Shown here in pieces: positions 1-64,000 of a stretch of DNA of 64,000 bases. Under the pieces are notes generated by a model, which did no database searches, was not told the DNA's origin, and worked only from the letters and a program-made list of their open reading frames with translations. Location: contig JAZKZH010000007.1 of assembly GCA_045612545.1 (NCBI GenBank), positions 57,378 to 121,377 on the forward strand, read 5' to 3'. The stretch is from Eubacteriales bacterium (GTDB taxonomy: Bacteria; Bacillota; Clostridia; Oscillospirales; CAG-382). Made by a program: the position numbers and the translations under genes. Within the stretch, counting starts at the first letter, position 1; the number at the start of each line of letters is the position of its first letter.

Positions 1-402
1 GACATCGGCAGGCTGACCAAGAAGAAGAATCTGAACATCATCACCTTCCGCCCCATGGAAAAAGGGCTTTCCGGCGGAGTTTCCGCCTTGGGCACCGGCT
101 CTGCGCTGGTGAGCAGCTTTGCTTTGATGAGCATTCCCTTGCTGTTGGGGGCGATTCCCTTCAAGGCATTTTTGTTCATCGGGATTCTGGCCTTCTTGGG
201 CACCCTGGTGGATTCCGTGGCGGGAGCGTTGTTCCAATCCTTGTATCGGTGTGACGCCTGCGGCAATCAGGTGGAAAACGCCATCCACTGCGGTTCTCCC
301 GCAACCCTGATCAAGGGCTTCCGCATGATCGACAACGTAGCAGTGAACTACATCGCCGGGTTCGTGACCTGCGCGATGGGCGTCATTTTGATTTTTGTTT
401 AA
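1..402 (+). CDS. DUF92/TMEM19-like integral membrane protein, C-terminal part (5' end outside window)
   Basis: Frame 1 is open from base 1 (DIGRLTKKKNLNIITFRP precedes the listed Met at 55). The product is hydrophobic with Gly/Ala/Leu-rich TM segments and lies directly upstream of uppS. The family call is from recollection only. Confidence 0.55.
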   Translation, partial: DIGRLTKKKNLNIITFRPMEKGLSGGVSALGTGSALVSSFALMSIPLLLGAIPFKAFLFIGILAFLGTLVDSVAGALFQSLYRCDACGNQVENAIHCGSPATLIKGFRMIDNVAVNYIAGFVTCAMGVILIFV

Positions 403-414
403 GGAGACTTTCCA

Positions 415-1104
415 ATGACCCAACCCATTTCCTGCCCCAAAAACATCGGAATCATTATGGACGGAAACGGCAGATGGGCAGAGGAACGCTCCCTGCCCCG
501 CAAGGAAGGTCACACCAAGGGAATTGTCAACATGATCACCCTTGCCTCCCACGCCTTCTCCATGGGTGTGGAAAATTTTGTCTGCTACAGCTTGTCCACC
601 GAGAACTTACAACGGGAAAAGGATGAGCTGGATCATATCCTCAGCTTGGTGCTGAAGTATTTCGACGCCTTTGTGGAGACCTGCAAAAAGCATAGGATCG
701 CCGCAAGATTCCCCGGGAATCTTTCCCTTTTGCCCCCGGAGATCAGAGCCTCCCTTGCCCGCACGGAGGAGATCCTCTCGGAGTTTGCTCACGAAGGCAG
801 AACCATTCACATCGCCATTGCATACGGCAGCCGCGCCGAGATCGTGGAAGCGGTGAACAAAGCCGTGGCCGAGGGAACTCCCGTAACGGAGGAAAGCCTT
901 CTGAATGCCCTTTCCCTGCCCTTAGATCTGGATCTGGTGATCCGCACCGGCGGCGAACAGCGGCTTTCCAACTTCTTTTTGTACCAAGCTTCCTATGCGG
1001 AGTTGTATTTCTCCGACAAATATTTCCCGGATTTCTCCCCGGAGGATCTGCAGGAAGCCGTTTCCTGGTTCTCCGCCCGCAAGAGAAGATACGGCCTGCT
1101 GTGA
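415..1104 (+). CDS. uppS: undecaprenyl diphosphate synthase (isoprenyl transferase)
   Basis: 229 aa. It carries GIIMDGNGRWA near the N-terminus and RTGGEQRLSNFFLYQASYAELYF near the C-terminus, both hallmark cis-prenyltransferase blocks. AAGGAG lies 8 nt upstream of the ATG. Confidence 0.93.
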   Translation: MTQPISCPKNIGIIMDGNGRWAEERSLPRKEGHTKGIVNMITLASHAFSMGVENFVCYSLSTENLQREKDELDHILSLVLKYFDAFVETCKKHRIAARFPGNLSLLPPEIRASLARTEEILSEFAHEGRTIHIAIAYGSRAEIVEAVNKAVAEGTPVTEESLLNALSLPLDLDLVIRTGGEQRLSNFFLYQASYAELYFSDKYFPDFSPEDLQEAVSWFSARKRRYGLL

Positions 1105-1149
1105 AAAATCGCGAGCTTTTATCATAGACAGCAACAAGGAGGTGCTTCC

Positions 1150-1464
1150 ATGGGTTGCTTATTCAGGCTGATCCTGTTTCCCTTCGAATTGATCTTCGAT
1201 GCCATTTTAGAAGGTTGGTTTGCCTTGATGCAATGGATCGTTCCCGAAGAACGTCTGGGATTTTTCTCCCGTTGGGGATTGAAGATCCTTGTAGGAGTTT
1301 TCTCCATCGCCTTGCTTTTGGTATTCCTGTTCGGTGTTCTAGTCGCCGCATTTACCGAGGCAACCGTGACGGACCTTTGGCCGTATATTTTCATCCCTTT
1401 GGGAATCAGCGTACTGCAGATCGTTTTTGGAATTGCGGTTCGAATCAAATCTCGCAAGAAGTAA
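1150..1464 (+). CDS. small hydrophobic membrane protein, unknown function
   Basis: 104 aa with about 3 predicted TM stretches. RBS AAGGAGG is upstream and the terminator at 1486-1520 follows. Confidence 0.6.
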   Translation: MGCLFRLILFPFELIFDAILEGWFALMQWIVPEERLGFFSRWGLKILVGVFSIALLLVFLFGVLVAAFTEATVTDLWPYIFIPLGISVLQIVFGIAVRIKSRKK

Positions 1465-1485
1465 AGCCAAGCACTAAAAATTACG

Positions 1486-1520
1486 CGAAAAAGCCGAGGC
1501 AACCCTCGGCTTTCTTTTTG
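1486..1520. terminator. bidirectional intrinsic terminator between convergent genes
   Basis: Stem AAGCCGAGG / CCTCGGCTT with loop CAAC, an A-run upstream and TCTTTTT downstream. Confidence 0.65.
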
Positions 1521-1521
1521 T

Positions 1522-2073
1522 TCAAATCTCTGCCACCACGCGGCAGGGCAGGCCGGTAACGCCGGTAAGTGCCATGGGGTAGATACGGACGGTAAAAGTC
1601 TCCTTCCCCGCAAGCATGTTCAGCTTCACCAGATTTTCCACCACGAACACGCCTCTGTCGGCGCATTTTTGGTCTGCGGGAATATGCTCGGGAGTTCTGC
1701 GGATGCCGCCGAAATCCAGCCCGATGACGGAGATCTGCTTTTCCAGCAACGCTTCTATCAGCTCATAGGACAACACGGGACTCCCGGAGAAATACCCTTT
1801 TGCACCGTAGATGACCCTCTCTCCGTAGCCGGAATAAAATCCCACGAACATTCCGGATTCCACTGCGGAAAGATCCACGTCCTCCATACCGATCTCCTCC
1901 CCTGCGGCGGAAACGTCAAACACCACGCCTTTTCTGCAAGTGTATTCCAAAGGAAAATCCTTGTCCATCGCGTCGAAGTGCGTGCCAATATGCCCTTCCA
2001 AGGCGGGATCCTTCAATTTCTTAGCCTCCTGCCACATGGCGAGCGTGATAGGAAGGGTGAGATCCAACAGCAT
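1522..2073 (-). CDS. cyclase family protein (kynurenine formamidase-like)
   Basis: HIGTHFDA matches the HxGTHxDxP cyclase/arylformamidase metal motif. I prefer the start at 2073 (MLLDL...) because GGAGG lies 8 nt upstream; the ORF-track start at 2094 lacks an RBS. Confidence 0.75.
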   Translation of the reverse strand: MLLDLTLPITLAMWQEAKKLKDPALEGHIGTHFDAMDKDFPLEYTCRKGVVFDVSAAGEEIGMEDVDLSAVESGMFVGFYSGYGERVIYGAKGYFSGSPVLSYELIEALLEKQISVIGLDFGGIRRTPEHIPADQKCADRGVFVVENLVKLNMLAGKETFTVRIYPMALTGVTGLPCRVVAEI

Positions 2074-2144
2074 AAAAAATACCTCCGCAGTCATTTTTCA
2101 CAGTATAGCATATACGCCTGCAAATGTAAACGAAAAAAGAAAAA

Positions 2145-2173
2145 TTGACAGATGGATTTTTTTGTGTTATACT
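2145..2173 (+). promoter_or_regulatory. sigma-A type promoter (TTGACA-17-TATACT)
   Basis: TTGACA at 2145-2150, a 17-nt spacer containing TGt, and TATACT at 2168-2173. It lies upstream of the 2207 gene. Confidence 0.5.
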
Positions 2174-2206
2174 GCCATCACAGCAAGAAAAAGGAGCCGG
2201 CAAAAC

Positions 2207-2503
2207 ATGAAAAGCTACGCAGGACAACGATTCACCGCAAACTTCCTTCGAGGAAAAGAAGGCTATGGCGGAATTATGGCATTTTACGACGACCGTATGG
2301 AATTCGAGGCGTTTTTTGAGGATCAGCTCCCGGACAAGCAGGTGATCTATTATCGGGATATTGCCTCCGTGAAGACCTCCTTCACCTGCGGCATCATCCC
2401 CAACGGACTGACGGTGGAGGATGTGGACGGCAACGTATTCCCCTACGCCATTTGGCACCGCAAAAAGATTGCGATTTTCTTGCGTGAAAAAGCAGGCATC
2501 TGA
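2207..2503 (+). CDS. hypothetical small protein (98 aa)
   Basis: This is the internal Met of ORF 1940-2503, preceded by AAAAGGAG and the promoter at 2145. The upstream part of that ORF overlaps the cyclase gene and the intergenic region. Confidence 0.55.
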   Translation: MKSYAGQRFTANFLRGKEGYGGIMAFYDDRMEFEAFFEDQLPDKQVIYYRDIASVKTSFTCGIIPNGLTVEDVDGNVFPYAIWHRKKIAIFLREKAGI

Positions 2504-2885
2504 ACCCCTCCGCCTTGCGCTTCTCAGCGGAACGTGCCTGCTGCTTTTGTTTGTTTTTGATTACGTCTGTCCTTTCCGCCATCTGCTGGGGATCTCCTGC
2601 GTAGGGTGCGGTATGACCAGAAGCTGGATTTCCCTCTTACAGGGAAATTTTGAGCAGGCGTTTGCCTATCATCCCCTGTTCTGGATGGTTCCCGTGGCGG
2701 CCGTATTGTTTTGGTTCCGAAAACGTCCCCTTTGCAAAACTCTGCTTTGGGTATGCGTGGGGGTATCCTTTGCCGTGTATCTTCTTCGTCTCTTCCTCCC
2801 GGGTGATACAGTGGTCACCTTCGCCCCGGAAAGCGGCGCGATTTACCAAGGGATGAAAAATCTTTGGAAGCTGCTTTTTGAATAA
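2421..2885 (+). CDS. DUF2752-like membrane protein
   Basis: CPFRHLLGISCVGCGMTRS is followed by TM helices, matching the DUF2752 Cys motif as I recall it. The true start is probably the GTG at 2484, because the ATG at 2421 overlaps the previous gene by 83 nt. Confidence 0.65.
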   Translation: MWTATYSPTPFGTAKRLRFSCVKKQASEPLRLALLSGTCLLLLFVFDYVCPFRHLLGISCVGCGMTRSWISLLQGNFEQAFAYHPLFWMVPVAAVLFWFRKRPLCKTLLWVCVGVSFAVYLLRLFLPGDTVVTFAPESGAIYQGMKNLWKLLFE

Positions 2886-3003
2886 ACTATGAAAGAATTT
2901 CAATCTTTTTGTTGAAATTCTTTGTTTTTTAGAGCGAAATTCGTTGACAATCGTTTGATTGTGTGGTACAATAGCAAAAACAAAACATAAAGGAGATTTC
3001 CCT

Positions 3004-3408
3004 ATGGCACCCATGAAAACCAACAGAAGCTTTGCGGCTTATCTGATCCTCACCTTCTTGACCTGCGGCATCTACGGCCTTTGGTTTATGCACTGCATGG
3101 CAAGAGACACCAACATCATCTGCTTTGACGACGGCAAGCACACCCAAAACGTATTCGTTTGCATTCTGCTGACCCTCTGCACCTGCGGTATCTACCAGCT
3201 TTTCTGGTGGGCAGGCATTGCCGACCGTACCAAGAATGCGGCTCACAGAATGGGCTACCACGCTCCCAACGAGCCTTCCTCCGTTATGGGCTGGATGATC
3301 GGCGGTCTGTTCATCTCCTTCCTGACCTGGGTAGGTATGTACAAGACCATCGAAAACCTGAACTTCGCTTCCAGAGCATATAACAACCTGCCCAATCGTC
3401 CTCTGTAA
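3004..3408 (+). CDS. DUF4234-like small membrane protein
   Basis: Two TCGIYGLWF / TCGIYQLFWW repeats are typical of DUF4234. The start at MAPMKT is preceded by AAAGGAG; promoter TTGACA-17-TACAAT and a terminator hairpin (2895-2930) lie upstream. Confidence 0.75.
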   Translation: MAPMKTNRSFAAYLILTFLTCGIYGLWFMHCMARDTNIICFDDGKHTQNVFVCILLTLCTCGIYQLFWWAGIADRTKNAAHRMGYHAPNEPSSVMGWMIGGLFISFLTWVGMYKTIENLNFASRAYNNLPNRPL

Positions 3409-3500
3409 AGAAACCGTTTTTCCTTTCGTGAGGCATTGAAATTCTCCGCAGAATGTGTTACAATGGGTACACCCAAACACATTCCTGCGGAGATTTTTTT

Positions 3501-4310
3501 ATGAAGCCTATTTTTTGCACCGATACTACCCACGATAAGCACAGCACCTCCATTCACGGAGAAGAGTTTGTTTTCTCCACCGTATCCGAAACCACCAAAA
3601 AGGAGATCAACGCCTCGGTGAACAAGGCCGCAGAGTCCTTGAAAAAAGCGGAGCTGCCCACCTTTCTCCAAGCGCTTCGTTTTGCGGGACTTTGCGCTGC
3701 CGTGGTCTCCCTGATTTCCATGTTTGACGGAGAGCAGCTCCGGATCGCCTATTTGTTGCTTTGCATCGCAAGCGTAGGCGCTTACATTGGAATTTCCTTT
3801 TACGAAAACAAACGGAAAAAGGCGTTTTTGCAAAGCGAATCCGCTGACGTGCTGGCAGCCGCCATGGAAGAAGCCACCCGCCGCGTAGATGCAGAATTGG
3901 AGATTCCTCCCACCGCAGTGGCCGCAGACGTGATCTGCTTCCGCTACAAGGAAAAGGACGGCAAGCGGGAGGTCGTCAAGGCTATGCAGGGCGCGCAGTA
4001 TCTCAACGTGGAGATCTGCCTTTACAAAAACGATACCCATTTGTTTATTGCGGACATGGAGCGTGTGTTCGCCTTCCCCTTGCAGGGTATGAAGGGCATC
4101 ACCGCCGTGCGCGAACCCATCACCCTGTTCCAATGGAACAAGCCCTGTCCTCCCTCCGAGTACGGCTTGACCCATACCAACCGCGGGATCCCCACCGAGG
4201 TTCACTATATTTTGGAATTTACCGCCGGAAACGAGGACTACGGCATTTACTTCCCCTGCTACGAGCTGGAGGCTATCAAAAAACTCACCGGACTTTCCGA
4301 AACCGTTTGA
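3501..4310 (+). CDS. hypothetical membrane protein, paralog A of a tandem pair
   Basis: Starts MKPIFCTD, has two central TM helices, and ends with the block YILEF..GNEDYGIYFPCYELEAIKKLTGL shared with the next gene. Confidence 0.65.
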   Translation: MKPIFCTDTTHDKHSTSIHGEEFVFSTVSETTKKEINASVNKAAESLKKAELPTFLQALRFAGLCAAVVSLISMFDGEQLRIAYLLLCIASVGAYIGISFYENKRKKAFLQSESADVLAAAMEEATRRVDAELEIPPTAVAADVICFRYKEKDGKREVVKAMQGAQYLNVEICLYKNDTHLFIADMERVFAFPLQGMKGITAVREPITLFQWNKPCPPSEYGLTHTNRGIPTEVHYILEFTAGNEDYGIYFPCYELEAIKKLTGLSETV

Positions 4311-4329
4311 ATTTCATCGGGAGGATTGT

Positions 4330-8030
<3,701 letters not shown>

Positions 8031-8046
8031 AGCGCAAACGCAAAAA

Positions 8047-8081
8047 ACAGACGCAGGCGAAATCCTGCGTCTGTACTTTTT
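8047..8081. terminator. bidirectional intrinsic terminator
   Basis: Stem ACAGACGCAGG / CCTGCGTCTGT with a 6-nt loop, flanked by an A-run and a T-run. It lies between the convergent lacZ and esterase genes. Confidence 0.7.
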
Positions 8082-8089
8082 GAGGAAGC

Positions 8090-9055
8090 TTATTTCTTCT
8101 TTTTCAGAACCGCTGCGCCCAACACCGCAACCACTGCGATCGCCACTGCAGCAACAACAATGATCCAGCCCATGGAGGACTCCTCATCCTCGGGCAGAGA
8201 GGTTTCTACGGAAGTGATCGGTTCGGTTACGGATTCCTCCGCGGAAGTGATCGGTTCGGTTACGGATTCCTCCACGGGGTAACGGGTGGAAAGCTTGTAG
8301 GACAACAGCTCCTGCAGCATACCGGGGTGAGCAAAAGCGGTGTTCCAAATGCCGTGGCCCTGACCTGCATACTCCACGTACTGCACCAATTCACCGCCTG
8401 CGTCCCGAATGGCCTGCACCACGTCCCGGGAGCCGGAAACGGGAACGGTGGGATCCGCATCTCCGTGGAACACGAAGAGGGGGGTGTCCTTCAAGGCCTC
8501 TGCCTGAGAAAGGTCACCGCCGCCGCAAACCAAAATACCTGCGGCAAAATAATCGTTGTGGCGCATCATCAAATCCCACGCGCCGAAGCCGCCCATGGAA
8601 AGACCGGAAGCGTAGATACGGTCGGAATCCACGTTGAATTCCTCCTGCAGGGTGTCAAGAAGCTCCACAACTGCCTTCAGCTCGTTGGATTCGGGAACTT
8701 TGGCAATGGAATACGCGCCTTTGGTCCAAGGAGTATCCACCCACTGGTTGCCCACAGGACACTGGGGGGCTACGATGATACACTCCGGCAGAGTGTCCGC
8801 CAGATACTGCACGCAGTGGTACAGCTGCAGCTCGTTATCGCTGCCACGCTCCCCTGCACCATGCAGGAACACCAGCACGGGATAGGACTTATTCTCATCG
8901 TAATTTTCGGGCAATACCAAACGGTAGGGCAAAACGGTGTTTCCGTTTTCAAAAACACGCTTTTCGGTTTTGTATACGTCCACCTTCGCAGACACGGAAA
9001 GGGCGCAAAGGGAAAGCAGCACAACCGCCAAAAGCAAAGAAATCAACTTTTTCAT
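8090..9055 (-). CDS. secreted alpha/beta-hydrolase esterase with C-terminal TM anchor
   Basis: Signal peptide MKKLISLLLAVVLLSLCALSVSA. Nucleophile elbow GLSMGG, with HGDADPTV and GQGHGIW completing a Ser/Asp/His triad. An acidic linker is followed by a hydrophobic tail ending KKKK. Confidence 0.8.
   Translation of the reverse strand: MKKLISLLLAVVLLSLCALSVSAKVDVYKTEKRVFENGNTVLPYRLVLPENYDENKSYPVLVFLHGAGERGSDNELQLYHCVQYLADTLPECIIVAPQCPVGNQWVDTPWTKGAYSIAKVPESNELKAVVELLDTLQEEFNVDSDRIYASGLSMGGFGAWDLMMRHNDYFAAGILVCGGGDLSQAEALKDTPLFVFHGDADPTVPVSGSRDVVQAIRDAGGELVQYVEYAGQGHGIWNTAFAHPGMLQELLSYKLSTRYPVEESVTEPITSAEESVTEPITSVETSLPEDEESSMGWIIVVAAVAIAVVAVLGAAVLKKKK
8210..8275. repeat. 33-bp tandem duplication (2 copies, 1 mismatch) inside the esterase linker
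   Basis: GGAAGTGATCGGTTCGGTTACGGATTCCTCCGC at 8210-8242 is repeated at 8243-8275. It encodes EESVTEPITS twice on the minus strand. Confidence 0.9.
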
Positions 9056-9156
9056 GGCAAAAACTCCTTGTTTTCCTTTTCTTTTTCATAGCATACCACA
9101 TTTTTTTGTATTTTGCAAGATGGCAGAAAAATTCTTCAAAAAAATCAAAAAAAGAC

Positions 9157-9185
9157 TTGACAAGCGCATCCTTTTGTGCTATACT
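9157..9185 (+). promoter_or_regulatory. sigma-A type promoter for the tRNA-Thr/tRNA-Tyr pair
   Basis: TTGACA at 9157-9162, a 17-nt spacer ending TGc, and TATACT at 9180-9185. Confidence 0.55.
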
Positions 9186-9213
9186 TGCTCTTGCCGCTGA
9201 TGAAGCGAGACTT

Positions 9214-9288
9214 GCTGGTGTGGCTCAATGGCAGAGCAGCTGATTTGTAATCAGCAGGTTGGGGGTTCGACTCCCTTCACCAGCTCCA
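9214..9288 (+). tRNA. tRNA-Thr (anticodon UGU)
   Basis: Manual cloverleaf. Acceptor GCTGGTG/CACCAGC; D arm GCTCAATGGCAGAGC; anticodon stem GCTGA/TCAGC with loop TTTGTAA; T arm GGGGGTTCGACTCCC; encoded CCA. Confidence 0.9.
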
Positions 9289-9294
9289 GAATAT

Positions 9295-9379
9295 GGGAGA
9301 ATTCCCGAGTGGCCAAAGGGGACAGACTGTAAATCTGCTGGCATCGCCTTCGGTGGTTCGAATCCACCTTCTCCCACCA
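9295..9379 (+). tRNA. tRNA-Tyr (anticodon GUA), class II with long variable arm
   Basis: Acceptor GGGAGAA/TTCTCCC; anticodon loop CTGTAAA; long variable arm TGGCATCGCCTTCGGTGG region; T arm GGTTCGAATCC; encoded CCA. Confidence 0.9.
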
Positions 9380-9388
9380 AAAACAAAA

Positions 9389-9417
9389 ACGACTCGAAAG
9401 AGTCGTCTTTTGTTTTT
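9389..9417 (+). terminator. intrinsic terminator after the tRNA pair
   Basis: Stem ACGACTC / GAGTCGT with a GAAA loop, followed by CTTTTGTTTTT. Confidence 0.75.
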
Positions 9418-9599
9418 ATCCAAGCCGAAGGCTTGGCATATCATCACCCCACGAAGTGTAGTGCATATCTCATCACGCGGATAGCGTGTATTTCCTCGCA
9501 GTTTTAACCTAATTTGGAACAGTATCCCCTTTTCCCTTGACACCGCTCTCTACCGTATGCTATAATGATCCATCCTTATCCTATAAAAGGAGTGCGGTT

Positions 9600-11474
9600 A
9601 TGAATAAGATCCTTATCCTTTCCCATACCAAAAACGATTTGGTCACCACCATTTTAAGCACCTGCAAGGATGCCTATTGGAGTGCGCCCCAAGAGATCCA
9701 AATTACCGAAGTAGTGCAGTACGACGCGCTGTGCCTGCTGGCAGGCGACGGGGACAAGCCTTACATCCTTCCTGCGGCGTTGCGGGAAGCGGTGGAATCC
9801 ATGCGGGAGGCGGGCAAGCCCGTTTTCTGCGAATTCGTGGCTTCCATCGGCCCGGTGTACTCCGCTTCTCCCACTCCCACCTCCCATCACCGTATGATCT
9901 ATTCCGATCAATACGTCCCGGTGAAGGGGCTGACCAAGGGAGACGTGCTGGACGGACACGGAAACGAGGTGATTCCCTATTACTTCGTGCCGGAAACCGC
10001 CCTGCCCATTCTGACCTATCACGATTATATCTGCGCCCACGATCATTTCGACATGGAGGACGACACCTTCCACAGGGGCAAGCTTGCCCTTTGGAAACTG
10101 GATGGCAACACGCTGGTCTCCTCTGTCCGTCTGTGCAACTTCAATATCGCCCGCCTTGCGCCACGGGATTTCTGGGAGAAGGTACTGACCTATATCCTCT
10201 CCTTCTTGGCGGGAGAGGAGGTTGCTCCCCGCTTCTCGAAGGCTGTTTGCAGCCACGGGGTGGAAACCGATGCCGACAATACGGTAAAACGGGGCTTAGC
10301 TTGGATCAAAGACAGCCAAATCCTCCTTGACCGAGGCAAAAACGGCGTGTTGGAGGGCTTCTCTCACCTCATCATGGCAAAAGACGGCAAGCAATTGGTT
10401 GCCGATACCGTAAGAGCCGACTGCACCGGAGAGGTGGGCGGGGCGTTCCTGCTGGATTACCTCTGCACCGGAAGCAAGGAAAGTCTGGAGATCTTCAAGA
10501 ACACCGCTTCCTTCTGCTTTGACCAAATGCAGGTGAAAAGCGGACTTCACAAGGGAATGCTCCGCTGGACGGAAATGGCGTGGCAGGTGTGCTATCAGGA
10601 CGACGTTGCCAGAGCCATCCTCCCCACCATTTTGTACGAAAACTTCGGGGAGGGCGGTGAATATTTCGAGAACGCGGTGGAGGCGCTGGAATATCTGGTG
10701 AAAACCACGGGAACGGACGGTTTGCGTCCCTTCCGCACCGACTGTCCCCAGCTCACCGAGGAAGGGATGGAAGCGTTACGAACGGGAAAAGACGGCATTC
10801 CCTGCGCCCATTACAACGCATGGTACCACGCCGCGCTGTTGCTTGCCGCAAGGGCAGGCGCTCCCGCGCACTTCGCCGAGGTTGCGGAAAAGGGATTGTC
10901 CTCTATCATGGCGCTTTACCCCGAAACCCAGAGAGAAACCAGCGAGACGGAGGAGCTTTGCCGTTTGGTGTTCCCCTTGGCGGCGCTGTATGAATACACC
11001 CGCAAGGAAGAGCATTACCGCTGGCTTTTGCAGGTGGTATCCGACTTGGAAAAGGTACAGCACCCCTCCGGAGGCTATGCGGAGTGGGACACCGGCTACA
11101 AAGCCACCTGCGCCCGCAACCACACCGGGGAATGTGCTTTGCTTGCCAACAACGGCGACCCGGTAGCAGACCTTTTGTATTCCAACAACTGGTTGCCCTT
11201 GGGTTTTGCTTACGCCTATCTTGCTACGGGAGAGGATATTTTCCGCCGGAAATGGCAGGAGATCTGCACCTTCTTGAGCCGATGCCAGATCCATAGCGAC
11301 GACCCCAAGCTGGACGGCGGATGGACCCGCGCCATGGACATGAACCGTTTGGAGGCCTACGGTGTTCCCCACGACGTGGGTTGGGCGCCCTGCTGTATAG
11401 AAAGCGGCTGGACGGTGGGCGAGATCCTCATGGGAATTCAGTTTATGAAGGTAGCAGAGAAAGTCCGTTCCTAA
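9600..11474 (+). CDS. hypothetical cytoplasmic protein (624 aa), possibly alpha/alpha-toroid glycoside-hydrolase-like
   Basis: The start at MNKILIL is preceded by AAAAGGAG. There is no signal peptide. The coding frame is long and clean with normal composition. The function guess is weak. Confidence 0.7.
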   Translation: MNKILILSHTKNDLVTTILSTCKDAYWSAPQEIQITEVVQYDALCLLAGDGDKPYILPAALREAVESMREAGKPVFCEFVASIGPVYSASPTPTSHHRMIYSDQYVPVKGLTKGDVLDGHGNEVIPYYFVPETALPILTYHDYICAHDHFDMEDDTFHRGKLALWKLDGNTLVSSVRLCNFNIARLAPRDFWEKVLTYILSFLAGEEVAPRFSKAVCSHGVETDADNTVKRGLAWIKDSQILLDRGKNGVLEGFSHLIMAKDGKQLVADTVRADCTGEVGGAFLLDYLCTGSKESLEIFKNTASFCFDQMQVKSGLHKGMLRWTEMAWQVCYQDDVARAILPTILYENFGEGGEYFENAVEALEYLVKTTGTDGLRPFRTDCPQLTEEGMEALRTGKDGIPCAHYNAWYHAALLLAARAGAPAHFAEVAEKGLSSIMALYPETQRETSETEELCRLVFPLAALYEYTRKEEHYRWLLQVVSDLEKVQHPSGGYAEWDTGYKATCARNHTGECALLANNGDPVADLLYSNNWLPLGFAYAYLATGEDIFRRKWQEICTFLSRCQIHSDDPKLDGGWTRAMDMNRLEAYGVPHDVGWAPCCIESGWTVGEILMGIQFMKVAEKVRS

Positions 11475-11514
11475 GCATGCTGCAAAAAAGGGGCTAAGTC
11501 ATTCAGATGCAAAG

Positions 11515-11572
11515 AGCCGTGATTTGGTTCTCATCGGCGTATAAACATACGTCAGAGAGCCAAATCACGGCT
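11515..11572. terminator. long nested hairpin between convergent genes (putative bidirectional terminator)
   Basis: AGCCGTGATTTGGTTCTC pairs with GAGAGCCAAATCACGGCT (17 of 18). The inner stem is CGTAT/ATACG, and AAAAAA follows. Confidence 0.5.
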
Positions 11573-11658
11573 AAAAAACGCTCAAAATTGGCAAAACTTT
11601 ATGCCTTGTTTGATCTTGCGTTTTTGTTCTGCGCTGAATGAATCAGCCGCTTTCCTGT

Positions 11659-12747
11659 TTACTTCTTACAAAGCTCGTCCTTCAGCTGAGCGCAATCTGC
11701 GGAGTCTGTTTTGCCGTCTCCGTTCAGGTCGCCGCGGGCGGCTTTCTCCTCGGTAAGGATCTGCTCCCCTGCCGCATGGCGGGCAAGCACCATATAATCT
11801 ACAGGATCGGTTCTTCCGTCCCCGTTCACGTCCCCGTGGAAGTAAGGCAGCTCGGGCAGCTCATCAGTATATCGGGTGATCAAGGAAGCAACCTCTTCCC
11901 CGGTGCGTGCTTCGTCGTCCCCGTAAATAGCGGCAAGCTGTGTGCGATAGTTGGTTCTGTCCACGATCACAAGGCCGTGGTCGATGCCGGAGGTACACTT
12001 GGCATTGCGCGCGTTATCCACATTCAAAACAGCCTTGATGAAAGCATTGTACTCCGCATAATTATCGCTGACACGTCCCACGATAAAGCACCCCGCGGAG
12101 CTGTAGGAGGTGGGGGTGATGCCGTCGGTAGGCGCATTGCGGAACTGACTGCGGGCATGAATGTTGATGGCAGAGGAGGTAGAGGTATAGCTATCCGTCC
12201 GGGTACAACGTACTGCGGCGGCCTTACCGGAATTATCCTCCAAATGCAAAGCGGCGTAGCCACCCCCATGGTTGATGGAAATGATGTTGTATACGCCGTC
12301 TCTTACGGTGGGCACGGGTGTTCCTTCGTTGGTATCGGGATTACGGGGGTTATCCGGCAGAGTGGAACAGTTTTCCGATTCAAACACAACCACAGGCTTG
12401 CCGTCCACCTCCTGCACCACAGCGCAATAAGCGCCCAAGCGGTATTTGGTGTAGTCACCGTAAGTAGCATCCGTCACCAGATCGCTGCAGCCCTCGAAGA
12501 AAAAGACAATGCTATCCCCGTTTTTTAGATTTCTTGCCACACGATAATTGTTGGTTTCGGAAAGGATGTGGAATTTCATCATCCGATTCACGTAGGAGAT
12601 CTTTGCAGGATCGGAAAGGATGGTACAACGCACCCCGTTCAAATCCGCCTCGGTGTAATAAGTGGTTTCTGCCGCCGCTGTCCCCATGGGGATCGCGGTA
12701 AACAACAGACTTGCGGTGAGAAAAATATGAAGCCATTTCTTTTTCAT
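11659..12747 (-). CDS. secreted dockerin-containing protein with unknown catalytic module
   Basis: Signal peptide ending GTAAAE. The C-terminus has two Ca-binding dockerin repeats, GDVNGDGRTDPVDY and GDLNGDGKTDSADC. Upstream RBS AAAGGAGTG and promoter TTGACA-17-TATACT (12774-12802, minus strand). Confidence 0.85.
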   Translation of the reverse strand: MKKKWLHIFLTASLLFTAIPMGTAAAETTYYTEADLNGVRCTILSDPAKISYVNRMMKFHILSETNNYRVARNLKNGDSIVFFFEGCSDLVTDATYGDYTKYRLGAYCAVVQEVDGKPVVVFESENCSTLPDNPRNPDTNEGTPVPTVRDGVYNIISINHGGGYAALHLEDNSGKAAAVRCTRTDSYTSTSSAINIHARSQFRNAPTDGITPTSYSSAGCFIVGRVSDNYAEYNAFIKAVLNVDNARNAKCTSGIDHGLVIVDRTNYRTQLAAIYGDDEARTGEEVASLITRYTDELPELPYFHGDVNGDGRTDPVDYMVLARHAAGEQILTEEKAARGDLNGDGKTDSADCAQLKDELCKK

Positions 12748-12865
12748 GTAAATACACTCCTTTCCTTTTTTACAGTATACCTCTTGCGCGAAAAAATGTC
12801 AAGAAAAGAAAAAGTTTTTTTACAGAATCCCTTGTGAAAACGAAAAATTGCAGTACAATAACTAA

Positions 12866-13013
12866 AATCGAGTAGAAGGAGTATGACGCTTGCAGGAAAA
12901 GCCGTTTTTCGGCTACCGAAGGAATAACACTCTCAGGTTCTGCATTTTCGCAGATGAAGACTGTAAGCTGACGTCACCCCTCCCCAACACACCGCTGTCG
13001 GGGAGGTTCTTTT
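12866..13013 (+). ncRNA. candidate orphan small RNA (about 150 nt), unclassified
   Basis: Possible promoter TTGTGA (12832)-16-TACAAT (12854). Internal hairpins AGCCG/CGGCT and CTGC/GCAG. Terminator stem CCTCCCC/GGGGAGG (12979-13006) followed by TTCTTTT. No plausible ORF. The next gene has its own strong promoter after this terminator. Confidence 0.25.
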
Positions 13014-13038
13014 GCGATGGCGGCATCCAAAAAAAGTC

Positions 13039-13088
13039 TTGACACCCATTCTTCCTTTTGATACAATAAGGTGACCTGTCACGTCACC
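13039..13088 (+). promoter_or_regulatory. sigma-A promoter plus downstream inverted repeat (possible operator)
   Basis: TTGACA at 13039-13044, a 17-nt spacer ending TGa, and TACAAT at 13062-13067. This is followed immediately by GGTGAC-N7-GTCACC at 13070-13088, just before the RBS of the 13103 gene. Confidence 0.5.
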
Positions 13089-13102
13089 AAGGAGGGCTTT
13101 TT

Positions 13103-14164
13103 ATGAACCTGAATCAAATGCGTCGCCAATCTTTGCAAAACCACTTGACGGTGCTTTATTCCCAAGCGCGGAGCAATCTGCTTTTGATGCTGGGGCTTAC
13201 CGTGTTCAATCTGGTTCTTTTGTTCTCGGGGGCGGGATTTATGCTTCTGTTCTCCGCCACCATGCCTTATTTCGCCGTGATCTTCGGGGTTTTCGAAGAA
13301 ACGGGGACGCTTCTGATCCCCTGCTTCCTTTTTGCGGCGGGACTTTTGATAGGCTATTTCCTTTGCTGGCTTTTCAGCAAAAAGAACTACCGCTGGATAT
13401 TAGCCGCCCTGGTGATGTTTGCCTTAGATACGGTATGCTTGGTGGTGTATTACGTTTGGGCAAGAGATTTTACGGGAGTATGGGATGCGTTGATCCACGC
13501 GTGGGTGCTGTACCACCTGATCAACGGCGTCCGCGCAGGCAGAAAACTGGAGCAGCTTCCTCCGGAGGAGCTTTCCTACGGAAACGATTTCCGCTTGGAG
13601 GACGATCTCGGTGCGGGGAACGAAGCCGTGTCACTTGTACCCAAGGCCAAGGGTAGCCGCAGTACCGATTGGAAGTTTGATTTCACCACCCTTCCCCATT
13701 GGAAGACGCGGCTGGAAATCCCCTATCTTTACGATCTGTTCCTGCCCTTTGAAAAGGCGGAGCTGTTGTTCTGCGTACACTCCGTGACAGAGGTCACCAT
13801 GATGAATTACAGAGGCTTCTTTACTATTTTGGAAAACAAGGAGTCTCCTCGGGTGGTGTTCACCTCCCGCAAAGGGATCTTTGGCCCCAATCTGTATGCA
13901 GACGATCAAGAAAAGCACCTTTGCTTTGAAGCGTATTGCGAGGGGAAGGGCTCCGTTATGCTGCTGTACAGCATCGACCGCAAGGCCTTTGCTATTTTGA
14001 AGCGAAATTCCGGAAACCTGGCGGGAGCCTGCTTCTCCAAGGACGGCAAGACGGTCATCCTGGTGGAGCAAAACCGCCCGCCTTTGCAGTTTGCCATGGA
14101 CGCTCTTCTGTGGCTGCCCGTGGAACGGCTGGAAAAAGTTCTTGAAGAAAACTCGAAAATTTAA
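13103..14164 (+). CDS. hypothetical membrane protein (4-5 N-terminal TM helices plus soluble C-terminal domain)
   Basis: 353 aa. RBS AAGGAGGG is upstream, and the N-terminal half is hydrophobic. Confidence 0.7.
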   Translation: MNLNQMRRQSLQNHLTVLYSQARSNLLLMLGLTVFNLVLLFSGAGFMLLFSATMPYFAVIFGVFEETGTLLIPCFLFAAGLLIGYFLCWLFSKKNYRWILAALVMFALDTVCLVVYYVWARDFTGVWDALIHAWVLYHLINGVRAGRKLEQLPPEELSYGNDFRLEDDLGAGNEAVSLVPKAKGSRSTDWKFDFTTLPHWKTRLEIPYLYDLFLPFEKAELLFCVHSVTEVTMMNYRGFFTILENKESPRVVFTSRKGIFGPNLYADDQEKHLCFEAYCEGKGSVMLLYSIDRKAFAILKRNSGNLAGACFSKDGKTVILVEQNRPPLQFAMDALLWLPVERLEKVLEENSKI

Positions 14165-14244
14165 GTTTTTCCAAAAAATGTGAAACCATCGGCATTTTTT
14201 CACGAGTATATAAGTAGAGAGAACCACAAAAGGAGGTACCCCCT

Positions 14245-14766
14245 ATGCACGGAAAGAAAAAGTGCAAGATCTTAAAAGAGATCAGAAAGCAGATCGCAAA
14301 GGACAACGATATCACCTATATCACCACGGAATGCAAACACCAAGGCAACTGCAAGGGCACCTGTCCCAAGTGTGAAGCGGAGGTGCGCTATCTGGAAGCG
14401 GAGCTGGAAAAGCGCCGCATGGCAGGCAAGCAGGTGGTTGTTGCGGGCATTGCCGCCACCATGCTGCTCACCGCCTCCTGCACACCCGAACCCCAAGATA
14501 TATCCTCTGCCTCTTCCCAAGCGGAAAGCGCGGAAAGCGTTTATAGCGAGACGGTGGACGGCTTGATGGAGCCGCCATCGGAAGAAGTGACAGCTACCAT
14601 GGGAGAGCTCGCACCGGAAAGCAGCGAGGAAGAATTCTGGGAGGGGGAGGTCCCCGAGGAAAGCAGCGAAGAAGAGCTTGTTCCGGGCGGCGTTCCCGGG
14701 CCGGAGGAAAGCAGCGACGAGGTAGAGCTGGGGGGAGATCCCCTGCCTTGGCCGGAGGAAAACTGA
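14245..14766 (+). CDS. Cys4-motif, single-pass membrane protein with acidic Ser/Glu/Pro-rich tail
   Basis: N-terminal CKHQGNCKGTCPKC (CX6CX3CX2C), one TM helix (VVVAGIAATMLLTA), then a low-complexity acidic tail. RBS AAAAGGAGG. Confidence 0.7.
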   Translation: MHGKKKCKILKEIRKQIAKDNDITYITTECKHQGNCKGTCPKCEAEVRYLEAELEKRRMAGKQVVVAGIAATMLLTASCTPEPQDISSASSQAESAESVYSETVDGLMEPPSEEVTATMGELAPESSEEEFWEGEVPEESSEEELVPGGVPGPEESSDEVELGGDPLPWPEEN

Positions 14767-14767
14767 C

Positions 14768-15394
14768 GTGGCCGTTACCGCCCCCGTCATCACCTATTCC
14801 CGCCTGCGGATGACCACCGACGGGGAAGGAGTCACCACTCTGGTGATCTTCCATGATTGCCCGTTGCGGTGTAAGTATTGCTTGAACCCCTATTCCTTTG
14901 CCACTGACACCAAGCGGGAGGAGCTGACCCCCGAGCAGCTTTATGACAAAGTGAAGATCGACGACCTGTACTTCGTGGCCACGGGAGGCGGTGTCACCTT
15001 CGGCGGCGGAGAACCGCTGTTGCGGGCGAACTTTTTGAAGGAATTCCGCGCCCTTTGTGGGGACAGATGGCATCTCTGCGCCGAGACCTCCTTGAACGTC
15101 CCATGGGAGGCGGTGCTGACCGCGGCGAACTGTATGGATATGTTCTACGTGGATTGCAAGGATACCAACCCTGCCATCTACCGAGCCTACACGGGGAAGG
15201 ACAATGGGGAAATGCTGGAGAATCTACGCACCCTGATCTCCCTTGTGGGGGCAGAACGGGTGATGGTGCGGGTCCCTTTGATCCCCGGCTACAACACGGA
15301 ATCAGATCGAGAAAAATCCCGCGCCCTGCTGGAATCCATGGGCGTGACGCAGTTTGACTTTTTTACCTACAAAACGGAAAGGAGAACCCTATGA
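14768..15394 (+). CDS. radical SAM protein, glycyl-radical-enzyme-activase / NrdG-like
   Basis: GTG start 1 nt after the upstream stop. DGEGVTTLVIFHDCPLRCKYCLNP (CX3CX2C) and GGGVTFGGGEPLL are present. It is 208 aa with no C-terminal SPASM-type Cys cluster. Confidence 0.85.
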   Translation: MAVTAPVITYSRLRMTTDGEGVTTLVIFHDCPLRCKYCLNPYSFATDTKREELTPEQLYDKVKIDDLYFVATGGGVTFGGGEPLLRANFLKEFRALCGDRWHLCAETSLNVPWEAVLTAANCMDMFYVDCKDTNPAIYRAYTGKDNGEMLENLRTLISLVGAERVMVRVPLIPGYNTESDREKSRALLESMGVTQFDFFTYKTERRTL

Positions 15395-16716
15395 AACGGA
15401 TTTTTGCTTATCTTTTGACAGTATCCATCCTTTTGCTCTCCCTTGCGGGATGCCAAGCCACCCCGCCTAAGGAAGAAGGTTCTTCCTTGCCTGCCGAAAG
15501 CACAAGCTCTACGGATGATGCCGAAGACACGAGCTCTGTGGGAGATACCACCTCCTGCCCCTCGGAAACCATCAGCTCCACCCATTGGAGCGAGGTGTAT
15601 TACGCTTCCGAAGAGGACATTGTCGCCCCGCTGGAGGGCTTTGTGTGGTCGGAAACCCTTTGGATGGATGAAGACGGAATTGAACACAGCGTGAGTGCAG
15701 ACGGAATGGGCATCTACAGATTTTTGCCCGCAGAGGACGAGTTGGCTACGGTAGCCATTCCCATTCTCTATTCCGAAAGCGGAAAGGTCACGCCCCTCCT
15801 CCCGAAAGACGCAGAGCTGATCAGCGTTGCCCTGCTGGAACAGCCCCGCAAAGGGTATGAACCCGTGCCTTCCTCTTGGGAAGAGATCGAGGCTCTGCCT
15901 CCCGGCAGATATCACGTGGTGACCTGGGTGAAATACACCTACGACGTGAATACCTGCGCCTGCTACGAGTATTTGTTTACCTTAGCCATCGGAGAGACTC
16001 CCGCAGAACGGGAAGAAAAGGTAACCCTCCAGCGGTATGCCCCCGACGGCTGGGGGATCTCCTCCAAAGAGATCGGGGACTACGCCGTGGCGACCCCGTT
16101 TTTGGAAGCTCTCCGCGCCCTGCAACCCACGGGAGAGGTTGAGCCTGCCTTGCCCCACGAGGAGATGGATTCCTACGATGAGATTCCCGCCGAACCCGGC
16201 ACGTTCTGGGTGGTAGCCGAGGGCAAGCTGTATCGGGTAAGCAGAGATTACGACAGCGTTTGCCTTGTAGACACCCGTTACGGCGAAGGACAGATCTTGA
16301 AAATGACGGACGCCTTTGCCTCCCTGCTGTTTAATGCATGGTATTACGCCCCGAAGGACGTTTGGAAAGGCTCTTACAAGCAAGGCGACGAAAAGATAGA
16401 GCTGACAAACGTATTCTCCGCCCCCTCTACGGTACGTATCACCGTGAAGGAGATCCGCATCGGAGAATCGGGGGATCGCTACAACAGAATCGACGGCATC
16501 ACCGTGGAATTGGTCTCCGCAGCGGATCAAACGGTGGAGCTCTCCTTGCGCAGTCAGCAAAGCGAAGACAATCTGGGCAGCGATGACTATAAAGCGGTGG
16601 AGCTAAAGGCAGGTGTCCCCGTTACGGTGGAAATGTCCTTCTACGGCTTCCCCTACGGATATTGGGTAACCCTTTGGACGGACAATACCCGTGTAGAGAT
16701 ACAGATCGATCCGTAA
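15391..16716 (+). CDS. lipoprotein, unknown function (441 aa)
   Basis: ATGA overlap with the radical SAM stop codon. Signal peptide with lipobox LSLAGC. Confidence 0.75.
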   Translation: MKRIFAYLLTVSILLLSLAGCQATPPKEEGSSLPAESTSSTDDAEDTSSVGDTTSCPSETISSTHWSEVYYASEEDIVAPLEGFVWSETLWMDEDGIEHSVSADGMGIYRFLPAEDELATVAIPILYSESGKVTPLLPKDAELISVALLEQPRKGYEPVPSSWEEIEALPPGRYHVVTWVKYTYDVNTCACYEYLFTLAIGETPAEREEKVTLQRYAPDGWGISSKEIGDYAVATPFLEALRALQPTGEVEPALPHEEMDSYDEIPAEPGTFWVVAEGKLYRVSRDYDSVCLVDTRYGEGQILKMTDAFASLLFNAWYYAPKDVWKGSYKQGDEKIELTNVFSAPSTVRITVKEIRIGESGDRYNRIDGITVELVSAADQTVELSLRSQQSEDNLGSDDYKAVELKAGVPVTVEMSFYGFPYGYWVTLWTDNTRVEIQIDP

Positions 16717-16723
16717 AAGCAAG

Positions 16724-16755
16724 AAAGAAGCGGTTTTTGCCGCTTCTTTTTTTCG
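16724..16755 (+). terminator. intrinsic terminator
   Basis: AAGAAGCGG / CCGCTTCTT stem followed by a T-run. The same hairpin sequence recurs at 17408-17436. Confidence 0.7.
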
Positions 16756-16769
16756 TAAATGCAGAACCG

Positions 16770-16798
16770 TTGACAGCCTTGCCCTTTTATGGTATACT
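16770..16798 (+). promoter_or_regulatory. sigma-A promoter (TTGACA-17-TATACT, TGg extended -10)
   Basis: TTGACA at 16770-16775 and TATACT at 16793-16798. Confidence 0.55.
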
Positions 16799-16818
16799 CA
16801 AAGCAAGAGGTGATCTGT

Positions 16819-17403
16819 ATGAAAACAGTTTTACGCAAGATCGGGGAGTTCTTTTCCCTTCTTTTGGCCTTGCCCCTGATTTTACTTTTTTTGCTGTTCA
16901 TTTTATGCAAAGCTCCCGTAGAATATATCCGCTACCGCCGTTCCATATACCGTAAGGAAACGGGAGAAAAAGCCCATTGGTGGCCGTATAACGATTACAT
17001 CCGTATCTACGACACGGTAAGGGCCAACGACCTCCCTCTGACATTTCTGAGGAACACAGCGGCTGACATCACCGGACACGGCTATTGGATCACAGGAAAC
17101 GCCGCCATTACCCCGGATTGTGGGCTGGCGTACGACGGAGACAAAGGGGAGTGGACGGCAGAGGAAGAGGACGATGAAGGCAATCCCGTTGACTGCGAGA
17201 TCGTAGCCTGCCATCTGGAAGCCTGCCACGCCCTGCCGGGAGGAGAGCATTGCAATTTTGTGTACCTTTTGGTGGATAAAGCCGATGTTCCCGAAAGCGC
17301 TGTGTTATCCTTTGATACCTACCGTATTGTTCCCTATAGCCCCAAAGATCCCCTGCCCGCCTTGGAGGAGATCTTAAAGGCGGAGAAGATCAGCCGTTCA
17401 TAA
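16819..17403 (+). CDS. hypothetical N-terminally anchored protein, paralog 1
   Basis: The start MKTVLRK is preceded by AGAGGTGA. It has one N-terminal TM helix and a shared YRRS.Y motif. Its last ~43 codons are nearly identical at DNA level to those of the 17983 gene. Confidence 0.7.
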   Translation: MKTVLRKIGEFFSLLLALPLILLFLLFILCKAPVEYIRYRRSIYRKETGEKAHWWPYNDYIRIYDTVRANDLPLTFLRNTAADITGHGYWITGNAAITPDCGLAYDGDKGEWTAEEEDDEGNPVDCEIVACHLEACHALPGGEHCNFVYLLVDKADVPESAVLSFDTYRIVPYSPKDPLPALEEILKAEKISRS

Positions 17404-17407
17404 CCAC

Positions 17408-17436
17408 AAGAAGCGGTTTTTGCCGCTTCTTTTTTG
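17408..17436 (+). terminator. intrinsic terminator (duplicate of the 16724 hairpin)
   Basis: AAGAAGCGG TTTTTG CCGCTTCTT followed by TTTT. Confidence 0.7.
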
Positions 17437-17517
17437 GGGTTATGCTTTTTGAACGACGAGCTTAACATCCCGGCCCGGCAAAACGGCAAGTTGGTTTTAG
17501 AACCGCAACGGCTACAT

Positions 17518-17918
17518 GTCATCCTGAGGGAGCCGCGAATGCGGCGAGTCGAAGTTTTGCTTTTTGAAATTGCCCGTTGTCTTTGGATACATAGTTTCTT
17601 TTGCAGCAATTTCTAAAAAGCAAAACCGTAAGGGATCTCCTACGAGTCTGATCTACCCCTACAAAGGCAAACTTACATTTTTTGTGATAAAACAGTTCTT
17701 TAGCTTTGGAAAGGTACATCAGACTCTCAGTAGATCCCGCCTGCGGCGGGTTTGCTTCGTTCGCTACGCTCACCTACGCAAAACTTCGACGTGCGCGGAG
17801 ATGACTGCAATACGTAGCCACAGGGAATACAATCCGCGCGTGCTCAGGATGACCAAGTCGGCGAAACAAAACTACGCATAAGACAAAAGCCCTGCGCCGA
17901 CTTGGGATGAGGTTCCTC
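17518..17918. repeat. composite non-coding repeat island with nested inverted repeats
   Basis: The unit GTCATCCTGAG...GTCGAAGTTTTGC at 17518-17560 recurs inverted at 17778-17853. An inner inverted repeat is GAGTCTGAT (17644) / ATCAGACTC (17718). The 38-nt unit at 17689-17726 matches 51885 and 52231 in reverse. A solo MITE-like end GGGATGAGGTTCCT sits at about 17905-17918. Confidence 0.7.
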
Positions 17919-17947
17919 TTGACAGGAACATCCCTCTTTGCTATACT
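17919..17947 (+). promoter_or_regulatory. sigma-A promoter (TTGACA-17-TATACT) for the 5-gene operon
   Basis: TTGACA at 17919-17924 and TATACT at 17942-17947. Confidence 0.55.
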
Positions 17948-17982
17948 GGACACACAACCACCCCGTAAGAAAGGAGACTCCC

Positions 17983-18573
17983 ATGAAAAACGCATTGCGC
18001 TCTGTGCGGGACGTGATCCTGTTGGTTTTGCTCTTGCCCTTGCTCTTGCTGGTTTTCGCCTGTTACCTTCTCACCTTCCCCATCACGTTTTTCCGCTACC
18101 GCCGTTCCCCGTATTACAAGGACACGGGAGAGAAGTGCAAGCTGTGGGGACTTACCGATTACGTCCGCTTGTATAACGTCATCAAGAAAAACGGCCTTCC
18201 CATGACCTACCTGCGGGCAAAGGAAGTCCCTCTCACGGGTTACGGCTATTGGATCTTGGGCAACGCCGCCGTGACCTTCGGCTACGAGCCGGAATACGAC
18301 GAGCAAACGGAAGCCTGGCTGTCCAAACAAGAGGATGAGGAGGGAGAACCCTCTGCACCTCGCCCTTTATGGGAAGCTTATCTGGAGGAGTGCAATTCCC
18401 TCCCCGGGGGAGAAGGGTGCGGCTTTGTGTACCTTTTGGTGGATAAAGCCGATGTTCCCGAAAGCGCTGTGTTATCCTTTGATACCTACCGCATTGTTCC
18501 CTATAGCCCCAAAGATCCCCTGCCCGCCTTGGAGGAGATCTTAAAGGCGGAAAATATCCCCTCGGAGGTATAA
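17983..18573 (+). CDS. hypothetical N-terminally anchored protein, paralog 2
   Basis: The start MKNALRS is preceded by AAAGGAGA. The architecture matches the 16819 gene, and bases 18424-18551 match 17257-17384 at 127 of 128 positions. Confidence 0.7.
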   Translation: MKNALRSVRDVILLVLLLPLLLLVFACYLLTFPITFFRYRRSPYYKDTGEKCKLWGLTDYVRLYNVIKKNGLPMTYLRAKEVPLTGYGYWILGNAAVTFGYEPEYDEQTEAWLSKQEDEEGEPSAPRPLWEAYLEECNSLPGGEGCGFVYLLVDKADVPESAVLSFDTYRIVPYSPKDPLPALEEILKAENIPSEV

Positions 18574-18575
18574 CA

Positions 18576-19196
18576 ATGGCAAAAGACCTTTATAAATACG
18601 ATGACCCGGAAGACGAACGGTTGCTTCTCACCCCGGAGATGATCTTCTCCCACCAAAAGAAGAAGGCAGTAGAAGACCTGCTGATGTCCTTGGGGGCGTT
18701 GGTATTTTTCGTTCTCTTCTGGATCGCCGACATCGTGGCCATCTCCGAAGTCCTTGGCGCAGAGGAAGCCACCTTCTCTCCTTTGCTCGCCATCGCTCCC
18801 ATCCTGGCCGGCGGCTTGTTTACCAGCTGTTTCTGCATCCATCAATGGATCCAAACCGCGTCTTCCGTCTCCTGCGCCTGGGGCAGAAGGTACCGCATGG
18901 ATGTGGACACCCTGGAACGGGTCTCCGAGGGAGAATACGAAAAGCTCCCCTTCTTCTCCTTCAAGCGTTTTTGGGGACGGGGAAGAGGGAACTTGGCATA
19001 CAGAGAACGGCAAACCACCGTCACTGCCTACTACTTTGCAAAGAACGGCAGAGCCATCTCCCGCCATATCACTACCCACGACGGGGATTTTGACGGCGAC
19101 ACCTTCTATTTGATCATCCGCGAGAAGGACGGTGTGATCATCGGGGCTTACAACACCAAGAAATACCGTTTGGAGACGGAAAATGGAACAACGTAA
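18576..19196 (+). CDS. hypothetical membrane protein (2 TM helices plus soluble domain)
   Basis: 206 aa. RBS GGAGG precedes it, and it starts 2 nt after the previous stop codon. Confidence 0.65.
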   Translation: MAKDLYKYDDPEDERLLLTPEMIFSHQKKKAVEDLLMSLGALVFFVLFWIADIVAISEVLGAEEATFSPLLAIAPILAGGLFTSCFCIHQWIQTASSVSCAWGRRYRMDVDTLERVSEGEYEKLPFFSFKRFWGRGRGNLAYRERQTTVTAYYFAKNGRAISRHITTHDGDFDGDTFYLIIREKDGVIIGAYNTKKYRLETENGTT

Positions 19197-19752
19197 ATTT
19201 ATTGAATTTTTATCCTTGGCAGAAAAGCTGAAATGCAACACCCGCCATTCCTTCACCACCTCCGGCAGAAAGGAATCCGTGGCGGAGCATTCCTGGCGGC
19301 TGGCCTTGATGGCCATGCTGTGCGCCGATGAATACCCCCATTTGGACATGAACAAGGTGATCAAAATGTGCCTCATCCACGATCTGGGGGAGGCAGTGAC
19401 GGGGGACGTTCCCGCCTTTTACAAGACGGAAGCCCACCGCAGAACGGAGGACAAGGCGGTGGAGACCCTGCTGGCATCTCTCCCCTCTCCCCACAGGGAA
19501 GAATTCGCCGCCCTTTTTGCAGAAATGGAAGCAAGAGAAACGGAAGAAGCCAAGCTTTGGAAGGCGCTGGACAACATAGAGGCGGTAATTTCCCACAACG
19601 AGGCGGCTCTTTCCACCTGGATTCCCTTGGAATACACCGAGAATTTGGTGTACGGCGAGGCGAACTGCGCCTTCTCCCCTTGGACGGCGGCTCTGCGGGA
19701 GATGCTGAAGCAGGACTCCATAGAGAAGATGGAAAAGGAGAACCAACCGTGA
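19183..19752 (+). CDS. HD-domain phosphohydrolase (YfbR/HDDC2-like 5'-nucleotidase family)
   Basis: SVAEHSWR and IHDLGEAVTGD form the H...HD...D metal motif. It overlaps the upstream gene by 14 nt. Confidence 0.8.
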   Translation: MEQRKFIEFLSLAEKLKCNTRHSFTTSGRKESVAEHSWRLALMAMLCADEYPHLDMNKVIKMCLIHDLGEAVTGDVPAFYKTEAHRRTEDKAVETLLASLPSPHREEFAALFAEMEARETEEAKLWKALDNIEAVISHNEAALSTWIPLEYTENLVYGEANCAFSPWTAALREMLKQDSIEKMEKENQP

Positions 19753-20786
19753 GCAAAAGCTTCGTCTCCAACACCACCGCCGCAGGGGCGAACCAATTCT
19801 TTTTTGAAAGCGCCCCCGAGGAAAAGCACACCTGCCGTGTGTTTTATCGGGTCACCGTGGCGGGAACGCACCCCTATTCCTTGACCTTTACCAATGTTTT
19901 GGACAGCACCTATGCCGATGGCAGTGTGGGAAGAGCCAACATGGCATGCCTCCCTTGGCAGATCCAAAGCTTGAAAATAGCCCCCTGTAAGGGTATCACC
20001 GAAGAAGCCCTTCCCTTCGTCACCTTGGCGGAAGAGGTCACCGTCACGGCGGAAAAGCCTTACACCACTCCTGCGTTGGAGCTGACGGTGGAAAGCTACC
20101 TCTGTATTGAAATGACCTTTTCCGGCTCCATGCTCCCCTACCACGAGGAGACCCTGCTCCCCATTCTGAAAAAGACGGAAGCAGGCTGGCAACCCACCAA
20201 GAAAATGCCCCTGCCCTGGTTGGTGGGCATTCAGCGGGAGGTCAAGGGGAAAATAGGCTTTGTGGGGGATTCCATCACCCAGGGCATCGGCACCCCCGTG
20301 GATTCCTATACCCATTGGAACGCCCTCCTCACCGAGAAGCTGAAAGAAAACTACGCCTGCCACAATCTGGGCATCGGCTACGCCCGCGCCCACGATCTTG
20401 CCACCATGGGTGCGTGGATGGAAAAGGTGACGGAGCAGGACGTGATCTTTTTGTGCCTTGGGGCAAACGACATTCTGCAAGGCTATCCCGAACAGCAGAT
20501 CAAAAAAGATCTGGCAGATATTCTTGCCGCATTGAAAACCGCAGGGAAAACCGTCGTCCTCCAGGCCGTCCCGCCCTTTGAATACGGAGAAGAAAAGCTT
20601 GCCGTTTGGGAGCGGGTGAACCACTACGTGAAAGAAACCCTCGCTCCAAAAGCAGATCTGTACTTCGACCCCGCCACCGTGCTGACTTCCGACGGCAAAA
20701 CGCCCCTTTACGGCGGCCACCCGAGCGCAAATGGCTGTGCCTTGTGGGCGAAAGCGCTGTACCAAGCGGTGCGCCATTTATTTTAA
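19749..20786 (+). CDS. SGNH/GDSL-family hydrolase with N-terminal unknown domain
   Basis: GTGA start/stop overlap with the HD gene. Block I is FVGDSITQG, block III is GANDIL, and block V is GGHPSANG. Confidence 0.75.
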   Translation: MSKSFVSNTTAAGANQFFFESAPEEKHTCRVFYRVTVAGTHPYSLTFTNVLDSTYADGSVGRANMACLPWQIQSLKIAPCKGITEEALPFVTLAEEVTVTAEKPYTTPALELTVESYLCIEMTFSGSMLPYHEETLLPILKKTEAGWQPTKKMPLPWLVGIQREVKGKIGFVGDSITQGIGTPVDSYTHWNALLTEKLKENYACHNLGIGYARAHDLATMGAWMEKVTEQDVIFLCLGANDILQGYPEQQIKKDLADILAALKTAGKTVVLQAVPPFEYGEEKLAVWERVNHYVKETLAPKADLYFDPATVLTSDGKTPLYGGHPSANGCALWAKALYQAVRHLF

Positions 20787-20801
20787 GGAAAGGAGCACTT
20801 T

Positions 20802-21905
20802 ATGTTCCGCATCATTTTTGGATTGGTATTCCTTTTGGGGATCGCGGGGATCTTCTATTTAGGCAACCGCCTTTGCAAATATCCCCCTTTTCGGGGCAGA
20901 AAGCTGCCCATTCGGTTGCTTGCCTACCCGGTGCTTCCTTTGCTTTGCTATTTAGCCGTGAAGCTGTTGGGGATCTCCAACTTCAATATCATCGTATTAC
21001 TTCTGCACTTGGTGATCTTTTGGCTGTTTTGCGACCTTGGCTTTTGGTTGGCAGAAAAGATCAGAAAAAAGAAGCCCCGCCGTTACTACGCGGGGGTCAC
21101 CGCCATTCTGTTGACGGTGGTGTATTTGGGGCTTGGATGGTTTTTTGCCCACCACGTGTTCGTCACGGAATATGATCTCACCACGGAAAAAGACACCCCT
21201 CCCCTCACCATCGTGCAGATCACGGACGCCCACATCGGCGTCACCTTGGACGGGGAGTCCTTTGCCCGCGAGATGGAAAAAGTGCAATCCCAACACCCCG
21301 ATGTCGTGGTGATCACCGGAGATTTTGTGGACGATGATTCTTCAAAAGAGGATATGCTCGCCGCCTGCGAGGCCTTGGGGGAGCTAAAAACTCCCTACGG
21401 CGTGTTTTTCGTCTACGGCAACCACGACAAGGGCTACTTCCGCGACGGCACCTTCACGGGGGAAGAGCTGCGGGAGGCTTTGACGGCCAACGGCGTGAAG
21501 ATCTTGGAGGATGAAGCCGTACTGCTGGCCAACTCCACCCAAGGCAACGTGTGCTACCTGGTGGGCAGAAAGGACGCTTCCGTAAGAGACCGCCTCTCTA
21601 TGGAAGAGCTGATGGCGGATCTTGACCCATCCGTCTACACCGTGGTGTTGGATCACCAGCCCACGGATTTTGACGCCGAGGCGCAGGCAAAGGTTGACCT
21701 GGTGCTGTGCGGACATACCCACGGCGGACACCTCTTCCCCACGGGACTTGTGGGCGTGTGGTTCGGGGGCAACGACCTCTGCTACGGCAAAGAGGTGCGG
21801 GAAGGCTCCACCTTTATCGTGTCCTCCGGCATCTCCGGCTGGGCAATGCCCTTTAAGACCGGGTGTATCTCCGAGATCGTGACTGTTCGCGTGGCGGAGG
21901 GATAA
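20802..21905 (+). CDS. membrane-bound metallophosphoesterase (calcineurin-like)
   Basis: N-terminal TM helices are followed by QITDAHIG, ITGDFVDD, GNHD and CGHTHGG phosphoesterase motifs. Confidence 0.85.
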   Translation: MFRIIFGLVFLLGIAGIFYLGNRLCKYPPFRGRKLPIRLLAYPVLPLLCYLAVKLLGISNFNIIVLLLHLVIFWLFCDLGFWLAEKIRKKKPRRYYAGVTAILLTVVYLGLGWFFAHHVFVTEYDLTTEKDTPPLTIVQITDAHIGVTLDGESFAREMEKVQSQHPDVVVITGDFVDDDSSKEDMLAACEALGELKTPYGVFFVYGNHDKGYFRDGTFTGEELREALTANGVKILEDEAVLLANSTQGNVCYLVGRKDASVRDRLSMEELMADLDPSVYTVVLDHQPTDFDAEAQAKVDLVLCGHTHGGHLFPTGLVGVWFGGNDLCYGKEVREGSTFIVSSGISGWAMPFKTGCISEIVTVRVAEG

Positions 21906-22090
21906 AAAAGCGAATGATTTTTACCACCGTTGGCATTTCGACGAGGCAAAAAGCCTCCCCTTAGTATAGGGGAAGAAGGGATTGTCCCACAGGTAAAACT
22001 TGCTTCCCGCTCTTTCACAAAAAGTATCTTTCAGAACGGTCAACCCCCTCAGTCGCGGTGCAAGCACCTTGACAGCTCCCGCCTTCCAGG

Positions 22091-22182
22091 GGGAGCCTTT
22101 CTCCGGCATCTCCGGCTGGGCAATGCCCTTTAAGACCGGCTGTATCTCCGAGATCGCGGTGATTCGCGTAGCGGGAGAATAA
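22091..22182 (+). pseudogene. detached second copy of the metallophosphoesterase 3' end
   Basis: It has 39-nt and 16-nt perfect blocks shared with 21828-21883, followed by a diverged tail and its own TAA. It encodes SGISGWAMPFKTGCISEIAVIRVAGE. Confidence 0.75.
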
Positions 22183-22191
22183 AGATGGAAT

Positions 22192-22363
22192 GGGACGCCG
22201 TGGACGTCGTCCCCTACAAACCCGCACATAGCTTGGTGAACAAAGATATACGCAATAAGATGGGCAAAAAACGATTTCCTACCGTTTTTATTGCGAGAGG
22301 TAATTCCATGTTTTCCCTCCTTCCCGATTCGGGCTCGTAGGGGACGACGTCCTTCGGCGTCCC
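22192..22363. repeat. REP doublet 1 (two GTAG-headed palindromic units, heads facing inward)
   Basis: 22192-22224 reads GGGACGCCGTGGACGTCGTCCCCTACAAACCCG (reverse orientation). 22330-22363 reads CGGGCTCGTAGGGGACGACGTCCTTCGGCGTCCC. Confidence 0.75.
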
Positions 22364-22460
22364 GCTTGCGTTTTGCTGCGAAACGGCTTTACACTATCTT
22401 TGATGCGTGAACTTTGTTTCAGTACCGAGAAACACACCGGCACTCGCTAAGGGGAGTCTT

Positions 22461-22513
22461 TCTCCGGGTGTATCTCCGAGATCGTGGTGATTCGCGTGGC
22501 GGGAGAAAAATAA
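22461..22513 (+). pseudogene. detached third, shorter copy of the metallophosphoesterase 3' end
   Basis: TCTCCGGGTGTATCTCCGAGATCGTGGTGATTCGCGTGGCGGGAGAAAAATAA encodes GCISEIVVIRVAGEK. Confidence 0.7.
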
Positions 22514-22572
22514 ACGCTCATAAATACCACAGCTCCCCTTGCTTAGGGGAGCCTTTGTTTTCTTGCTTTGGC

Positions 22573-22734
22573 GGGGCGCCGTGGGCGTCGCCCCCTACAG
22601 ACCCGAAACAAGATCGCGTTGAAAGATGACCTCCCCCCTCCCGCGCCAACGGCTTTTCACCCAACGCATTGCGTGCGTCTTTGTTTGCGCCGCCCCGGTT
22701 GCGGTTTCGTAGGGGATGACGCCCTCGGCATCCC
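22573..22734. repeat. REP doublet 2
   Basis: 22573-22605 reads GGGGCGCCGTGGGCGTCGCCCCCTACAGACCCG (reverse orientation). 22701-22734 reads GCGGTTTCGTAGGGGATGACGCCCTCGGCATCCC. Confidence 0.75.
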
Positions 22735-22793
22735 GTCGCATCCCCAAAAACAAAAAGGCTAAGCTATCAAAGCTCAGCCTTTTTTCGTTGTGA

Positions 22794-24215
22794 TCAAGAA
22801 GCGTTGCCCCAGTAGAACTCCCACAGGGTCACAATTCCGGTTTCGGAATCATACAGGAAGCAATCGAAGGAACACCGCCACTCCTCCGTGGGCAAGCAGT
22901 TGTATTCTTCTGTATGCCAATTGTACAGCAGGATGTAATCATACCCGCCCTCAAAAGGCAGGATAGCTTTTACCTCCTCCGGCAGATCCGGAAGCCAGTT
23001 TGCTTCCTCCGTCAAGCCTGCCTCAAAGGCTCCTCTCTCATCGGCGGAAATCACCGCAATGCAGACAGCGGTAATTTCGTAGGAGTCGTCCTCCAAAATG
23101 GCCTCCTCATAGAAGGTGGTGGTCATAAAATCCGTTTCCGGCAAGATCACTCCTGCATACTCCGCCAAAGAAAACGTTACCTGAGCATATTCTTCGTCGG
23201 TGTAATCCAGGTCGAATTCTGTATTTGCGATGGAGAACAAAAGCAATCCGCAAAGGATTCCCACCACGATGTTTTTCGTGGCTTTTTTCTTCTTGCTCCG
23301 CAGATATATACCCACCGCAAGGGAAGCAAGGGGCAGGATCATCATCAAGTAATATACCCAATAATAATCAAACAAAAGGAACGCGTCCCCCCCGGCCAAA
23401 AGACCCACGCCCGCCGCCGCAATGACGCCCAAAAAAGGCGATAAGAGGCACAGATAAACCAAGCCGATGGAGATCCACCGCCAAAGTCCTTTGGTGACAG
23501 ACAGCTTATTCTTTGGCAAATTGCTCTTCAAAAGAAGCTCCAGGCGGGAATCCGGCTCTAACGCTCCCTTTTGGAACAGACTTACGGGGAACAGATACAG
23601 CGTGCTTCCGTGATACAGATGGTAGAAGAAGTTATCCACCGACACGGTATTGATCTGATCGTAGGGAATGCAATGAACGATGGGCGTTCCCTCGTCGCCG
23701 TTGGTGGCAAACACCAGCTCGCCGTCATACAAGGAGACTTCCACCGTCTTCCCGGGGAAGCTCTTCATGGCGTAATTGCGTTCCTTGCGGTTGTTCCACC
23801 ACAGAAATACCATGATTCCCGTTGCCGCCGTGCAAAGTCCTGCGTAAAACGCGGCCTCCACCCAAAAGCCGGCAACCGTCACCACCGCAAAAAGAACGAT
23901 CATCGATATAAAAACAGAACTCTGCCCTTTGTACATCTTCTTCAAGAGCTCTTCTTCGTAGGTAAAGGTATGCTTTTCCAACGCCTTCGGTTCTTTTTCC
24001 TCCAAAGCTTGGGGCTCCTCTTCCTTCCCCAAAAGCTCGTCCACGGAGATGCCGAAGATGTCCTTCAACAAAAGCAGGTTATCCACCGTGGGCAGGGTCT
24101 GATCCTTCTCCCAAAGGCTCACCGTCTGGCGGCTCACCAAAAGCCGTTGCCCAAGCTCCTCTTGGGAAAGCCCGTTTTTCTTACGGTGCTCTTGAATACG
24201 TTGACCAACCGTCAT
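22794..24215 (-). CDS. XRE-family HTH regulator fused to a multi-pass membrane / YcxB-like sensor region (paralog 1)
   Basis: The start at MTVGQRIQEHRKKNGLSQEELG is preceded by GGAGG 8 nt upstream. A classic Cro/C1 HTH is followed by TM helices and a YHLYHG..LYLFP..F block shared with the 24491 and 26038 genes. Confidence 0.8.
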   Translation of the reverse strand: MTVGQRIQEHRKKNGLSQEELGQRLLVSRQTVSLWEKDQTLPTVDNLLLLKDIFGISVDELLGKEEEPQALEEKEPKALEKHTFTYEEELLKKMYKGQSSVFISMIVLFAVVTVAGFWVEAAFYAGLCTAATGIMVFLWWNNRKERNYAMKSFPGKTVEVSLYDGELVFATNGDEGTPIVHCIPYDQINTVSVDNFFYHLYHGSTLYLFPVSLFQKGALEPDSRLELLLKSNLPKNKLSVTKGLWRWISIGLVYLCLLSPFLGVIAAAGVGLLAGGDAFLLFDYYWVYYLMMILPLASLAVGIYLRSKKKKATKNIVVGILCGLLLFSIANTEFDLDYTDEEYAQVTFSLAEYAGVILPETDFMTTTFYEEAILEDDSYEITAVCIAVISADERGAFEAGLTEEANWLPDLPEEVKAILPFEGGYDYILLYNWHTEEYNCLPTEEWRCSFDCFLYDSETGIVTLWEFYWGNAS

Positions 24216-24306
24216 GCTATCGCCTCCATTTCTTTGCACTCAGTATACACCAAACCCAAGAAAAAAGCAAGCACCAATGGCTTGCTTTTGTCAAGTTGCG
24301 CTTGCA
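24027..24306. repeat. about 280-bp direct repeat, copy 1 (HTH-coding 5' end plus promoter/terminator region)
   Basis: Near-identical to 25709-25988. There are a few substitutions in the coding part and one short variable patch in the 5' UTR. Confidence 0.85.
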
Positions 24307-24490
24307 TTTTGTTGTTACGACACAAAACAGCGCGGCATTTGTGGCATGGAAAGAATTTCGCTTGGCCACGTCTGTTCTCCCTTCCCGCCCATGGCCGTAA
24401 GGACTCATACGCCCCTTTGCGCGAGCAAACGTTTTTCCCATGGCGGGTCGTCGTACTGCAAAAACGCCGCCGGATCGGCGACGTTTTTCG

Positions 24491-25897
24491 TTATTCCCCC
24501 TCGTTCGCCGTATATTCGATGGCGTACTCATCCAGAACGCCTATACCCGCTTTATACGCCACCCGCAGGAATTGATACGTTCCGCTCTCTGCGGGAAGCT
24601 TGTTAAACTCCCCTGTGGTTATGTTGTAAATGGAAAGATAATCGAACTCCATGGTCCCCACGGAAATAGGGATCAGCTCGGCAGGAAGCTCCTTCATCCA
24701 AGCGGGATCATCTGCGATACCCAACTCAAAGTCTATACTTTCCTTCGTCTTAAATTGCGCGCGCCGGGTGGAAAAATGGGCAACCCCATCCACAAAGCCG
24801 CCGCCCTCGTAGGTTTGAACGATGGACAACACGGGAGGAAGCTCCACTCCAAGGTTTACGATCTCCTCCTCTGCCGTCTTTTGCAGCTTTTCATGCCACT
24901 CGATGGTGCCGGGCATATATACCCCAAACCGCAAAGCGACGGACAGCACGATCACGCCTACGATCAGGTTGTGCAGCCCCTTTTTGTTCTTGAAAAGCAG
25001 GAAGAGTCCCGCCGCAACACATCCCACGGGGATGGCCATCGCAGGGATCATAGTCCAGATAAGCGCGGCGCGGGGATCCTCTGCCATCAAAATGAAGTCA
25101 CTGGCAGGAATGAGCAAAAAATATTCCAAATACGCCAGCACGCAAAGGCTCAAGGAAATAACCCGGGGGAGCCCCTTCGCTTTTTTCCGCCTGCTTTGCT
25201 CCTCCTGTCTTTTCAACAAGACCTCCAAACGGGACTCGGGGTCGTATTCTCCTTTTTCAAGCAAGGCGTGGGGGATCAGATACTCCTTCCCTTGATGATA
25301 CATCATATAGTAGGTCAGATCTTTATGTACCTTTTCGATCTCGCCATAAGGAACACGGGCTTCCCACTGTATCTTCCCATCCCGCGAAAAGGTTGCCAGC
25401 AGTTCCCCTTCGTAAAGGAGCAGCTCCAAGCTGCCGCCCGGCAAGGAATGCAGATATCTTCTTCTGCGTCTCAAAACAAAAGCAAGATCAACGAACAGCG
25501 CACAGCTCACAAGGAGAACGAAGGAGCCGTAAAGGCGATCCAAGAAGGCGTAGCCGTCCCACAGAATGGAGATCCCCCAAAAAGCAAGAAGCGCACCCAG
25601 AATCACCCGAACCCAAATATACCGGTGAAACAGCTTGGCGAGAGGATCCCGTTCGTAAGGGATCTCCCATTTCTCCAACGGCGGGTTTTCTTCGCCCTTC
25701 TTCTCCACCCCCAAAAGCTCGTCCACGGAGATGCCGAAGATGTCCTTCAACAAAAGCAGGTTATCCACTGTGGGCAGGGTCTGATCCTTCTCCCAAAGGC
25801 TGATGGTCTGGCGGCTCACCAAAAGCCGTTGCCCAAGCTCCTCTTGGGAAAGCCCGTTTTTCTTACGGTGCTCTTGAATACGTTGACCAACCGTCAT
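24491..25897 (-). CDS. XRE-family HTH regulator fused to a multi-pass membrane / YcxB-like sensor region (paralog 2)
   Basis: The first ~70 aa are identical to the 22794 gene except for one V/I change. The downstream regions are diverged. A terminator hairpin at about 24457-24485 follows the stop codon. Confidence 0.8.
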   Translation of the reverse strand: MTVGQRIQEHRKKNGLSQEELGQRLLVSRQTISLWEKDQTLPTVDNLLLLKDIFGISVDELLGVEKKGEENPPLEKWEIPYERDPLAKLFHRYIWVRVILGALLAFWGISILWDGYAFLDRLYGSFVLLVSCALFVDLAFVLRRRRRYLHSLPGGSLELLLYEGELLATFSRDGKIQWEARVPYGEIEKVHKDLTYYMMYHQGKEYLIPHALLEKGEYDPESRLEVLLKRQEEQSRRKKAKGLPRVISLSLCVLAYLEYFLLIPASDFILMAEDPRAALIWTMIPAMAIPVGCVAAGLFLLFKNKKGLHNLIVGVIVLSVALRFGVYMPGTIEWHEKLQKTAEEEIVNLGVELPPVLSIVQTYEGGGFVDGVAHFSTRRAQFKTKESIDFELGIADDPAWMKELPAELIPISVGTMEFDYLSIYNITTGEFNKLPAESGTYQFLRVAYKAGIGVLDEYAIEYTANEGE

Positions 25898-25988
25898 GCT
25901 ATCGCCTCCATTTCTTTGCACTCAGTATACATCATCCCAAAGGAAAAAGCAAGCACCAATGGCTTGCTTTTGTCAAGTTATACTTGCA
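25709..25988. repeat. about 280-bp direct repeat, copy 2
   Basis: See 24027-24306. It includes the hairpin AAGCAAGC ACCAATG GCTTGCTT. Confidence 0.85.
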
Positions 25989-26037
25989 CTGTCAATTTAA
26001 TGCCCAAAGTCAACGCTAAGCGCCCAATAACGCAATG

Positions 26038-26556
26038 TCATCTCTTTGCGGAAGGCTTTCTTTTTCCCTTTGCGGCGTGTTGCTCCAAAAGAGTCTCCAG
26101 CCGTGACCGGGGATCGTTTTCTCCCTTTTGAAATGCGGTCAGCGGGATGAGATAGGTTTTCCCGCCGTAATACAGATGGTAATAGGAGCTGTCCTTCTTT
26201 ATCTTTTCCATCCCGTCAAGGGGGATGTGCCGTTCCCACTTAGGTATACCGCGGCAAACCGAGCGAAGAACCAGCCGATCCTCATACAAAGACGCCGTTA
26301 CCGTGGTATCCGGGTAATCCTTCAGCATTCGCTTCCGCAAAGAAATCAACCGCAAAAGGATACGCCCTGCGGAATACGCCGCCGACAGCAAAATGCCGCA
26401 CAAAACACCCGCAAAAAGAGTACCCACTGCCAAGCAGAGGGCGACAGCCGCCCCCAAAAGCGCCGCCAAGCAACCTGCAAGCAGACCCATCTGCCCGGCA
26501 AAATACCTCTGCAAAGGCGCTTTTTCATATGTGATGGTATGCACTTCCATCTCCAT
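26038..26556 (-). CDS. YcxB-like membrane protein (stand-alone paralog of the sensor core)
   Basis: I prefer the start at MEMEVH (AGGAGG 8 nt upstream) over the GTG at 26562. It has two TM helices followed by SYYHLYYGGKTYLIPLTAFQKGENDPRSRLETLL, homologous to both HTH fusion proteins. Confidence 0.7.
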   Translation of the reverse strand: MEMEVHTITYEKAPLQRYFAGQMGLLAGCLAALLGAAVALCLAVGTLFAGVLCGILLSAAYSAGRILLRLISLRKRMLKDYPDTTVTASLYEDRLVLRSVCRGIPKWERHIPLDGMEKIKKDSSYYHLYYGGKTYLIPLTAFQKGENDPRSRLETLLEQHAAKGKRKPSAKR

Positions 26557-26586
26557 GGTCACTGCCTCCTTTCCTCGGGGAGGAAA

Positions 26587-27963
26587 TCAAGCTTTTGCAT
26601 TCCGCATCATCCGCTTCTTCAGCACCAAGAAGCCGATCAGCAATGCGGCAAAGGTAAGCACCCAAGAGATGGGGTAGGAAACATAGAGCCATTCCAGCGT
26701 ATGGAATCGATCCACGCGGAAGATGGTGTAGATCCAGCCCAAGCGCAATCCGCAAACACCCAGCACCGTCACCGCCATGGGAACCAGAGAGGAGCCCATG
26801 CCACGCAGCATACCGGACATCACGTCCATGAGACCGCAAATAAAGTAGATCACGCAGACGAAGCTCATACGGGTCACGCCGTAGGCGATGGCCTCGGGAC
26901 TGCCGGTGATGTAAATAGAAAGCAGATTTTCCGCAAACAGATAACATCCGCCGCCCAAAACCAAGCCTACACACCCCACGGAAAGCAGGCAGACCCGCAG
27001 GATCTTGCCGTAATTTTCATATTTCCGCGCCCCGGTGTTTTGCCCCATAAAGTTCATGGCAGTCTGGTGGAAGGCGTTCATGGCCACGTAAACGAAGCCC
27101 TCGATATTCCCCGCCGCAGTATTCCCCGCCAAAGCGATCTTGCCAAAGCTGTTGATAGAGGATTGGATCATGACGTTGGAGATGGAGAACAAGGAGCCTT
27201 GAATCCCCGCAGGCAACCCAATACGGGCGATCTTCCATAGGTCATAGGGATAGATCTTCAGCTTCCGCCATTCCAAACGGCAGGCGTCCTCCCTGCGGGT
27301 GAGCTTGATCAGCACCAGCACGCAGGCCAGAAGCTGGGAGGAAATGGTGGCCAAAGCGACTCCCGCCACGCTCATGTGGAACACGATGACGAACAACAGA
27401 TTCAAAAGCACGTTCACCACTCCCGCCAAGGAGAGGTAGATCAAAGGGCTTTTGGTATCCCCCGCCGCGCGGAGGATGGAAGCGCCGAAGTTGTAAAGCA
27501 AGTTTGGAACCATGCCCGCGAAATAGATCCGCATATACAAGGCGGAAAGATCGATGATCTCATCGGGGGTGTCCATCCAGTCCAAAAAGGTGGGAGAAAA
27601 AGCGATCCCCACGAAGGTCAGGAATACGCCGCCAAACAGTGCCGCAGGAATGGCGGTATGCACCGTACGGTGGACGATGCCCTCATCCTTCGCCCCGATT
27701 CCCTGGGCAACCATAACCCCCGCGCCCACGGAAAGCCCCATGAACAGATTGACGATCAGGTTGATCAAAGCCCCGGTGGCACCTACGGCGCCCAAGGCCT
27801 CTTCCCCTGCGTACCGCCCTACCACCACCAAGTCGGCGGCGTTGAACAGCAACTGCAAAAGACCCGTCGCTATGATGGGCAGGGTATAGAGCAATATCTT
27901 CTTAAAAAACGGCCCGGTGCAAAGATCCATCGATCGGTTTTTTGTGGCAGATTGCGCTCCCAT
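26587..27963 (-). CDS. MATE family efflux transporter
   Basis: 458 aa with 12 TM-like segments. The N-terminus NRSMDLCTGPFFKKILLYTLPIIATGLLQLLFNAAD is typical of MATE/NorM transporters. Confidence 0.88.
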   Translation of the reverse strand: MGAQSATKNRSMDLCTGPFFKKILLYTLPIIATGLLQLLFNAADLVVVGRYAGEEALGAVGATGALINLIVNLFMGLSVGAGVMVAQGIGAKDEGIVHRTVHTAIPAALFGGVFLTFVGIAFSPTFLDWMDTPDEIIDLSALYMRIYFAGMVPNLLYNFGASILRAAGDTKSPLIYLSLAGVVNVLLNLLFVIVFHMSVAGVALATISSQLLACVLVLIKLTRREDACRLEWRKLKIYPYDLWKIARIGLPAGIQGSLFSISNVMIQSSINSFGKIALAGNTAAGNIEGFVYVAMNAFHQTAMNFMGQNTGARKYENYGKILRVCLLSVGCVGLVLGGGCYLFAENLLSIYITGSPEAIAYGVTRMSFVCVIYFICGLMDVMSGMLRGMGSSLVPMAVTVLGVCGLRLGWIYTIFRVDRFHTLEWLYVSYPISWVLTFAALLIGFLVLKKRMMRNAKA

Positions 27964-28149
27964 AAGGCATTTTCTCCATCAGAATTGATTCCGCTTTTAC
28001 TGTACTCCTTTTTGGAAGAAAATGCAACCCCGTTTGATGAAAAATGCGTGTAGAATTGCAATTTCTTTTTGTACCAAAAATTGACGCCGAAAAACGGATG
28101 CATTTCTACCTGCGCATCCGAAAAATATAAAAAAATCCCGTTTTCCCTC

Positions 28150-28178
28150 TTGAAAAATAACAAAAGGAGTGCTATAAT
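28150..28178 (+). promoter_or_regulatory. sigma-A promoter for the R-M operon (TTGAAA-17-TATAAT)
   Basis: TTGAAA at 28150-28155, a spacer ending TGc, and TATAAT at 28173-28178. Confidence 0.55.
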
Positions 28179-28218
28179 GTCCAATATCGACGAAATTTAG
28201 TTGCCTAAGGAGCCATCT

Positions 28219-30306
28219 ATGGAAACCCCTTTGTATACCTATCATCTTCCCCCGGAGCTGCAGCCCGTCTCCCGTGCCGTATGGTATTTGTTGGAGCATA
28301 AGCTCATCGCGGTGGAAGGAATCGAAGCACTCCCTTCTATGCCCGCGCCCTTCGAAGAGGAGCCGCCGCTGAAGAAAATTTATATAGGCAATCGCCGTTA
28401 TCTGGGCAACAAATACAAGCTGTTGGAGTTCATCTCCGGCGTGGTGGAGAAGGAATGCAAGGATATCAACACCGTGGTGGATATTTTTGCCGGCACCGGC
28501 GCGGTAGCCTCCGCCTTCACCCACAAGAAGCTGATCACCAACGATTTTCTGTATTCCAACTATCTCTGCAACTTGGCTTGGTTCGGGGCGGAGCATTTTG
28601 ACGAGGTCAAGGTGGAAAGCCTGCTTCGCTACTACAACGCCGTGATTCCCACAGAGGAAAACTATATGTCCCGCACCTTTGGGGACACCTTCTTTTCCCA
28701 TGCCGATTGTCTTAAGATCGGCTTTGTGAGAGAGCATATCGAAGCCCTTCGCAAGGAAAACAAGCTCAACGGCAGGGAACGGGCGATCCTCATCTCCTCC
28801 CTGCTGTACGCCATGGATAAAATCGCCAACACCTGCGGTCATTACGACGCTTTTATTCAAAACGGAAAATTCGAAAAGCATTTGGAGCTTTGTCTCCCCG
28901 CTGTCAGCAACCAAAACAACCCCAACAACCAATGCTTCTGCAAGGATTCCAACCTGCTGGCGGAAAACATCCGCGGAGATTTGATCTATATCGACCCGCC
29001 CTACAACTCCCGCCAATACTGCGACGCCTACCATCTTTTGGAAAACGTGGCAAGATGGGAGCAACCCGCCGTGGCAGGGGTGGCGCGGAAGATGGACAGA
29101 TCCCACCTGAAAAGCGATTACTGCACGGTAAACGCCGCGAGGGCTTTTGAGGATCTGGTGGAAAAGCTTCAAGCCAAGTACATCCTGCTTTCCTATAATA
29201 ATATGGCCTCCAAGGGCAACCAACGCTCCAACGCCAAGATCAGTGACGAGGACATTATGCGCATTCTCTCCCGCAAGGGCAAGGTGACGGTGTTCTCCGA
29301 AAGTTACAAGGCCTTTTCTGCAGGAAAATCCGACATCAAGGACAACGAAGAGCGTCTGTTCCTTTGCGAATGCTACGGCAACAGCTACAAGGAGCCGGTG
29401 CAATCCCCCTTGAACTACATGGGGGGCAAGTTCAAACTGCTGCCCCAGATCCTGCCCCACTTCCCCACCGACATCACCCTGTTCGTGGATCTTTTCTGCG
29501 GCGGCGCCAACGTGGGGATCAACGTGCCCTGCAACAAGGTGATCTTCAACGATAACAACGACCTGCTGCGCCGTATGTTCACCCGCTTCCAGGCAATGGA
29601 AAAGCAGGACACCTTTGAGATGATCGGCAGTATCATCGAGGCTTACCGTCTTTCCGACTCCGAAACCCACGGCTACGAATTTTACGGCTGTCACAGCGGA
29701 GACGGCTTGGCCAAATACAACACCGAGGGCTATCTCCGTCTGCGTAGGGATTACAACCAAAAATGCTTTGGGGATTACGATCCCTATATCATGCTGTACG
29801 TTCTCATCGTCTACGCCTTCAATAACCAGATCCGCTTTAACAAGAAGGGCGAGTTCAACCTCCCTGTGGGCAAGCGGGATTTCAACAAGAAAATGCGGGA
29901 GAAGCTTTCCGTGTTCATCGACCGCCTGAAAAGCGGGGACTATCAGTTCGAGAGCCTGGATTTCCGCAAGCTGCCCAACGAGACTTGGGACGAAAAGACC
30001 TTCGTCTACGCAGACCCGCCCTACCTCATCGCAAACGCCACCTACAACGAGCAGGACGGCTGGAACGAAGCTCTGGAGCGTGACCTCCACGCCTATCTGG
30101 ACGGCCTCCACGAAAGAGGCATCCGCTTTGCCCTCTCCAACGTGCTGCAAACCAAGGGCAAGCAGAACAAGATCCTCTTGGAATGGCTGGGCAGAAACAT
30201 GGACAAATACCGCGTGATCTATTTAGACCACAGCTATTCCAACTCCAATTACCAGATCAAGAACAGAACCTTCAAAACCGATGAGGTTTTGATTGTGAAT
30301 TATTAA
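28219..30306 (+). CDS. fused double N6-adenine DNA methyltransferase (two Dam-like D12-class modules), Type IIS-type
   Basis: AAGGAG lies 6 nt before the ATG at 28219. Module 1 has DIFAGTGAV and IYIDPPYNSRQY. Module 2 has NYMGGKFKLLPQI, DLFCGGANVG and VYADPPYLIANATY. This is the same two-module layout I recall for M.FokI and other Type IIS methylases. Confidence 0.88.
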   Translation: METPLYTYHLPPELQPVSRAVWYLLEHKLIAVEGIEALPSMPAPFEEEPPLKKIYIGNRRYLGNKYKLLEFISGVVEKECKDINTVVDIFAGTGAVASAFTHKKLITNDFLYSNYLCNLAWFGAEHFDEVKVESLLRYYNAVIPTEENYMSRTFGDTFFSHADCLKIGFVREHIEALRKENKLNGRERAILISSLLYAMDKIANTCGHYDAFIQNGKFEKHLELCLPAVSNQNNPNNQCFCKDSNLLAENIRGDLIYIDPPYNSRQYCDAYHLLENVARWEQPAVAGVARKMDRSHLKSDYCTVNAARAFEDLVEKLQAKYILLSYNNMASKGNQRSNAKISDEDIMRILSRKGKVTVFSESYKAFSAGKSDIKDNEERLFLCECYGNSYKEPVQSPLNYMGGKFKLLPQILPHFPTDITLFVDLFCGGANVGINVPCNKVIFNDNNDLLRRMFTRFQAMEKQDTFEMIGSIIEAYRLSDSETHGYEFYGCHSGDGLAKYNTEGYLRLRRDYNQKCFGDYDPYIMLYVLIVYAFNNQIRFNKKGEFNLPVGKRDFNKKMREKLSVFIDRLKSGDYQFESLDFRKLPNETWDEKTFVYADPPYLIANATYNEQDGWNEALERDLHAYLDGLHERGIRFALSNVLQTKGKQNKILLEWLGRNMDKYRVIYLDHSYSNSNYQIKNRTFKTDEVLIVNY

Positions 30307-30318
30307 AAGGAGTTTTTC

Positions 30319-32286
30319 ATGCCGGCATACAAAAGCTTTTGTTGGGCGTTGGGCACTACCAGCTTCCGCATGGTGGAGTTCAATCGCAAGATCGAGCAAC
30401 AGTTAGGCCTCCTCCAAGAGTTTTGGGCAGAACCACAGCACGCCGAACAGTCTTGGAGCTCCAATTCCCCTTTGCAAACGGAGTATTATAACCATCTTAA
30501 AGCCCGGGGATTTATCGAAGACCGTAACGCACCCCGCAAGGATAAGGACGCCCGGGAAAAGACATCCGGCTTAGTCGACCTGGGGCTGATCAACGACGAA
30601 CGTCGGCTCACAGCGGCAGGAGAAGCCTTACTCCAAATGGCAAACGAGGGGAATTTCCACGGGGACAATCTCCTCCAGATCCCCGCAGACAGCTTCCTCT
30701 ATTTCAAGCAATTGCTAAAGGTCTCCTACGATTTTGACGGAGAAGCGGTACGCCCCTATTTGGTGTTGGCCTACCTTCTCTCGCAATTGGGAGAACTGAG
30801 CAAAGAAGAGTTCACCTATTTACTGCCCCTTGCAACCAACCCCGAAAGAACCGAGCTGGTTCTTCGCTATATCCGGGAGATCCGCGCTTGCCGGGCAACC
30901 ATGGACGAAGCCATCCTTTCCGCACTGCTGCAAATGGAAAACTACAGAGAAGCACAGCATCTTTTCCTGACGGCAGAAGAAGTGAACGACGCCTTGATGC
31001 AAGAGATCGGCATGAACCGCAAAAGCCGTGTTTACGATCGCCCCTATACGGTGCTGTATCACAGCTTGTTGACCTTTGCCCAAGCTCCCGACCGTGAAGC
31101 CGCAACAACACTTCTGAAAGCGGTAAACGGGATCAGCGGAAACGCCAAATCTTTTTGGAAGCCCTATCTGTTCAACACCCCTTTGACCTCCGTTATCCGT
31201 CGCGAGGGCGTCGCAGCAGTCAACGACGTCGACCTATTCCACACGCAAAGCGAAAGGGAGTTCCGCACAATCTTTTTCCGCCTGTTGCACCTGTTCAAAG
31301 CCAAAAGCCTGCTTTCCGATTACTTCGACCTGAACAGGCGCTACTTCAAAACCACGGATACACTTCTGTTCCGGGACGGGCAGGTGCAGTTTGACGTGAT
31401 CCCCCGTTGCTTTTTTGCCGTTATCGGGGAGGATCTGCCCGCAGTGGCCTTCACAAGGGACCCCGCTCCCGAAGCAGACGGAACACTGTCCGAGATCAAC
31501 CCCTTGTTTGACGTTTCCGCCCCTCAGCTTTTCGCCAAAGCGGAAGAACTGTACGGCACTCACGTAGAGGATCTGCCTGGTATGCGAGCGTTGGTGCAAC
31601 ACGATCGATACCTCCGTTTCCATCAAATGATCGATACAAGATTTTCGGACGAACAGTTGGTGCGCCTCATGGATCTGTTTGAACGAAGAGAAGACGGAGA
31701 GGTCCGTGAATTGGTGACCAACAACGCCGACCTTCCCACCATTTTTGAATACGTAGTTGCCATTGCATGGTACAAGATCTCCGGCAGGCACGGCGATGTT
31801 CTCAGCTATATGAACTTATCTCTAGATGCAGACCTGTTACCCATCTCCCACGCAGGAGGCGGCCGCGAGGACATCACCTATCATTACCAAGCCACGGAGG
31901 ACTACCCTGCCCACACCCTCCTCATTGAGGTCACCCTGGCAAACGGCACGGCACAGCGCCGTATGGAAATGGAACCCGTTTCCCGTCATTTGGGAGAATA
32001 TCTCCTTGCCCACACGGAGGAAACGTATTGTGTATTCATCACGCCGTTTCTCCATTGCAACGTGACGTCGGACTTCCGTGGCAGAAAACAAACGCCTTAT
32101 TACACCTCCGACGGAACGCGGGGTATTGACGGCATGAAAATCATCCCCTGCCAAACGGCTGAGATCAAGCGGATCCTCCAAAGAGGTATTTCCTACGGAC
32201 AGCTGTATCAGCTCTTCGAGACCGCATATCACTCCCAAGTCCCTCCCAACCTGTGGTACAACAACGAAATTGCAAACGCTCTGTAA
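30319..32286 (+). CDS. AlwI/PleI/MlyI/N.BstNBI-family Type IIS restriction endonuclease
   Basis: 655 aa. The N-terminal WALGTTSFR and the C-terminal ISHAGGGREDI...LLIEVTL...EMEPVSRH closely parallel the THAAGNQPDMEI...LGEVTT...ESEPVTRH core I recall from N.BstNBI. RBS AAAAGGAG. The gap from the methyltransferase is 12 nt. Confidence 0.8.
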   Translation: MPAYKSFCWALGTTSFRMVEFNRKIEQQLGLLQEFWAEPQHAEQSWSSNSPLQTEYYNHLKARGFIEDRNAPRKDKDAREKTSGLVDLGLINDERRLTAAGEALLQMANEGNFHGDNLLQIPADSFLYFKQLLKVSYDFDGEAVRPYLVLAYLLSQLGELSKEEFTYLLPLATNPERTELVLRYIREIRACRATMDEAILSALLQMENYREAQHLFLTAEEVNDALMQEIGMNRKSRVYDRPYTVLYHSLLTFAQAPDREAATTLLKAVNGISGNAKSFWKPYLFNTPLTSVIRREGVAAVNDVDLFHTQSEREFRTIFFRLLHLFKAKSLLSDYFDLNRRYFKTTDTLLFRDGQVQFDVIPRCFFAVIGEDLPAVAFTRDPAPEADGTLSEINPLFDVSAPQLFAKAEELYGTHVEDLPGMRALVQHDRYLRFHQMIDTRFSDEQLVRLMDLFERREDGEVRELVTNNADLPTIFEYVVAIAWYKISGRHGDVLSYMNLSLDADLLPISHAGGGREDITYHYQATEDYPAHTLLIEVTLANGTAQRRMEMEPVSRHLGEYLLAHTEETYCVFITPFLHCNVTSDFRGRKQTPYYTSDGTRGIDGMKIIPCQTAEIKRILQRGISYGQLYQLFETAYHSQVPPNLWYNNEIANAL

Positions 32287-32342
32287 AAACATCCAACACC
32301 CCACTGCCCCCCGAATTGTTTTGACTTTTTTCCGTTTTGCTA

Positions 32343-32371
32343 TTGACATTCGAAAGAAAGTCGTGTATAAT
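32343..32371 (+). promoter_or_regulatory. sigma-A promoter for tRNA-Val (TTGACA-17-TATAAT)
   Basis: TTGACA at 32343-32348 and TATAAT at 32366-32371, 12 nt before the tRNA 5' end. Confidence 0.6.
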
Positions 32372-32382
32372 ACCCTACGTTC

Positions 32383-32459
32383 GTGGGTGTAGCTCAGTTG
32401 GTTAGAGCACTTGCTTGACATGCAAGGGGTCGTTGGTTCAAGTCCATTCATCCACACCA
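32383..32459 (+). tRNA. tRNA-Val (anticodon GAC)
   Basis: Acceptor GTGGGTG/CATCCAC (one G-U pair); D arm GCTCAGTTGGTTAGAGC; anticodon stem CTTGC/GCAAG with loop TTGACAT; T loop TTCAAGT; encoded CCA. There is one T-stem mismatch. Confidence 0.85.
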
Positions 32460-32493
32460 AAAAAACCGTGAAGATGATCTTCACGGTTTTTTG
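32459..32493. terminator. bidirectional intrinsic terminator
   Basis: An A-run, then stem CCGTGAAGA / TCTTCACGG with a 3-nt loop, then a T-run. It serves tRNA-Val and the convergent 32497 gene. Confidence 0.75.
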
Positions 32494-32496
32494 TTG

Positions 32497-35400
32497 TTAT
32501 TTTACGTGAATGGTGATCTTGCATTCCTCGGACCAGGACAGGTACTCGTTATAGACGAAGGTGAAGGTCACCTCTCCTGTGAAGTCCTTTTCGGGGAAAT
32601 AGTAGAAGCTTCCGTCGTCGCAGAAGGCCACCGTTCCGTGCTCGGGAAGGGCGGAGATCTTAAATTCCCGCAAGACCCGACCGTCGAGCCCAAGTTCACC
32701 CTTAAAGATCTTGTTCTTTTCGGCTTCGAAGGTGTGGGGCTCCAACGTATCGGGAACGTTTTTCAGATCCCCTTTGATGTAATGATAGGTGACGTCATAA
32801 ACAGACCGCGCCATGTAGGAGGCAGATCTTGCCGCCTCACCGAAGATGCCCATGCCCTGGTAATACATATTGACGGTATCGGTCATATAGCCCGTCTCTG
32901 CGCCCAAGGTGATGTACTCCATGTACTTCTTATAGAACAGCCGATCGCTCAGGCAGGCGGAATCGATCTCCATTTCCACGCCCATGCCGTAGAGCTTGGT
33001 AAACTTCTCGTTGTTGATCAAATTGGCATAGGGAGTCGCACTCTTGAACACGTAGTTGGGCTGCATACACGCGATGTCGAAGCCGTAGGACTCCCACGCG
33101 CTGAAGCCGGAGGCACAGTGGTAAGGGATCCAGAAGAAATCTCTGTCAATGGCGTGGAGATAATCCGAGATCTCGTTCAAAAGAACCTTGATGTCGTCGG
33201 TGTTCTGCTCGATGGATTCGTGCCACCAATAGTAGCCCACCAGACGGATATTTTGGTAGTTCTTGACCGCAAACCGCGCCTCGACCTCCTCTACGTACAG
33301 CCGAATGGCCTTCATGCGGTTCTCATAGACGGTAAAATCCTCGGAAATGCCGTCGCCGTCCACGTCGCCGAAGTCCTTCATGTCGCCGCCGGGATAGTAA
33401 ATGGTCATGGTCACGTTGTAACGGAAATCCTCGTCCAGACCGAGGGTCTCCTTCACCAGCCCTGCCGCCGCCTCCAAGGCATCCAAATTCACGCCGTCGC
33501 GGAACAGATCCTCGATGCACCAATCCCAGTCACTCTTGGTGGAGTTCCCAAAGGCAGAGCCGCCGCTGGGCATGGTTCCCGTGGTATACAGGAACAGGAA
33601 GCTATCGAACATGGTATCCGTGATGACCTGTTCCTTGTTCAAGTATGCCACGTAGGGCAGGAGGTCTGCCACCGTGTAGGCGTTATGATCCTTGGAATGG
33701 TACAAAAGACAGAGATGCTCCGCACCGCCCAGCAGATCCTCCGAGGGCTCCTTGCGCTTGTTGGCGGTGGATTCCTCGTAGACGGAGGGATAGGAGGTGG
33801 GAGAAGCGGTGTTTTTATCGCTTCGTCTGCCGAACACCTGAATTTCGTCCACGCCCGCCCAAACGGCGGTGGGGAAGGACAACGCTACGTAGCGAGCCTT
33901 GAGGGAAGTCTCCAAGGTCAGTTCCCCGCGGCTGATATTTTTTAGCTCGGAGGCAGAGATGGGGATCGTCCCCACGCGATGCCAATGAACGCCGTCCTCC
34001 GAAAGGATCACGCCCACGCTGGGAGGCGCGTATACCGCCCAATCCTCTACGGCGCAGAAGCTGACGGTCAGCTTTTCCACCGCAGAAAGATGCTCCAGGT
34101 CGAAAATGATCCTACGCTGGTCGCCTTGGCAGAATTTGAAGAATTTGCCGTTGTGAATGTTGTACTCCTGGGAGAAAACGCCGTCCGTCATCACCAAGGA
34201 GGTAACGGGGGTGTTGTTGGCGTAGTTTTCCTTGGAGACCGCGCCCACCATATCGATCTGGCAGGGCTTCCCTGCCACAAGGTTCACGTATTCCTCCGAG
34301 GGGGACTCCCAAGGAGTGCCCTCGGCCTCGATCTCTACCGGAGGGTAAACCCCGTCCGCCACCTCTTCTCTGTGGGAATACACCGAGATCTCACCCAGGA
34401 AATGCAACGCATCCTCCACGGTGTGGAGGGTGATCTCCAGATAGCGGACGCTGAAGGTCTTACCCCCCGAGAAGATAAAGCTCTTGTACCCCTCTTCATG
34501 CCGAGGTGCGCTGTAAATTCTTCCCAAATCGGTTTTCTTCCCCTTCTCATCCACTGCCGCAAAATCAAAGGCCACGGGATGGTAGATCCCCATGCTCTTT
34601 TTTGCCAGAGATACGATTTCGATGGAAGAGATATCGCCTGCGTGTTCCCCCAGATCCAGCTTGACGGTAACGTCATTGCCCCCTTCAAAGCCTACCCAAC
34701 AACCATGCTCCAAAAGGGTCTGAAAAGTTCCGTTGGTCAGCAGCTTCCCATCCGTGTCGGGATATTTGGCGCTGACGGCACCGTCAATGGTGTAGCTCGC
34801 GCCCTTGGAAATGCAAACCTTTGGCAGATCGGTATTGATAACGCCCTCTCCCTTGATGGGAGTGACCGTTCCCAATTGTCGGTATGCCTCTTCCACGGCC
34901 TCTTCGTACTGCACCGCCTCCTCCATCTCGGTAAAGGCGACAGCGGTCAATTCCTCTAAGAAGATCCAGGCGGCATTCCCGGTCACCGTAAAGCGGATAT
35001 AGCGGGCGGAGATCTCTTCCTTAAGCTTCAGCTCTGCATAGCTGAGGGAGTTCATCAGGCTTTCGTTGACGGAGGTCAGCTGCCCAAGCTCCGTCCACGC
35101 GGAGTTATCGGAGGAGCAAGCCACGGTGAAGCCAAGAGAAGAGCTGATCCCCGCGGTGTTTGCCAGATAGTAGCTGGCGGAAAAGGTATGGATCCCGCTT
35201 TGAAGCTTCTTCAGGTCAATAACGATCTCCAGCTTTCTCGTAGCGAAGCCCACCAGCTCGGAATTGCTGTAGGAATGTACCTCCCCGGAGGTTCCGTTGG
35301 TCAGCTCGGCATGATAAGCATCGGAATACTGCTCCGCCGCCTCCACGCTGACGGTATAGGACTTGCCCAAAGAGACGGCATAGTCCCCCATCACGGGAAC

Positions 35401-35577
35401 GTACTCCTCGGAGGTCTCGGAGGATTCCTCGGCGGAACTCTCGTCGGGCCGGTCGGGAAGGCTTTCCGTGCTTGGAACGCTTTCCCCGCCTTGGGGTCCG
35501 GAAGGGGCGCACCCTGCCGCCAAAAGAGCGGTCATCAGCAATAGCATTGCCACCAGCAAAGAAACGGTTCTTTTCAT
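32497..35577 (-). CDS. large surface lipoprotein (1026 aa) with discoidin/CBM-like repeats and a DUF4855-like C-terminal half (function uncertain)
   Basis: Lipobox LLAAGC, followed by an acidic Ser/Glu linker. The segment YIRFTV..AWIFLEEL resembles F5/8-type-C modules. The WWHE...FFWIPY region recalls DUF4855. RBS GGGAGG. Confidence 0.8.
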   Translation of the reverse strand: MKRTVSLLVAMLLLMTALLAAGCAPSGPQGGESVPSTESLPDRPDESSAEESSETSEEYVPVMGDYAVSLGKSYTVSVEAAEQYSDAYHAELTNGTSGEVHSYSNSELVGFATRKLEIVIDLKKLQSGIHTFSASYYLANTAGISSSLGFTVACSSDNSAWTELGQLTSVNESLMNSLSYAELKLKEEISARYIRFTVTGNAAWIFLEELTAVAFTEMEEAVQYEEAVEEAYRQLGTVTPIKGEGVINTDLPKVCISKGASYTIDGAVSAKYPDTDGKLLTNGTFQTLLEHGCWVGFEGGNDVTVKLDLGEHAGDISSIEIVSLAKKSMGIYHPVAFDFAAVDEKGKKTDLGRIYSAPRHEEGYKSFIFSGGKTFSVRYLEITLHTVEDALHFLGEISVYSHREEVADGVYPPVEIEAEGTPWESPSEEYVNLVAGKPCQIDMVGAVSKENYANNTPVTSLVMTDGVFSQEYNIHNGKFFKFCQGDQRRIIFDLEHLSAVEKLTVSFCAVEDWAVYAPPSVGVILSEDGVHWHRVGTIPISASELKNISRGELTLETSLKARYVALSFPTAVWAGVDEIQVFGRRSDKNTASPTSYPSVYEESTANKRKEPSEDLLGGAEHLCLLYHSKDHNAYTVADLLPYVAYLNKEQVITDTMFDSFLFLYTTGTMPSGGSAFGNSTKSDWDWCIEDLFRDGVNLDALEAAAGLVKETLGLDEDFRYNVTMTIYYPGGDMKDFGDVDGDGISEDFTVYENRMKAIRLYVEEVEARFAVKNYQNIRLVGYYWWHESIEQNTDDIKVLLNEISDYLHAIDRDFFWIPYHCASGFSAWESYGFDIACMQPNYVFKSATPYANLINNEKFTKLYGMGVEMEIDSACLSDRLFYKKYMEYITLGAETGYMTDTVNMYYQGMGIFGEAARSASYMARSVYDVTYHYIKGDLKNVPDTLEPHTFEAEKNKIFKGELGLDGRVLREFKISALPEHGTVAFCDDGSFYYFPEKDFTGEVTFTFVYNEYLSWSEECKITIHVK

Positions 35578-35808
35578 ACTCTTCCTCCCAATGAATCAAA
35601 CTAACTTAATATGATACCACTATTATACCACGATATATTTTTTTGTCAAATAAGAATTCTGCGAACCGGAACACAATTTTAAAATAAATCCCCTCGTTCC
35701 AGGCTCTTGGCCTGAAAAATGCAAGAGACGTCAAACAAAACTGCTTCAATTCAACAAGCAACAAAAAGAACTCCGTGCACAGCGAAAAGCGCCGCTGATG
35801 GGACGTGC

Positions 35809-35848
35809 CTCGCAAGGTGTCGACGCTTCACACCCTTTCATCCACACC
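35809..35848 (+). other. degenerate copy of the 3' half of tRNA-Val (att-like remnant)
   Basis: It is identical at 30 of 40 positions to 32419-32458, and the last 12 nt TTCATCCACACC are perfect. Like the real tRNA, it is followed by a terminator hairpin (35852-35897). Confidence 0.55.
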
Positions 35849-35851
35849 GGA

Positions 35852-35897
35852 AAAGTCTTGAGATCGTTCTGTTTTCAAGACTTTTTGTTTTTTTTCT
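35852..35897 (+). terminator. intrinsic terminator-like hairpin
   Basis: Stem AAAGTCTTGA / TCAAGACTTT with a 13-nt loop, followed by TTGTTTTTTTTT. Confidence 0.55.
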
Positions 35898-35961
35898 TGA
35901 CAGGAACGCCGTTCTATGGTAAACTACGTAAAAAGATCCCCCCCTTTTTCGGAGGCTAATT

Positions 35962-37158
35962 ATGAAAAAGATATTGTTCACGTTTCTTTTGCTTTTGTGC
36001 TTTGCTTTGATCTGCGGCTGCGCTGACAGCGCACTCAATGAATCTTCCGCGGAAGGCTCCAAGGAAGGAGAAAGCTCCCTGCCCATCTTGATCAGCCGGG
36101 CGGAAAGCTCCGCCCCCGAGGAAATCTCCCTGCCTATAGAAGACCCTTCCACGGAGGAATCCGACCCGGAGGAGATCTCCCTGCCCGAGGACGAAAGTCC
36201 CGCAGAAAGCAGTGAAGAAGTTTCCGAAGAAGTCTCCGAAGAAAGCGAGGAAGAGCCTGTGTACGACATCGGCGACGCAGAATTTATCCCCAGCGGCTAC
36301 CTGCTTTACAACGGCGCGGCATACCACCAAGTCCGTTATAACGCTTCCTCCGCCCAGAAATATGCGGATATGTACGCCACTTATGTAAAAACCTTCCCCG
36401 GAGTGGGAGTCCACGTGATCAATATGCCCGCCTCGGCGATCAGCATCACCAACCCTGCGGTGCGGGACCTGACCACAGACCAGCGAGAGGTGCTGGATCA
36501 AATGGAATCCCACATTTACGGAGGCGTGAACTTTATCAATTTGGGAGAAACCTTTGAAGCCCACCGCGGGGAGTATCTCTTCTTCAAGAGCGATTTCCAC
36601 TGGACACAGCTCGGCGCTTACTACGCCTATCAAGAGTTTGCAAAGTCCGTAGGGCTGACTCCTACGCCCCTTTCCGCGTTCGAGACGGAGGTCACCACCG
36701 AGACCTTCATCGGCCTTACCAACAGCGTCGCCCACGATGATCGCATCAACTCCTTCTTTGACACCATCCACGTATATTGGCCCCGCAAGGAGCACACCAT
36801 GGCGGTATATCTGAAAGATATGAGCCTGTACCGCACTTATAAGAACTGTATTCAGACCTCTATCAAGACCTATTCCTGCTATCTCACCGGTGACCAGGCT
36901 TACAGCGTGATCAACGTTCCCGAAAACGATCAGGACAAGGTGGTGCTGGTGATCAAGGAATCCTCCGCCAACGCTTTCGTGCCCTTCTTGACGGAGCATT
37001 ACGGCAACATCATCGTTATCGACCCCCGCCATATTATGCTGGACGTAAACAAGATCGTAAAAGAAAACGGCGTAGACGACATCATCTTCTTTGCCACCGC
37101 CTCTACCTGCAGCAAAGAGGGATATTACAATTACTACAAGCAGCTGATCGGAAAATAA
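35962..37158 (+). CDS. DHHW-family (AlgX/AlgJ-like) lipoprotein
   Basis: Lipobox LICGC, then an acidic linker. FKSDFHWTQLGAYYAY corresponds to the DHHW / DxHW motif region. Promoter TTGACA-17-TAAACT and RBS GGAGG are upstream. Confidence 0.7.
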   Translation: MKKILFTFLLLLCFALICGCADSALNESSAEGSKEGESSLPILISRAESSAPEEISLPIEDPSTEESDPEEISLPEDESPAESSEEVSEEVSEESEEEPVYDIGDAEFIPSGYLLYNGAAYHQVRYNASSAQKYADMYATYVKTFPGVGVHVINMPASAISITNPAVRDLTTDQREVLDQMESHIYGGVNFINLGETFEAHRGEYLFFKSDFHWTQLGAYYAYQEFAKSVGLTPTPLSAFETEVTTETFIGLTNSVAHDDRINSFFDTIHVYWPRKEHTMAVYLKDMSLYRTYKNCIQTSIKTYSCYLTGDQAYSVINVPENDQDKVVLVIKESSANAFVPFLTEHYGNIIVIDPRHIMLDVNKIVKENGVDDIIFFATASTCSKEGYYNYYKQLIGK

Positions 37159-37177
37159 TCCTTTAGGAGGAATTCTT

Positions 37178-38758
37178 TTGGCTAAAAAATGCATCTATTG
37201 CGGCATGGTCTTAACAGATGATCCGGAGGTTTGTCCCATCTGCGGCACGCCGGTGGGCGCAAAGGCCAAAGATCTTTCCCCTGCTTTTGCGGAGCTGAAC
37301 GGCGAAAAACGGCTTAAACTGCTATGGACGCTGATCATTTGCGGATTTTTGATTCTGGTTGCGGGAGTTTTTCTGTGGAGCAAGCTATCCGCCTCGGAGG
37401 AGACAACCGTCTCCCCGGAGGAAAAATATGCCGATCATTTGTTTTTGGACACCCGCGGCGTGGGGGTTTGCAAAAAGCTGATCGGTAAGGTGGAGCTGTT
37501 CTTCGTGTTTGTGGACGACCCGCAAAGCGACTGGACTCCCGAGGAGAAGACCTCCGCCACAGAGCAGTTGAACGCCGAAATTGCCGCCTTGGAAAAGGAA
37601 GCGCTGAATTTCGGGGTGACCTTGGAGATCCATCCCTATTATACAAGCTTAAAGCTGGCATCCTCCGCCGACCACGGGGAGATCCACGTTTGGGAGCATC
37701 TGTATGCCCGACAAAATGGGTACGATTCCCTTGCTATCATGCAACGGGATCGGGCGCTTTCTTCCTCCCCCTCCTCTGCACCGGTGGTGTTCCTGTTCAA
37801 CTACACCGGAAGATCCTACGCTTACTCGGATACTCGACCCGACCAGCCGGAGGTAGCGGTGCTGTTTGAGATGGAGGCGTTCCGTCATGAATTGTTCCAT
37901 TTATATGGCGCAAAGGATTTCTACTACCACCAACTGACGGAAAGCTCCGCAAAGAAGTATCTTCCCGGCAGTATTATGAATGACGGAAACGGTATCGACG
38001 ATCTCACCGCCTACACCATCGGCTGGATGGAAACCCTGACGGAAAACGCCGCCGCATTCTTGGAGGCCACCGCCAAGATCACCTACGAAGATCTGATCCT
38101 GGCCCAAACAGGCGACCAATTCACCGGAGTGGGTTCCTTTGAGTACGGTGACGGCAGTCTATACGTGGGAGATCTGGTCTTCGGCGTGCCTCACGGGGAG
38201 GGAAAGGTTACGTCTCCCGACGGCTCGGTATACGAGGGCAGTATGGAAGGCGGCTATCCCCACGGAGAAGGCAAGTTCACCGATGTCACCAACGGTTATT
38301 GCTACGAGGGCGAATTCAACTACGGCGCACTCCACGGAGAAGGTACTCTGACCTACGACGACGGCACGGTATATATCGGAAGCTTCAAAGACAGCTCCTT
38401 CCACGGCTACGGGGAATACACCAATACGTTGGAGGGCTTTCACTACAAAGGATACTTCTCGGAAGGCTTATTCCACGGGGAAGGCACCTTGACCTACAAC
38501 AACGGAGATCAATACGTTGGCGAATTCCGGGACGGAAAGCCCCATGGGCAGGGTACTTACACCTACGCAGACGGTGGAAAATACGAGGGCGGGTTCATAA
38601 ACGGCAAGTTCGACGGCCAAGGGACCTACACCTACGCAGACGGAAGTATCTACACAGGCCAGTTCAAAAACGGAAAATTCGACGGAAAAGGTACGATCAC
38701 CCATCCCGACGGCACCGTGGAAAGCGGCACTTGGTCAGAGGGCGAATTTGTAGGATAA
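37178..38758 (+). CDS. zinc-ribbon / TM / HExxH-domain protein with C-terminal MORN repeats
   Basis: TTG start preceded by TAGGAGG. N-terminal CIYCG..CPICG, one TM helix, FRHELFHLYG (HExxH), then about 8 repeats of Y.G....G..HG.G (MORN). Confidence 0.8.
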   Translation: MAKKCIYCGMVLTDDPEVCPICGTPVGAKAKDLSPAFAELNGEKRLKLLWTLIICGFLILVAGVFLWSKLSASEETTVSPEEKYADHLFLDTRGVGVCKKLIGKVELFFVFVDDPQSDWTPEEKTSATEQLNAEIAALEKEALNFGVTLEIHPYYTSLKLASSADHGEIHVWEHLYARQNGYDSLAIMQRDRALSSSPSSAPVVFLFNYTGRSYAYSDTRPDQPEVAVLFEMEAFRHELFHLYGAKDFYYHQLTESSAKKYLPGSIMNDGNGIDDLTAYTIGWMETLTENAAAFLEATAKITYEDLILAQTGDQFTGVGSFEYGDGSLYVGDLVFGVPHGEGKVTSPDGSVYEGSMEGGYPHGEGKFTDVTNGYCYEGEFNYGALHGEGTLTYDDGTVYIGSFKDSSFHGYGEYTNTLEGFHYKGYFSEGLFHGEGTLTYNNGDQYVGEFRDGKPHGQGTYTYADGGKYEGGFINGKFDGQGTYTYADGSIYTGQFKNGKFDGKGTITHPDGTVESGTWSEGEFVG

Positions 38759-38815
38759 AAAAGGATAAAAGGACTCCCGGTGGTTAAACCATCGGGAGTT
38801 TTGCTTTTGTTTCGT

Positions 38816-39763
38816 TCAATCCACGCGGTTGCGTTTTTCTCCTGCGGAGAAGGCGCGGATATTTTCCGCCACCTCGATAAGAAGTCTGGCGCGGGCTTCC
38901 TCTGCCGCCCAGCCGATGTGGGGAGTGACGAGACAATTCTTGGCGGTACGGTAGGGGCACTCAAGGGACATAGGCTCTGCCTCCAGCACGTCGATGCCCG
39001 CCCCTGCAATCACACCGCTGTTCAATGCGTCTGCCAAAGCCTGCTCCTCCACCACGGCACCGCGGGAGGTGTTCACAAGGAAGGCAGTGGGCTTCATCAT
39101 GGCCAGCTCTTCCCTGCCGATGAGCCCCTTGGTCTGCTCGGTCAAAGGACAATGGAGGGTGAGGAAATCACAGCGGCGAAGCACCTCCTCAAGGGAAGCA
39201 AATTCCGCCACGCCGTCCTCCTTCGGGGTGCGGGTATGCACCAACAGCTTCATGCCGAAGGCGTGGCCGATCTGCGCCACCTTTTTGCCGATTCCGCCGT
39301 AGCCCACGATCCCCAGAGTCTTCCCCGCCAGCTCATGAATGGGCCAGGAAAGGTAGGTATAGCGGGTGGAGGCGCACCAGACCCCGTCACGGACGGAGGC
39401 TTGGTATTTGTTCAAGGAGACGGCAAACTGCAAGAAGAATCCAAACACCAGCTGTGCCACCGCATCCGTGGAATATCCCGGCACGTTGCAAACCGCCACG
39501 CCCCGCTCCCTTGCGGTGACCAGATCGATGTTGTTGTACCCCGTAGCAAGGAGACAGATGCACTTCAGCTTGGGGCAGGCATCGAAAAACGCCTTGTCCA
39601 CCACGGTTTTATTGAGGATCAATACCTCCGCGTCCTTTGCGGCGGCACGCATTTCCGATTTGTCGTAGGATTCGCAGTATACCACCTCACCCAAGGCGTT
39701 AAAGGGGGTGAGATCCATATCTCCCACCGTCACGGTGGTGCGTTCTAAAAATACGATGTTCAT
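38816..39763 (-). CDS. D-isomer-specific 2-hydroxyacid dehydrogenase (glycerate/hydroxypyruvate reductase-like)
   Basis: NAD-binding motif GIVGYGGIGKKVA. Catalytic region NTSRGAVV..AGIDVLEAEP..TPHIGW (Arg/Glu/His triad context). Confidence 0.88.
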   Translation of the reverse strand: MNIVFLERTTVTVGDMDLTPFNALGEVVYCESYDKSEMRAAAKDAEVLILNKTVVDKAFFDACPKLKCICLLATGYNNIDLVTARERGVAVCNVPGYSTDAVAQLVFGFFLQFAVSLNKYQASVRDGVWCASTRYTYLSWPIHELAGKTLGIVGYGGIGKKVAQIGHAFGMKLLVHTRTPKEDGVAEFASLEEVLRRCDFLTLHCPLTEQTKGLIGREELAMMKPTAFLVNTSRGAVVEEQALADALNSGVIAGAGIDVLEAEPMSLECPYRTAKNCLVTPHIGWAAEEARARLLIEVAENIRAFSAGEKRNRVD

Positions 39764-39821
39764 AAATCAATCCAATCCCCGAAAACGACAGTTTTCGGCA
39801 AAATAAGTTTCTTTGGAGATT

Positions 39822-39859
39822 GTTAAGAACCTTTCTTTTTCGAAAGAAAGGTTCTTAAC
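39822..39859. repeat. perfect 17-bp-stem hairpin with TTCG loop (U-tract-less terminator or processing site)
   Basis: GTTAAGAACCTTTCTTT TTCG AAAGAAAGGTTCTTAAC. It begins 3 nt after the symporter stop codon and lies upstream of the dehydrogenase gene. Confidence 0.8.
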
Positions 39860-39862
39860 ATA

Positions 39863-41437
39863 TTATTCGCCTAAAGACTTTTTAGCGCTGGAAACCACCT
39901 TTTCATCGTAGCAGGAGAACATTTCCTCCACGCCGGTGGGGCAGGACTTGCGGGTCAGCAGGCTCACCAAGGGAACCAAAACCAAGCCCAACAGCATAGC
40001 GAACACACCGGAATGCAAGGAGGTCTTGAACAGGAATCCATCCAACAGCTCCACACCGAAGGAGAAGCCGGTCAAGGACTTTACAAGCTGTACCAAGCTG
40101 ATAACCACACCGCAGACAAAGCTGACGTAAACGGAGGCGCGGGTAACCTTCTTGTGGAACAAGCCGTACAGGAAGGGCGCCAGGAAAGCGCCTGCCAATG
40201 CACCCCAGGAAACGCCCATGAGCTGCGCGATGAACACCACCTTGGATTTTGCCTGCACGATGGCGATCACGGCAGAGATCAGGATGAACAGCGCGATCAT
40301 CACACGCATCACGTTCATCTTGCCCTTTTCCGTCATCTTGCCCTTCATGGCGGGATTGATCAGATCCAGCGTAATGGTGGAGCCGCTGGTCAGCACCAAG
40401 GAAGACAGGGTGGACATGGAAGCGGAAAGCACCAGAACCAAAACCACAGCGATGAGAAGGTCGGGCATTCCCTCCAGCATGGCGGGAATGATGGCGTCGA
40501 AGCCTTTTTCCGCTACCGCCTCGGGAGTGAGGAACAGTCGACCAAAGCCGCCAATGAAGTAACAGCCCCCTGCCACCACGATGGCAAAGGCGGTGGAGAT
40601 AATAGTTCCCTTTCGCACGGCGGCCTCGTCACGGATGGCGTAGAATTTACCCACCATCTGAGGCAAGCCCCAAGTGCCGAGAGAGGTCAGCAGTACCACC
40701 ACCAGCAGGAACAAGGGATCCGGCCCTAAGAAGGAAGCGAATCCGCCAAGGAAGCTTTCCCCTGCGGGAGTCACAGCTTCCTTTTCCGCCAGAGCGATCA
40801 AGGAGCCGGTCAAACCGCCGTTTTGGGAAAGCACCGCCGCGATCACCGCCACGATACCGCCCAGCATGATGAGACCTTGAATAAAATCGTTCACCGCGGT
40901 GGCAACGTAGCCGCCGATGATGACGTAAATACCGGTGAGAATGGCCATCACGATCACACAGACCGCATAGTCCACACCGGGGAAGGCCATCTCAAAGAGA
41001 CGGGAAAGTCCGTTGAACAAGGATGCGGTGTAGGGGATCAGGAACACGAACACGATCACGGAGGCAAAGAGCTTTAAGCCCTTGCTTTGATATCGAAGCT
41101 CAAAAAAGTCCGGCATGGTGCGGGAATCCAGCTTTTGGGTCATCAAGCGGGTACGTCTGCCCAAAATCACCCAAGCCATCAAGGAGCCGATGAAGGCGTT
41201 GCCCAAGCCGATCCAAGTGGAGGCCACGCCGAAATTCCAGCCGAACTGCCCTGCGTAACCCACGAAGATCACCGCGGAAAAGTAGCTGGTACCGAAGGCG
41301 AAGGCTGTCAGCCACGGGCCAACCGCACGTCCGCCCAAAACAAAGCCGTTGACATCCGTAGCCTTAGCGCGGCAGTAAATGCCCACCCCAACGGTCACGG
41401 CAAAAAAGATCACCAGCAAAGCAATTTTCAAGATCAT
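39863..41437 (-). CDS. sodium:solute symporter family transporter
   Basis: About 13 TM segments. GFVLGGRAVGPWLTAFAFGTSYFSA is typical of SSF (PanF/PutP-like) transporters. I prefer the start at MILKIAL (GGAG 8 nt upstream) over the ATG at 41470. Confidence 0.85.
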   Translation of the reverse strand: MILKIALLVIFFAVTVGVGIYCRAKATDVNGFVLGGRAVGPWLTAFAFGTSYFSAVIFVGYAGQFGWNFGVASTWIGLGNAFIGSLMAWVILGRRTRLMTQKLDSRTMPDFFELRYQSKGLKLFASVIVFVFLIPYTASLFNGLSRLFEMAFPGVDYAVCVIVMAILTGIYVIIGGYVATAVNDFIQGLIMLGGIVAVIAAVLSQNGGLTGSLIALAEKEAVTPAGESFLGGFASFLGPDPLFLLVVVLLTSLGTWGLPQMVGKFYAIRDEAAVRKGTIISTAFAIVVAGGCYFIGGFGRLFLTPEAVAEKGFDAIIPAMLEGMPDLLIAVVLVLVLSASMSTLSSLVLTSGSTITLDLINPAMKGKMTEKGKMNVMRVMIALFILISAVIAIVQAKSKVVFIAQLMGVSWGALAGAFLAPFLYGLFHKKVTRASVYVSFVCGVVISLVQLVKSLTGFSFGVELLDGFLFKTSLHSGVFAMLLGLVLVPLVSLLTRKSCPTGVEEMFSCYDEKVVSSAKKSLGE

Positions 41438-41477
41438 AAAATTTCTCCAAAAAAAGAAAGGTTGAAACATTTGCGAA

Positions 41478-41996
41478 TCATTCGGGTTTTCCGTAAATCT
41501 CGCGGAAATACCATCGAGCCGGGTTATAAACCATATAATGCTCCACGGCCTCTCTGTCGTGAAAATTGCGGATCACATGGTCATATGCTCCCCGCTGGAA
41601 AACGGCTCTGCCGATCGCTTTGTTACACTGCCTTTTAAACATGGACACAAAGCAAGCGATCACTTCTGAAGCGGGTTCTTTCCTCTCCTGCCAGTCATCT
41701 TCAAGAACGGTTGCAATAAGATGAATGTGGTTTGGCATGATCACATAACGTTCCACACGCAGGTTTTTAGAGCGATTCGTCATCAAAAGATATTTCTCCG
41801 CGATTTTGCCGTAGTCCGACAAAACCACACGAACATAAGCTCCATCCCCATTATAAGGATAATCTCCCTCCGTCCCGGGTTCAATGCGAGAGAGAATGCA
41901 AGCTTTGTCCTTCACACAAATCGTCAGAAAATACGAGCCACCGTTGCTGTAACTATAACCTGCTAAACGGGTGTTTTTCCTTTTGGGAAGAGACAT
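41478..41996 (-). CDS. REP-associated tyrosine transposase (RAYT; IS200/IS605 TnpA-like Y1 HUH enzyme)
   Basis: 172 aa. The HUH motif is MPNHIHLI, and the C-terminal QRGAYDHVIRN....YMVYNPARW carries the catalytic Tyr helix. RBS AAGGAG. A REP doublet lies immediately upstream. Confidence 0.8.
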   Translation of the reverse strand: MSLPKRKNTRLAGYSYSNGGSYFLTICVKDKACILSRIEPGTEGDYPYNGDGAYVRVVLSDYGKIAEKYLLMTNRSKNLRVERYVIMPNHIHLIATVLEDDWQERKEPASEVIACFVSMFKRQCNKAIGRAVFQRGAYDHVIRNFHDREAVEHYMVYNPARWYFREIYGKPE

Positions 41997-42022
41997 GGCA
42001 AACTCCTTCGTTCAAGCAATTT

Positions 42023-42194
42023 GCGGAGCGTCTTACGGAGGTAACCCTCCTAAAGCCGCTCCCTACGGTCACAAACCCTGTTAGAGAGAAAAATATTCCG
42101 CTCATTTCATCGCAATAAGCGGCATTTTTTGCAAATGCTTCAAAAAATGTAGGGGGCGGCTTAAAACGCCGTTTCCGGCGGATAGACGCCCCGC
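42023..42194. repeat. REP doublet 3, directly upstream of the RAYT gene
   Basis: 42023-42078 ends ...GCCGCTCCCTACGGTCACAAACCC (reverse orientation). 42149-42194 reads GTAGGGGGCGGCTTAAAACGCCGTTTCCGGCGGATAGACGCCCCGC. The GTAG heads face inward as in doublets 1 and 2. Confidence 0.7.
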
Positions 42195-42210
42195 ATATCT
42201 TATACCGTAA

Positions 42211-42642
42211 TTACAGCTTCTGAATATCGGATTCCTGCACCAATTTGAATCCGGCGGCAACAAGAGCTTGTCCTGCAGCGACGTCATCTTTCACACGAAG
42301 AACCACGTAAGCGTGCTTCTCGGTGCGGGTCAAAAAGGCGTACAGATATTCAATATTGATCTTTGCCTCGTCCAACACGTTGAGGGCCTGGGCCAATCTG
42401 CCGGGGGCGTCGGAGATCTTCACCGCAATAACGGGGGTTATATTGACAATGTGTCCACCCTCCCGCAAAACGGCAAGAGCATGGTCTACGTCCTTCACTA
42501 TCAACCGCAACACGCCGAATTCCTGCGTATCCGCCATGGAAAGAGCACGAAGATCCACGTCATGGGCCGCAAGCTCTCGGGTAATCTCTGCCATTGCGCC
42601 CTGTCTGTTTTCTACAAAAACGGTTAACTGTCTGATAAGCAT
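42211..42642 (-). CDS. ACT domain-containing protein
   Basis: 143 aa with two ACT-like beta-alpha-beta-beta-alpha-beta units (LTVFVENRQGAMAEIT.., ISDAPGRLAQAL..). This is the typical partner gene downstream of paaK in iorAB clusters. Confidence 0.75.
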   Translation of the reverse strand: MLIRQLTVFVENRQGAMAEITRELAAHDVDLRALSMADTQEFGVLRLIVKDVDHALAVLREGGHIVNITPVIAVKISDAPGRLAQALNVLDEAKINIEYLYAFLTRTEKHAYVVLRVKDDVAAGQALVAAGFKLVQESDIQKL

Positions 42643-42657
42643 ACCTTTCTTCCTCCT

Positions 42658-43968
42658 TTAATGTAACTTACGTTTATCGATGACACGAACGGCCTTGCCC
42701 TCACTGCGGGCAATGGCCTTGGGGTTCACCAAATGCACCTTGGGCTTCACACCCACCATGGTCTTGATGGCTTCCGCCAAAGCGTTCTCTCTGGCAGAGA
42801 ACTTGCCAACGGTATCCTCAAACTGCTCTGCGGTGAGCTCCACGAACACGTCCAGGGTGTCGGAGTTGTTCACACGGTCTACCTCGATGTAGTAGTTTGG
42901 AGGATAGCCCTCCTTGAGCAGAACAGCCTCGATCTGGCTGGGGAACACGTTGACACCGCGGATGATCATCATATCGTCGCTTCTGCCCATGGGCTTGGAC
43001 ATCTTCACGTGGGTTCTGCCGCAGGAGCACTTCTTGCGGGACAGCACGCAGATATCCTTGGTACGGTAACGGAGCAAGGGGAAGGCCTCTTTGTCCAAGG
43101 CGGTGAACACCAATTCACCCTTGCTACCCTCGGGAAGCACCTCGCCGGTGTCGGGATCGATGATCTCCGCCAGAAAGTGATCCTCGTTGATATGCATACC
43201 CGTCTGCTCTTCACATTCAAAAGCAACGCCGGGGCCGGAGGTCTCGGTGAGACCGTAAATATCGTAGGCCTTGATGCCCAGAGAAGCCTCGATATCCCGA
43301 CGCATCTCCTCCGTCCAGGGCTCGGCACCGAAGATGCCCGCCTTCAGACGGTTGTCCTCGGGCTTGTAGCCCGCTTCCTTCAGGGATTCCCCCAGGTAAG
43401 CGGCATAGGAAGGAGTACAGCAAAGGATGGTGGCGTTCAGATCCATCATAAACTGGATCTGGCGCTCGGTATTGCCGGAGGACATGGGCAGGGTGAGACA
43501 GCCCACCTTATGGGAGCCGCCGTGCAACCCAGAGCCGCCGGTAAACAGACCGTAGCCGTAGCAAACCTGGCAGACGTCCTCCTTGCTGCCGCCAACGGCA
43601 ACGATGGCTCTTGCACAGCAATCCTCCCACAGATCCACATCCTTCTGGGTATAGAAGGCAACCACACGCTTGCCGGTGGTGCCGGAGGTGGAATGGATAC
43701 GCACGCACTCGGAAAGAGGCATCCCCAAAAGTCCGTAGGGGTACGCATCGCGAAGATCCGTCTTGGAAAGGAAGGGAAGCTTGGAGATATCCTCCAACTC
43801 CTTGATGTCGTCGGGGGTCACGCCCTGTTCTTCCATCTTTGCACGGTAATAGGGCACGTTTTCATATACGTGTCGAACCTGCTTCAGCAGCTTCTCCTTC
43901 TGCAATGCCCGAAGCTGCTCCAGAGGCATTGTTTCGATCTCTTCTTGATAATAACGCTTTGCTTCCAT
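42658..43968 (-). CDS. paaK: phenylacetate-CoA ligase family protein
   Basis: SSGTTGKRVV is the AMP-binding P-loop. The PaaK-type N-terminus is LQKEKLLKQVRHVYENVPYYR. The start at MEAKRYY is preceded by AGGAGA. Confidence 0.88.
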   Translation of the reverse strand: MEAKRYYQEEIETMPLEQLRALQKEKLLKQVRHVYENVPYYRAKMEEQGVTPDDIKELEDISKLPFLSKTDLRDAYPYGLLGMPLSECVRIHSTSGTTGKRVVAFYTQKDVDLWEDCCARAIVAVGGSKEDVCQVCYGYGLFTGGSGLHGGSHKVGCLTLPMSSGNTERQIQFMMDLNATILCCTPSYAAYLGESLKEAGYKPEDNRLKAGIFGAEPWTEEMRRDIEASLGIKAYDIYGLTETSGPGVAFECEEQTGMHINEDHFLAEIIDPDTGEVLPEGSKGELVFTALDKEAFPLLRYRTKDICVLSRKKCSCGRTHVKMSKPMGRSDDMMIIRGVNVFPSQIEAVLLKEGYPPNYYIEVDRVNNSDTLDVFVELTAEQFEDTVGKFSARENALAEAIKTMVGVKPKVHLVNPKAIARSEGKAVRVIDKRKLH

Positions 43969-43972
43969 GATC

Positions 43973-44545
43973 TTATTCTCCTCTGCCCAATGCAAAGGCC
44001 TTTTTGTTCATTTCTACGAATTTGGGGGCAACGGTGCTTTCAATGGCGGCGTACCACTTCTCTGCGGGGATGGGCAGCAGCTTGGACAGCACACCCATCA
44101 GCACGATGTTCACCGCCTTGGCACTGCCCGCCTCCTTGGCAAGGGACAGAGCATCCACCGCCGTAACCTTCACGCCCTTGGCAGTCAGCTCCTCCAGAAC
44201 GGATTCGGGATAAACCGCCGCGCCGGTGATGACCGGCATGGGGTCGATCTGCTGGGTATTGGTGATCACGGTGCCGCCTTCCTTCAGGCAAGCGGTATAG
44301 CGCGCCGCCTCGATCTTCTCAAAGGAGATGATAAAATCCGCTTCTCCCTCTCCGATCACCGGGGAATATACCTTTTCGCCGTAGCGCACGTAGGTGACAA
44401 CACTGCCGCCGCGCTGGCTCATACCGTGAACCTCGGATACCTTTACGTCGTATCCCTCTTCGGTGAGCAATCTGCCCAACAGCTTGGAGGCCAGCAGGCT
44501 TCCCTGCCCGCCCACACCTACGATCATAAGACTAGTTGTGTTCAT
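43973..44545 (-). CDS. iorB: indolepyruvate ferredoxin oxidoreductase, beta subunit
   Basis: 190 aa. IVGVGGQGSLLASKLLG...VHGMSQRGGSV is typical of the IorB / 2-oxoacid oxidoreductase gamma-like subunit. Confidence 0.88.
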   Translation of the reverse strand: MNTTSLMIVGVGGQGSLLASKLLGRLLTEEGYDVKVSEVHGMSQRGGSVVTYVRYGEKVYSPVIGEGEADFIISFEKIEAARYTACLKEGGTVITNTQQIDPMPVITGAAVYPESVLEELTAKGVKVTAVDALSLAKEAGSAKAVNIVLMGVLSKLLPIPAEKWYAAIESTVAPKFVEMNKKAFALGRGE

Positions 44546-44638
44546 ATATATTTTTTCCTTTCGTAGCCCGCCAAGGCGGGCGGTTGCTATGGCTTTTGCG
44601 GTGAAGCCTCAAAAGCCGGGTCTGAAAACGATCTGTTT

Positions 44639-46384
44639 TCAGACGTCGCCTCCTTCCAAAGCGTCAAAGGCACAGAGCTGCTTGCAAACGCCGCAGCCTA
44701 CGCAAAGGGTGGCGTCTACCACTGCCTTACCGTTTTTGAAGCTGATGGCGGGGCAACCCATGGTCATACAGCGGCGGCAGGAGCGGCATTTATCGTTGTT
44801 CACCGTCAAGGCGGGCTTCGCCTTCACGGATTTCAGCAATACGCAGGGTCTGCGGGAGATGATCACAGAGGGCTCGTTTGCCGCAAGCTCCTCCTTCAGC
44901 GCCGTATCGCAGGCCTTCAGGTCATAGGGGTCAACCACACGGACACGGTTAATACCCACGGAACGGCAAAGGGCTTCCAGATCCACCTTCAAGGCAGGAT
45001 CTCCCTTGATGTTGAAGCCGGTGGTGGGGTTCTGTTGGTGACCGGTCATACCGGTGATGGAGTTATCCAGAATGATCACGGTGGAGTTGGAGCCGTTGTA
45101 GGCTACGTTGATCAACCCTGTGACACCGGAATGCATAAAGGTGGAGTCGCCGATGACAGCCACGGTCTTTCCCTCGGAAGCCCCCTCCAGCACACGGTTG
45201 AAGCCGTGAACGCCGGAAACGGAAGCACCCATGCAAAGGGTGGTATCCACCGCGCAAAGGGGAGCAACCGCACCCAGAGTGTAACAACCGATATCACCCA
45301 AAACGGTGACCTTGTTCTTGGCAAGGGTGTAATACATTCCTCTGTGAGGACAGCCCGCGCACATCATGGGAGGACGGGGCGGGATCACGCTGTCTGCGGT
45401 GACACCGGGGGTCACTGCCTTGCCGAAGGCGGCGGCGATGGTGTTCTGAGAAAATTCCCCGATAATGGAGAACTTCTCCTTGCCGATGACGGGAATGCCC
45501 ATGGCCTTCACCGTCGTCTCGATAACGGGGTCAAGCTCCTCGATAACGTAGAGGGTCTCCACCTTGGAAGCAAATTCTGCGATCAGCTTCTTGGGCAGAG
45601 GATGGGGCATCCCGATCTTCAATACGGCAACGGAGTCGCCCAGGGCTTCTCTTACGTACTGATAGCAGGTGCCGGAGGTGATGATGCCCACCTTGCCGTC
45701 GCCGGTGTATTCCGCGCGGTTGAAGGGGCAGGTCTCGGCGTATTCTGCCAAGGCCTCCATGCGTGCTTCCACAACGGGATGGCGCTTCTTGGCGTTGCCG
45801 GGCATCATAACATATTTTTCCGCCTGCTTCACGTAGGGCTTCTTTTCTCTCTGTACTCTCTCCCCCACCTCGGTGATGGACTGGGAGTGAGCGATACGGG
45901 TGCACATTCTAAACAGCACGGGGGTATCGAACTGCTCGGAAAGCGCAAAGGCCGCCTTGGCAAACTGCAAAGATTCTTCGGAATCCGCAGGCTCCAGCAT
46001 GGGGAGCTTGGCGGCAATGGCGTAATGACGGCTATCCTGCTCATTCTGAGAGGAGTGCATAGCGGGGTCGTCTGCCACGCAGATCACCAAACCGCCGCCT
46101 ACACCGGTGTAGGACAGGGTGAACAGCGGGTCTGCCGCCACGTTCAGACCCACGTGCTTCATACAGCACACGGCTCTGCCCCCTGCAAGGGAAGCACCGA
46201 AGGCAACCTCCAAGGCAACCTTCTCGTTGGGCGCCCATTCGCTCTTTACTTCGCTGTCATCGTATTTTGCAAGAAATTCCGTAATTTCCGTGGAGGGAGT
46301 GCCGGGATAGCTGGAGACCAGATCCGCGCCCCCCTCATAAAGACCTCTGGCAACCGCTTCGTTGCCGATGAGAAGTTTTTTCAT
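44639..46384 (-). CDS. iorA: indolepyruvate ferredoxin oxidoreductase, alpha subunit
   Basis: The start at MKKLLIGNEAVARG is preceded by AAGGAGA. It contains the TPP-binding GDSTFMHSG motif and C-terminal ferredoxin-type clusters CRSCRRC...CP and CVGCGVC. The upstream 62 codons of the ORF-track call are rejected. Confidence 0.9.
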   Translation of the reverse strand: MKKLLIGNEAVARGLYEGGADLVSSYPGTPSTEITEFLAKYDDSEVKSEWAPNEKVALEVAFGASLAGGRAVCCMKHVGLNVAADPLFTLSYTGVGGGLVICVADDPAMHSSQNEQDSRHYAIAAKLPMLEPADSEESLQFAKAAFALSEQFDTPVLFRMCTRIAHSQSITEVGERVQREKKPYVKQAEKYVMMPGNAKKRHPVVEARMEALAEYAETCPFNRAEYTGDGKVGIITSGTCYQYVREALGDSVAVLKIGMPHPLPKKLIAEFASKVETLYVIEELDPVIETTVKAMGIPVIGKEKFSIIGEFSQNTIAAAFGKAVTPGVTADSVIPPRPPMMCAGCPHRGMYYTLAKNKVTVLGDIGCYTLGAVAPLCAVDTTLCMGASVSGVHGFNRVLEGASEGKTVAVIGDSTFMHSGVTGLINVAYNGSNSTVIILDNSITGMTGHQQNPTTGFNIKGDPALKVDLEALCRSVGINRVRVVDPYDLKACDTALKEELAANEPSVIISRRPCVLLKSVKAKPALTVNNDKCRSCRRCMTMGCPAISFKNGKAVVDATLCVGCGVCKQLCAFDALEGGDV

Positions 46385-46401
46385 ACCGTATATTTTTCTC
46401 C

Positions 46402-48036
46402 TTATATCATCTGCTCTGCAACAAGACCCTCTGCGCCGTACTTTTTGCGCAACGCGGGCTTTTCGATCTTGCCGGTGGCGTTGCGAGGAACGGAAGCAAA
46501 AATGATCTTGCGGGGACGCTTGTAACGGGGCATACCCTTGCAGAATTCTTCGATCTCCGCCTCGGTGCATTCCACACCCGGCAAAAGCTCCACGATGGCC
46601 GCGGCGATCTCGCCCAAACGGGGATCGGGAAGGCCTATCACCGCCACGTCCTTGATCTTGGGGAAGGCGGCCAAGTAATCTTCGATCTGCACCGGGTACA
46701 GGTTTTCACCGCCGGTGATGATCACGTCCTTCTTACGGTCTACCAGATAGATAAAACCGTCCTCGTCCTGCATGGCCATATCTCCGGTGAACAGCCAGCC
46801 ATCCTTGATGGTGTCTGCGGTAGCCTTTTCGTCACGGTAGTAGCAGACCATCACGCCGGGGCCCTTGAGACACAGCTCGCCAACGTCGCCCTGCTGCACT
46901 TCCTTGCCGTCGGGAGTGGCGATCTTCACCTCCCAGCCGTAGCCGGGCACGCCGATAGCGCCCACCTTGTGGATGTTCTCCACGCCCAAGTGAACTGCGC
47001 CGGGGCCAATGGATTCGGAAAGGCCGTAGTTGGTATCGTAATCGTGATCCGGGAAGTATTCCTTCCACCGACGGATCAGGCTTTGGGGAACGGGCTGCGC
47101 ACCGATGTGCATAACCCGCCACTGGGAAAGATCAAAACCCTCTTTTTTCAATTCGCCGCTGTCCAAGGCCGCCAGAATGTCCTGCGCCCACGGCACCAAC
47201 AACCAGACGATGGTGCATTTCTCGCCGCTGACCGCATCCAACACGAACTTGGGCTTGGTGCCCTTCAGGATCACCGCCTTGGAGCCGGAAAGGAAGGAGC
47301 CAAACCAATGCATTTTTGCGCCGGTGTGGTACAAGGGCGGAATGCAAAGGAACACGTCGTCCTTAGTCTGGCTATGGTGCTTCTGCTCCACAATGCAGGC
47401 GTGCATAAGACTGCGGTGCTTGTGAAGAATGGCCTTGGGGAAGCCGGTGGTTCCCGAAGAGAAGTAAATAGCGGCATCGTCCTCCTCCGTCAGCCCGATA
47501 TCGCAGAAGCTGCTGGCACAGTTTTGCGCCAAGTCGTTGTAATCGTCCGCAAAGGTGGGACAGTTTGCGCCGCAGTAGATCAGCAATCTCCCCACGGAGA
47601 CCTCCTCTGCAATCTCCTCCATACGGCCGATGAATTCGGGGCCGAACACCAATGCATCCACTTCCGCCAGATCCAAGCAATACTTGATCTCGTCGGAGGA
47701 GTAACGGAAGTTCAAGGGCACTGCCAAAGCACCCGTCTTAAGAATGCCGAAGTAGATGGGAAGCCACTCCAAGCAGTTCATCATCAAAATGGCCACCTTG
47801 TCCCCCTTCTGGATCCCGCGGGACACCAAAGCGTTGGCAAAGCGGTTGGCTTTTTCCTCAAAAACGCCCCAGGTGATCTCCCTGCGGTAACAGCGGGGCT
47901 TGTGGGTAGGCTCTACCAAATCGTACTCACGCCATGTGAGTCTGCGATTTTCCTGCTGCTCGGGGTTTAACTCCACCAAAGCAACGTCCCCCGTATATAA
48001 TTTTGCGTTTTTCGCAAGCACGTCAACGATTGTCAT
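46402..48036 (-). CDS. AMP-dependent acyl-CoA synthetase/ligase
   Basis: YFSSGTTGFPKA is the AMP-binding motif I; YGLSES and TGDMAMQDEDGFIYLVDRKKD are also present. The start at MTIVDVL follows the promoter at 48082-48110. Confidence 0.88.
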   Translation of the reverse strand: MTIVDVLAKNAKLYTGDVALVELNPEQQENRRLTWREYDLVEPTHKPRCYRREITWGVFEEKANRFANALVSRGIQKGDKVAILMMNCLEWLPIYFGILKTGALAVPLNFRYSSDEIKYCLDLAEVDALVFGPEFIGRMEEIAEEVSVGRLLIYCGANCPTFADDYNDLAQNCASSFCDIGLTEEDDAAIYFSSGTTGFPKAILHKHRSLMHACIVEQKHHSQTKDDVFLCIPPLYHTGAKMHWFGSFLSGSKAVILKGTKPKFVLDAVSGEKCTIVWLLVPWAQDILAALDSGELKKEGFDLSQWRVMHIGAQPVPQSLIRRWKEYFPDHDYDTNYGLSESIGPGAVHLGVENIHKVGAIGVPGYGWEVKIATPDGKEVQQGDVGELCLKGPGVMVCYYRDEKATADTIKDGWLFTGDMAMQDEDGFIYLVDRKKDVIITGGENLYPVQIEDYLAAFPKIKDVAVIGLPDPRLGEIAAAIVELLPGVECTEAEIEEFCKGMPRYKRPRKIIFASVPRNATGKIEKPALRKKYGAEGLVAEQMI

Positions 48037-48081
48037 GAAAACCTCAAAATCAGTAAAAAGTTTTTGCTCGATAATGCAAAG

Positions 48082-48110
48082 ATTATACCACAAACCCCGG
48101 CTCTTGTCAA
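48082..48110 (-). promoter_or_regulatory. sigma-A promoter of the acyl-CoA synthetase-iorAB-paaK-ACT operon
   Basis: On the minus strand, TTGACA (48110-48105) is followed by a 17-nt spacer ending TGg and TATAAT (48087-48082). Confidence 0.6.
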
Positions 48111-48128
48111 TAGGTTTTTGCAATTCTC

Positions 48129-48158
48129 TTGACATCCAAGCGCAAAATGTGGTATACT
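48129..48158 (+). promoter_or_regulatory. sigma-A promoter of the ABC exporter gene
   Basis: TTGACA at 48129-48134, an 18-nt spacer ending TGg, and TATACT at 48153-48158. It is back-to-back with the minus-strand promoter. Confidence 0.55.
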
Positions 48159-48201
48159 TCTGGGGTAGAAATCCTTTGCAAGGAAGAAGGTGTTCCCTCA
48201 C

Positions 48202-50511
48202 ATGGAACAACAGAAGAAAAAAGAAGCGGCCAAGCCCACGTTTATGGGGAAGATCCCCCAAGCGGTATGGGCGTATTTTGCCGTTCACGGCGTAAAGCGA
48301 GAGGAAGTCCTGTTGGCCATGAGCAGTGATCTTTCCGCCGAGGGAACGTATTTGGACGCCTATATCCTACTGACGAAGGATACTCTTTTCGTGGCGGAGG
48401 GCGGTTTGACCTTCTCCAGAGACACAAATTCCCGCCGCCGCGTGGAGCTTTACGATGCTCCCGCCCCCAAAAGCTACGCCCTTTCCCGCATAACGGAGCC
48501 GAAGGCGGAGATCATGCTTTCCACCGGGCGGGCAGTTTGCAAATTAGAGGGTGAGGATTACCCGTTATTCGGCTTTTCCTCCACCTACAAGCACGATGCC
48601 ACGGTGCTATGCCGTGCCATTGAGGAAATGCAGGAGCAGGGCTTTATCTCCAATCGTCTTTTGCAGGAGGAAGGCGAGGATTGCAAAATCTGCTCCAAAT
48701 GCGGCAGACGGTTCCCCGACAAGGGCAGACGGTATTGTCCCGCCTGCTTGGAGACCGCAGGACTTGCCTTGCGGTTGGGGAAGATGTTCTTAAAATACAA
48801 GTGGTTTATGCTGATGATCTTTGCCACTCTGGGGTTGAGCGCAGCCCTGGGGCTGATCATGCCCTATATCAGCAACAGCGTTCTGTATGCCGACGTGCTG
48901 ACGAAAGGGGGCAAGCTGTTCGGCAAGATCGGCGCATTGGTGCTGGTGCTGGCGGCGGTGCGATTGCTTTCCTTGGTGGTGAATCTGATCACCGGCGTGG
49001 TCAATGCCAAGGTGGCAGCGGAGGTTACCTGCGATTTGAAGAAGGATATTTTCTCCTCCTTGGGCAGGCTTTCCCTCTCCTTCTTCACCAACCGACAGAC
49101 CGGCTCCTTGATGACCCAGATCAACTCCGACTCCACCACCATTTATTGGTTCTTCTGCGATGGATTCCCCGCTCTTTGTTCCCAAGTGATCCAGCTTTCC
49201 GTTCTGCTGGTGGTAATGTTCACCCTGAACGTGGAGCTGACGTTGTATACCTTCATCACCATTCCCCTGTTTTTTGTCAGCTTCCGGGTCATCGGACGGT
49301 TGTTTGAAAAGCTGTACGCAAGGTCATGGTCTCGCCGTGCTTCCTATAACTCCTTGATCTCCGACGTGATCAACGGCATCCGCGTGGTAAAGGCCTTCTC
49401 CCGCGAGGAGGCGGAAAAGCAACGCTTTGCCGCGCGAAGCCAAGGGGCGGCGGATGCGGACAGAGAGCTGGAATACACCTCCTCCCGCATTTATCCCTTC
49501 CTGCAGTTCGCCCTGAAGATCGGCGCCTACGTGGTGTGGATCATCGGCGGTATGCGAGTCATGGGCGGCGAAATGGAATTTGCCACCTTGATGACCTTTG
49601 CGGCGTATTTCTCCTTGGTGTACGCCCCCATTGAAATGCTTTCCGACATCACCAACTGGTGGAGCGACTGTCTCAACGCCTTGAAGCGTTTGTTCGATAT
49701 CAAGGACGCCAAGGTAGAGGTTGTGGAAGCGAAAAATCCCAAAACTCCCGAGATCAAGGGAGATCTCGCCTTTGAAAACGTTTCCTTCTCTTACGTGGAA
49801 AACCGCAAGGTGATCAAAAACGTGTCCTTCCACGTTCCCGCAGGGAAAACTCTGGGCATCGTAGGCCAGACCGGCGCGGGAAAATCCACCCTTGCCAACC
49901 TGATCACCCGTCTTTACGACCCCGACGAGGGCAAAGTCACCATCGACGGCATTGACGTAAAGGAGCTTTCCTTTGCTTGTCTGCGGGAAAGCATTGCCAT
50001 CGTTTCCCAGGAGACCTATCTGTTTAACGGCACTATTCTGGAAAACATCCGCTACGCCAAGCCGGACGCCACCTACGGGGAGGTTCTGGCGGCGGCCAAG
50101 GCGGCTCACGCCCACGATTTTATCATCAAATTCCCCGATGGGTACAACACCCGTATCGGGCTGGGAGGGAGACAGCTTTCCGGCGGTGAACGCCAGCGTG
50201 TCTCCATCGCCAGAGCACTACTGAAGGATCCCAAGATCTTAATTTTGGACGAGGCCACCTCCGCCATGGATACCCAAACGGAGAGGGACATTCAAAACGC
50301 TCTCACCGTGCTTTCCCGTTCCCGCACCACGGTGATGATCGCCCACCGCCTTTCCACATTGCGAGATGCGGACTTCCTCATTGCCATCGAGGACGGCAAG
50401 CTGATGGAATCCGGCACCGCCGCAGAGCTGATGGAAAAGAAGGGTGTGTATTACAAGCTCTATACTCTCCAGGCGGAAGCGTTGAAAAACGTGGGCATTC
50501 CGCAGGAATGA
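48202..50511 (+). CDS. ABC exporter (fused permease and ATPase) with about 185-aa N-terminal cytoplasmic extension
   Basis: Walker A GQTGAGKST, signature LSGGERQR and Walker B ILILDEATS, plus 6 TM helices. The N-terminal extension ends in a CKICSKCG...CPAC zinc ribbon. I prefer the ATG at 48202 over the GTG at 48190. Confidence 0.88.
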   Translation: MEQQKKKEAAKPTFMGKIPQAVWAYFAVHGVKREEVLLAMSSDLSAEGTYLDAYILLTKDTLFVAEGGLTFSRDTNSRRRVELYDAPAPKSYALSRITEPKAEIMLSTGRAVCKLEGEDYPLFGFSSTYKHDATVLCRAIEEMQEQGFISNRLLQEEGEDCKICSKCGRRFPDKGRRYCPACLETAGLALRLGKMFLKYKWFMLMIFATLGLSAALGLIMPYISNSVLYADVLTKGGKLFGKIGALVLVLAAVRLLSLVVNLITGVVNAKVAAEVTCDLKKDIFSSLGRLSLSFFTNRQTGSLMTQINSDSTTIYWFFCDGFPALCSQVIQLSVLLVVMFTLNVELTLYTFITIPLFFVSFRVIGRLFEKLYARSWSRRASYNSLISDVINGIRVVKAFSREEAEKQRFAARSQGAADADRELEYTSSRIYPFLQFALKIGAYVVWIIGGMRVMGGEMEFATLMTFAAYFSLVYAPIEMLSDITNWWSDCLNALKRLFDIKDAKVEVVEAKNPKTPEIKGDLAFENVSFSYVENRKVIKNVSFHVPAGKTLGIVGQTGAGKSTLANLITRLYDPDEGKVTIDGIDVKELSFACLRESIAIVSQETYLFNGTILENIRYAKPDATYGEVLAAAKAAHAHDFIIKFPDGYNTRIGLGGRQLSGGERQRVSIARALLKDPKILILDEATSAMDTQTERDIQNALTVLSRSRTTVMIAHRLSTLRDADFLIAIEDGKLMESGTAAELMEKKGVYYKLYTLQAEALKNVGIPQE

Positions 50512-50526
50512 GATATTTTCCGCAAA

Positions 50527-50562
50527 ACAAAGAGCCGATGGTTTTCGGCTCTTTGTTCTTTG
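50527..50562 (+). terminator. intrinsic terminator
   Basis: Stem ACAAAGAGCCG / CGGCTCTTTGT with an 8-nt loop, followed by TCTTT. Confidence 0.7.
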
Positions 50563-50723
50563 CAATCGGAAACATCCACCGAAAAGCGTAAAACTCCACC
50601 CACGGTGGTGCCGCCTGCAAAAACGCGGTTATTGACCCGCGCCGGAAATCGTGATACAATCATACTCGTGACAGGGCCCGTCGCATGAAGTAGATCACGA
50701 CCGTTTACAGAAAGGAGTACGTT

Positions 50724-51839
50724 ATGGATTTATTGATTGGAGAAAAGATCAAAAAATACCGCAAAGAAAAAGAAATGACCCAAGAATCCTTGGCGCAAGC
50801 CATAGGCGTTTCCCCGCAGTCCGTTTCCAAATGGGAATGCGGAGACGGCTACCCGGACATTACCCTTCTCCCCACGATTGCCAATTTCTTCGAAATAACC
50901 GTTGATGAGCTCATCGGCAACGACGAGATCAGCGCCAAGGACGACGTGGAAAAGAACTATTTCGGCGTCATACGGAGTCTTCCTCCTGCCGAGCAATTGG
51001 AATTGGCAATGAAATACCACAAAAAATATCCCCGCCATTGGCACATCGCAACCTCTCTTATGCATTGCATCGTCCGCAACTGCCGGGACAACATCGGCGA
51101 ATACAAAAAGCTTCTCAATGATGTATGCGAGAGACTTTTGAAGGACTGCGCGGACAGCGCCATGCGCAGAAGCGCTGTAAAAGCCATGTGCATGGTCTGT
51201 GACGAAGAAGAGATCGAGGAATGGCTGAATCGGGATACATCCTATTGGTACGAAACCAGGCATGAAATTTATGAGAAACGATACAAGCTGTCCGGGGAAG
51301 AAGAAAAATACTGGATGATGCGATATGCGGGAAACGTCGTTAGGACCTCCGCCATGCTCGGAAGATTGAGCGAGCATAAAAGCTATATCGGAAAACCGGA
51401 AGATTCCGTGGCCTGGAACACTATGTATCTCAGCATCCTTGACGGCATCACGCAAAACACGGTCCCCGACGGCTGGATCTCCGAATATACCCTGCACTAC
51501 ACCCGCTTGTCGGCGGCGTATTTCGGTTTGGGCGACAAGGAGAACGGCTATGCCTATTTGGAAAAAGCCCTGGCGCTGCACAAAAAGTGGCAGGAGCTCC
51601 CGGAAAAAGCCCTGCTTGACTTAGGAAATCCCCTGTTCTTTGGCGAAACGAAGCGCGTTAAAGGCCATTTGCATATCCAACTGCCCAACGGCAAGTTGCT
51701 TTATCTGCTGGGAGGAGTATACGGAGTAAGCCTTATAAGCATACTGGAAGCGGAAAGCGGCTGGGAATGGTTCGACGGTTTCCGAAACGAACCCCGTTGG
51801 AAGGAGATCCTTTCCGCCGCAAAGGATCCCACCGTTTGA
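50724..51839 (+). CDS. XRE-family HTH transcriptional regulator with helical-repeat C-terminal domain
   Basis: The N-terminal IKKYRKEKEMTQESLAQAIGVSPQSVSKWE is a Cro/C1 HTH. RBS AAAGGAG. Promoter TTGACC-17-TACAAT is at about 50633-50661. Confidence 0.82.
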   Translation: MDLLIGEKIKKYRKEKEMTQESLAQAIGVSPQSVSKWECGDGYPDITLLPTIANFFEITVDELIGNDEISAKDDVEKNYFGVIRSLPPAEQLELAMKYHKKYPRHWHIATSLMHCIVRNCRDNIGEYKKLLNDVCERLLKDCADSAMRRSAVKAMCMVCDEEEIEEWLNRDTSYWYETRHEIYEKRYKLSGEEEKYWMMRYAGNVVRTSAMLGRLSEHKSYIGKPEDSVAWNTMYLSILDGITQNTVPDGWISEYTLHYTRLSAAYFGLGDKENGYAYLEKALALHKKWQELPEKALLDLGNPLFFGETKRVKGHLHIQLPNGKLLYLLGGVYGVSLISILEAESGWEWFDGFRNEPRWKEILSAAKDPTV

Positions 51840-51879
51840 TAAGAAAACCGAAGCCTGCTTTAGCGGGCTGAGGGGTATA

Positions 51880-52270
51880 GCACAAGTCTGATGTATCTTT
51901 CCGTAACGAAAGAACTGTTTTGTTAGTAACGGAATGGAAATGCTGTATCGAAAGGGATGGCTATACCCTTTTGACATCGTCGGGGTCGGAGTACCATTCC
52001 TCTAAATAAGTACTGTTCTCCCTGCCTGCCAACCCGCAGGGTTGGTATGCTCAGAGGTGACAACCCAATCCATGCTGTCACCCTGAGCGGAAAAGGCGTG
52101 GTATGCAAAAGCGTCTTGCTCTGCAAAACGAAAAGCCTTTGGAGTCGAAGTTTTGCGGAAGTAGTCGTCGCAACGCGACGAAGGATGGAGCAAAACCAAG
52201 GGATGCCTGCATCCCGCAGGGGTATAAGACGAGTCTGATGTATCTTTCCGTAACGAAAGAACTGTTTTTG
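51880..52270. repeat. pair of ~43-51 nt direct repeats bracketing a 0.3 kb non-coding segment (dispersed repeat family shared with 17.5-17.9 kb)
   Basis: 51880-51922 AGGGGTATAGCACAAGTCTGATGTATCTTTCCGTAACGAAAGAACTGTTTTG matches 52219-52270 AGGGGTATAAGACGAGTCTGATGTATCTTTCCGTAACGAAAGAACTGTTTTTG. The unit GTCACCCTGAG...GTCGAAGTTTTGC at 52077-52156 matches 17518-17560. Confidence 0.8.
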
Positions 52271-52387
52271 AAGCGACCCGGAACCGAAGGCAACGGTTTT
52301 TGGCGCGGCAAGGATGGTTTCGCCGTTGCAAGGCCTTCTCTCAAAACCAAAAGCCGCCACGGTTGTGACGGCTTTTCTTCATGCTAT

Positions 52388-53419
52388 TTACAGCGCGAAA
52401 AAGGTCTTTCCGGAGGGAAGGGTAACGGTTTTGCTGCCCTGCAAGTCGGAAATCACGAAGCCTTCCTCCGCTTCGGGGCGGAGTGTGGGCAGGGGCTTAC
52501 GGCACAGCACCTCCAAAATATCGCAGGCAACAGCGGATGCGGTAGGCAAAGAGCCTGCGCCTTGACCGTAGAATACCGTCTCGCCCACAGCCTGACCGGT
52601 AACGGAAACGGCGTTGAACACGGCACTGACAGCAGAAAGAAGACTTTGAGCAGGCACCAAGTGGGGCGCTACCAAAATACGCACCTTGCCGTCGATCAGC
52701 TCTGCAGAGCCCAACAGCTTGATGGTGTAGCCCAGTTCACGAGCTTCCTGGATATCCCTGTCGGTAACGGAGGTAATGCCCTCCAGGTGGGGAATTGCGG
52801 TGTAAGGAATGTACTTGCCGAAGGCGAGACCTGCCAGAATACAGATCTTACGGGCGGTGTCGTAGCCCTCCACGTCTGCGGTGGGATCCTGCTCTGCATA
52901 TCCCAGCGCCTGGGCTTCCTTCAAGGCCGCCTCCATGGTGCATCCCGTCTCTCCCATGCGGGTGAGGATGTAGTTGGTGGTCCCGTTGAGGATGCCGCTG
53001 ATCTTGACGATCTTATCCGCGTTAAAGCAATCTCGCAAAGGACGGATGATGGGAATACCGCCGCCCACGCTGGCCTCGTAGAGATAAGAAACGCCCTGCG
53101 CGTAAGCGATCTCCTCCAGCTCCTTGCCGTGAGCGTCCACCACCGCCTTATTGGAGGTGACCACGCTCTTGCCCGCAAGCAAGGCCGCCTTGCTGAACTT
53201 ATAGGCGATGTCGACGCCACCCATGGTCTCCACAACCACCTCTACGGCGGGATCTGCAAGGATCATATCCAGATCGGTGGTAACACGATCCTCCAGCGGA
53301 TGACCGGGGAATTTGCGCAGGTCAAGGATGTATTTGATATCTACCTCGGAATTGTGGCGAAGCACCTCGTAAACGCCGCCGCCAACCACGCCGAAGCCAA
53401 GAATTGCAATAGATCTCAT
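52388..53419 (-). CDS. hom: homoserine dehydrogenase
   Basis: NAD-binding motif ILGFGVVGGGV, plus SNKAVVA, EASVGGGIPII and GILNGTTNYILT blocks. The ATG at 53419 follows promoter TTGACA-17-TATAAT on the minus strand. Confidence 0.9.
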   Translation of the reverse strand: MRSIAILGFGVVGGGVYEVLRHNSEVDIKYILDLRKFPGHPLEDRVTTDLDMILADPAVEVVVETMGGVDIAYKFSKAALLAGKSVVTSNKAVVDAHGKELEEIAYAQGVSYLYEASVGGGIPIIRPLRDCFNADKIVKISGILNGTTNYILTRMGETGCTMEAALKEAQALGYAEQDPTADVEGYDTARKICILAGLAFGKYIPYTAIPHLEGITSVTDRDIQEARELGYTIKLLGSAELIDGKVRILVAPHLVPAQSLLSAVSAVFNAVSVTGQAVGETVFYGQGAGSLPTASAVACDILEVLCRKPLPTLRPEAEEGFVISDLQGSKTVTLPSGKTFFAL

Positions 53420-53545
53420 AAACAAAAACGCCTTTCTGTCTCAAAGGTATTGTCTTATTATATGCGGTTTTTTTCTTTTTGTCAAGGGGAAATATTTACG
53501 CAAAGCTTTTTCCGTCCATACTCTGTTTAAAAAAGGAGCGAGGAT

Positions 53546-54949
53546 ATGAAATTAACCTACCAAGAAACCGTTGACAAGCTGAAAAACCAGTTCAAGGATT
53601 GCGCCGATTTCCAGCTTGGCGAGATCACGGCGGGAGAAAACCGCTTTGTGTTGGCCTATTTTCGGGGGCTTTGCGACCGCACGGCGGTTTCGGATTCCCT
53701 CTTGCGCCCCATGCTGGAGTGCTTGCGGCAGAACGACTTCCAAGGGAATTTCGGCGAGGTGATCCGAAACGGAAGCATGACGACCCCCAAGGATTACGGA
53801 GAGATCTCCGCAGGAATTTTGCGAGGAGACGCTTTTTTGGGGGTAGAGAATAAAAACGGCGTGTTTTTCTGCATGGCGCCGGTGTACGCCGGGGTGTCCC
53901 GCGCCGTGGATCAGCCCGACACGGACGTGACCATGCGGGGCCCTCGGTTGGGCTTTGTGGAGGACACGGACAAAAGCATGGTGCTGCTGCGGCAGTATCT
54001 CCGCACCGGCGACTTGAAATTTACCTCCCTGTATCTGGGATCGGTCACCCACACCCGCATCACCATCGCCTATCTGGAAAGCCGCGCCGATATGGGTTTC
54101 GTGGAGGAGCTGAAAAACCGCATTTCCGCCCTGGAGGCCTCCACGGTGATGGATTCGGGGTATTTGGAATTGCTTTTGCAGGGAAAAAAGAACACCATTT
54201 TCCCCTTGATGGGAAGCACGGAAAAGGTGGACAAGGCCGCCGCCAAGCTGTTGGCGGGGAGGGTGGCTTTGTTGGTAGACGGCTCCCCCTTCGTATTGAC
54301 GGCACCTTACGTATTTACGGAGAGCCTGCAATCCCCGGAGGATTATCTCCGCACCCCCTATTACGCCACCGCCATTCGCTGTTTGCGGTTGCTTGCCTTG
54401 GTGGCTTCCGTCTTGTTACCCGCCTTGTTCGTGGCGGTAGGAGAATTTCACCCGGAGCTTTTGCCGAAAGCCCTGGCAGAAACCCTGGCTTCCTCCCGAG
54501 AGGGGTTGCCCTTTTCCCTGTTTTGGGAATGCTTTCTGTCTCTCGTGGTTTTTGAGCTGGTGCGAGAGGTGGGAGTGCGAATGCCCCGCACCGTGGGAGA
54601 CGCGGTGGGCTTGGTGGCCTCCATCATTTTGGGGGATGCGGCGGTGCAAGCGGGGCTTGCCTCCACGCTGGTGATCATGGCAGTAGCCCTCTCTGCGGTG
54701 TGCGCCTTTATCGTGCCCGCCATGATGTACGCCACGGTGCTTTTGCGGTTTTCCTTTTTGTTTTTGGGCGGATTCTTCGGATTGCCGGGGATGTGCGTGG
54801 GGCTTGGCGTTTTGCTATTCTCCCTTTCTTGCTTGGAAAGCTTCGGTGTGCCGTATCTGTCGCCCTTATCCCCTTTCAAGCCCAAGGGGCTGGAGGATAT
54901 GCTACTGACGATTCCAAAGAAAACGCTGGGAAGAAGGGAGGATCTGTAA
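53546..54949 (+). CDS. GerA-family spore germination protein (A-subunit / SpoVAF-like)
   Basis: 467 aa, with a soluble N-terminal domain and a C-terminal 5-TM region laid out as in GerAA/SpoVAF. RBS AAAAAGGAG. Confidence 0.75.
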   Translation: MKLTYQETVDKLKNQFKDCADFQLGEITAGENRFVLAYFRGLCDRTAVSDSLLRPMLECLRQNDFQGNFGEVIRNGSMTTPKDYGEISAGILRGDAFLGVENKNGVFFCMAPVYAGVSRAVDQPDTDVTMRGPRLGFVEDTDKSMVLLRQYLRTGDLKFTSLYLGSVTHTRITIAYLESRADMGFVEELKNRISALEASTVMDSGYLELLLQGKKNTIFPLMGSTEKVDKAAAKLLAGRVALLVDGSPFVLTAPYVFTESLQSPEDYLRTPYYATAIRCLRLLALVASVLLPALFVAVGEFHPELLPKALAETLASSREGLPFSLFWECFLSLVVFELVREVGVRMPRTVGDAVGLVASIILGDAAVQAGLASTLVIMAVALSAVCAFIVPAMMYATVLLRFSFLFLGGFFGLPGMCVGLGVLLFSLSCLESFGVPYLSPLSPFKPKGLEDMLLTIPKKTLGRREDL

Positions 54950-54950
54950 A

Positions 54951-55595
54951 ATGGCTTTTTTTGCCCCCTTTGCGGTAACCTTTGCCACCCTGCTTGTCAC
55001 GGAAGATCTCCTCTCCCGCCTTGTGGGAGGGATGATCTGCCTTCTGTTTTGCTTTCTCGGAAGATTCCGCGGCGGCAGACCCTCCCCGTGGCTTGCTCCG
55101 CTGTTTTTGATTTCCTGCTTGTTTCGGCTGTATCCGCTGTGGAGCTTTTACGGAGAGACTTTGGGGGAAATGCGGGGCGGAATTTTGTTTTTCCTTACCT
55201 TGGCGGCGGTATTTTTCATGGTAGCAAGGCAGAAGGATCCCGTTTTGGCATTATCCCGCAGCAGCGTTCCCTTTGCGCTTACAGCCATAGGATTCGGACT
55301 TTGGGCAGCGGCAAAAGGGATCCCGTGGGGAATCGTTGCTCCCCCATATACCTCCCTGCTCATGATCTTGCTTTGCGCATTGTCGGGAATGCTGATCCTC
55401 CCCACAGAGGGAAGCCTTCTGCTGACCTACGCCGGAGTGGGGGCGGGGATCCTCCTTGGATCGTTTCCCTACGGGTGGGAGCAGGGGCTGTTTTTGGGGT
55501 TTCTTTCCCCTATGGTGGCGGCGACGGAGCTGGGCATTGTTTGCGGAAAAAAAGCATATACTTTACAAAAAAGAAAAAAGCCCCGAAAGGAATGA
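54951..55595 (+). CDS. hypothetical polytopic membrane protein
   Basis: Starts 1 nt after the germination-protein stop codon. It has about 6 hydrophobic segments and a Lys-rich tail. Confidence 0.6.
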   Translation: MAFFAPFAVTFATLLVTEDLLSRLVGGMICLLFCFLGRFRGGRPSPWLAPLFLISCLFRLYPLWSFYGETLGEMRGGILFFLTLAAVFFMVARQKDPVLALSRSSVPFALTAIGFGLWAAAKGIPWGIVAPPYTSLLMILLCALSGMLILPTEGSLLLTYAGVGAGILLGSFPYGWEQGLFLGFLSPMVAATELGIVCGKKAYTLQKRKKPRKE

Positions 55596-55978
55596 CCCCC
55601 ATGACCTTACAGCAGGAAACGCTGCGGGAGACCTTGCAGGACGAAAACGGGCAGGTCACGGTGATCGTGAATCTGTCCTTCCCCGCCCTTCACAAAAAGA
55701 AAGACAAATCCGCCCTTTGCAAGCCCTTCTGCGATTTTTACCGCAAGGCAGCAGAGGGCTTCCGCGCCTTTGCGGGGTCAGAGCTTCACCGCAAGGCACA
55801 ATCCAACCCGCCGGGAACTCCGCCCTGCGGAGCGGTTTTGCGGTATCGGCACAAGGAGACGGAGGACGCCTTTGTCATCACACTCTCCGGCTCTGTGTTC
55901 GACGGCTTTACCGCCCACCCCATTCGGGAAGACGTGCGTGTGTGGGAGAAGAAAACGGGGCTGTTGAGAGGATTTTAG
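55592..55978 (+). CDS. hypothetical protein (128 aa)
   Basis: ATGA overlap with the upstream stop codon. This is the in-frame tail of ORF 55049-55978; the N-terminal two-thirds of that ORF overlaps the membrane-protein gene and is rejected. Confidence 0.55.
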   Translation: MTPMTLQQETLRETLQDENGQVTVIVNLSFPALHKKKDKSALCKPFCDFYRKAAEGFRAFAGSELHRKAQSNPPGTPPCGAVLRYRHKETEDAFVITLSGSVFDGFTAHPIREDVRVWEKKTGLLRGF

Positions 55979-56228
55979 GAACCTCATCCACGCGCTTGCG
56001 CCTTCCCCCATTCCCCAAAAGGGAAGGTGAAGCTCGCTACGCTCGCGGTAAAATAGATTCGTACAGTCTCTCGCCATAGCTTTGGCTACAAACGATTGAA
56101 AGCATTTGCCCGCACACCGCAGGTGTGCTCTTGCCTTCCCCACATTGTGGGGAAGGGGGACCGGCGCGGGGAGATCAAAGCAAAAAAACAGTTCTCGCTA
56201 TTCCCCCGCGATGGTGGATGAGGTTCCT
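55977..56228. mobile_element. MITE-like non-autonomous element, copy 1 (252 bp, perfect 15-bp TIRs)
   Basis: Left TIR AGGAACCTCATCCAC at 55977-55991 and right TIR GTGGATGAGGTTCCT at 56214-56228. The internal blocks CGCGCTTGCGCCTTCCCCCATTCCCCA and GAACGATTGAAAG..TTTGCCCGCACACCGCAGGTGTGCT are shared with copy 2. There is no ORF. Confidence 0.75.
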
Positions 56229-56263
56229 ACTGATGAAAAACAGCCGTCGGCGCGGTCGCCCGC

Positions 56264-56291
56264 AAAAAACTCCCGCTTTTGCAAGCGGGAG
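56264..56291 (-). terminator. intrinsic terminator (minus strand)
   Basis: Stem CTCCCGCTT / AAGCGGGAG with a 4-nt loop. On the minus strand it is followed by TTTTTT. Confidence 0.7.
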
Positions 56292-56299
56292 CACGATTC

Positions 56300-56701
56300 T
56301 TATACGCAAACAGTCTTTCGCAGTTTTCTGAACAGCGCGACCAAAAGATCCAACCCGATCAGACAGGCGTAAAACACAAAAACGAACAGCAGGGCCCAAT
56401 ACAGCATGGCGGAGGTCCGAATCGTATCCAAAAGGGCGGCCATCCCCCACAACGCCCCGCTGAAAACCAAATGGGCGCAGGCGGTGACAAGGTCGGACAC
56501 CCACGGAGCCCCTTCCCGGGGTTTCATCCAAAAGAAGGCAGGGGCGCCTACCGCCAAAACGGCAAGCAAAAGCACCAAGGACGCAACGTCGCCGATCGCC
56601 TTCCCGTGATAGAGAAGAATCAATACAGCAACCGCGGCATGAACCGCCAGGGGATGCACTGCGGGAAGCAACCATTTTTGAAAGCTTTTGGTCTTTTTCA
56701 T
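56300..56701 (-). CDS. hypothetical membrane protein (133 aa, 4 TM helices)
   Basis: RBS AAAGGAGA is 8 nt upstream, the product is strongly hydrophobic, and a terminator follows. The overlapping 197-aa ORF in another frame is rejected. Confidence 0.6.
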   Translation of the reverse strand: MKKTKSFQKWLLPAVHPLAVHAAVAVLILLYHGKAIGDVASLVLLLAVLAVGAPAFFWMKPREGAPWVSDLVTACAHLVFSGALWGMAALLDTIRTSAMLYWALLFVFVFYACLIGLDLLVALFRKLRKTVCV

Positions 56702-56845
56702 TCTCGTCGTCTCCTTTCCTCGGCTTCATGATACCAAAAAAAGGCAGGAAAGTCAACCTTGTTCCCAAAAAACTTTACAAACGGTTTGCACCAAAGCAAA
56801 AAGATCCTCCTCCCGGTTGGGGGAGGAGGACGGAATGCGATTGAA

Positions 56846-57472
56846 TTAGTCCTTCTGGGGAGCGATGACGATCTTACGGTCTGCGCCCTCGCCTACGGAG
56901 TAGGTGGTAACGCCCTCGATCTTCTGGCATTCTGCGTGAACGATACGACGCTCGTAAGCAGACATGGGATCCAGTGCAAAAGCACGGTGGTACTTCAGCA
57001 CCTTCTCCGCCATACGGCGAGCCATACCGCAAAGGGTATCTGCACGCTTTGCGCGGTAGCCCTGTGCATCCACGGAAACACGGTAGTAGCCGGGTCTGCC
57101 AAGGTTTGCAGAAAGGGTTGCCAGATACTGAACGGAGTCCAGCACGTCCCCTCTTCTGCCGATCAAGGCACCCAAGCCCTGACCAACCACGTTCAAGGAA
57201 ACCTCCTCATCCGTCTCGGAAACCACCTCAACGGAAGCGTTCAGTCTCATATTTTCAATCAACTTCTCCAAGAATTCCACGGCACGGATGGCGGGAGTTT
57301 CGGGGATGAATACGCGCACCTTTGCCTCAGTGGCGCCGATGCCGAACAAGCCCTTCTTGCCCTCCTCCAGTACCTCATGCTGAACCTGATCGGGGGTGCG
57401 ACCCAGCTCAGCCGCGCCGTTTTCCAGCGCGATGGCAACCGTCTTACCGGTTGCAATTACTTCTCTTATCAT
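56846..57472 (-). CDS. jag: Jag/KhpB RNA-binding protein (Jag-N, KH and R3H domains)
   Basis: LIGRRGDVLDSVQYL is the KH GxxG region, and the C-terminal ERRIVHAE is the R3H region. It lies directly downstream of yidC, as is usual. Confidence 0.88.
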   Translation of the reverse strand: MIREVIATGKTVAIALENGAAELGRTPDQVQHEVLEEGKKGLFGIGATEAKVRVFIPETPAIRAVEFLEKLIENMRLNASVEVVSETDEEVSLNVVGQGLGALIGRRGDVLDSVQYLATLSANLGRPGYYRVSVDAQGYRAKRADTLCGMARRMAEKVLKYHRAFALDPMSAYERRIVHAECQKIEGVTTYSVGEGADRKIVIAPQKD

Positions 57473-57489
57473 AAATAAACCTTCTTAAC

Positions 57490-58902
57490 TTATTCGTCGT
57501 CTTCCGCAGAGAGCATCTCAATGGAAGTGGGCTTGCGATAAGGCAGATCCGCCTTCTTTTCCGAGGGCTTGGGACGTGCAGTCTCAACATGAGATGCCGC
57601 AGTACCGCTGCTGACCTCGAGATCTGCGTAGCTGTCGTCGTCCTCGTCTACCTCAATGGTAATAACCTTCTTCTTTTTGCCCTTGCTCTTAGCTACAAGC
57701 TCCTTAGCCGCCGCCTCCAGCTCCTCTTGGGTAAAGCGGGGGATGGGGTAGAACTTGTTCATCAGGGGCATCTTCACCATGTTCAGCAGAGTACGCCATA
57801 CCCAGTAGCAACCGATTGCCGCCGGCACCATCAAAGAAAATACGGTGGAGATCAGAGGCATACCCACGGTCATAAACAAACCGGGCTTGGCGGGCTGGCC
57901 GTCCATACCCGTCTGGGCAGGCTGGGTCTTCATGGTGATCTTGTGGCTCAGGAAAGAGGTCAGGAATACCAGAATGGGGATGAGAAGCAACGCCCAGTCG
58001 TGCCAGGTGTCGTTTTCGTCGAAATCAAAGGAGGGCTGGTTCAAAAGATTGATGCCAAACAGAGTAAAGTCGGGCATCATATCGGTGAAGTAAGCCTTCT
58101 CCCCGTTTTCATCCTCCACGTAGAGGAGATAGGGGTTCTCGTAGCTTGCGGGCAATGCGCCTGCTTCCTTCAGGGTGGCTACGTACTCCTCGCCGAAATT
58201 GGCAAAGACGGCGGCCACTGCGGTCTCACGGTAGCCTGCGCTGCCGTTCGACTTAATGGCGTACTTGTCAAAACCGTTTTCCAGCTTCAAGCTCTCTTTG
58301 TTTTCCGCTTCGGGATCCTTGTACTGCAACTCGGCGCCCAGCTTCACCTGCTCCTTCCAAAGAAGAGCGTCGGCCTCCTTAGCGGCGGCGTTGTCCTTCA
58401 CCAGATTCTCACGAATGTGATCCAGATAGTCAAAGGAATACTGGGTGACGATGGAAGCAAAGTCCTTGCCCTCGTAATCGGAATGCTCTTCCGTTACAAC
58501 CGTCTGAATCTCCGTTACCGCTTGATCGGTAAAATTGGAGGAATAGGTGATAGGCTCACGGACGATGGCAAATACAATGAAGATGACGGGGAGCATGATC
58601 AAAAGAGGCAGACAGCCGGAAAGAGGACTTACCCCCTCCTGCTGGTGCATTTCGTTCAGCTCAAGCTGCATCTTCTGCTGAGTAGCACGGTCGTTACGAC
58701 CTGCATACTTCTTGCGGATGGCGTATTCCTTGGGGCGAACTCTCGCCATAGCGATCTGGGATTTCTGCTGCTTAATGGCCAAGGGAAGCAGAATGATCTC
58801 GAAAGCCAAAGCAAAGAAGAACAAGCCGAAGAAATAGGAATTCTGCGAGATCCACACGCAGGCCTTCATAACGTAACTAAAGGGAACGTAAATGAAATCC
58901 AT
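57490..58902 (-). CDS. yidC: YidC/Oxa1-family membrane insertase with large internal insertion and acidic tail
   Basis: Conserved blocks LLPLAIKQQKS, MQLELNEMHQQEGVSPLSGCLPLLIMLP and PAAIGCYWV. It is 470 aa, against about 260 aa for typical Firmicute SpoIIIJ/YqjG. Confidence 0.85.
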   Translation of the reverse strand: MDFIYVPFSYVMKACVWISQNSYFFGLFFFALAFEIILLPLAIKQQKSQIAMARVRPKEYAIRKKYAGRNDRATQQKMQLELNEMHQQEGVSPLSGCLPLLIMLPVIFIVFAIVREPITYSSNFTDQAVTEIQTVVTEEHSDYEGKDFASIVTQYSFDYLDHIRENLVKDNAAAKEADALLWKEQVKLGAELQYKDPEAENKESLKLENGFDKYAIKSNGSAGYRETAVAAVFANFGEEYVATLKEAGALPASYENPYLLYVEDENGEKAYFTDMMPDFTLFGINLLNQPSFDFDENDTWHDWALLLIPILVFLTSFLSHKITMKTQPAQTGMDGQPAKPGLFMTVGMPLISTVFSLMVPAAIGCYWVWRTLLNMVKMPLMNKFYPIPRFTQEELEAAAKELVAKSKGKKKKVITIEVDEDDDSYADLEVSSGTAASHVETARPKPSEKKADLPYRKPTSIEMLSAEDDE

Positions 58903-58911
58903 AACTTGTTT

Positions 58912-59163
58912 TCAAACCTTTCGATTGTTCGGGGGAATCTTTTTTCTCCGACGCTCGGGAACGGGATCAAACCCGCTTCCCCCCCAGGGATTACAACGTA
59001 AAAGTCTCTTGACAGCCAAAAAAATGCCGACGAACACCCCACGCTTTTCGATTGCCTCGATAGCATATTGGGAACACGTCGGCATATAACGACAGCAAGA
59101 CGGTAATGCCGGAGAAATATGCTTTTGGTAGAACCGTATCAACGCAATGCAGATACGCTTCAT
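58912..59163 (-). CDS. yidD: membrane protein insertion efficiency factor YidD
   Basis: [11 protein letters not shown]...[19 protein letters not shown] is the YidD signature. Confidence 0.9.
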
Positions 59164-59531
59164 AACGAATCCTCAAGAAGGGTTGCCTTGCCCAATAAAT
59201 CTCCCATCTCGTCGCGGATCACGGTAAACTCCGCAGTACAAGCGGGCTGCTTTGCAACAATAACGATCAAATATCCATTCTTAAGATTCGGCAAGTGGTA
59301 GCGGTATGCTTCCCGCAGGAGACGCTTGACCCGGTTGCGCACCACGGCCTTCCCCCGCTTTTTGGAAACAGTAAGTCCGAGCAAGGTACGGTCCTTCTCA
59401 CGGCTTTTCAGGACGTAAAGCACCATTGTGGAAGAAGCCACACTCTTCCCCTTGCGGTAAGCACGGGAAAACAAGTGATTCTTCTTCAACGGGTGGAGCT
59501 TATACTTCCGTCTTTCCATAAGTTTCATCAA
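59160..59531 (-). CDS. rnpA: ribonuclease P protein component
   Basis: A basic ~120-aa protein. [28 protein letters not shown] is the RNR motif region. It has a 4-nt overlap with yidD and lies directly downstream of rpmH. The exact Met (59531, 59528 or 59519) is uncertain. Confidence 0.88.
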
Positions 59532-59559
59532 ACCGCCTTGCTCGGTAAATCATAGCAGA

Positions 59560-59694
59560 TTAATAAGTGAGCTTATATCTGCCCTTAGCGCGTCTTCTCT
59601 TGAGAACGTTTCTTCCGTCAGCTGTAGCCATTCTCTTGCGGAAACCGTGCTCCATCATTCTGTGTCTCTTCTTGGGCTGGTAAGTACGCTTCAT
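59560..59694 (-). CDS. rpmH: 50S ribosomal protein L34
   Basis: Not in the ORF track (44 aa). My minus-strand translation from the ATG at 59694 gives [44 protein letters not shown] followed by TAA at 59562-59560. Confidence 0.92.
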
Positions 59695-60019
59695 ATTTCT
59701 TTACACCTCCGTGTCGGTTTTTTATGCCTCGTCTTACCGTGAAGACGGGTTGGCAATTTTGGGATAGGAAAAAAGGCATATTCGCACATCGTAGTATGCC
59801 AATCATTATTATTATCATATTTTCTCCCTTTTGTCAAGCGTTTTTTCAAAAAAAGAAGGGATTCTCCCCGGTTTCTCCGCCTCTGGCAGGGGAAATTCAC
59901 ACAAAAGTCGCAAATCCTTCTTGACATTTCACGGAAAACAAGCTATCATAGATAATAGGATATCTCTGTCTATAAGGGGTACTCTTGCCAAAATCAAAAT
60001 CCTTTCCGGGAGGATATCT

Positions 60020-61312
60020 ATGGAAAAATTATATATCAAAGGCGGAAAGCCCCTGCAGGGCGTGATCGAAACGGGAGGCATGAAGAATGCCGCTGACCCC
60101 ATCTTTTTTGCCACTCTTTTGGTGGGAGACGTGTGCGTGATCGAGAACGTTCCCGATGCGGCGGATATCCGCCACGCCTCCGAGATCCTCACCGAGCTGG
60201 GTGCCGTGATCGCTTACATGGGAGATCATACTTATCAGATCGATACCCGTTACGTAAACCGTTCCAGCATCCCCAACGCATTGGCAGCCAAGCTTCGTTC
60301 CTCTTACTATCTGTTGGGAGCAGGCCTTGGCAGATTCGGCGTGGTAGAGACGGGTTATCCCGGCGGCTGTGACTTCGGCTCCCGCCCTATTGACCAGCAC
60401 GTGAAGGGCTTCCGCGCCCTGGGCGCCTCCGTGGAGGAGGACGGAACGGAGTGCCGTATCCGTTGTCGTGCAGAAGAGGGCTTGAAGGGCAATTCCGTAT
60501 ATCTGGACGTTCCCTCCGTGGGTGCTACCATCAACATCATGCTGGCCGCTTGCAAAGCGGAGGGCACTACCGTTATCGACAACGCCGCAAGAGAGCCTCA
60601 CATTGTTGACGTGGCTTCCTTCTTAAACAGCTGCGGCGCAAACATCATGGGCGCAGGTACCCCCACCATCAAGATCGTTGGCGTGAAGGAGCTGTTCGGC
60701 AGCCGTTACGCCGTAGTGCCGGATATGATCGAAGCCGGCACCTACATCATGGCGGCCGCGGCCACCAAGGGTGAGGTCACCGTTACCGGCGTGATCCCCC
60801 GCCATTTGGAATCCTTGACCGCAAAGCTTTTGGAAATGGGCGTGAACATTGAGGAGGGAGACGACTCCATCACCGTCCATGCACCCACACCGGATGCACC
60901 TCCCATGCAGGCCGTCCGTGTGAAGACAGCCTTCTATCCCGGCTTCCCCACGGATATGCACCCCCAGATCGCCGCCCTGCTTTGTCTTGCAGGGGGAGAA
61001 AGCAGATTGACGGAATCCGTTTGGGCCAACCGTTTCCAATACGTTCCCGAGCTGCAGCGTATGGGTGCAAAGCTTTCCGTTTCCGGCAGTGACTTGATCA
61101 TCACCGGTGTTCCCCGGCTCAACGCCGCCAACGTCCGTGCCGTTGACCTGCGAGCAGGAGCAGCCATGGTGATCGCCGCCCTGGCAACAGAGGGTACCAC
61201 CATCGTGGACGATATCCATCATATCCTGAGAGGATACGAGAGAATCGTGGAAAAGCTCAACGCCGTAGGCGCAGACGTGCGCTTGGTGAAGCTGCCCGAT
61301 CCCATTACTTAA
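60020..61312 (+). CDS. murA: UDP-N-acetylglucosamine 1-carboxyvinyltransferase
   Basis: The start MEKLYIKGGKPLQG is preceded by GGGAGG. The active-site loop is YPGGCDFGSRPIDQH (catalytic Cys), and FPTDMHPQ is present. Promoter TTGACA-17-TATCAT is at about 59922-59950. Confidence 0.9.
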   Translation: MEKLYIKGGKPLQGVIETGGMKNAADPIFFATLLVGDVCVIENVPDAADIRHASEILTELGAVIAYMGDHTYQIDTRYVNRSSIPNALAAKLRSSYYLLGAGLGRFGVVETGYPGGCDFGSRPIDQHVKGFRALGASVEEDGTECRIRCRAEEGLKGNSVYLDVPSVGATINIMLAACKAEGTTVIDNAAREPHIVDVASFLNSCGANIMGAGTPTIKIVGVKELFGSRYAVVPDMIEAGTYIMAAAATKGEVTVTGVIPRHLESLTAKLLEMGVNIEEGDDSITVHAPTPDAPPMQAVRVKTAFYPGFPTDMHPQIAALLCLAGGESRLTESVWANRFQYVPELQRMGAKLSVSGSDLIITGVPRLNAANVRAVDLRAGAAMVIAALATEGTTIVDDIHHILRGYERIVEKLNAVGADVRLVKLPDPIT

Positions 61313-61339
61313 CCAAGTAAATCTACTATTTGGAGTTTT

Positions 61340-63127
61340 ATGAAGAAGAAAAACAACATCGAAGAAATTATTGAACGCAAAAAAGCAAAAAAAGAAAAGA
61401 ACGCGGCCAAAAGCGGGGAGCATTTGGTGGAAAAAATCGCCCCCAAGCCCCAGAAGGCCGAAAAAAAGAAGCCGAACACCGTGAAGATCATCCCCTTGGG
61501 CGGGGTGGACGGTATTGGCATGAACATGACTGCCTTTGAATACGGCGAGGATATCCTCATTGTGGATTGCGGCATCGCCTTCCCCGGGGAGGATATGCCC
61601 GGCGTTGACGTTGTGATCCCGGATTTCACCTATCTGGTGAAAAACGCCGATAAGGTAAAAGGTCTGGTATTGACCCACGGTCACGAGGATCACATCGGCG
61701 CAGTGCCTTATTTATTAAAGAAGCTTCCCTGCGAGGTTTACGGCACCCGCTTGACTCTGGAGATTCTGGACGGCAAGCTGCAGGAGCATAACATCCGCAC
61801 CGAGGATCTTTTTGAGATCCGTGCGGGAGAAATGATCACCATCGGGGAGTTTGACGTGGAGTTTATCCACGTGAACCACTCCATGCCCGATGCGGTTGCG
61901 CTTTGCATCACCACCCCCTGCGGACGGATCGTCCACACCGGGGACTTTAAGATCGACTTTACCCCCATCGGAACCACCCCAATCGATCTGGCGCGGTTTG
62001 CCGAGCTGGGCAGAAAAGGAGTCAAGGTGCTGATGTGCGATTCCACCAATGCGGAACGCCCCGGATACACCCCCTCGGAAAGCACGTTGAACGCTTCCTT
62101 TGAACGTATTCTCCATGACGATACCCGCCGTGTGGTGATCGCTACCTTCTCCTCCAACGTATACCGCGTTCAGCAGATTCTGGACGCCTGCGCCAAGGCG
62201 GACCGCAAGGTGGCTCTCACCGGCAGAAGCCTGCAGAACGTGGTGCGCGCCGCCCGTCATTTGGGATATATCAACATCCCCGAGGGGCTGATGATCGATA
62301 TTTCCGAGTGCAAGTACTTCCCTCCGGAAAAGCTTGCCATCATCACCACCGGCAGTCAGGGCGAGCCTATGAGCGCTCTCTACCGCATGGCCTTCGGGGC
62401 ACATCCCATGGTGGCCTTGTCCTCCACGGATCTGGTGGTGCTTTCCGCCTCCTGCATTCCCGGCAACGAAAAGCTGGTGACCAAGATCATCAACGAGCTT
62501 TACAAGCTGGGGGTAGAGGTGATCACCGACCGTACCGATGACGTACACGTTTCCGGCCACGCCTGCAGAGAGGAGCTGAAGGTGCTTCACAGCTTGGTGA
62601 AGGCGGACAGCTTTGTTCCGCTCCACGGAGAATACAAGCATTTGGTGGCCCACGCCAATCTGGCCAAGTCTCTTGGTACCAAGCCCCAGAACATCCTGCT
62701 TCCCGAGGCGGGGCGGATCATTGAAATGGATCGCCGCGGCATCCATTGGGGCGACACCGTGGAGTGCGGCAGAGTGATGATCGACGGCGCAGGCGGCGCA
62801 GGATTGGAAACCGCCGTCCTCCGCGATCGTATCAATCTGGCAGAATCCGGAATTCTGTTTATTTCCGCAGGCGTTACCTCCGAAGGGGAGCTTGCCATCC
62901 TGCCGGAGATCGTCTCCCGCGGGTTTGTCTACGTGAAGGAGAACGAGGAGCTTTTGCAGTATCTGGAGGATATGGCAAAGAAGTTCCTGCAGAAATCTCT
63001 GGACAGAGGTCTTACCGATCCTGCCGCCTTGGGCGCACGGCTGAAGGACGATATGTCCAACACCGTCTACCAAAAAACCAAGCGCAAGCCCGTGATCGTC
63101 ACCTTGATCACCGAAGTGAATATGTAA
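61340..63127 (+). CDS. rnj: ribonuclease J with Lys-rich N-terminal extension
   Basis: The metallo-beta-lactamase motif is LTHGHEDHIGAVPYL, followed by beta-CASP and C-terminal domains. About 45 aa of basic low-complexity sequence precede the conserved VKIIPLGG. Confidence 0.9.
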   Translation: MKKKNNIEEIIERKKAKKEKNAAKSGEHLVEKIAPKPQKAEKKKPNTVKIIPLGGVDGIGMNMTAFEYGEDILIVDCGIAFPGEDMPGVDVVIPDFTYLVKNADKVKGLVLTHGHEDHIGAVPYLLKKLPCEVYGTRLTLEILDGKLQEHNIRTEDLFEIRAGEMITIGEFDVEFIHVNHSMPDAVALCITTPCGRIVHTGDFKIDFTPIGTTPIDLARFAELGRKGVKVLMCDSTNAERPGYTPSESTLNASFERILHDDTRRVVIATFSSNVYRVQQILDACAKADRKVALTGRSLQNVVRAARHLGYINIPEGLMIDISECKYFPPEKLAIITTGSQGEPMSALYRMAFGAHPMVALSSTDLVVLSASCIPGNEKLVTKIINELYKLGVEVITDRTDDVHVSGHACREELKVLHSLVKADSFVPLHGEYKHLVAHANLAKSLGTKPQNILLPEAGRIIEMDRRGIHWGDTVECGRVMIDGAGGAGLETAVLRDRINLAESGILFISAGVTSEGELAILPEIVSRGFVYVKENEELLQYLEDMAKKFLQKSLDRGLTDPAALGARLKDDMSNTVYQKTKRKPVIVTLITEVNM

Positions 63128-63288
63128 GGATACGAGATAAGGGGACTTTCTTTCGGAAAAGAAAGTCCCCTTTGACCCCCAAAGAAACCGTATTGCCGAA
63201 AACTGCCGTTTTCGTGAGAGAGGGAAGGAATGGATGCAGGCAAAAGATGCACCTCAGTTCCAAAAACGGGCAAGCTGTTTTTGGCAAG

Positions 63289-63521
63289 AGGAACCTCATC
63301 CACGCGCTTGCGCCTTCCCCCATTCCCCAGAGGGGAAGGCAAGAAACTCCCTCCGGGAGTTGAGAATTGTCGTATGCCCCTGCGGGGCGGAATAGGATCT
63401 GCTGATTCTCCCGCATGACCGATATCAGCGAACGATTGAAAGACTTTGCCCGCACACCGCAGGTGTGCTGACCTTCCCCTCTGGGGAAGGAGGACCGCCT
63501 TCGGCGGTGGATGAGGTTCCT
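63289..63521. mobile_element. MITE-like non-autonomous element, copy 2 (233 bp, perfect 15-bp TIRs)
   Basis: AGGAACCTCATCCAC at 63289-63303 and GTGGATGAGGTTCCT at 63507-63521. Both subterminal blocks are shared with copy 1, while the centre differs. Confidence 0.75.
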
Positions 63522-63530
63522 TTTTTACAC

Positions 63531-63557
63531 AAAAAAACCGCCCGCAGGCGGTTTTTC
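63531..63557. terminator. bidirectional intrinsic terminator
   Basis: AAAAAAA, then stem ACCGCC / GGCGGT with loop CGCA, then TTTTT. Confidence 0.7.
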
Positions 63558-63566
63558 TTCATTATA

Positions 63567-64000
63567 TCACACCGTTTCCGCGTACCGCACGGCGGCCATG
63601 GCATCCTTGCCGTAGGCGTCTGCGCCGATATTTTTTGCAAAGTCCTCGGTCAGCACCGCGCCGCCCACCACGATCTTACACCAAGGTGCCTTCTCCCGCA
63701 GGAGCTTTACCGTCTCCTCCATGGCGGGGACGGTGGTGGTCATCAAGGCGGAAAGCCCTGCCAAGGGGGCGTGATTCTCCAAAACCGCCTGCAAAACCGT
63801 CTCAGGAGGCACGTCCTTCCCAAGGTCGATAACGATATATCCGTAATTTTCCAACAAAAGCCCCACGATGTTCTTACCGATGTCGTGGATATCCCCCTGC
63901 ACCGTAGCCAGCACGAAGGGTCCCTTCCCGCCGGAGCCGGGGGGGAGCTTCTCCTTGATCTTACCGAAGGCCGCCTTTGCCGCCTCGGCGGACATGAGCA
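63567..64000 (-). CDS. cobalamin-binding domain protein, C-terminal part (MetH-like or corrinoid protein; 5' end outside window)
   Basis: TVQGDIHDIGKNIV is the DxHxxG B12-binding motif, followed by SALMTTT and VGGA blocks. The reading frame runs off the window edge. Confidence 0.8.
   Translation of the reverse strand, partial: LMSAEAAKAAFGKIKEKLPPGSGGKGPFVLATVQGDIHDIGKNIVGLLLENYGYIVIDLGKDVPPETVLQAVLENHAPLAGLSALMTTTVPAMEETVKLLREKAPWCKIVVGGAVLTEDFAKNIGADAYGKDAMAAVRYAETV

Follow-up and report, generated by a model that had tools for sequence, protein, structure and literature searches.

A probable REPtron in a gut Clostridia genome: a RAYT gene with an adjoining pair of GTAG-headed REP units

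RAYT and REP systems described so far, and the present locus

To our knowledge, nearly all work on RAYT/REP systems (RAYT, REP-associated tyrosine transposase) has concerned Proteobacteria. The TnpA-REP protein of E. coli (RayT/YafM; PDB 4ER8; PMC3333891, PMC3479197, PMC8266576) is a transposase with the Y1 HUH fold, a Y---NP motif and a region that contacts the GTAG head of a REP. In the REPtron and BIMEs of this species, the single-copy gene adjoins GTAG-headed REPs whose long stem carries an irregularity, either a mismatch or a bulge, and the BIMEs consist of a REP and an inverted REP joined by a linker. The same layout of REP plus inverted REP is found in REPINs (PMC8266576, PMC3116915), in which the inverted REPs are <130 bp apart (PMC3116915). 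The TnpA proteins of IS200/IS605 elements such as IS608 and ISDra2 have the same fold, act on single-stranded DNA hairpins and use the same HUH/Tyr chemistry. For Clostridia/Oscillospiraceae gut lineages specifically, we found no RAYT or REP descriptions in the literature beyond a mention of Bertels group 1, which is reported in Clostridia and described as lacking REPs (PMC5581495).

Here we analyze a locus in a 64-kb stretch of DNA (the whole stretch is called ‘the window’) from an uncultured, little-studied member of the gut Clostridia. The features of interest are listed in Table 1. In our reading, the locus is very probably a REPtron, that is, a domesticated single-copy RAYT gene with a BIME/REPIN-like cognate REP pair directly upstream. 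The properties listed above for the E. coli protein, its REPtron and its BIMEs are all shared by this locus. There are also differences: E. coli is a gammaproteobacterium, whereas the host here is an anaerobic gut Clostridia, and the gene of a classic REPtron usually has REPs both upstream and downstream, whereas both REPs of the window locus are upstream. Compared with REPINs, the window contains three doublets of inverted REPs within the same distance limit, and the arms can pair mutually (87–93% over 14–15 nt at both ends), but the spacers are long (82–119 nt) and fast-diverging, and the arms of the RAYT-flanking doublet end in unrelated apical hairpins. Several traits of IS200/IS605 elements are absent from the locus, namely Y---Q, a hairpin at each end, multiple copies and the frequent tnpB partner. 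A system of this type is known, and the current picture of RAYTs and REPs is unchanged by it; if our reading is right, what the locus shows is the logic of a single-copy domesticated Y1 protein and GTAG-headed REPs in uncultured gut Clostridia.

Table 1. Features of the RAYT locus and of the short-REP doublets, in positions of the window
Feature	Position	Strand	Basis or remarks
Sodium:solute symporter gene (SSF family), 524 aa	39863..41437	-	Pfam PF00474, E 6e-52; homologues 524 aa
RAYT/TnpA-REP gene, 172 aa	41478..41996	-	ORF, ATG start
RAYT Shine-Dalgarno AAGGAG, 6 nt before ATG	42003..42008	-	sequence inspection
REP unit A, proximal, composite	42022-42066	-	GTAGGGAGCGGCTTTAGGAGGGTTACCTCCGTAAGACGCTCCGCA; 45-47 nt class
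Spacer between REP heads, 82 nt	42067..42148		fast-diverging among species
Terminator-like hairpin in spacer	42098-42122	-	terminator scan
REP unit B, distal, composite	42149-42195	+	GTAGGGGGCGGCTTAAAACGCCGTTTCCGGCGGATAGACGCCCCGCA; 45-47 nt class
ACT-domain protein gene	42211..42642	-	Pfam PF19571; synteny in L001-L006, L090, L091, L095
Short-REP doublet, head to head, 119-nt spacer	22192..22363		units 22192-22217 (-), 22337-22363 (+)
Second short-REP doublet, head to head, 110-nt spacer	22573..22734		units 22573-22598 (-), 22709-22734 (+)

The RAYT gene, its protein and their placement among Y1 transposases

The initial annotation described a 172-aa protein with an HUH motif and a C-terminal Tyr motif, and both are present in the open reading frame. 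The HUH residues are H90-I91-H92 in the string MPNHIHLI; the Tyr motif is YMVYNPARW, with the catalytic Y154 followed by N158, P159 and W162, and the distance from HUH to Tyr is 64 aa. The catalytic residues H90, H92, Y154, N158 and Q134 are intact in the window protein and invariant in the family, for which we use an alignment of 49 homologues. N158 aligns with N119 of the E. coli protein, the counterpart of Q131 in IS608. The AlphaFold2 model (pLDDT 88.7, pTM 0.84) includes a beta-hairpin insertion (residues 36–59) that is extra relative to E. coli TnpA-REP. An exact-sequence look-up returned no record identical to the window protein.

A search of 5.8 billion proteins yields 55 homologues, mostly unnamed, and the wider superfamily is very large, with 11,558 cluster representatives when E values up to 1e-3 are admitted and 2,353 when the limit is 1e-10. 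The sole NCBIfam match of the window protein is NF047646 (‘REP-associated tyrosine transposase’), with E 2e-14 and a score of 53.6 bits, under the cutoff of 80. This model matches all 49 aligned homologues (best E 2e-21), and the IS200 model matches 18 of the 49. Pfam returns zero matches to the window protein, even at E 1; its Y1_Tnp family matches 44 of the 49 homologues but not this one, so Pfam alone misses the RAYT gene. When the family profile is compared with known structures, E. coli TnpA-REP (4er8) is matched at E 2.5e-11, ISDra2 TnpA at 1.7e-3 and Sulfolobus TnpA at 0.014. Foldseek, given the predicted model, likewise places 4er8 at the top (E 3.7e-7, TM 0.57–0.59), followed by IS200/IS605 transposases, and the 30 best matches are all Y1 transposases. 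Whether judged from sequence, profile or fold, the best PDB match is 4er8; identity over the fold alignment is only ~17%.

Y1 transposases can be assigned to class 1 (IS200) by Y---Q and DH[VI]H and to class 2 (TnpA-REP) by Y---NP (PMC6006769). The IS200/IS605 signature is absent from the window protein, which has YMVYNP and NHIH instead; the E. coli protein differs from it in having EHMH (E58-H59-M60-H61 in 4er8). Placement of the window protein in class 2, as a Y1 transposase of the RAYT/TnpA-REP type and no canonical IS200 TnpA, is supported by the motifs and the profile matches. Judged from its sequence, the protein is nearer to the RAYT models, yet it is a divergent member.

The residues through which E. 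coli TnpA-REP contacts the GTAG guide are W94, Q95, E100, H101 and R104 (PMC6006769), and they align with F133, Q134, D139, H140 and R143 of the window protein. Of these residues, Q, H and R are kept, whereas the window protein has D in place of E and F in place of W. Q134 and R143 do not vary within the family, and D139 and H140 hardly do. The change from E to D is also present in subclasses 2.5 and 2.7 (PMC6006769). The change from W to F is restricted to the window protein and its closest relatives, the family consensus being WQ.

With class 2 TnpA-Y1 proteins in general, the window protein shares the Y---NP signature, a low copy number, WQ in the family consensus and an HUH-to-Tyr spacing inside the range of 58–67 aa that holds for most subclasses (PMC6006769). 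Subclasses 2.4, 2.6 and 2.7 have a similar set of motifs (NH[I]H, WQ and YIxxNP), but the spacings of 88 aa in 2.4 and 82 aa in 2.6 rule out these two. From subclass 2.1 (equivalent to Bertels group 1) the window protein differs in its length of 172 aa and its lack of a C-terminal tail. When compared with the subclass descriptions, its combination of motifs and spacing is no clean fit to any single Quentin subclass.

Upstream of the REP doublet is an IorA-IorB-PaaK-ACT cluster, of which the ACT-domain gene is the last member, and downstream of the RAYT gene is the symporter gene. For the latter, the ATG at 41437 is favored as the start codon because it is preceded by GGAG and agrees with homologues of 524 aa; with this choice, the 40 nt previously given for the distance from the RAYT stop codon to the symporter start codon holds, whereas an alternative in-frame ATG at 41470 would leave a gap of 7 nt only. 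Co-transcription of the two genes is plausible because the terminator scan gives no terminator-like site between them, and transcription probably runs on from the RAYT gene into the symporter gene. A scan for sigma-70 promoters in 41300–42400 returned none.

Orthologous loci, empty sites and the age of the indel

Orthologues of the RAYT gene occupy the same slot in several metagenome contigs, with identities of 81% (L001–L006), 79% (L098/L099) and 58% (L095/L096); the locus is the same in four lineages. The gene order at these loci is IorA - IorB - PaaK - ACT - REP doublet - RAYT - symporter - 2-hydroxyacid dehydrogenase, and the gap between RAYT and symporter is 17–40 nt in all orthologues. 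The Shine-Dalgarno sequence of the window gene is kept in L002, L098 and L099; in its place, L095 has AAAGGAGG. For the sister species, represented by L002 in the comparisons below, the six longest of 24 contigs all have the same neighbors. This single context, together with the presence of one Y1 gene in the entire window, bears out the initial impression that the gene is single-copy.

Between the window and the sister species, 63% of synonymous sites differ (pS). The dN/dS ratio is 0.077 for the RAYT gene and 0.05–0.08 for the neighboring genes; by this measure, the RAYT gene is under purifying selection, as its neighbors are. As read from the contigs, the loci show that the gene and the doublet are inherited vertically at one slot, between the ACT-domain gene and the symporter gene, across several species-level lineages. 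In other lineages they are, on the same kind of evidence, lost or never gained.

Relatives without the gene can be identified via homology of the symporter. In L090 (symporter 86% identical to that of the window), the ACT-domain gene and the symporter gene are separated by 187 nt, with neither a RAYT gene nor a GTAG-headed REP. In L091 (83%), they are separated by 240 nt; the RAYT gene is absent and a head-to-head doublet of short REPs is present, in which the short REP GTAGGGGACGACGTCCACGGCGTCCC is identical to the window unit at 22192–22217. In L093 (75%, full length), the symporter gene directly follows PaaK and the RAYT gene is absent, and in L100 no RAYT 3' end is present in the 222-nt stretch preceding the symporter gene. 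Given the empty sites in which the ACT-domain gene directly precedes the symporter gene, the RAYT gene is a discrete indel.

The indel can be viewed in L091 and the RAYT-bearing L095, which are sisters (symporter 92%, PaaK 91% and ACT 92% identical). When aligned, the two share sequence as far as and including the proximal REP's head and basal stem (GCGTTACCGTAGGGGACGA), and the shared sequence resumes at the RAYT stop codon and the ribosome-binding site of the symporter gene. What separates them is an indel of ~560 nt, essentially the open reading frame and its leader. The doublet of L091 thus persists without the gene, and in this sense a REP doublet is independent of an adjacent RAYT.

The gene had first been described as inserted upstream of the symporter gene. 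The discrete indel agrees with that description. Two deep branches carry the RAYT gene, one containing the window, L002 and L098 and the other containing L095, and the gene is absent from L091 and from L090/L100; an ancestral gene that was later lost explains this distribution no less parsimoniously than repeated insertion would, and no less well than a recent insertion would. Whether it arose by insertion or by loss, the indel is old, to judge from its distribution among the contigs.

A gene that is an indel relative to close relatives, and that encodes a protein with the fold and HUH/Tyr chemistry common to IS200/IS605 TnpA, could belong to an autonomous insertion sequence of that type, with the two hairpins as its ends. 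The weak match of the IS200 model to 18 of the 49 homologues points in the same direction. Nevertheless, we consider this extremely unlikely. By the criteria of PMC6006769, the protein has Y---NP instead of Y---Q. Both hairpins are upstream of the gene, and the 40 nt between its stop codon and the symporter gene contain no palindrome, in keeping with the earlier statement that IS ends are lacking. There is no tnpB, the neighbors being the ACT-domain protein and the SSF symporter. Finally, RAYTs that are up to 42% different occupy the same slot in their lineages, dN/dS is as low as for the neighboring genes, and the window holds one copy. An active IS200-like element is largely refuted by the Y---NP motif, the one-sided hairpins, the fixed slot and the dN/dS ratio.

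The tight coupling to the symporter gene raises another alternative, in which the protein is a catalytically inert relic or a co-opted non-transposase, for instance a regulator that binds single-stranded DNA and controls the symporter operon. The replacement of W94 by F and the failure of Pfam Y1_Tnp to detect the protein would be understandable in such a case. We think this very unlikely, because the residues H90, H92, Y154, N158 and Q134 are intact and invariant in the family. The strong purifying selection argues against decay, although it would still be compatible with a changed role. A pseudogene is ruled out by the intact catalytic residues and the dN/dS of 0.077.

The REP units, their relatives and their possible use

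Two GTAG-headed palindromes facing inward had been noted upstream of the RAYT gene, and they are recovered as units A and B on opposite strands, with their GTAG heads facing each other 82 nt apart. Of the coordinates given in the initial annotation, one needs correction: the interval 42023–42078 overruns the GTAG head of unit A by 12 nt, and the others stand. The distance from unit A to the RAYT start codon is 25–28 nt, depending on whether a GCA tail is counted; 27 nt was first reported. On its other side, the doublet is close to the ACT-domain gene, with 15 nt (42196–42210) between unit B and the stop codon. The arrangement proposed at the outset, a REP-associated transposase next to its substrates, is thus what is found as far as layout is concerned, with the GTAG-headed hairpin units adjoining the RAYT gene on the upstream side only.

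In unit A, the GTAG head adjoins a basal stem of 6 bp (GGAGCG/CGCTCC), above which come a G.A mismatch, a stem of CTT/AAG and the apical hairpin, GGAGG/CCTCC. Unit B has the same modules, with GGGGCG/CGCCCC as its basal stem. Beyond the mismatch, both units consist of the CTT/AAG stem, an internal loop and an apical hairpin of 5 bp. Folded as single-stranded DNA, unit A has an energy of -15.0 kcal/mol (z -4.2) and unit B -15.1 kcal/mol (z -3.2). The pattern GTAGGG...CCGCA is observed 3 times versus 0.7 expected, which is weak when taken alone. A search of the window with Rfam gave zero RNA families at the RAYT locus.

Stronger evidence comes from the sister species L002, with a RAYT protein 81% identical to that of the window. 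Identity between the two is 91% for unit A and 95.5% for the core of unit B, versus 59% for the spacer and 60–64% for the outer flanks. The contrast between units (91–95% kept) and spacer (59%) is decisive in ruling out a chance pair of hairpins. Nine orthologous REP units can be compared for pairing: over the nine pairs of the basal and middle parts, pairing reaches 97.5%, versus 41–59% in slid controls, and the pair changes comprise three two-sided changes (G-C to A-T or C-G to T-A) and zero one-sided changes. The apical hairpins have unrelated sequences but are always paired (GGAGG/CCTCC, GGGTTC/GAACCC, CGCCG/CGGCG and GGGCTT/AAGCCC), and one further apical hairpin is longer and imperfect (GCCCCTCGGC...GCCGAGACGGGC). 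Because the nine units are a small sample of related sequences, this covariation supports a constraint on REP structure and head, short of proof.

The units at 42 kb had been assigned to the same family as the doublets at 22.2–22.7 kb. All six GTAG-headed units of the window have GTAG followed by a 6-bp stem GG[G/A][A/G]CG with its exact complement, the exception being GGGATG in the unit at 22709. Above the basal stem, an unpaired purine is opposite another purine, the mismatch being G.A at 42 kb and A.G at 22 kb. The doublet at 22192..22363 combines the GTAG head and the A.G mismatch with a basal stem GGGACG/CGTCCC, and the unit at 22573–22598 is identical to unit B in its head and basal stem (GGGGCG/CGCCCC). 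The four 22-kb units have a 2-bp stem and a 4–5-nt loop on top, for a total of 26–27 nt, and lack the apical hairpin. Since the head, stem and mismatch are shared, the assignment to one family holds for the module relevant to recognition; the 42-kb units, with their additional apical hairpin, represent a composite variant. Within the 64 kb, the composite 45–47-nt type occurs at this locus only, and related short units number four. A scan of a metagenome collection nearly without this species, and hence of low power, found the composite REP only at the same locus (L089, 99.5% identical) and in two chance matches to coding sequences.

If the locus is a REPtron, a course of events can be proposed from work on the E. 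coli system (PMC3333891, PMC3479197, PMC8266576). The TnpA-REP-like protein would bind the REP folded as a single-stranded DNA hairpin. It would read the 5' GTAG guide via the region of Q134, D139-H140 and R143, and it would also read the irregular stem, in the form of the purine-purine mismatch above the 6-bp basal stem. Cleavage beside the hairpin would be performed by Y154 with a metal ion held by H90 and H92, giving a 5'-phosphotyrosine intermediate, and rejoining of strands would then maintain or spread short GTAGGG-headed doublets such as those at 22.2–22.7 kb.

The available loci include several comparative states: loci with the gene, a locus in which the gene is lost but the REP doublet kept, and a locus with neither; in addition, the basal REP module is constant while the apical hairpin varies. 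These states form a natural series for RAYT recognition and for the persistence of REPs without a RAYT. It is also possible, if rather doubtful, that the protein and its hundreds of relatives in gut Clostridia constitute a distinct, undescribed subclass of class 2 TnpA-REP, with a private composite ‘master’ REP doublet from which the short dispersed REPs derive by loss of the apical module. Such a doublet would consist of a conserved GTAG head, a basal stem bearing a purine mismatch and a freely varying apical hairpin. Were this true, the group would offer a Gram-positive anaerobe model for RAYT-REP co-evolution, with L091 and L095 as natural gene-loss variants for testing.

A broader test of the association between gene and REPs uses 80 homologous loci among the matches listed in GTDB species genomes, with identities of at most 46% to the window protein. 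Their hosts are almost all Clostridia MAGs (Oscillospiraceae, Acutalibacteraceae, Ruminococcaceae and Faecousia). At these listed loci, the density of GTAGGG-headed hairpins is 0.72 per kb up to 350 nt from the gene versus 0.13 per kb elsewhere, a 5.5-fold enrichment. At 21 of the 80, at least one GTAGGG hairpin is nearby, and some of these loci have one on either side of the gene; the flanks contain many more, in dispersed positions.

This enrichment bears on a simpler explanation of the doublet, in which the two units act as ordinary REP-type terminators of the IorAB-PaaK-ACT operon or stabilize its mRNA, and the Y1 protein, adjacent by coincidence, does not act on them. Unit B is indeed separated from the ACT stop codon by only 15 nt, and a T run comes after it on the transcribed strand; the spacer contains a terminator-like hairpin, and L091 has a REP doublet at the same site without a RAYT. 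Mere coincidence would not, however, account for the 5.5-fold enrichment of GTAGGG hairpins beside RAYT homologues across 80 unrelated listed loci, the GTAG head is invariant although termination has no need of it, and the residues that contact GTAG are kept in the protein. We therefore regard a role confined to termination or mRNA stabilization as unlikely. The roles of terminator and RAYT substrate are compatible, and the REPs of the proposed REPtron, folded as hairpins of RNA or DNA, probably also serve to punctuate transcription coming from the operon upstream.

The synteny search found no neighbor genes in common with the window among the 80 listed loci, so the distant homologues are uninformative on the slot between the ACT-domain and symporter genes. 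Between these genomes, the stems of the hairpins vary, and the head and the CCG tail are constant. As a separate observation, L008 and L081 are two divergent RAYT paralogues in one MAG.

Divergence across the RAYT locus

Synonymous divergence between the window and its sister species, taken here from metagenome contig L002, was calculated gene by gene along the locus. The ACT and RAYT genes both have dS values of ~1.4; for the genes on either side (PaaK, IorB, symporter and dehydrogenase) the values are 0.26-0.63. The segment made up of the ACT gene, the REPs and the RAYT gene looks like a patch of higher divergence, and may possibly have recombined.

REP and palindrome positions in relatives

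In metagenome contig L091, which belongs to the sister lineage of the RAYT-bearing contig L095, the orthologous site is ‘empty’: the RAYT gene is absent, and a short-type REP doublet lies between the ACT and symporter genes. The REP core of this doublet is identical to one of the short REP units in the window. Two further contigs, L087 and L088, from an unrelated organism of high GC content, match the composite-REP pattern within apparent coding sequence; these matches were taken as chance.

A perfect 18-bp palindrome, TGTTAAGAACCTTTCTTT...AAAGAAAGGTTCTTAACA, is found directly downstream of the symporter gene, both in the window and in the sister-species contigs (L001-L006). In L090, another relative without RAYT at this slot, the stem sequence is instead upstream of the symporter gene, within the ACT-symporter spacer. 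This element may represent a terminator that was relocated or a palindrome able to move.

Repeats and RNA features elsewhere in the window

The terminal 83 nt of a metallophosphoesterase-like gene are found again downstream at 88% identity, its terminal 47 nt recur a second time, and a head-to-head doublet of short REPs comes after each of these pseudo-3' ends. The region resembles a tandem segmental duplication that repeats every ~280-380 nt, its unit made up of the 3' end of the gene together with a REP doublet.

Nearby is a tandem pair of paralogous genes for ~480-aa membrane proteins with identical N-termini (MQRNGGDSMTVGQRIQEHRKKNGLSQEELGQRLLVSRQT...), accompanied by duplicated hairpins. 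Two other sets of hairpins, identical or near-identical within each set and with members spaced ~0.7-1.2 kb from each other, suggest local duplication. An Rfam scan also returned three tRNA genes and a glycine riboswitch aptamer, the latter scoring 35.5 bits, barely over the gathering score.

Coordinates of the features discussed (window unless a contig is named)
Feature	Position	Counterpart
ACT/REP/RAYT segment	41478-42642	L002 5354-6525
Short REP unit	22192-22217	L091 4790-4929 (doublet)
Composite-REP pattern matches		L087 2418-2467; L088 142-191
18-bp palindrome	39821-39860	L002 8129-8160; L090 4330-4360 (stem)
Metallophosphoesterase-like gene	20802..21905 (+)	22101-22183 (83 nt); 22464-22510 (47 nt)
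3'-end/REP repeat region	21824-22745	
Membrane-protein paralogues	22794-24239 (-)	24491-25921 (-)
Paralogue-associated hairpins	~24262	~25945
Hairpin repeats (16724-18542)	17345-17375	18512-18542
Hairpin repeats (16724-18542)	16724-16749	17412-17437
Riboswitch aptamer and tRNA genes	12883-12973, 9214-9376, 32383-32456

Follow-up and report, generated by a model that had tools for sequence, protein, structure and literature searches.

What kind of element lies at positions 55977 to 56228 of this DNA from an Eubacteriales bacterium, and which part of it is the unit that is repeated? In the window (the whole stretch of 64,000 nucleotides that was analysed) the original prediction described a MITE-like element of 252 bp with perfect 15-bp terminal inverted repeats, a second full copy at 63289-63521 and a solo end at about 17905. 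The sequence and coordinates of the first copy are as claimed. The three hairpins that were named are found at 56001-56027, 56112-56128 and 56134-56156, the first two bases of the left repeat do complete a TAG stop codon (55976-55978), and the second copy, which is 233 nt long, has the same perfect ends. The label MITE-like is justified in so far as this is a non-coding, multi-copy, structured and interspersed repeat with inverted ends. It is not justified for a MITE in the classical sense, since there is no target-site duplication (TSD), the element is not AT-rich, no transposase adjoins the copies, and the repeated unit is a single asymmetric arm and not the 252-bp doublet.

The anatomy of the arm was derived by orienting every match from its conserved end. 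An arm begins with AGGAACCTCATCCACC, which is followed by a first hairpin (H1), by a second hairpin of the form GGTCCCCCTTCCCC-loop-GGGGAAGG (H2) and then by a third hairpin (H3). The consensus is 5'-(AGGAA)CCTCATCCACC, H1, CCC, H2 (CCTTCCCC-loop-GGGGAAGG) and CGAGGC-H3-GGGAAA. The CGAGGC-H3-GGGAAA part is usually present, and a fourth hairpin (H4, GCCCC-UNCG-GGGGC) is present only sometimes. Arms have two or three hairpins and are about 50-120 nt long, and the module that copy 1 contains twice measures about 90-120 nt. Loops of the types C(UUCG)G and C(UGCG)G are seen in H3, H4 and H1. What looks like a 15-bp terminal inverted repeat is the arm's conserved 5' end met twice, and it is inverted in the doublets because the two arms face outward, toward both of the convergent genes. 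The features of the window are as follows.

17853-17917, minus strand: truncated arm; its end, AGGAACCTCATCC, lies at 17903-17917 and matches at 13 of 15 positions; long-form H1 with stem CCAAGTCGGCG and a 31-nt loop; H2 absent
55976-55978, plus strand: TAG stop codon of the 128-aa gene (55592-55978), its AG being the first two bases of the arm
55977-56228, no strand assigned: doublet copy 1, 252 nt, two inverted outward-facing arms flanking a central block
55977-56048, plus strand: left arm of copy 1, its first 41 nt identical in copy 2
55977-55991: end of the left arm of copy 1, AGGAACCTCATCCAC
55992-56001: short H1 of the left arm of copy 1, GCGCTTGCGC
56001-56027: H2 of the left arm of copy 1, CCTTCCCCCATTCCCCAAAAGGGAAGG
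56032-56048: degenerate H3 of the left arm of copy 1
56091-56110, plus strand: central conserved block of copy 1, AACGATTGAAAGCATTTGCC, common to doublets of other genomes
56112-56228, minus strand: right arm of copy 1, read on the minus strand
56112-56128: H3 of the right arm of copy 1, GCACACC-GCA-GGTGTGC
56134-56162: H2 of the right arm of copy 1
56160-56215: long-form H1 of the right arm of copy 1, 7-bp stem and 32-nt loop
56214-56228: end of the right arm of copy 1, the exact reverse complement of AGGAACCTCATCCAC
56269-56292, minus strand: intrinsic-terminator-like site that belongs to the convergent 133-aa gene, just outside copy 1
63289-63521, no strand assigned: doublet copy 2, 233 nt, with perfect 15-bp ends as in copy 1
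63289-63303, 63304-63313, 63313-63339, 63345-63361 and 63376-63388: end, H1, H2, H3 and H4 of the left arm of copy 2
63431-63450: centre of copy 2
63452-63468, 63472-63496, 63494-63508 and 63507-63521: H3, H2, H1 and end of the right arm of copy 2
63533-63556, plus strand: terminator-like hairpin with an A-run before it and a T-run after it, just outside copy 2

The solo end near 17905 does exist. However, it belongs to a truncated arm with a long H1 that is fused to a different, unrelated palindromic repeat family, and this arm adjoins a promoter-like site with a TTGACA -35 box. The 15-mer AGGAACCTCATCCAC has four exact matches in the window and one match with two mismatches (17903-17917, minus strand). 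When up to three mismatches are allowed there are eight matches, a number that was reached in 0 of 100 dinucleotide shuffles. The pattern CCTTCCC-N2-14-GGGAAGG occurs four times in the window versus 0.01 times expected, and the two copies are far more stable on folding than shuffled sequences (z of -6.3 and -9.3). Both doublets are richer in GC (55.6% and 59.7%) than their surroundings (53.6% for the window). Each sits between convergent genes and beside terminator-like hairpins, with the hairpin at 63533-63556 lying between copy 2 and a convergent B12-binding-domain gene. Copies 1 and 2 are identical over 41 nt at the left end and over 39 nt in the central block. Their overall column identity is 77%, with substitutions and indels outside the common blocks, and the indels leave no reading frame in common. 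Judged from this alignment, the two copies are diverged members of one family and not one duplicated segment.

Arms are found solo, in tandem and as inverted doublets. Solo and tandem arms are well conserved and outnumber the doublets. Tandem arms occur at the related loci L129 (three 62-nt units), L126, L134, L121 and L124. Full doublets, which include the two in the window and those of L130, L138, L124, L131, L127, L136, L227 and L235, are 184-405 nt long and consist of two inverted arms around a centre of 60-90 nt that contains GAACGATTGAAAG. The same asymmetric centre is present in L130, L138, L124, L131, L227 and L235, and doublets that share one centre sit at unrelated sites in several genomes. 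The two arms of one doublet differ in H1. The outer end of the arm is not sharp: in many copies AAT or GCAAG stands directly before the AGG, and in L124 four 12-nt tandem repeats of AGGAACCGCAAA run into the arm end, which makes the boundary fuzzy. The opposite ends of doublets L131, L124, L130, L127 and L136 have mismatches that are not compensated, so the ends are conserved as sequence and not as a pairing partner.

Is the doublet nevertheless a classical type II MITE? If it were, the 252-bp doublet would be the mobile unit, derived by deletion from an IS and moved by a DDE transposase encoded elsewhere, and the solo arms would be its decayed halves. The perfect 15-bp inverted ends at both window copies, a size of less than 500 bp with a stable fold, and the recurrence of one centre in doublets at unrelated sites of several genomes are all in line with this explanation. 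The flanks point in the same direction at 3 of 11 doublets, where AAT precedes and ATT follows the element, which could be a decayed 2-bp AT duplication. Under the general definition, direct repeats may also decay with age (PMC10969869). However, duplications are not above chance. The best flanking direct repeat at the 11 doublets was 1.5 nt versus 1.0 nt for mismatched flanks, and around 78 single modules the length of shared words was equal to the null, in agreement with the original prediction, in which no convincing TSD had been seen. Flanking repeats of 15 nt (L273) and 11 nt (L240) are isolated cases. The enzyme and end-pair searches covered 8-20-kb pieces of the carrier genomes. No inverted end pairs with IS-like spacing (0.7-3 kb apart) were found at any locus read, and a screen across the loci for multi-copy ORFs returned none. 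Pfam placed the 19 ORFs next to copies in housekeeping families or left them unassigned, with no transposase, recombinase, Y1 or integrase among them. None of the loci read yielded a transposase. The number and conservation of the solo and tandem arms, the difference in H1 between the arms of a doublet, the blurred end and an outer AGGAA that is not conserved in phages also argue against a classical MITE, which we regard as unlikely. By the definitions in PMC10969869 and PMC3049150, the family is like MITEs in being short, non-coding and multi-copy and in having inverted ends within the range of about 4-30 bp, and it is unlike them in having no TSD and in not being AT-rich. BOX, ERIC and REP are discussed alongside MITEs when the term is used loosely (PMC10969869). 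In that usage MITE-like holds, but two features that the strict definition requires are absent.

The conserved end plus the first hairpin arm served as the query in a scan that included one genome for each GTDB species, and 20 loci in 11 MAGs were identified. By record title the carriers are uncultured Oscillospiraceae, Clostridia or Eubacteriales, and many are from ruminant or other animal gut samples. An nhmmer census gave 61 arm matches in 238 kb of related DNA. Arms were absent from 923 kb of metagenome DNA flanking RNase J genes that are more distant (at most 61% identity), and also from 43.6 kb read in two relatives whose RNase J is 81-83% identical. The family is lineage-restricted. The original prediction would have been refuted by copies confined to a segmental duplication or by a match to a known structured RNA family. 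The first does not apply, as there are copies in 11 MAGs, on orthologous contigs and on 40 viral contigs. Nor does the second, as Rfam 15 at the gathering threshold matched nothing in the window, nor anything at 23 related loci with roughly 50 copies between them; at E<=10 the region of copy 1 had chance-level matches only. The doublet had no BLASTN match among plasmids or GenBank phages, and the only matches in a literature search by sequence were unrelated primers.

These searches also bear on whether each copy could be a stand-alone gene for a structured small RNA of about 230-250 nt, present as two paralogous copies. A very stable predicted fold with a long closing stem and the conservation of internal blocks would be expected of such a gene. 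However, promoter-like sites were looked for in and beside copies 1 and 2 and none was found at either, halves of the element are common, whether alone, in tandem or in phages, the closing stem has uncompensated mismatches in relatives, and Rfam has no match. An RNA gene is therefore highly improbable, and this explanation is close to refuted.

The most variable part of the arm is H1. It has two forms, a short one (10-30 nt) and a long one (a stem with a 32-35-nt loop), and 31 distinct H1 segments carry 23 distinct 5' arms. H1 stems differ completely between copies within one genome or phage, and H1 and H2 are dissimilar to each other. The pairing within H1 is nearly perfect. Contiguous pairing has a mean of 6.5 in cis versus 1.4 across copies, and in a 22-sequence alignment 93.5% of the H1 cells are paired versus 74.8% when shuffled, with 0 of 500 shuffles reaching the observed value. 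When the partner is slid only 20-45% of the cells pair. An A.C that recurs at the fourth pair of H1 can mostly be traced to one related stem. Two-sided changes are found in 5 of 9 H1 pairs (37 cells), and one-sided changes of the G-U type are essentially absent. In all hairpins G.T and A.C mismatches are about equal and both are rare, with no clear wobble bias, in strand-asymmetry tests (G.U against A.C) that rest on few mismatches. The equal numbers of G.T and A.C, and the lack of an RNA-type wobble bias, suggest a symmetric constraint at the level of DNA. The pattern is unlike that expected of an RNA drifting under structure selection and would fit palindromes that are maintained or replaced as DNA.

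Whole hairpins are swapped between otherwise near-identical copies. The orthologue L227/L228 has a doublet at the same site as copy 1, and the interior and right flank are identical apart from the swapped hairpin parts: the left H1 is a different, long hairpin, and in L227 the tip of one H2 has given way to a common H2 variant in reverse complement. The left arm of copy 1 is identical to that of copy 2 over its first 41 nt, which points to exchange within the genome. A common site with flanking proteins that are 93-96% identical is found in three MAGs (L132, L133 and L140), where H1 is GGTG/CGCC, GGCG/CGCC and GGTG/CACC, respectively, and H3 is wholly replaced. One phage has two 290-nt repeats that are 96% identical and differ only by unrelated H1 hairpins. 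Synteny breaks also coincide with arm ends. Between L121 and L134 synteny stops 4 nt from the arm end, and the order of arm, gene and arm differs between the two. Short-read contigs end inside or beside arms.

The site of copy 1 has a history of its own. It had been proposed that the insertion may have reshaped the C-terminus of the 128-aa protein, but the orthologues show a point mutation in the stop codon instead. A search gave 17 homologues of the protein, of which the 16 full-length ones were aligned, and the closer ones end in ...GLLR, ...GLLQ or ...LRK. L227/L228 have the same doublet in the same position and read ...TTG AGG TGA TTTT up to the AGGAACC of the arm, with the stop upstream of the element. 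The window reads ...TTG AGA GGA TTT TAG, followed by GAACC, and the ancestral TGA (55970-55972) is now GGA. From this comparison, the window lineage has lost the TGA by point mutation, with two extra codons (GF) now read as far as the TAG that the arm completes. The TAG is in use only because of this loss. A 98%-identical orthologue (L221-L223) is without the doublet and without the neighbouring 133-aa gene, and L224-L226 and L233 have other repeats at the corresponding places. A clean empty site for copy 1 was looked for in these relatives, and other repeats or a rearranged locus were found in its place, so the copy 1 locus is a hotspot of repeat turnover. At the site of copy 2 one relative also has a doublet, the contig of another ends too early, and the neighbours differ in distant relatives. 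None of these comparisons yielded a copy gained or lost next to a clean empty site, so we infer mobility rather than observe it.

The arm is also found in phages. With the H2 module alone as the query, a scan of IMG/VR viral contigs gave 61 instances on 40 contigs; a scan with the bare 15-mer gave 120 single matches, which is the chance level. A query with the phage-type core gave one borderline match, to an unannotated faecal 'Bacteriophage sp.' record. All of the viral instances have CCTC[A/T]TCCACC and a variable H1 before H2, which gives a core of CCTCWTCCACC-H1-H2. The AGGAA that forms the outer part of the chromosomal end is not conserved in them. In viral stretches with multiple copies, 31 of 32 copies share the majority orientation of their contig. 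On the sense strand, 27 of 43 distinct viral instances have a Shine-Dalgarno sequence and a start codon, counted for ORFs of at least 50 codons, no more than 80 nt downstream, versus 8 of 43 on the antisense strand (p = 0.002). The genes downstream of the phage copies encode the tape measure, major head protein, portal, large terminase and helicase. Among the 40 motif-bearing phage loci, any one protein family is common to 7 at most, and hence the phages are not one lineage. The bacterial copies have no such sense bias overall (11 versus 16). In the two window doublets, all four arms lie downstream of the adjacent gene and in the sense orientation, and for most of the solo arms that could be assessed the 5' end faces the 3' end of the neighbouring gene. 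At the common site of L132, L133 and L140 the arm lies within an operon, in antisense orientation. After H2 there is often YTT or a T-run, and a T-run as such is present there in a minority of copies only.

Given the sense bias in phages, the module could be first and foremost an RNA with a function, or a signal in transcription, and not a selfish repeat. According to this explanation, which is the main rival, the twin hairpin CCUCAUCCACC-H1-H2 is primarily a cis-acting intercistronic or 3'-UTR signal that is read by the host machinery. Candidates for such a signal are a leaky terminator, a site where the transcript is processed or stabilised, and a signal of the antitermination type. Its presence in both phages and hosts would then be due to this function, and the chromosomal doublets would be two signals that serve two convergent genes. 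The bias and the gene-boundary position in phages this diverse, the orientation of the window arms, the YTT or T-run after H2, the C(UUCG)G and C(UGCG)G loops and the conservation of structure with a variable sequence all argue for a signal. However, G.U is not in excess over A.C and there are almost no one-sided changes, unlike in RNAs that are selected for structure. In addition, bacterial copies occur in both orientations, with the antisense arm in an operon being common to three species, canonical terminators already flank both window copies, and there is no match to an Rfam family. We consider such a signal possible but would not expect it to be the primary identity of the module. It is not exclusive of a repeat family.

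Could the arms be moved by an enzyme that reads hairpins? REP, BIME and REPIN elements are palindromic extragenic units that occur singly, in tandem and as inverted pairs without a TSD, often at the 3' ends of genes and between convergent genes, where they stabilise the upstream mRNA. The arms, too, are extragenic and come singly, in tandem clusters or as inverted pairs. REPs are single hairpins of about 20-40 nt that are conserved in sequence within a genome and are tied to a RAYT gene, whereas an arm has two or three hairpins and an H1 that is not conserved in sequence, the two arms of a doublet do not co-vary, and no RAYT was seen in the loci read. PATEs, which are derived from IS200/IS605, have two similar subterminal hairpins that are read by TnpA, have no TIR or TSD and insert with a strand bias. 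The absence of a TSD and the strand bias in phages would both be in line with such an element, but H1 and H2 are dissimilar and H1 is variable, and the ORFs in 238 kb of carrier-genome pieces contain no IS200-like or TnpA-like motif. If the arms were single-stranded DNA hairpin substrates of a HUH (Y1) transposase of the REP/RAYT or IS200/IS605 type, this would account for the absence of TIR and TSD in single arms, for the hairpins and for the strand bias in phages, where co-orientation within a genome is strong; the solo, tandem and inverted arrangements would be those of REP/BIME clusters. However, H1 is not conserved even within a genome, unlike the REP and IS200 end hairpins that are read by an enzyme, there is no Y1 transposase among the 19 neighbouring ORFs, and RAYTs are mainly proteobacterial. 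This explanation is quite improbable.

The explanation that we favour, with somewhat better than even confidence, is that copy 1 is a head-to-head arm pair of a lineage-restricted family of mosaic repeats, which recombines at the level of DNA and places hairpins at gene ends. The MITE, HUH/REP-type and RNA-gene explanations are less likely. The best-supported reading is that the family is previously undescribed and consists of mosaic interspersed repeats similar to BOX, REP and BIME. Its spread and homogenisation would take place at the DNA level, without cut-and-paste transposition of the DDE type. Probable routes are recombination between copies or conversion of one by another, duplication in tandem or inverted form, palindrome-templated repair and transport on phages, and a trans-acting enzyme is possibly involved as well. 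The arms would usually be oriented so that the transcript of the gene runs into them, and this tendency is strong in phages and in the window doublets. Once transcribed, they probably form a stable twin-hairpin punctuation at gene ends that may protect the 3' end or cause weak attenuation, a role suggested by their position and stability. Such a role would explain why the arms are tolerated at gene ends.

The closest analogues are the BOX elements of pneumococcus (PMC3049150) and the REP/BIME clusters. BOX elements are pneumococcal repeats built from boxA-boxB(n)-boxC modules (PMC3049150, PMC10969869). The arm family is like BOX of S. pneumoniae and S. suis in being non-coding, intergenic and modular, with terminal modules that pair around a variable interior, lone modules as well as clusters, highly base-paired predicted transcripts and no known transposase. 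It differs in that its terminal modules are one module inverted and not two different boxes, it has one hypervariable hairpin, it is GC-rich, and its core is common to phages, where it has an orientation bias. The two are likened by architecture and description and not by sequence relationship. Correia and NIME elements in Neisseria and SPRITE in pneumococcus are also short, structured repeats at gene boundaries with inverted ends or terminator-like hairpins. Repeats of this type can donate promoter parts or transcript-processing sites, and a parallel is seen in the truncated arm at 17.9 kb with its adjoining -35 box. Correia elements have 26-bp TIRs and a TA duplication, whereas the arm family is without a duplication and differs in taxon and architecture; we know of no sequence similarity between these repeats and the arm family.

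Integron attC sites were considered as well. Their structure is kept while the sequence varies, and the outer AAC...GTT triplets are found here (AGGAAC...GTTCCT). They were rejected. The attC consensus is RYYYAAC/GTTRRRY, and the sequence here is RRRRAAC/GTTYYYY. Furthermore, attC sites are 57-141 nt long and form arrays of site plus cassette ORF with an integrase nearby, whereas the doublets are 184-405 nt without a cassette ORF, and there are no co-oriented site-ORF arrays and no integrase. Xer/dif sites, a CRISPR repeat or solitary repeat unit, a retron, a 6S or other small-RNA gene and an anti-Shine-Dalgarno mimic were rejected on sequence.

To our knowledge, there is essentially no catalogue of interspersed repeats for the uncultured Firmicutes of gut and rumen. 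Assemblies break at the arm family, synteny breakpoints coincide with it, one of its copies provides a stop codon and another adjoins a promoter, and it therefore affects the quality of MAGs and gene annotation in the clade. The main points of note are the sharing between phages and hosts and the hypervariable, perfectly paired hairpin. The core of about 50 nt that is common to diverse phages and host chromosomes could serve as a marker for linking phages to hosts and, if functional, would be a new transcript-punctuation signal. A hairpin that is replaced wholesale while its flanks stay identical offers an unusually clean system for the study of palindrome turnover. It is also conceivable, though we hold this only tentatively and think it rather doubtful, that the twin-hairpin core represents a new element class, common to a clade of gut and rumen Clostridia and many of their unrelated phages, which a host factor reads in one orientation at gene boundaries and which is renewed or spread by a DNA process specific to hairpins and different from all known types of transposase, and that sister families behave alike. 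Sister modules that have the same design but another sequence do occur in tandem with the main module, and one such family has the form CCCCTCAGTC-hairpin-CAGCTCCCC/GGGGAGCC.

The long-form loops of H1, the variable hairpin of the arm (the main module of the family), are 32-35 nt in length and homologous among copies (GAGA.CAAAGCAA...). Their orientation relative to the arm can be inverted, as is seen between window positions 56172-56203 and the L138 right arm (L-numbers denote related loci in other MAGs or viral contigs). Inverted loops are the outcome that palindrome-mediated loop inversion would give.

Sister module families have a design in common with the main module and a different sequence. 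They are found at the following places:
L243, about 900-1040
3' flanks of the L270 modules
L126, L125 and L238
One sister module is composed of CCCCTCAGTC, a variable hairpin, CAGCTCCCC, a loop, GGGGAGCC and YATAAGGAAGGTG, and two tandem units of it are inserted between a main module and the start of a phage gene. Other variants possess an H2 of the form CCCTCCC...GGGAGG. The L243 sister modules are missing from the same site in L263. In L124 (5233-5298 and 4189-4230), 12-nt tandem repeats, with the unit AGGAACCGCAAA present 4 times, run straight into the conserved arm end; they look like iterated binding sites.

A second repeat family, unrelated to the arm family, is built from AGTCTGATGTATCTTTCCGTAACGAAAGAACTGTTTT and GCAAAACTTCGAC blocks:
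Window 17518-17852
Window 17689-17726
Window 51871-51921
Window 52144-52171
Window 52218-52268
L227, 1-81
L233, about 4600-4900
At 17.5-17.85 kb of the window, the sequence of this family is predicted to fold into an extended, imperfect palindrome (z -6.3). The position that copy 1 of the doublet (two inverted, outward-facing arms) has in the window is taken in L233 by the second family. The gene order around that copy (window 52103-63127) is GerA, two small unknown genes, the doublet, a 133-aa membrane protein, jag, yidC, yidD and rnpA, followed by EPSP-synthase-family and RNase J genes. This order resembles an origin-proximal rnpA-yidC-jag cluster; no adjoining dnaA was identified among the ORFs examined.

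A perfect promoter-like site, TTGACA-17 nt-TATACT, begins 2 nt past the end of the truncated arm (window 17919-17947) and precedes a gene with its start codon about 36 nt further downstream. The repeat end may contribute to this promoter context. Similar TCTTGACAGGAAC sites are located at window 35895-35925 and 9155-9185, the latter with tRNAs downstream. L121 (6290-6510) and L134 (4335-4574) have a conserved promoter-like site, TTGACA-17-TATATT, and then a leader of ~90 nt that ends in a terminator hairpin. The leader has no match in Rfam and precedes genes that look unrelated and lack a Pfam match; this may be a leader or a small RNA not yet classified.

The 3' half of one tRNA gene recurs 3.4 kb downstream with 74% identity:
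Window 32383-32456, first member of the pair
Window 35812-35861, second member
The interval between them holds a single gene (1025 aa, DUF4855/F5_F8_type_C) and no integrase, and the pair with its interval may be a scar left by an old integration event. Elsewhere, window 12883-12973 matches the glycine riboswitch aptamer in Rfam at 35.5 bits, just over the threshold of 32.
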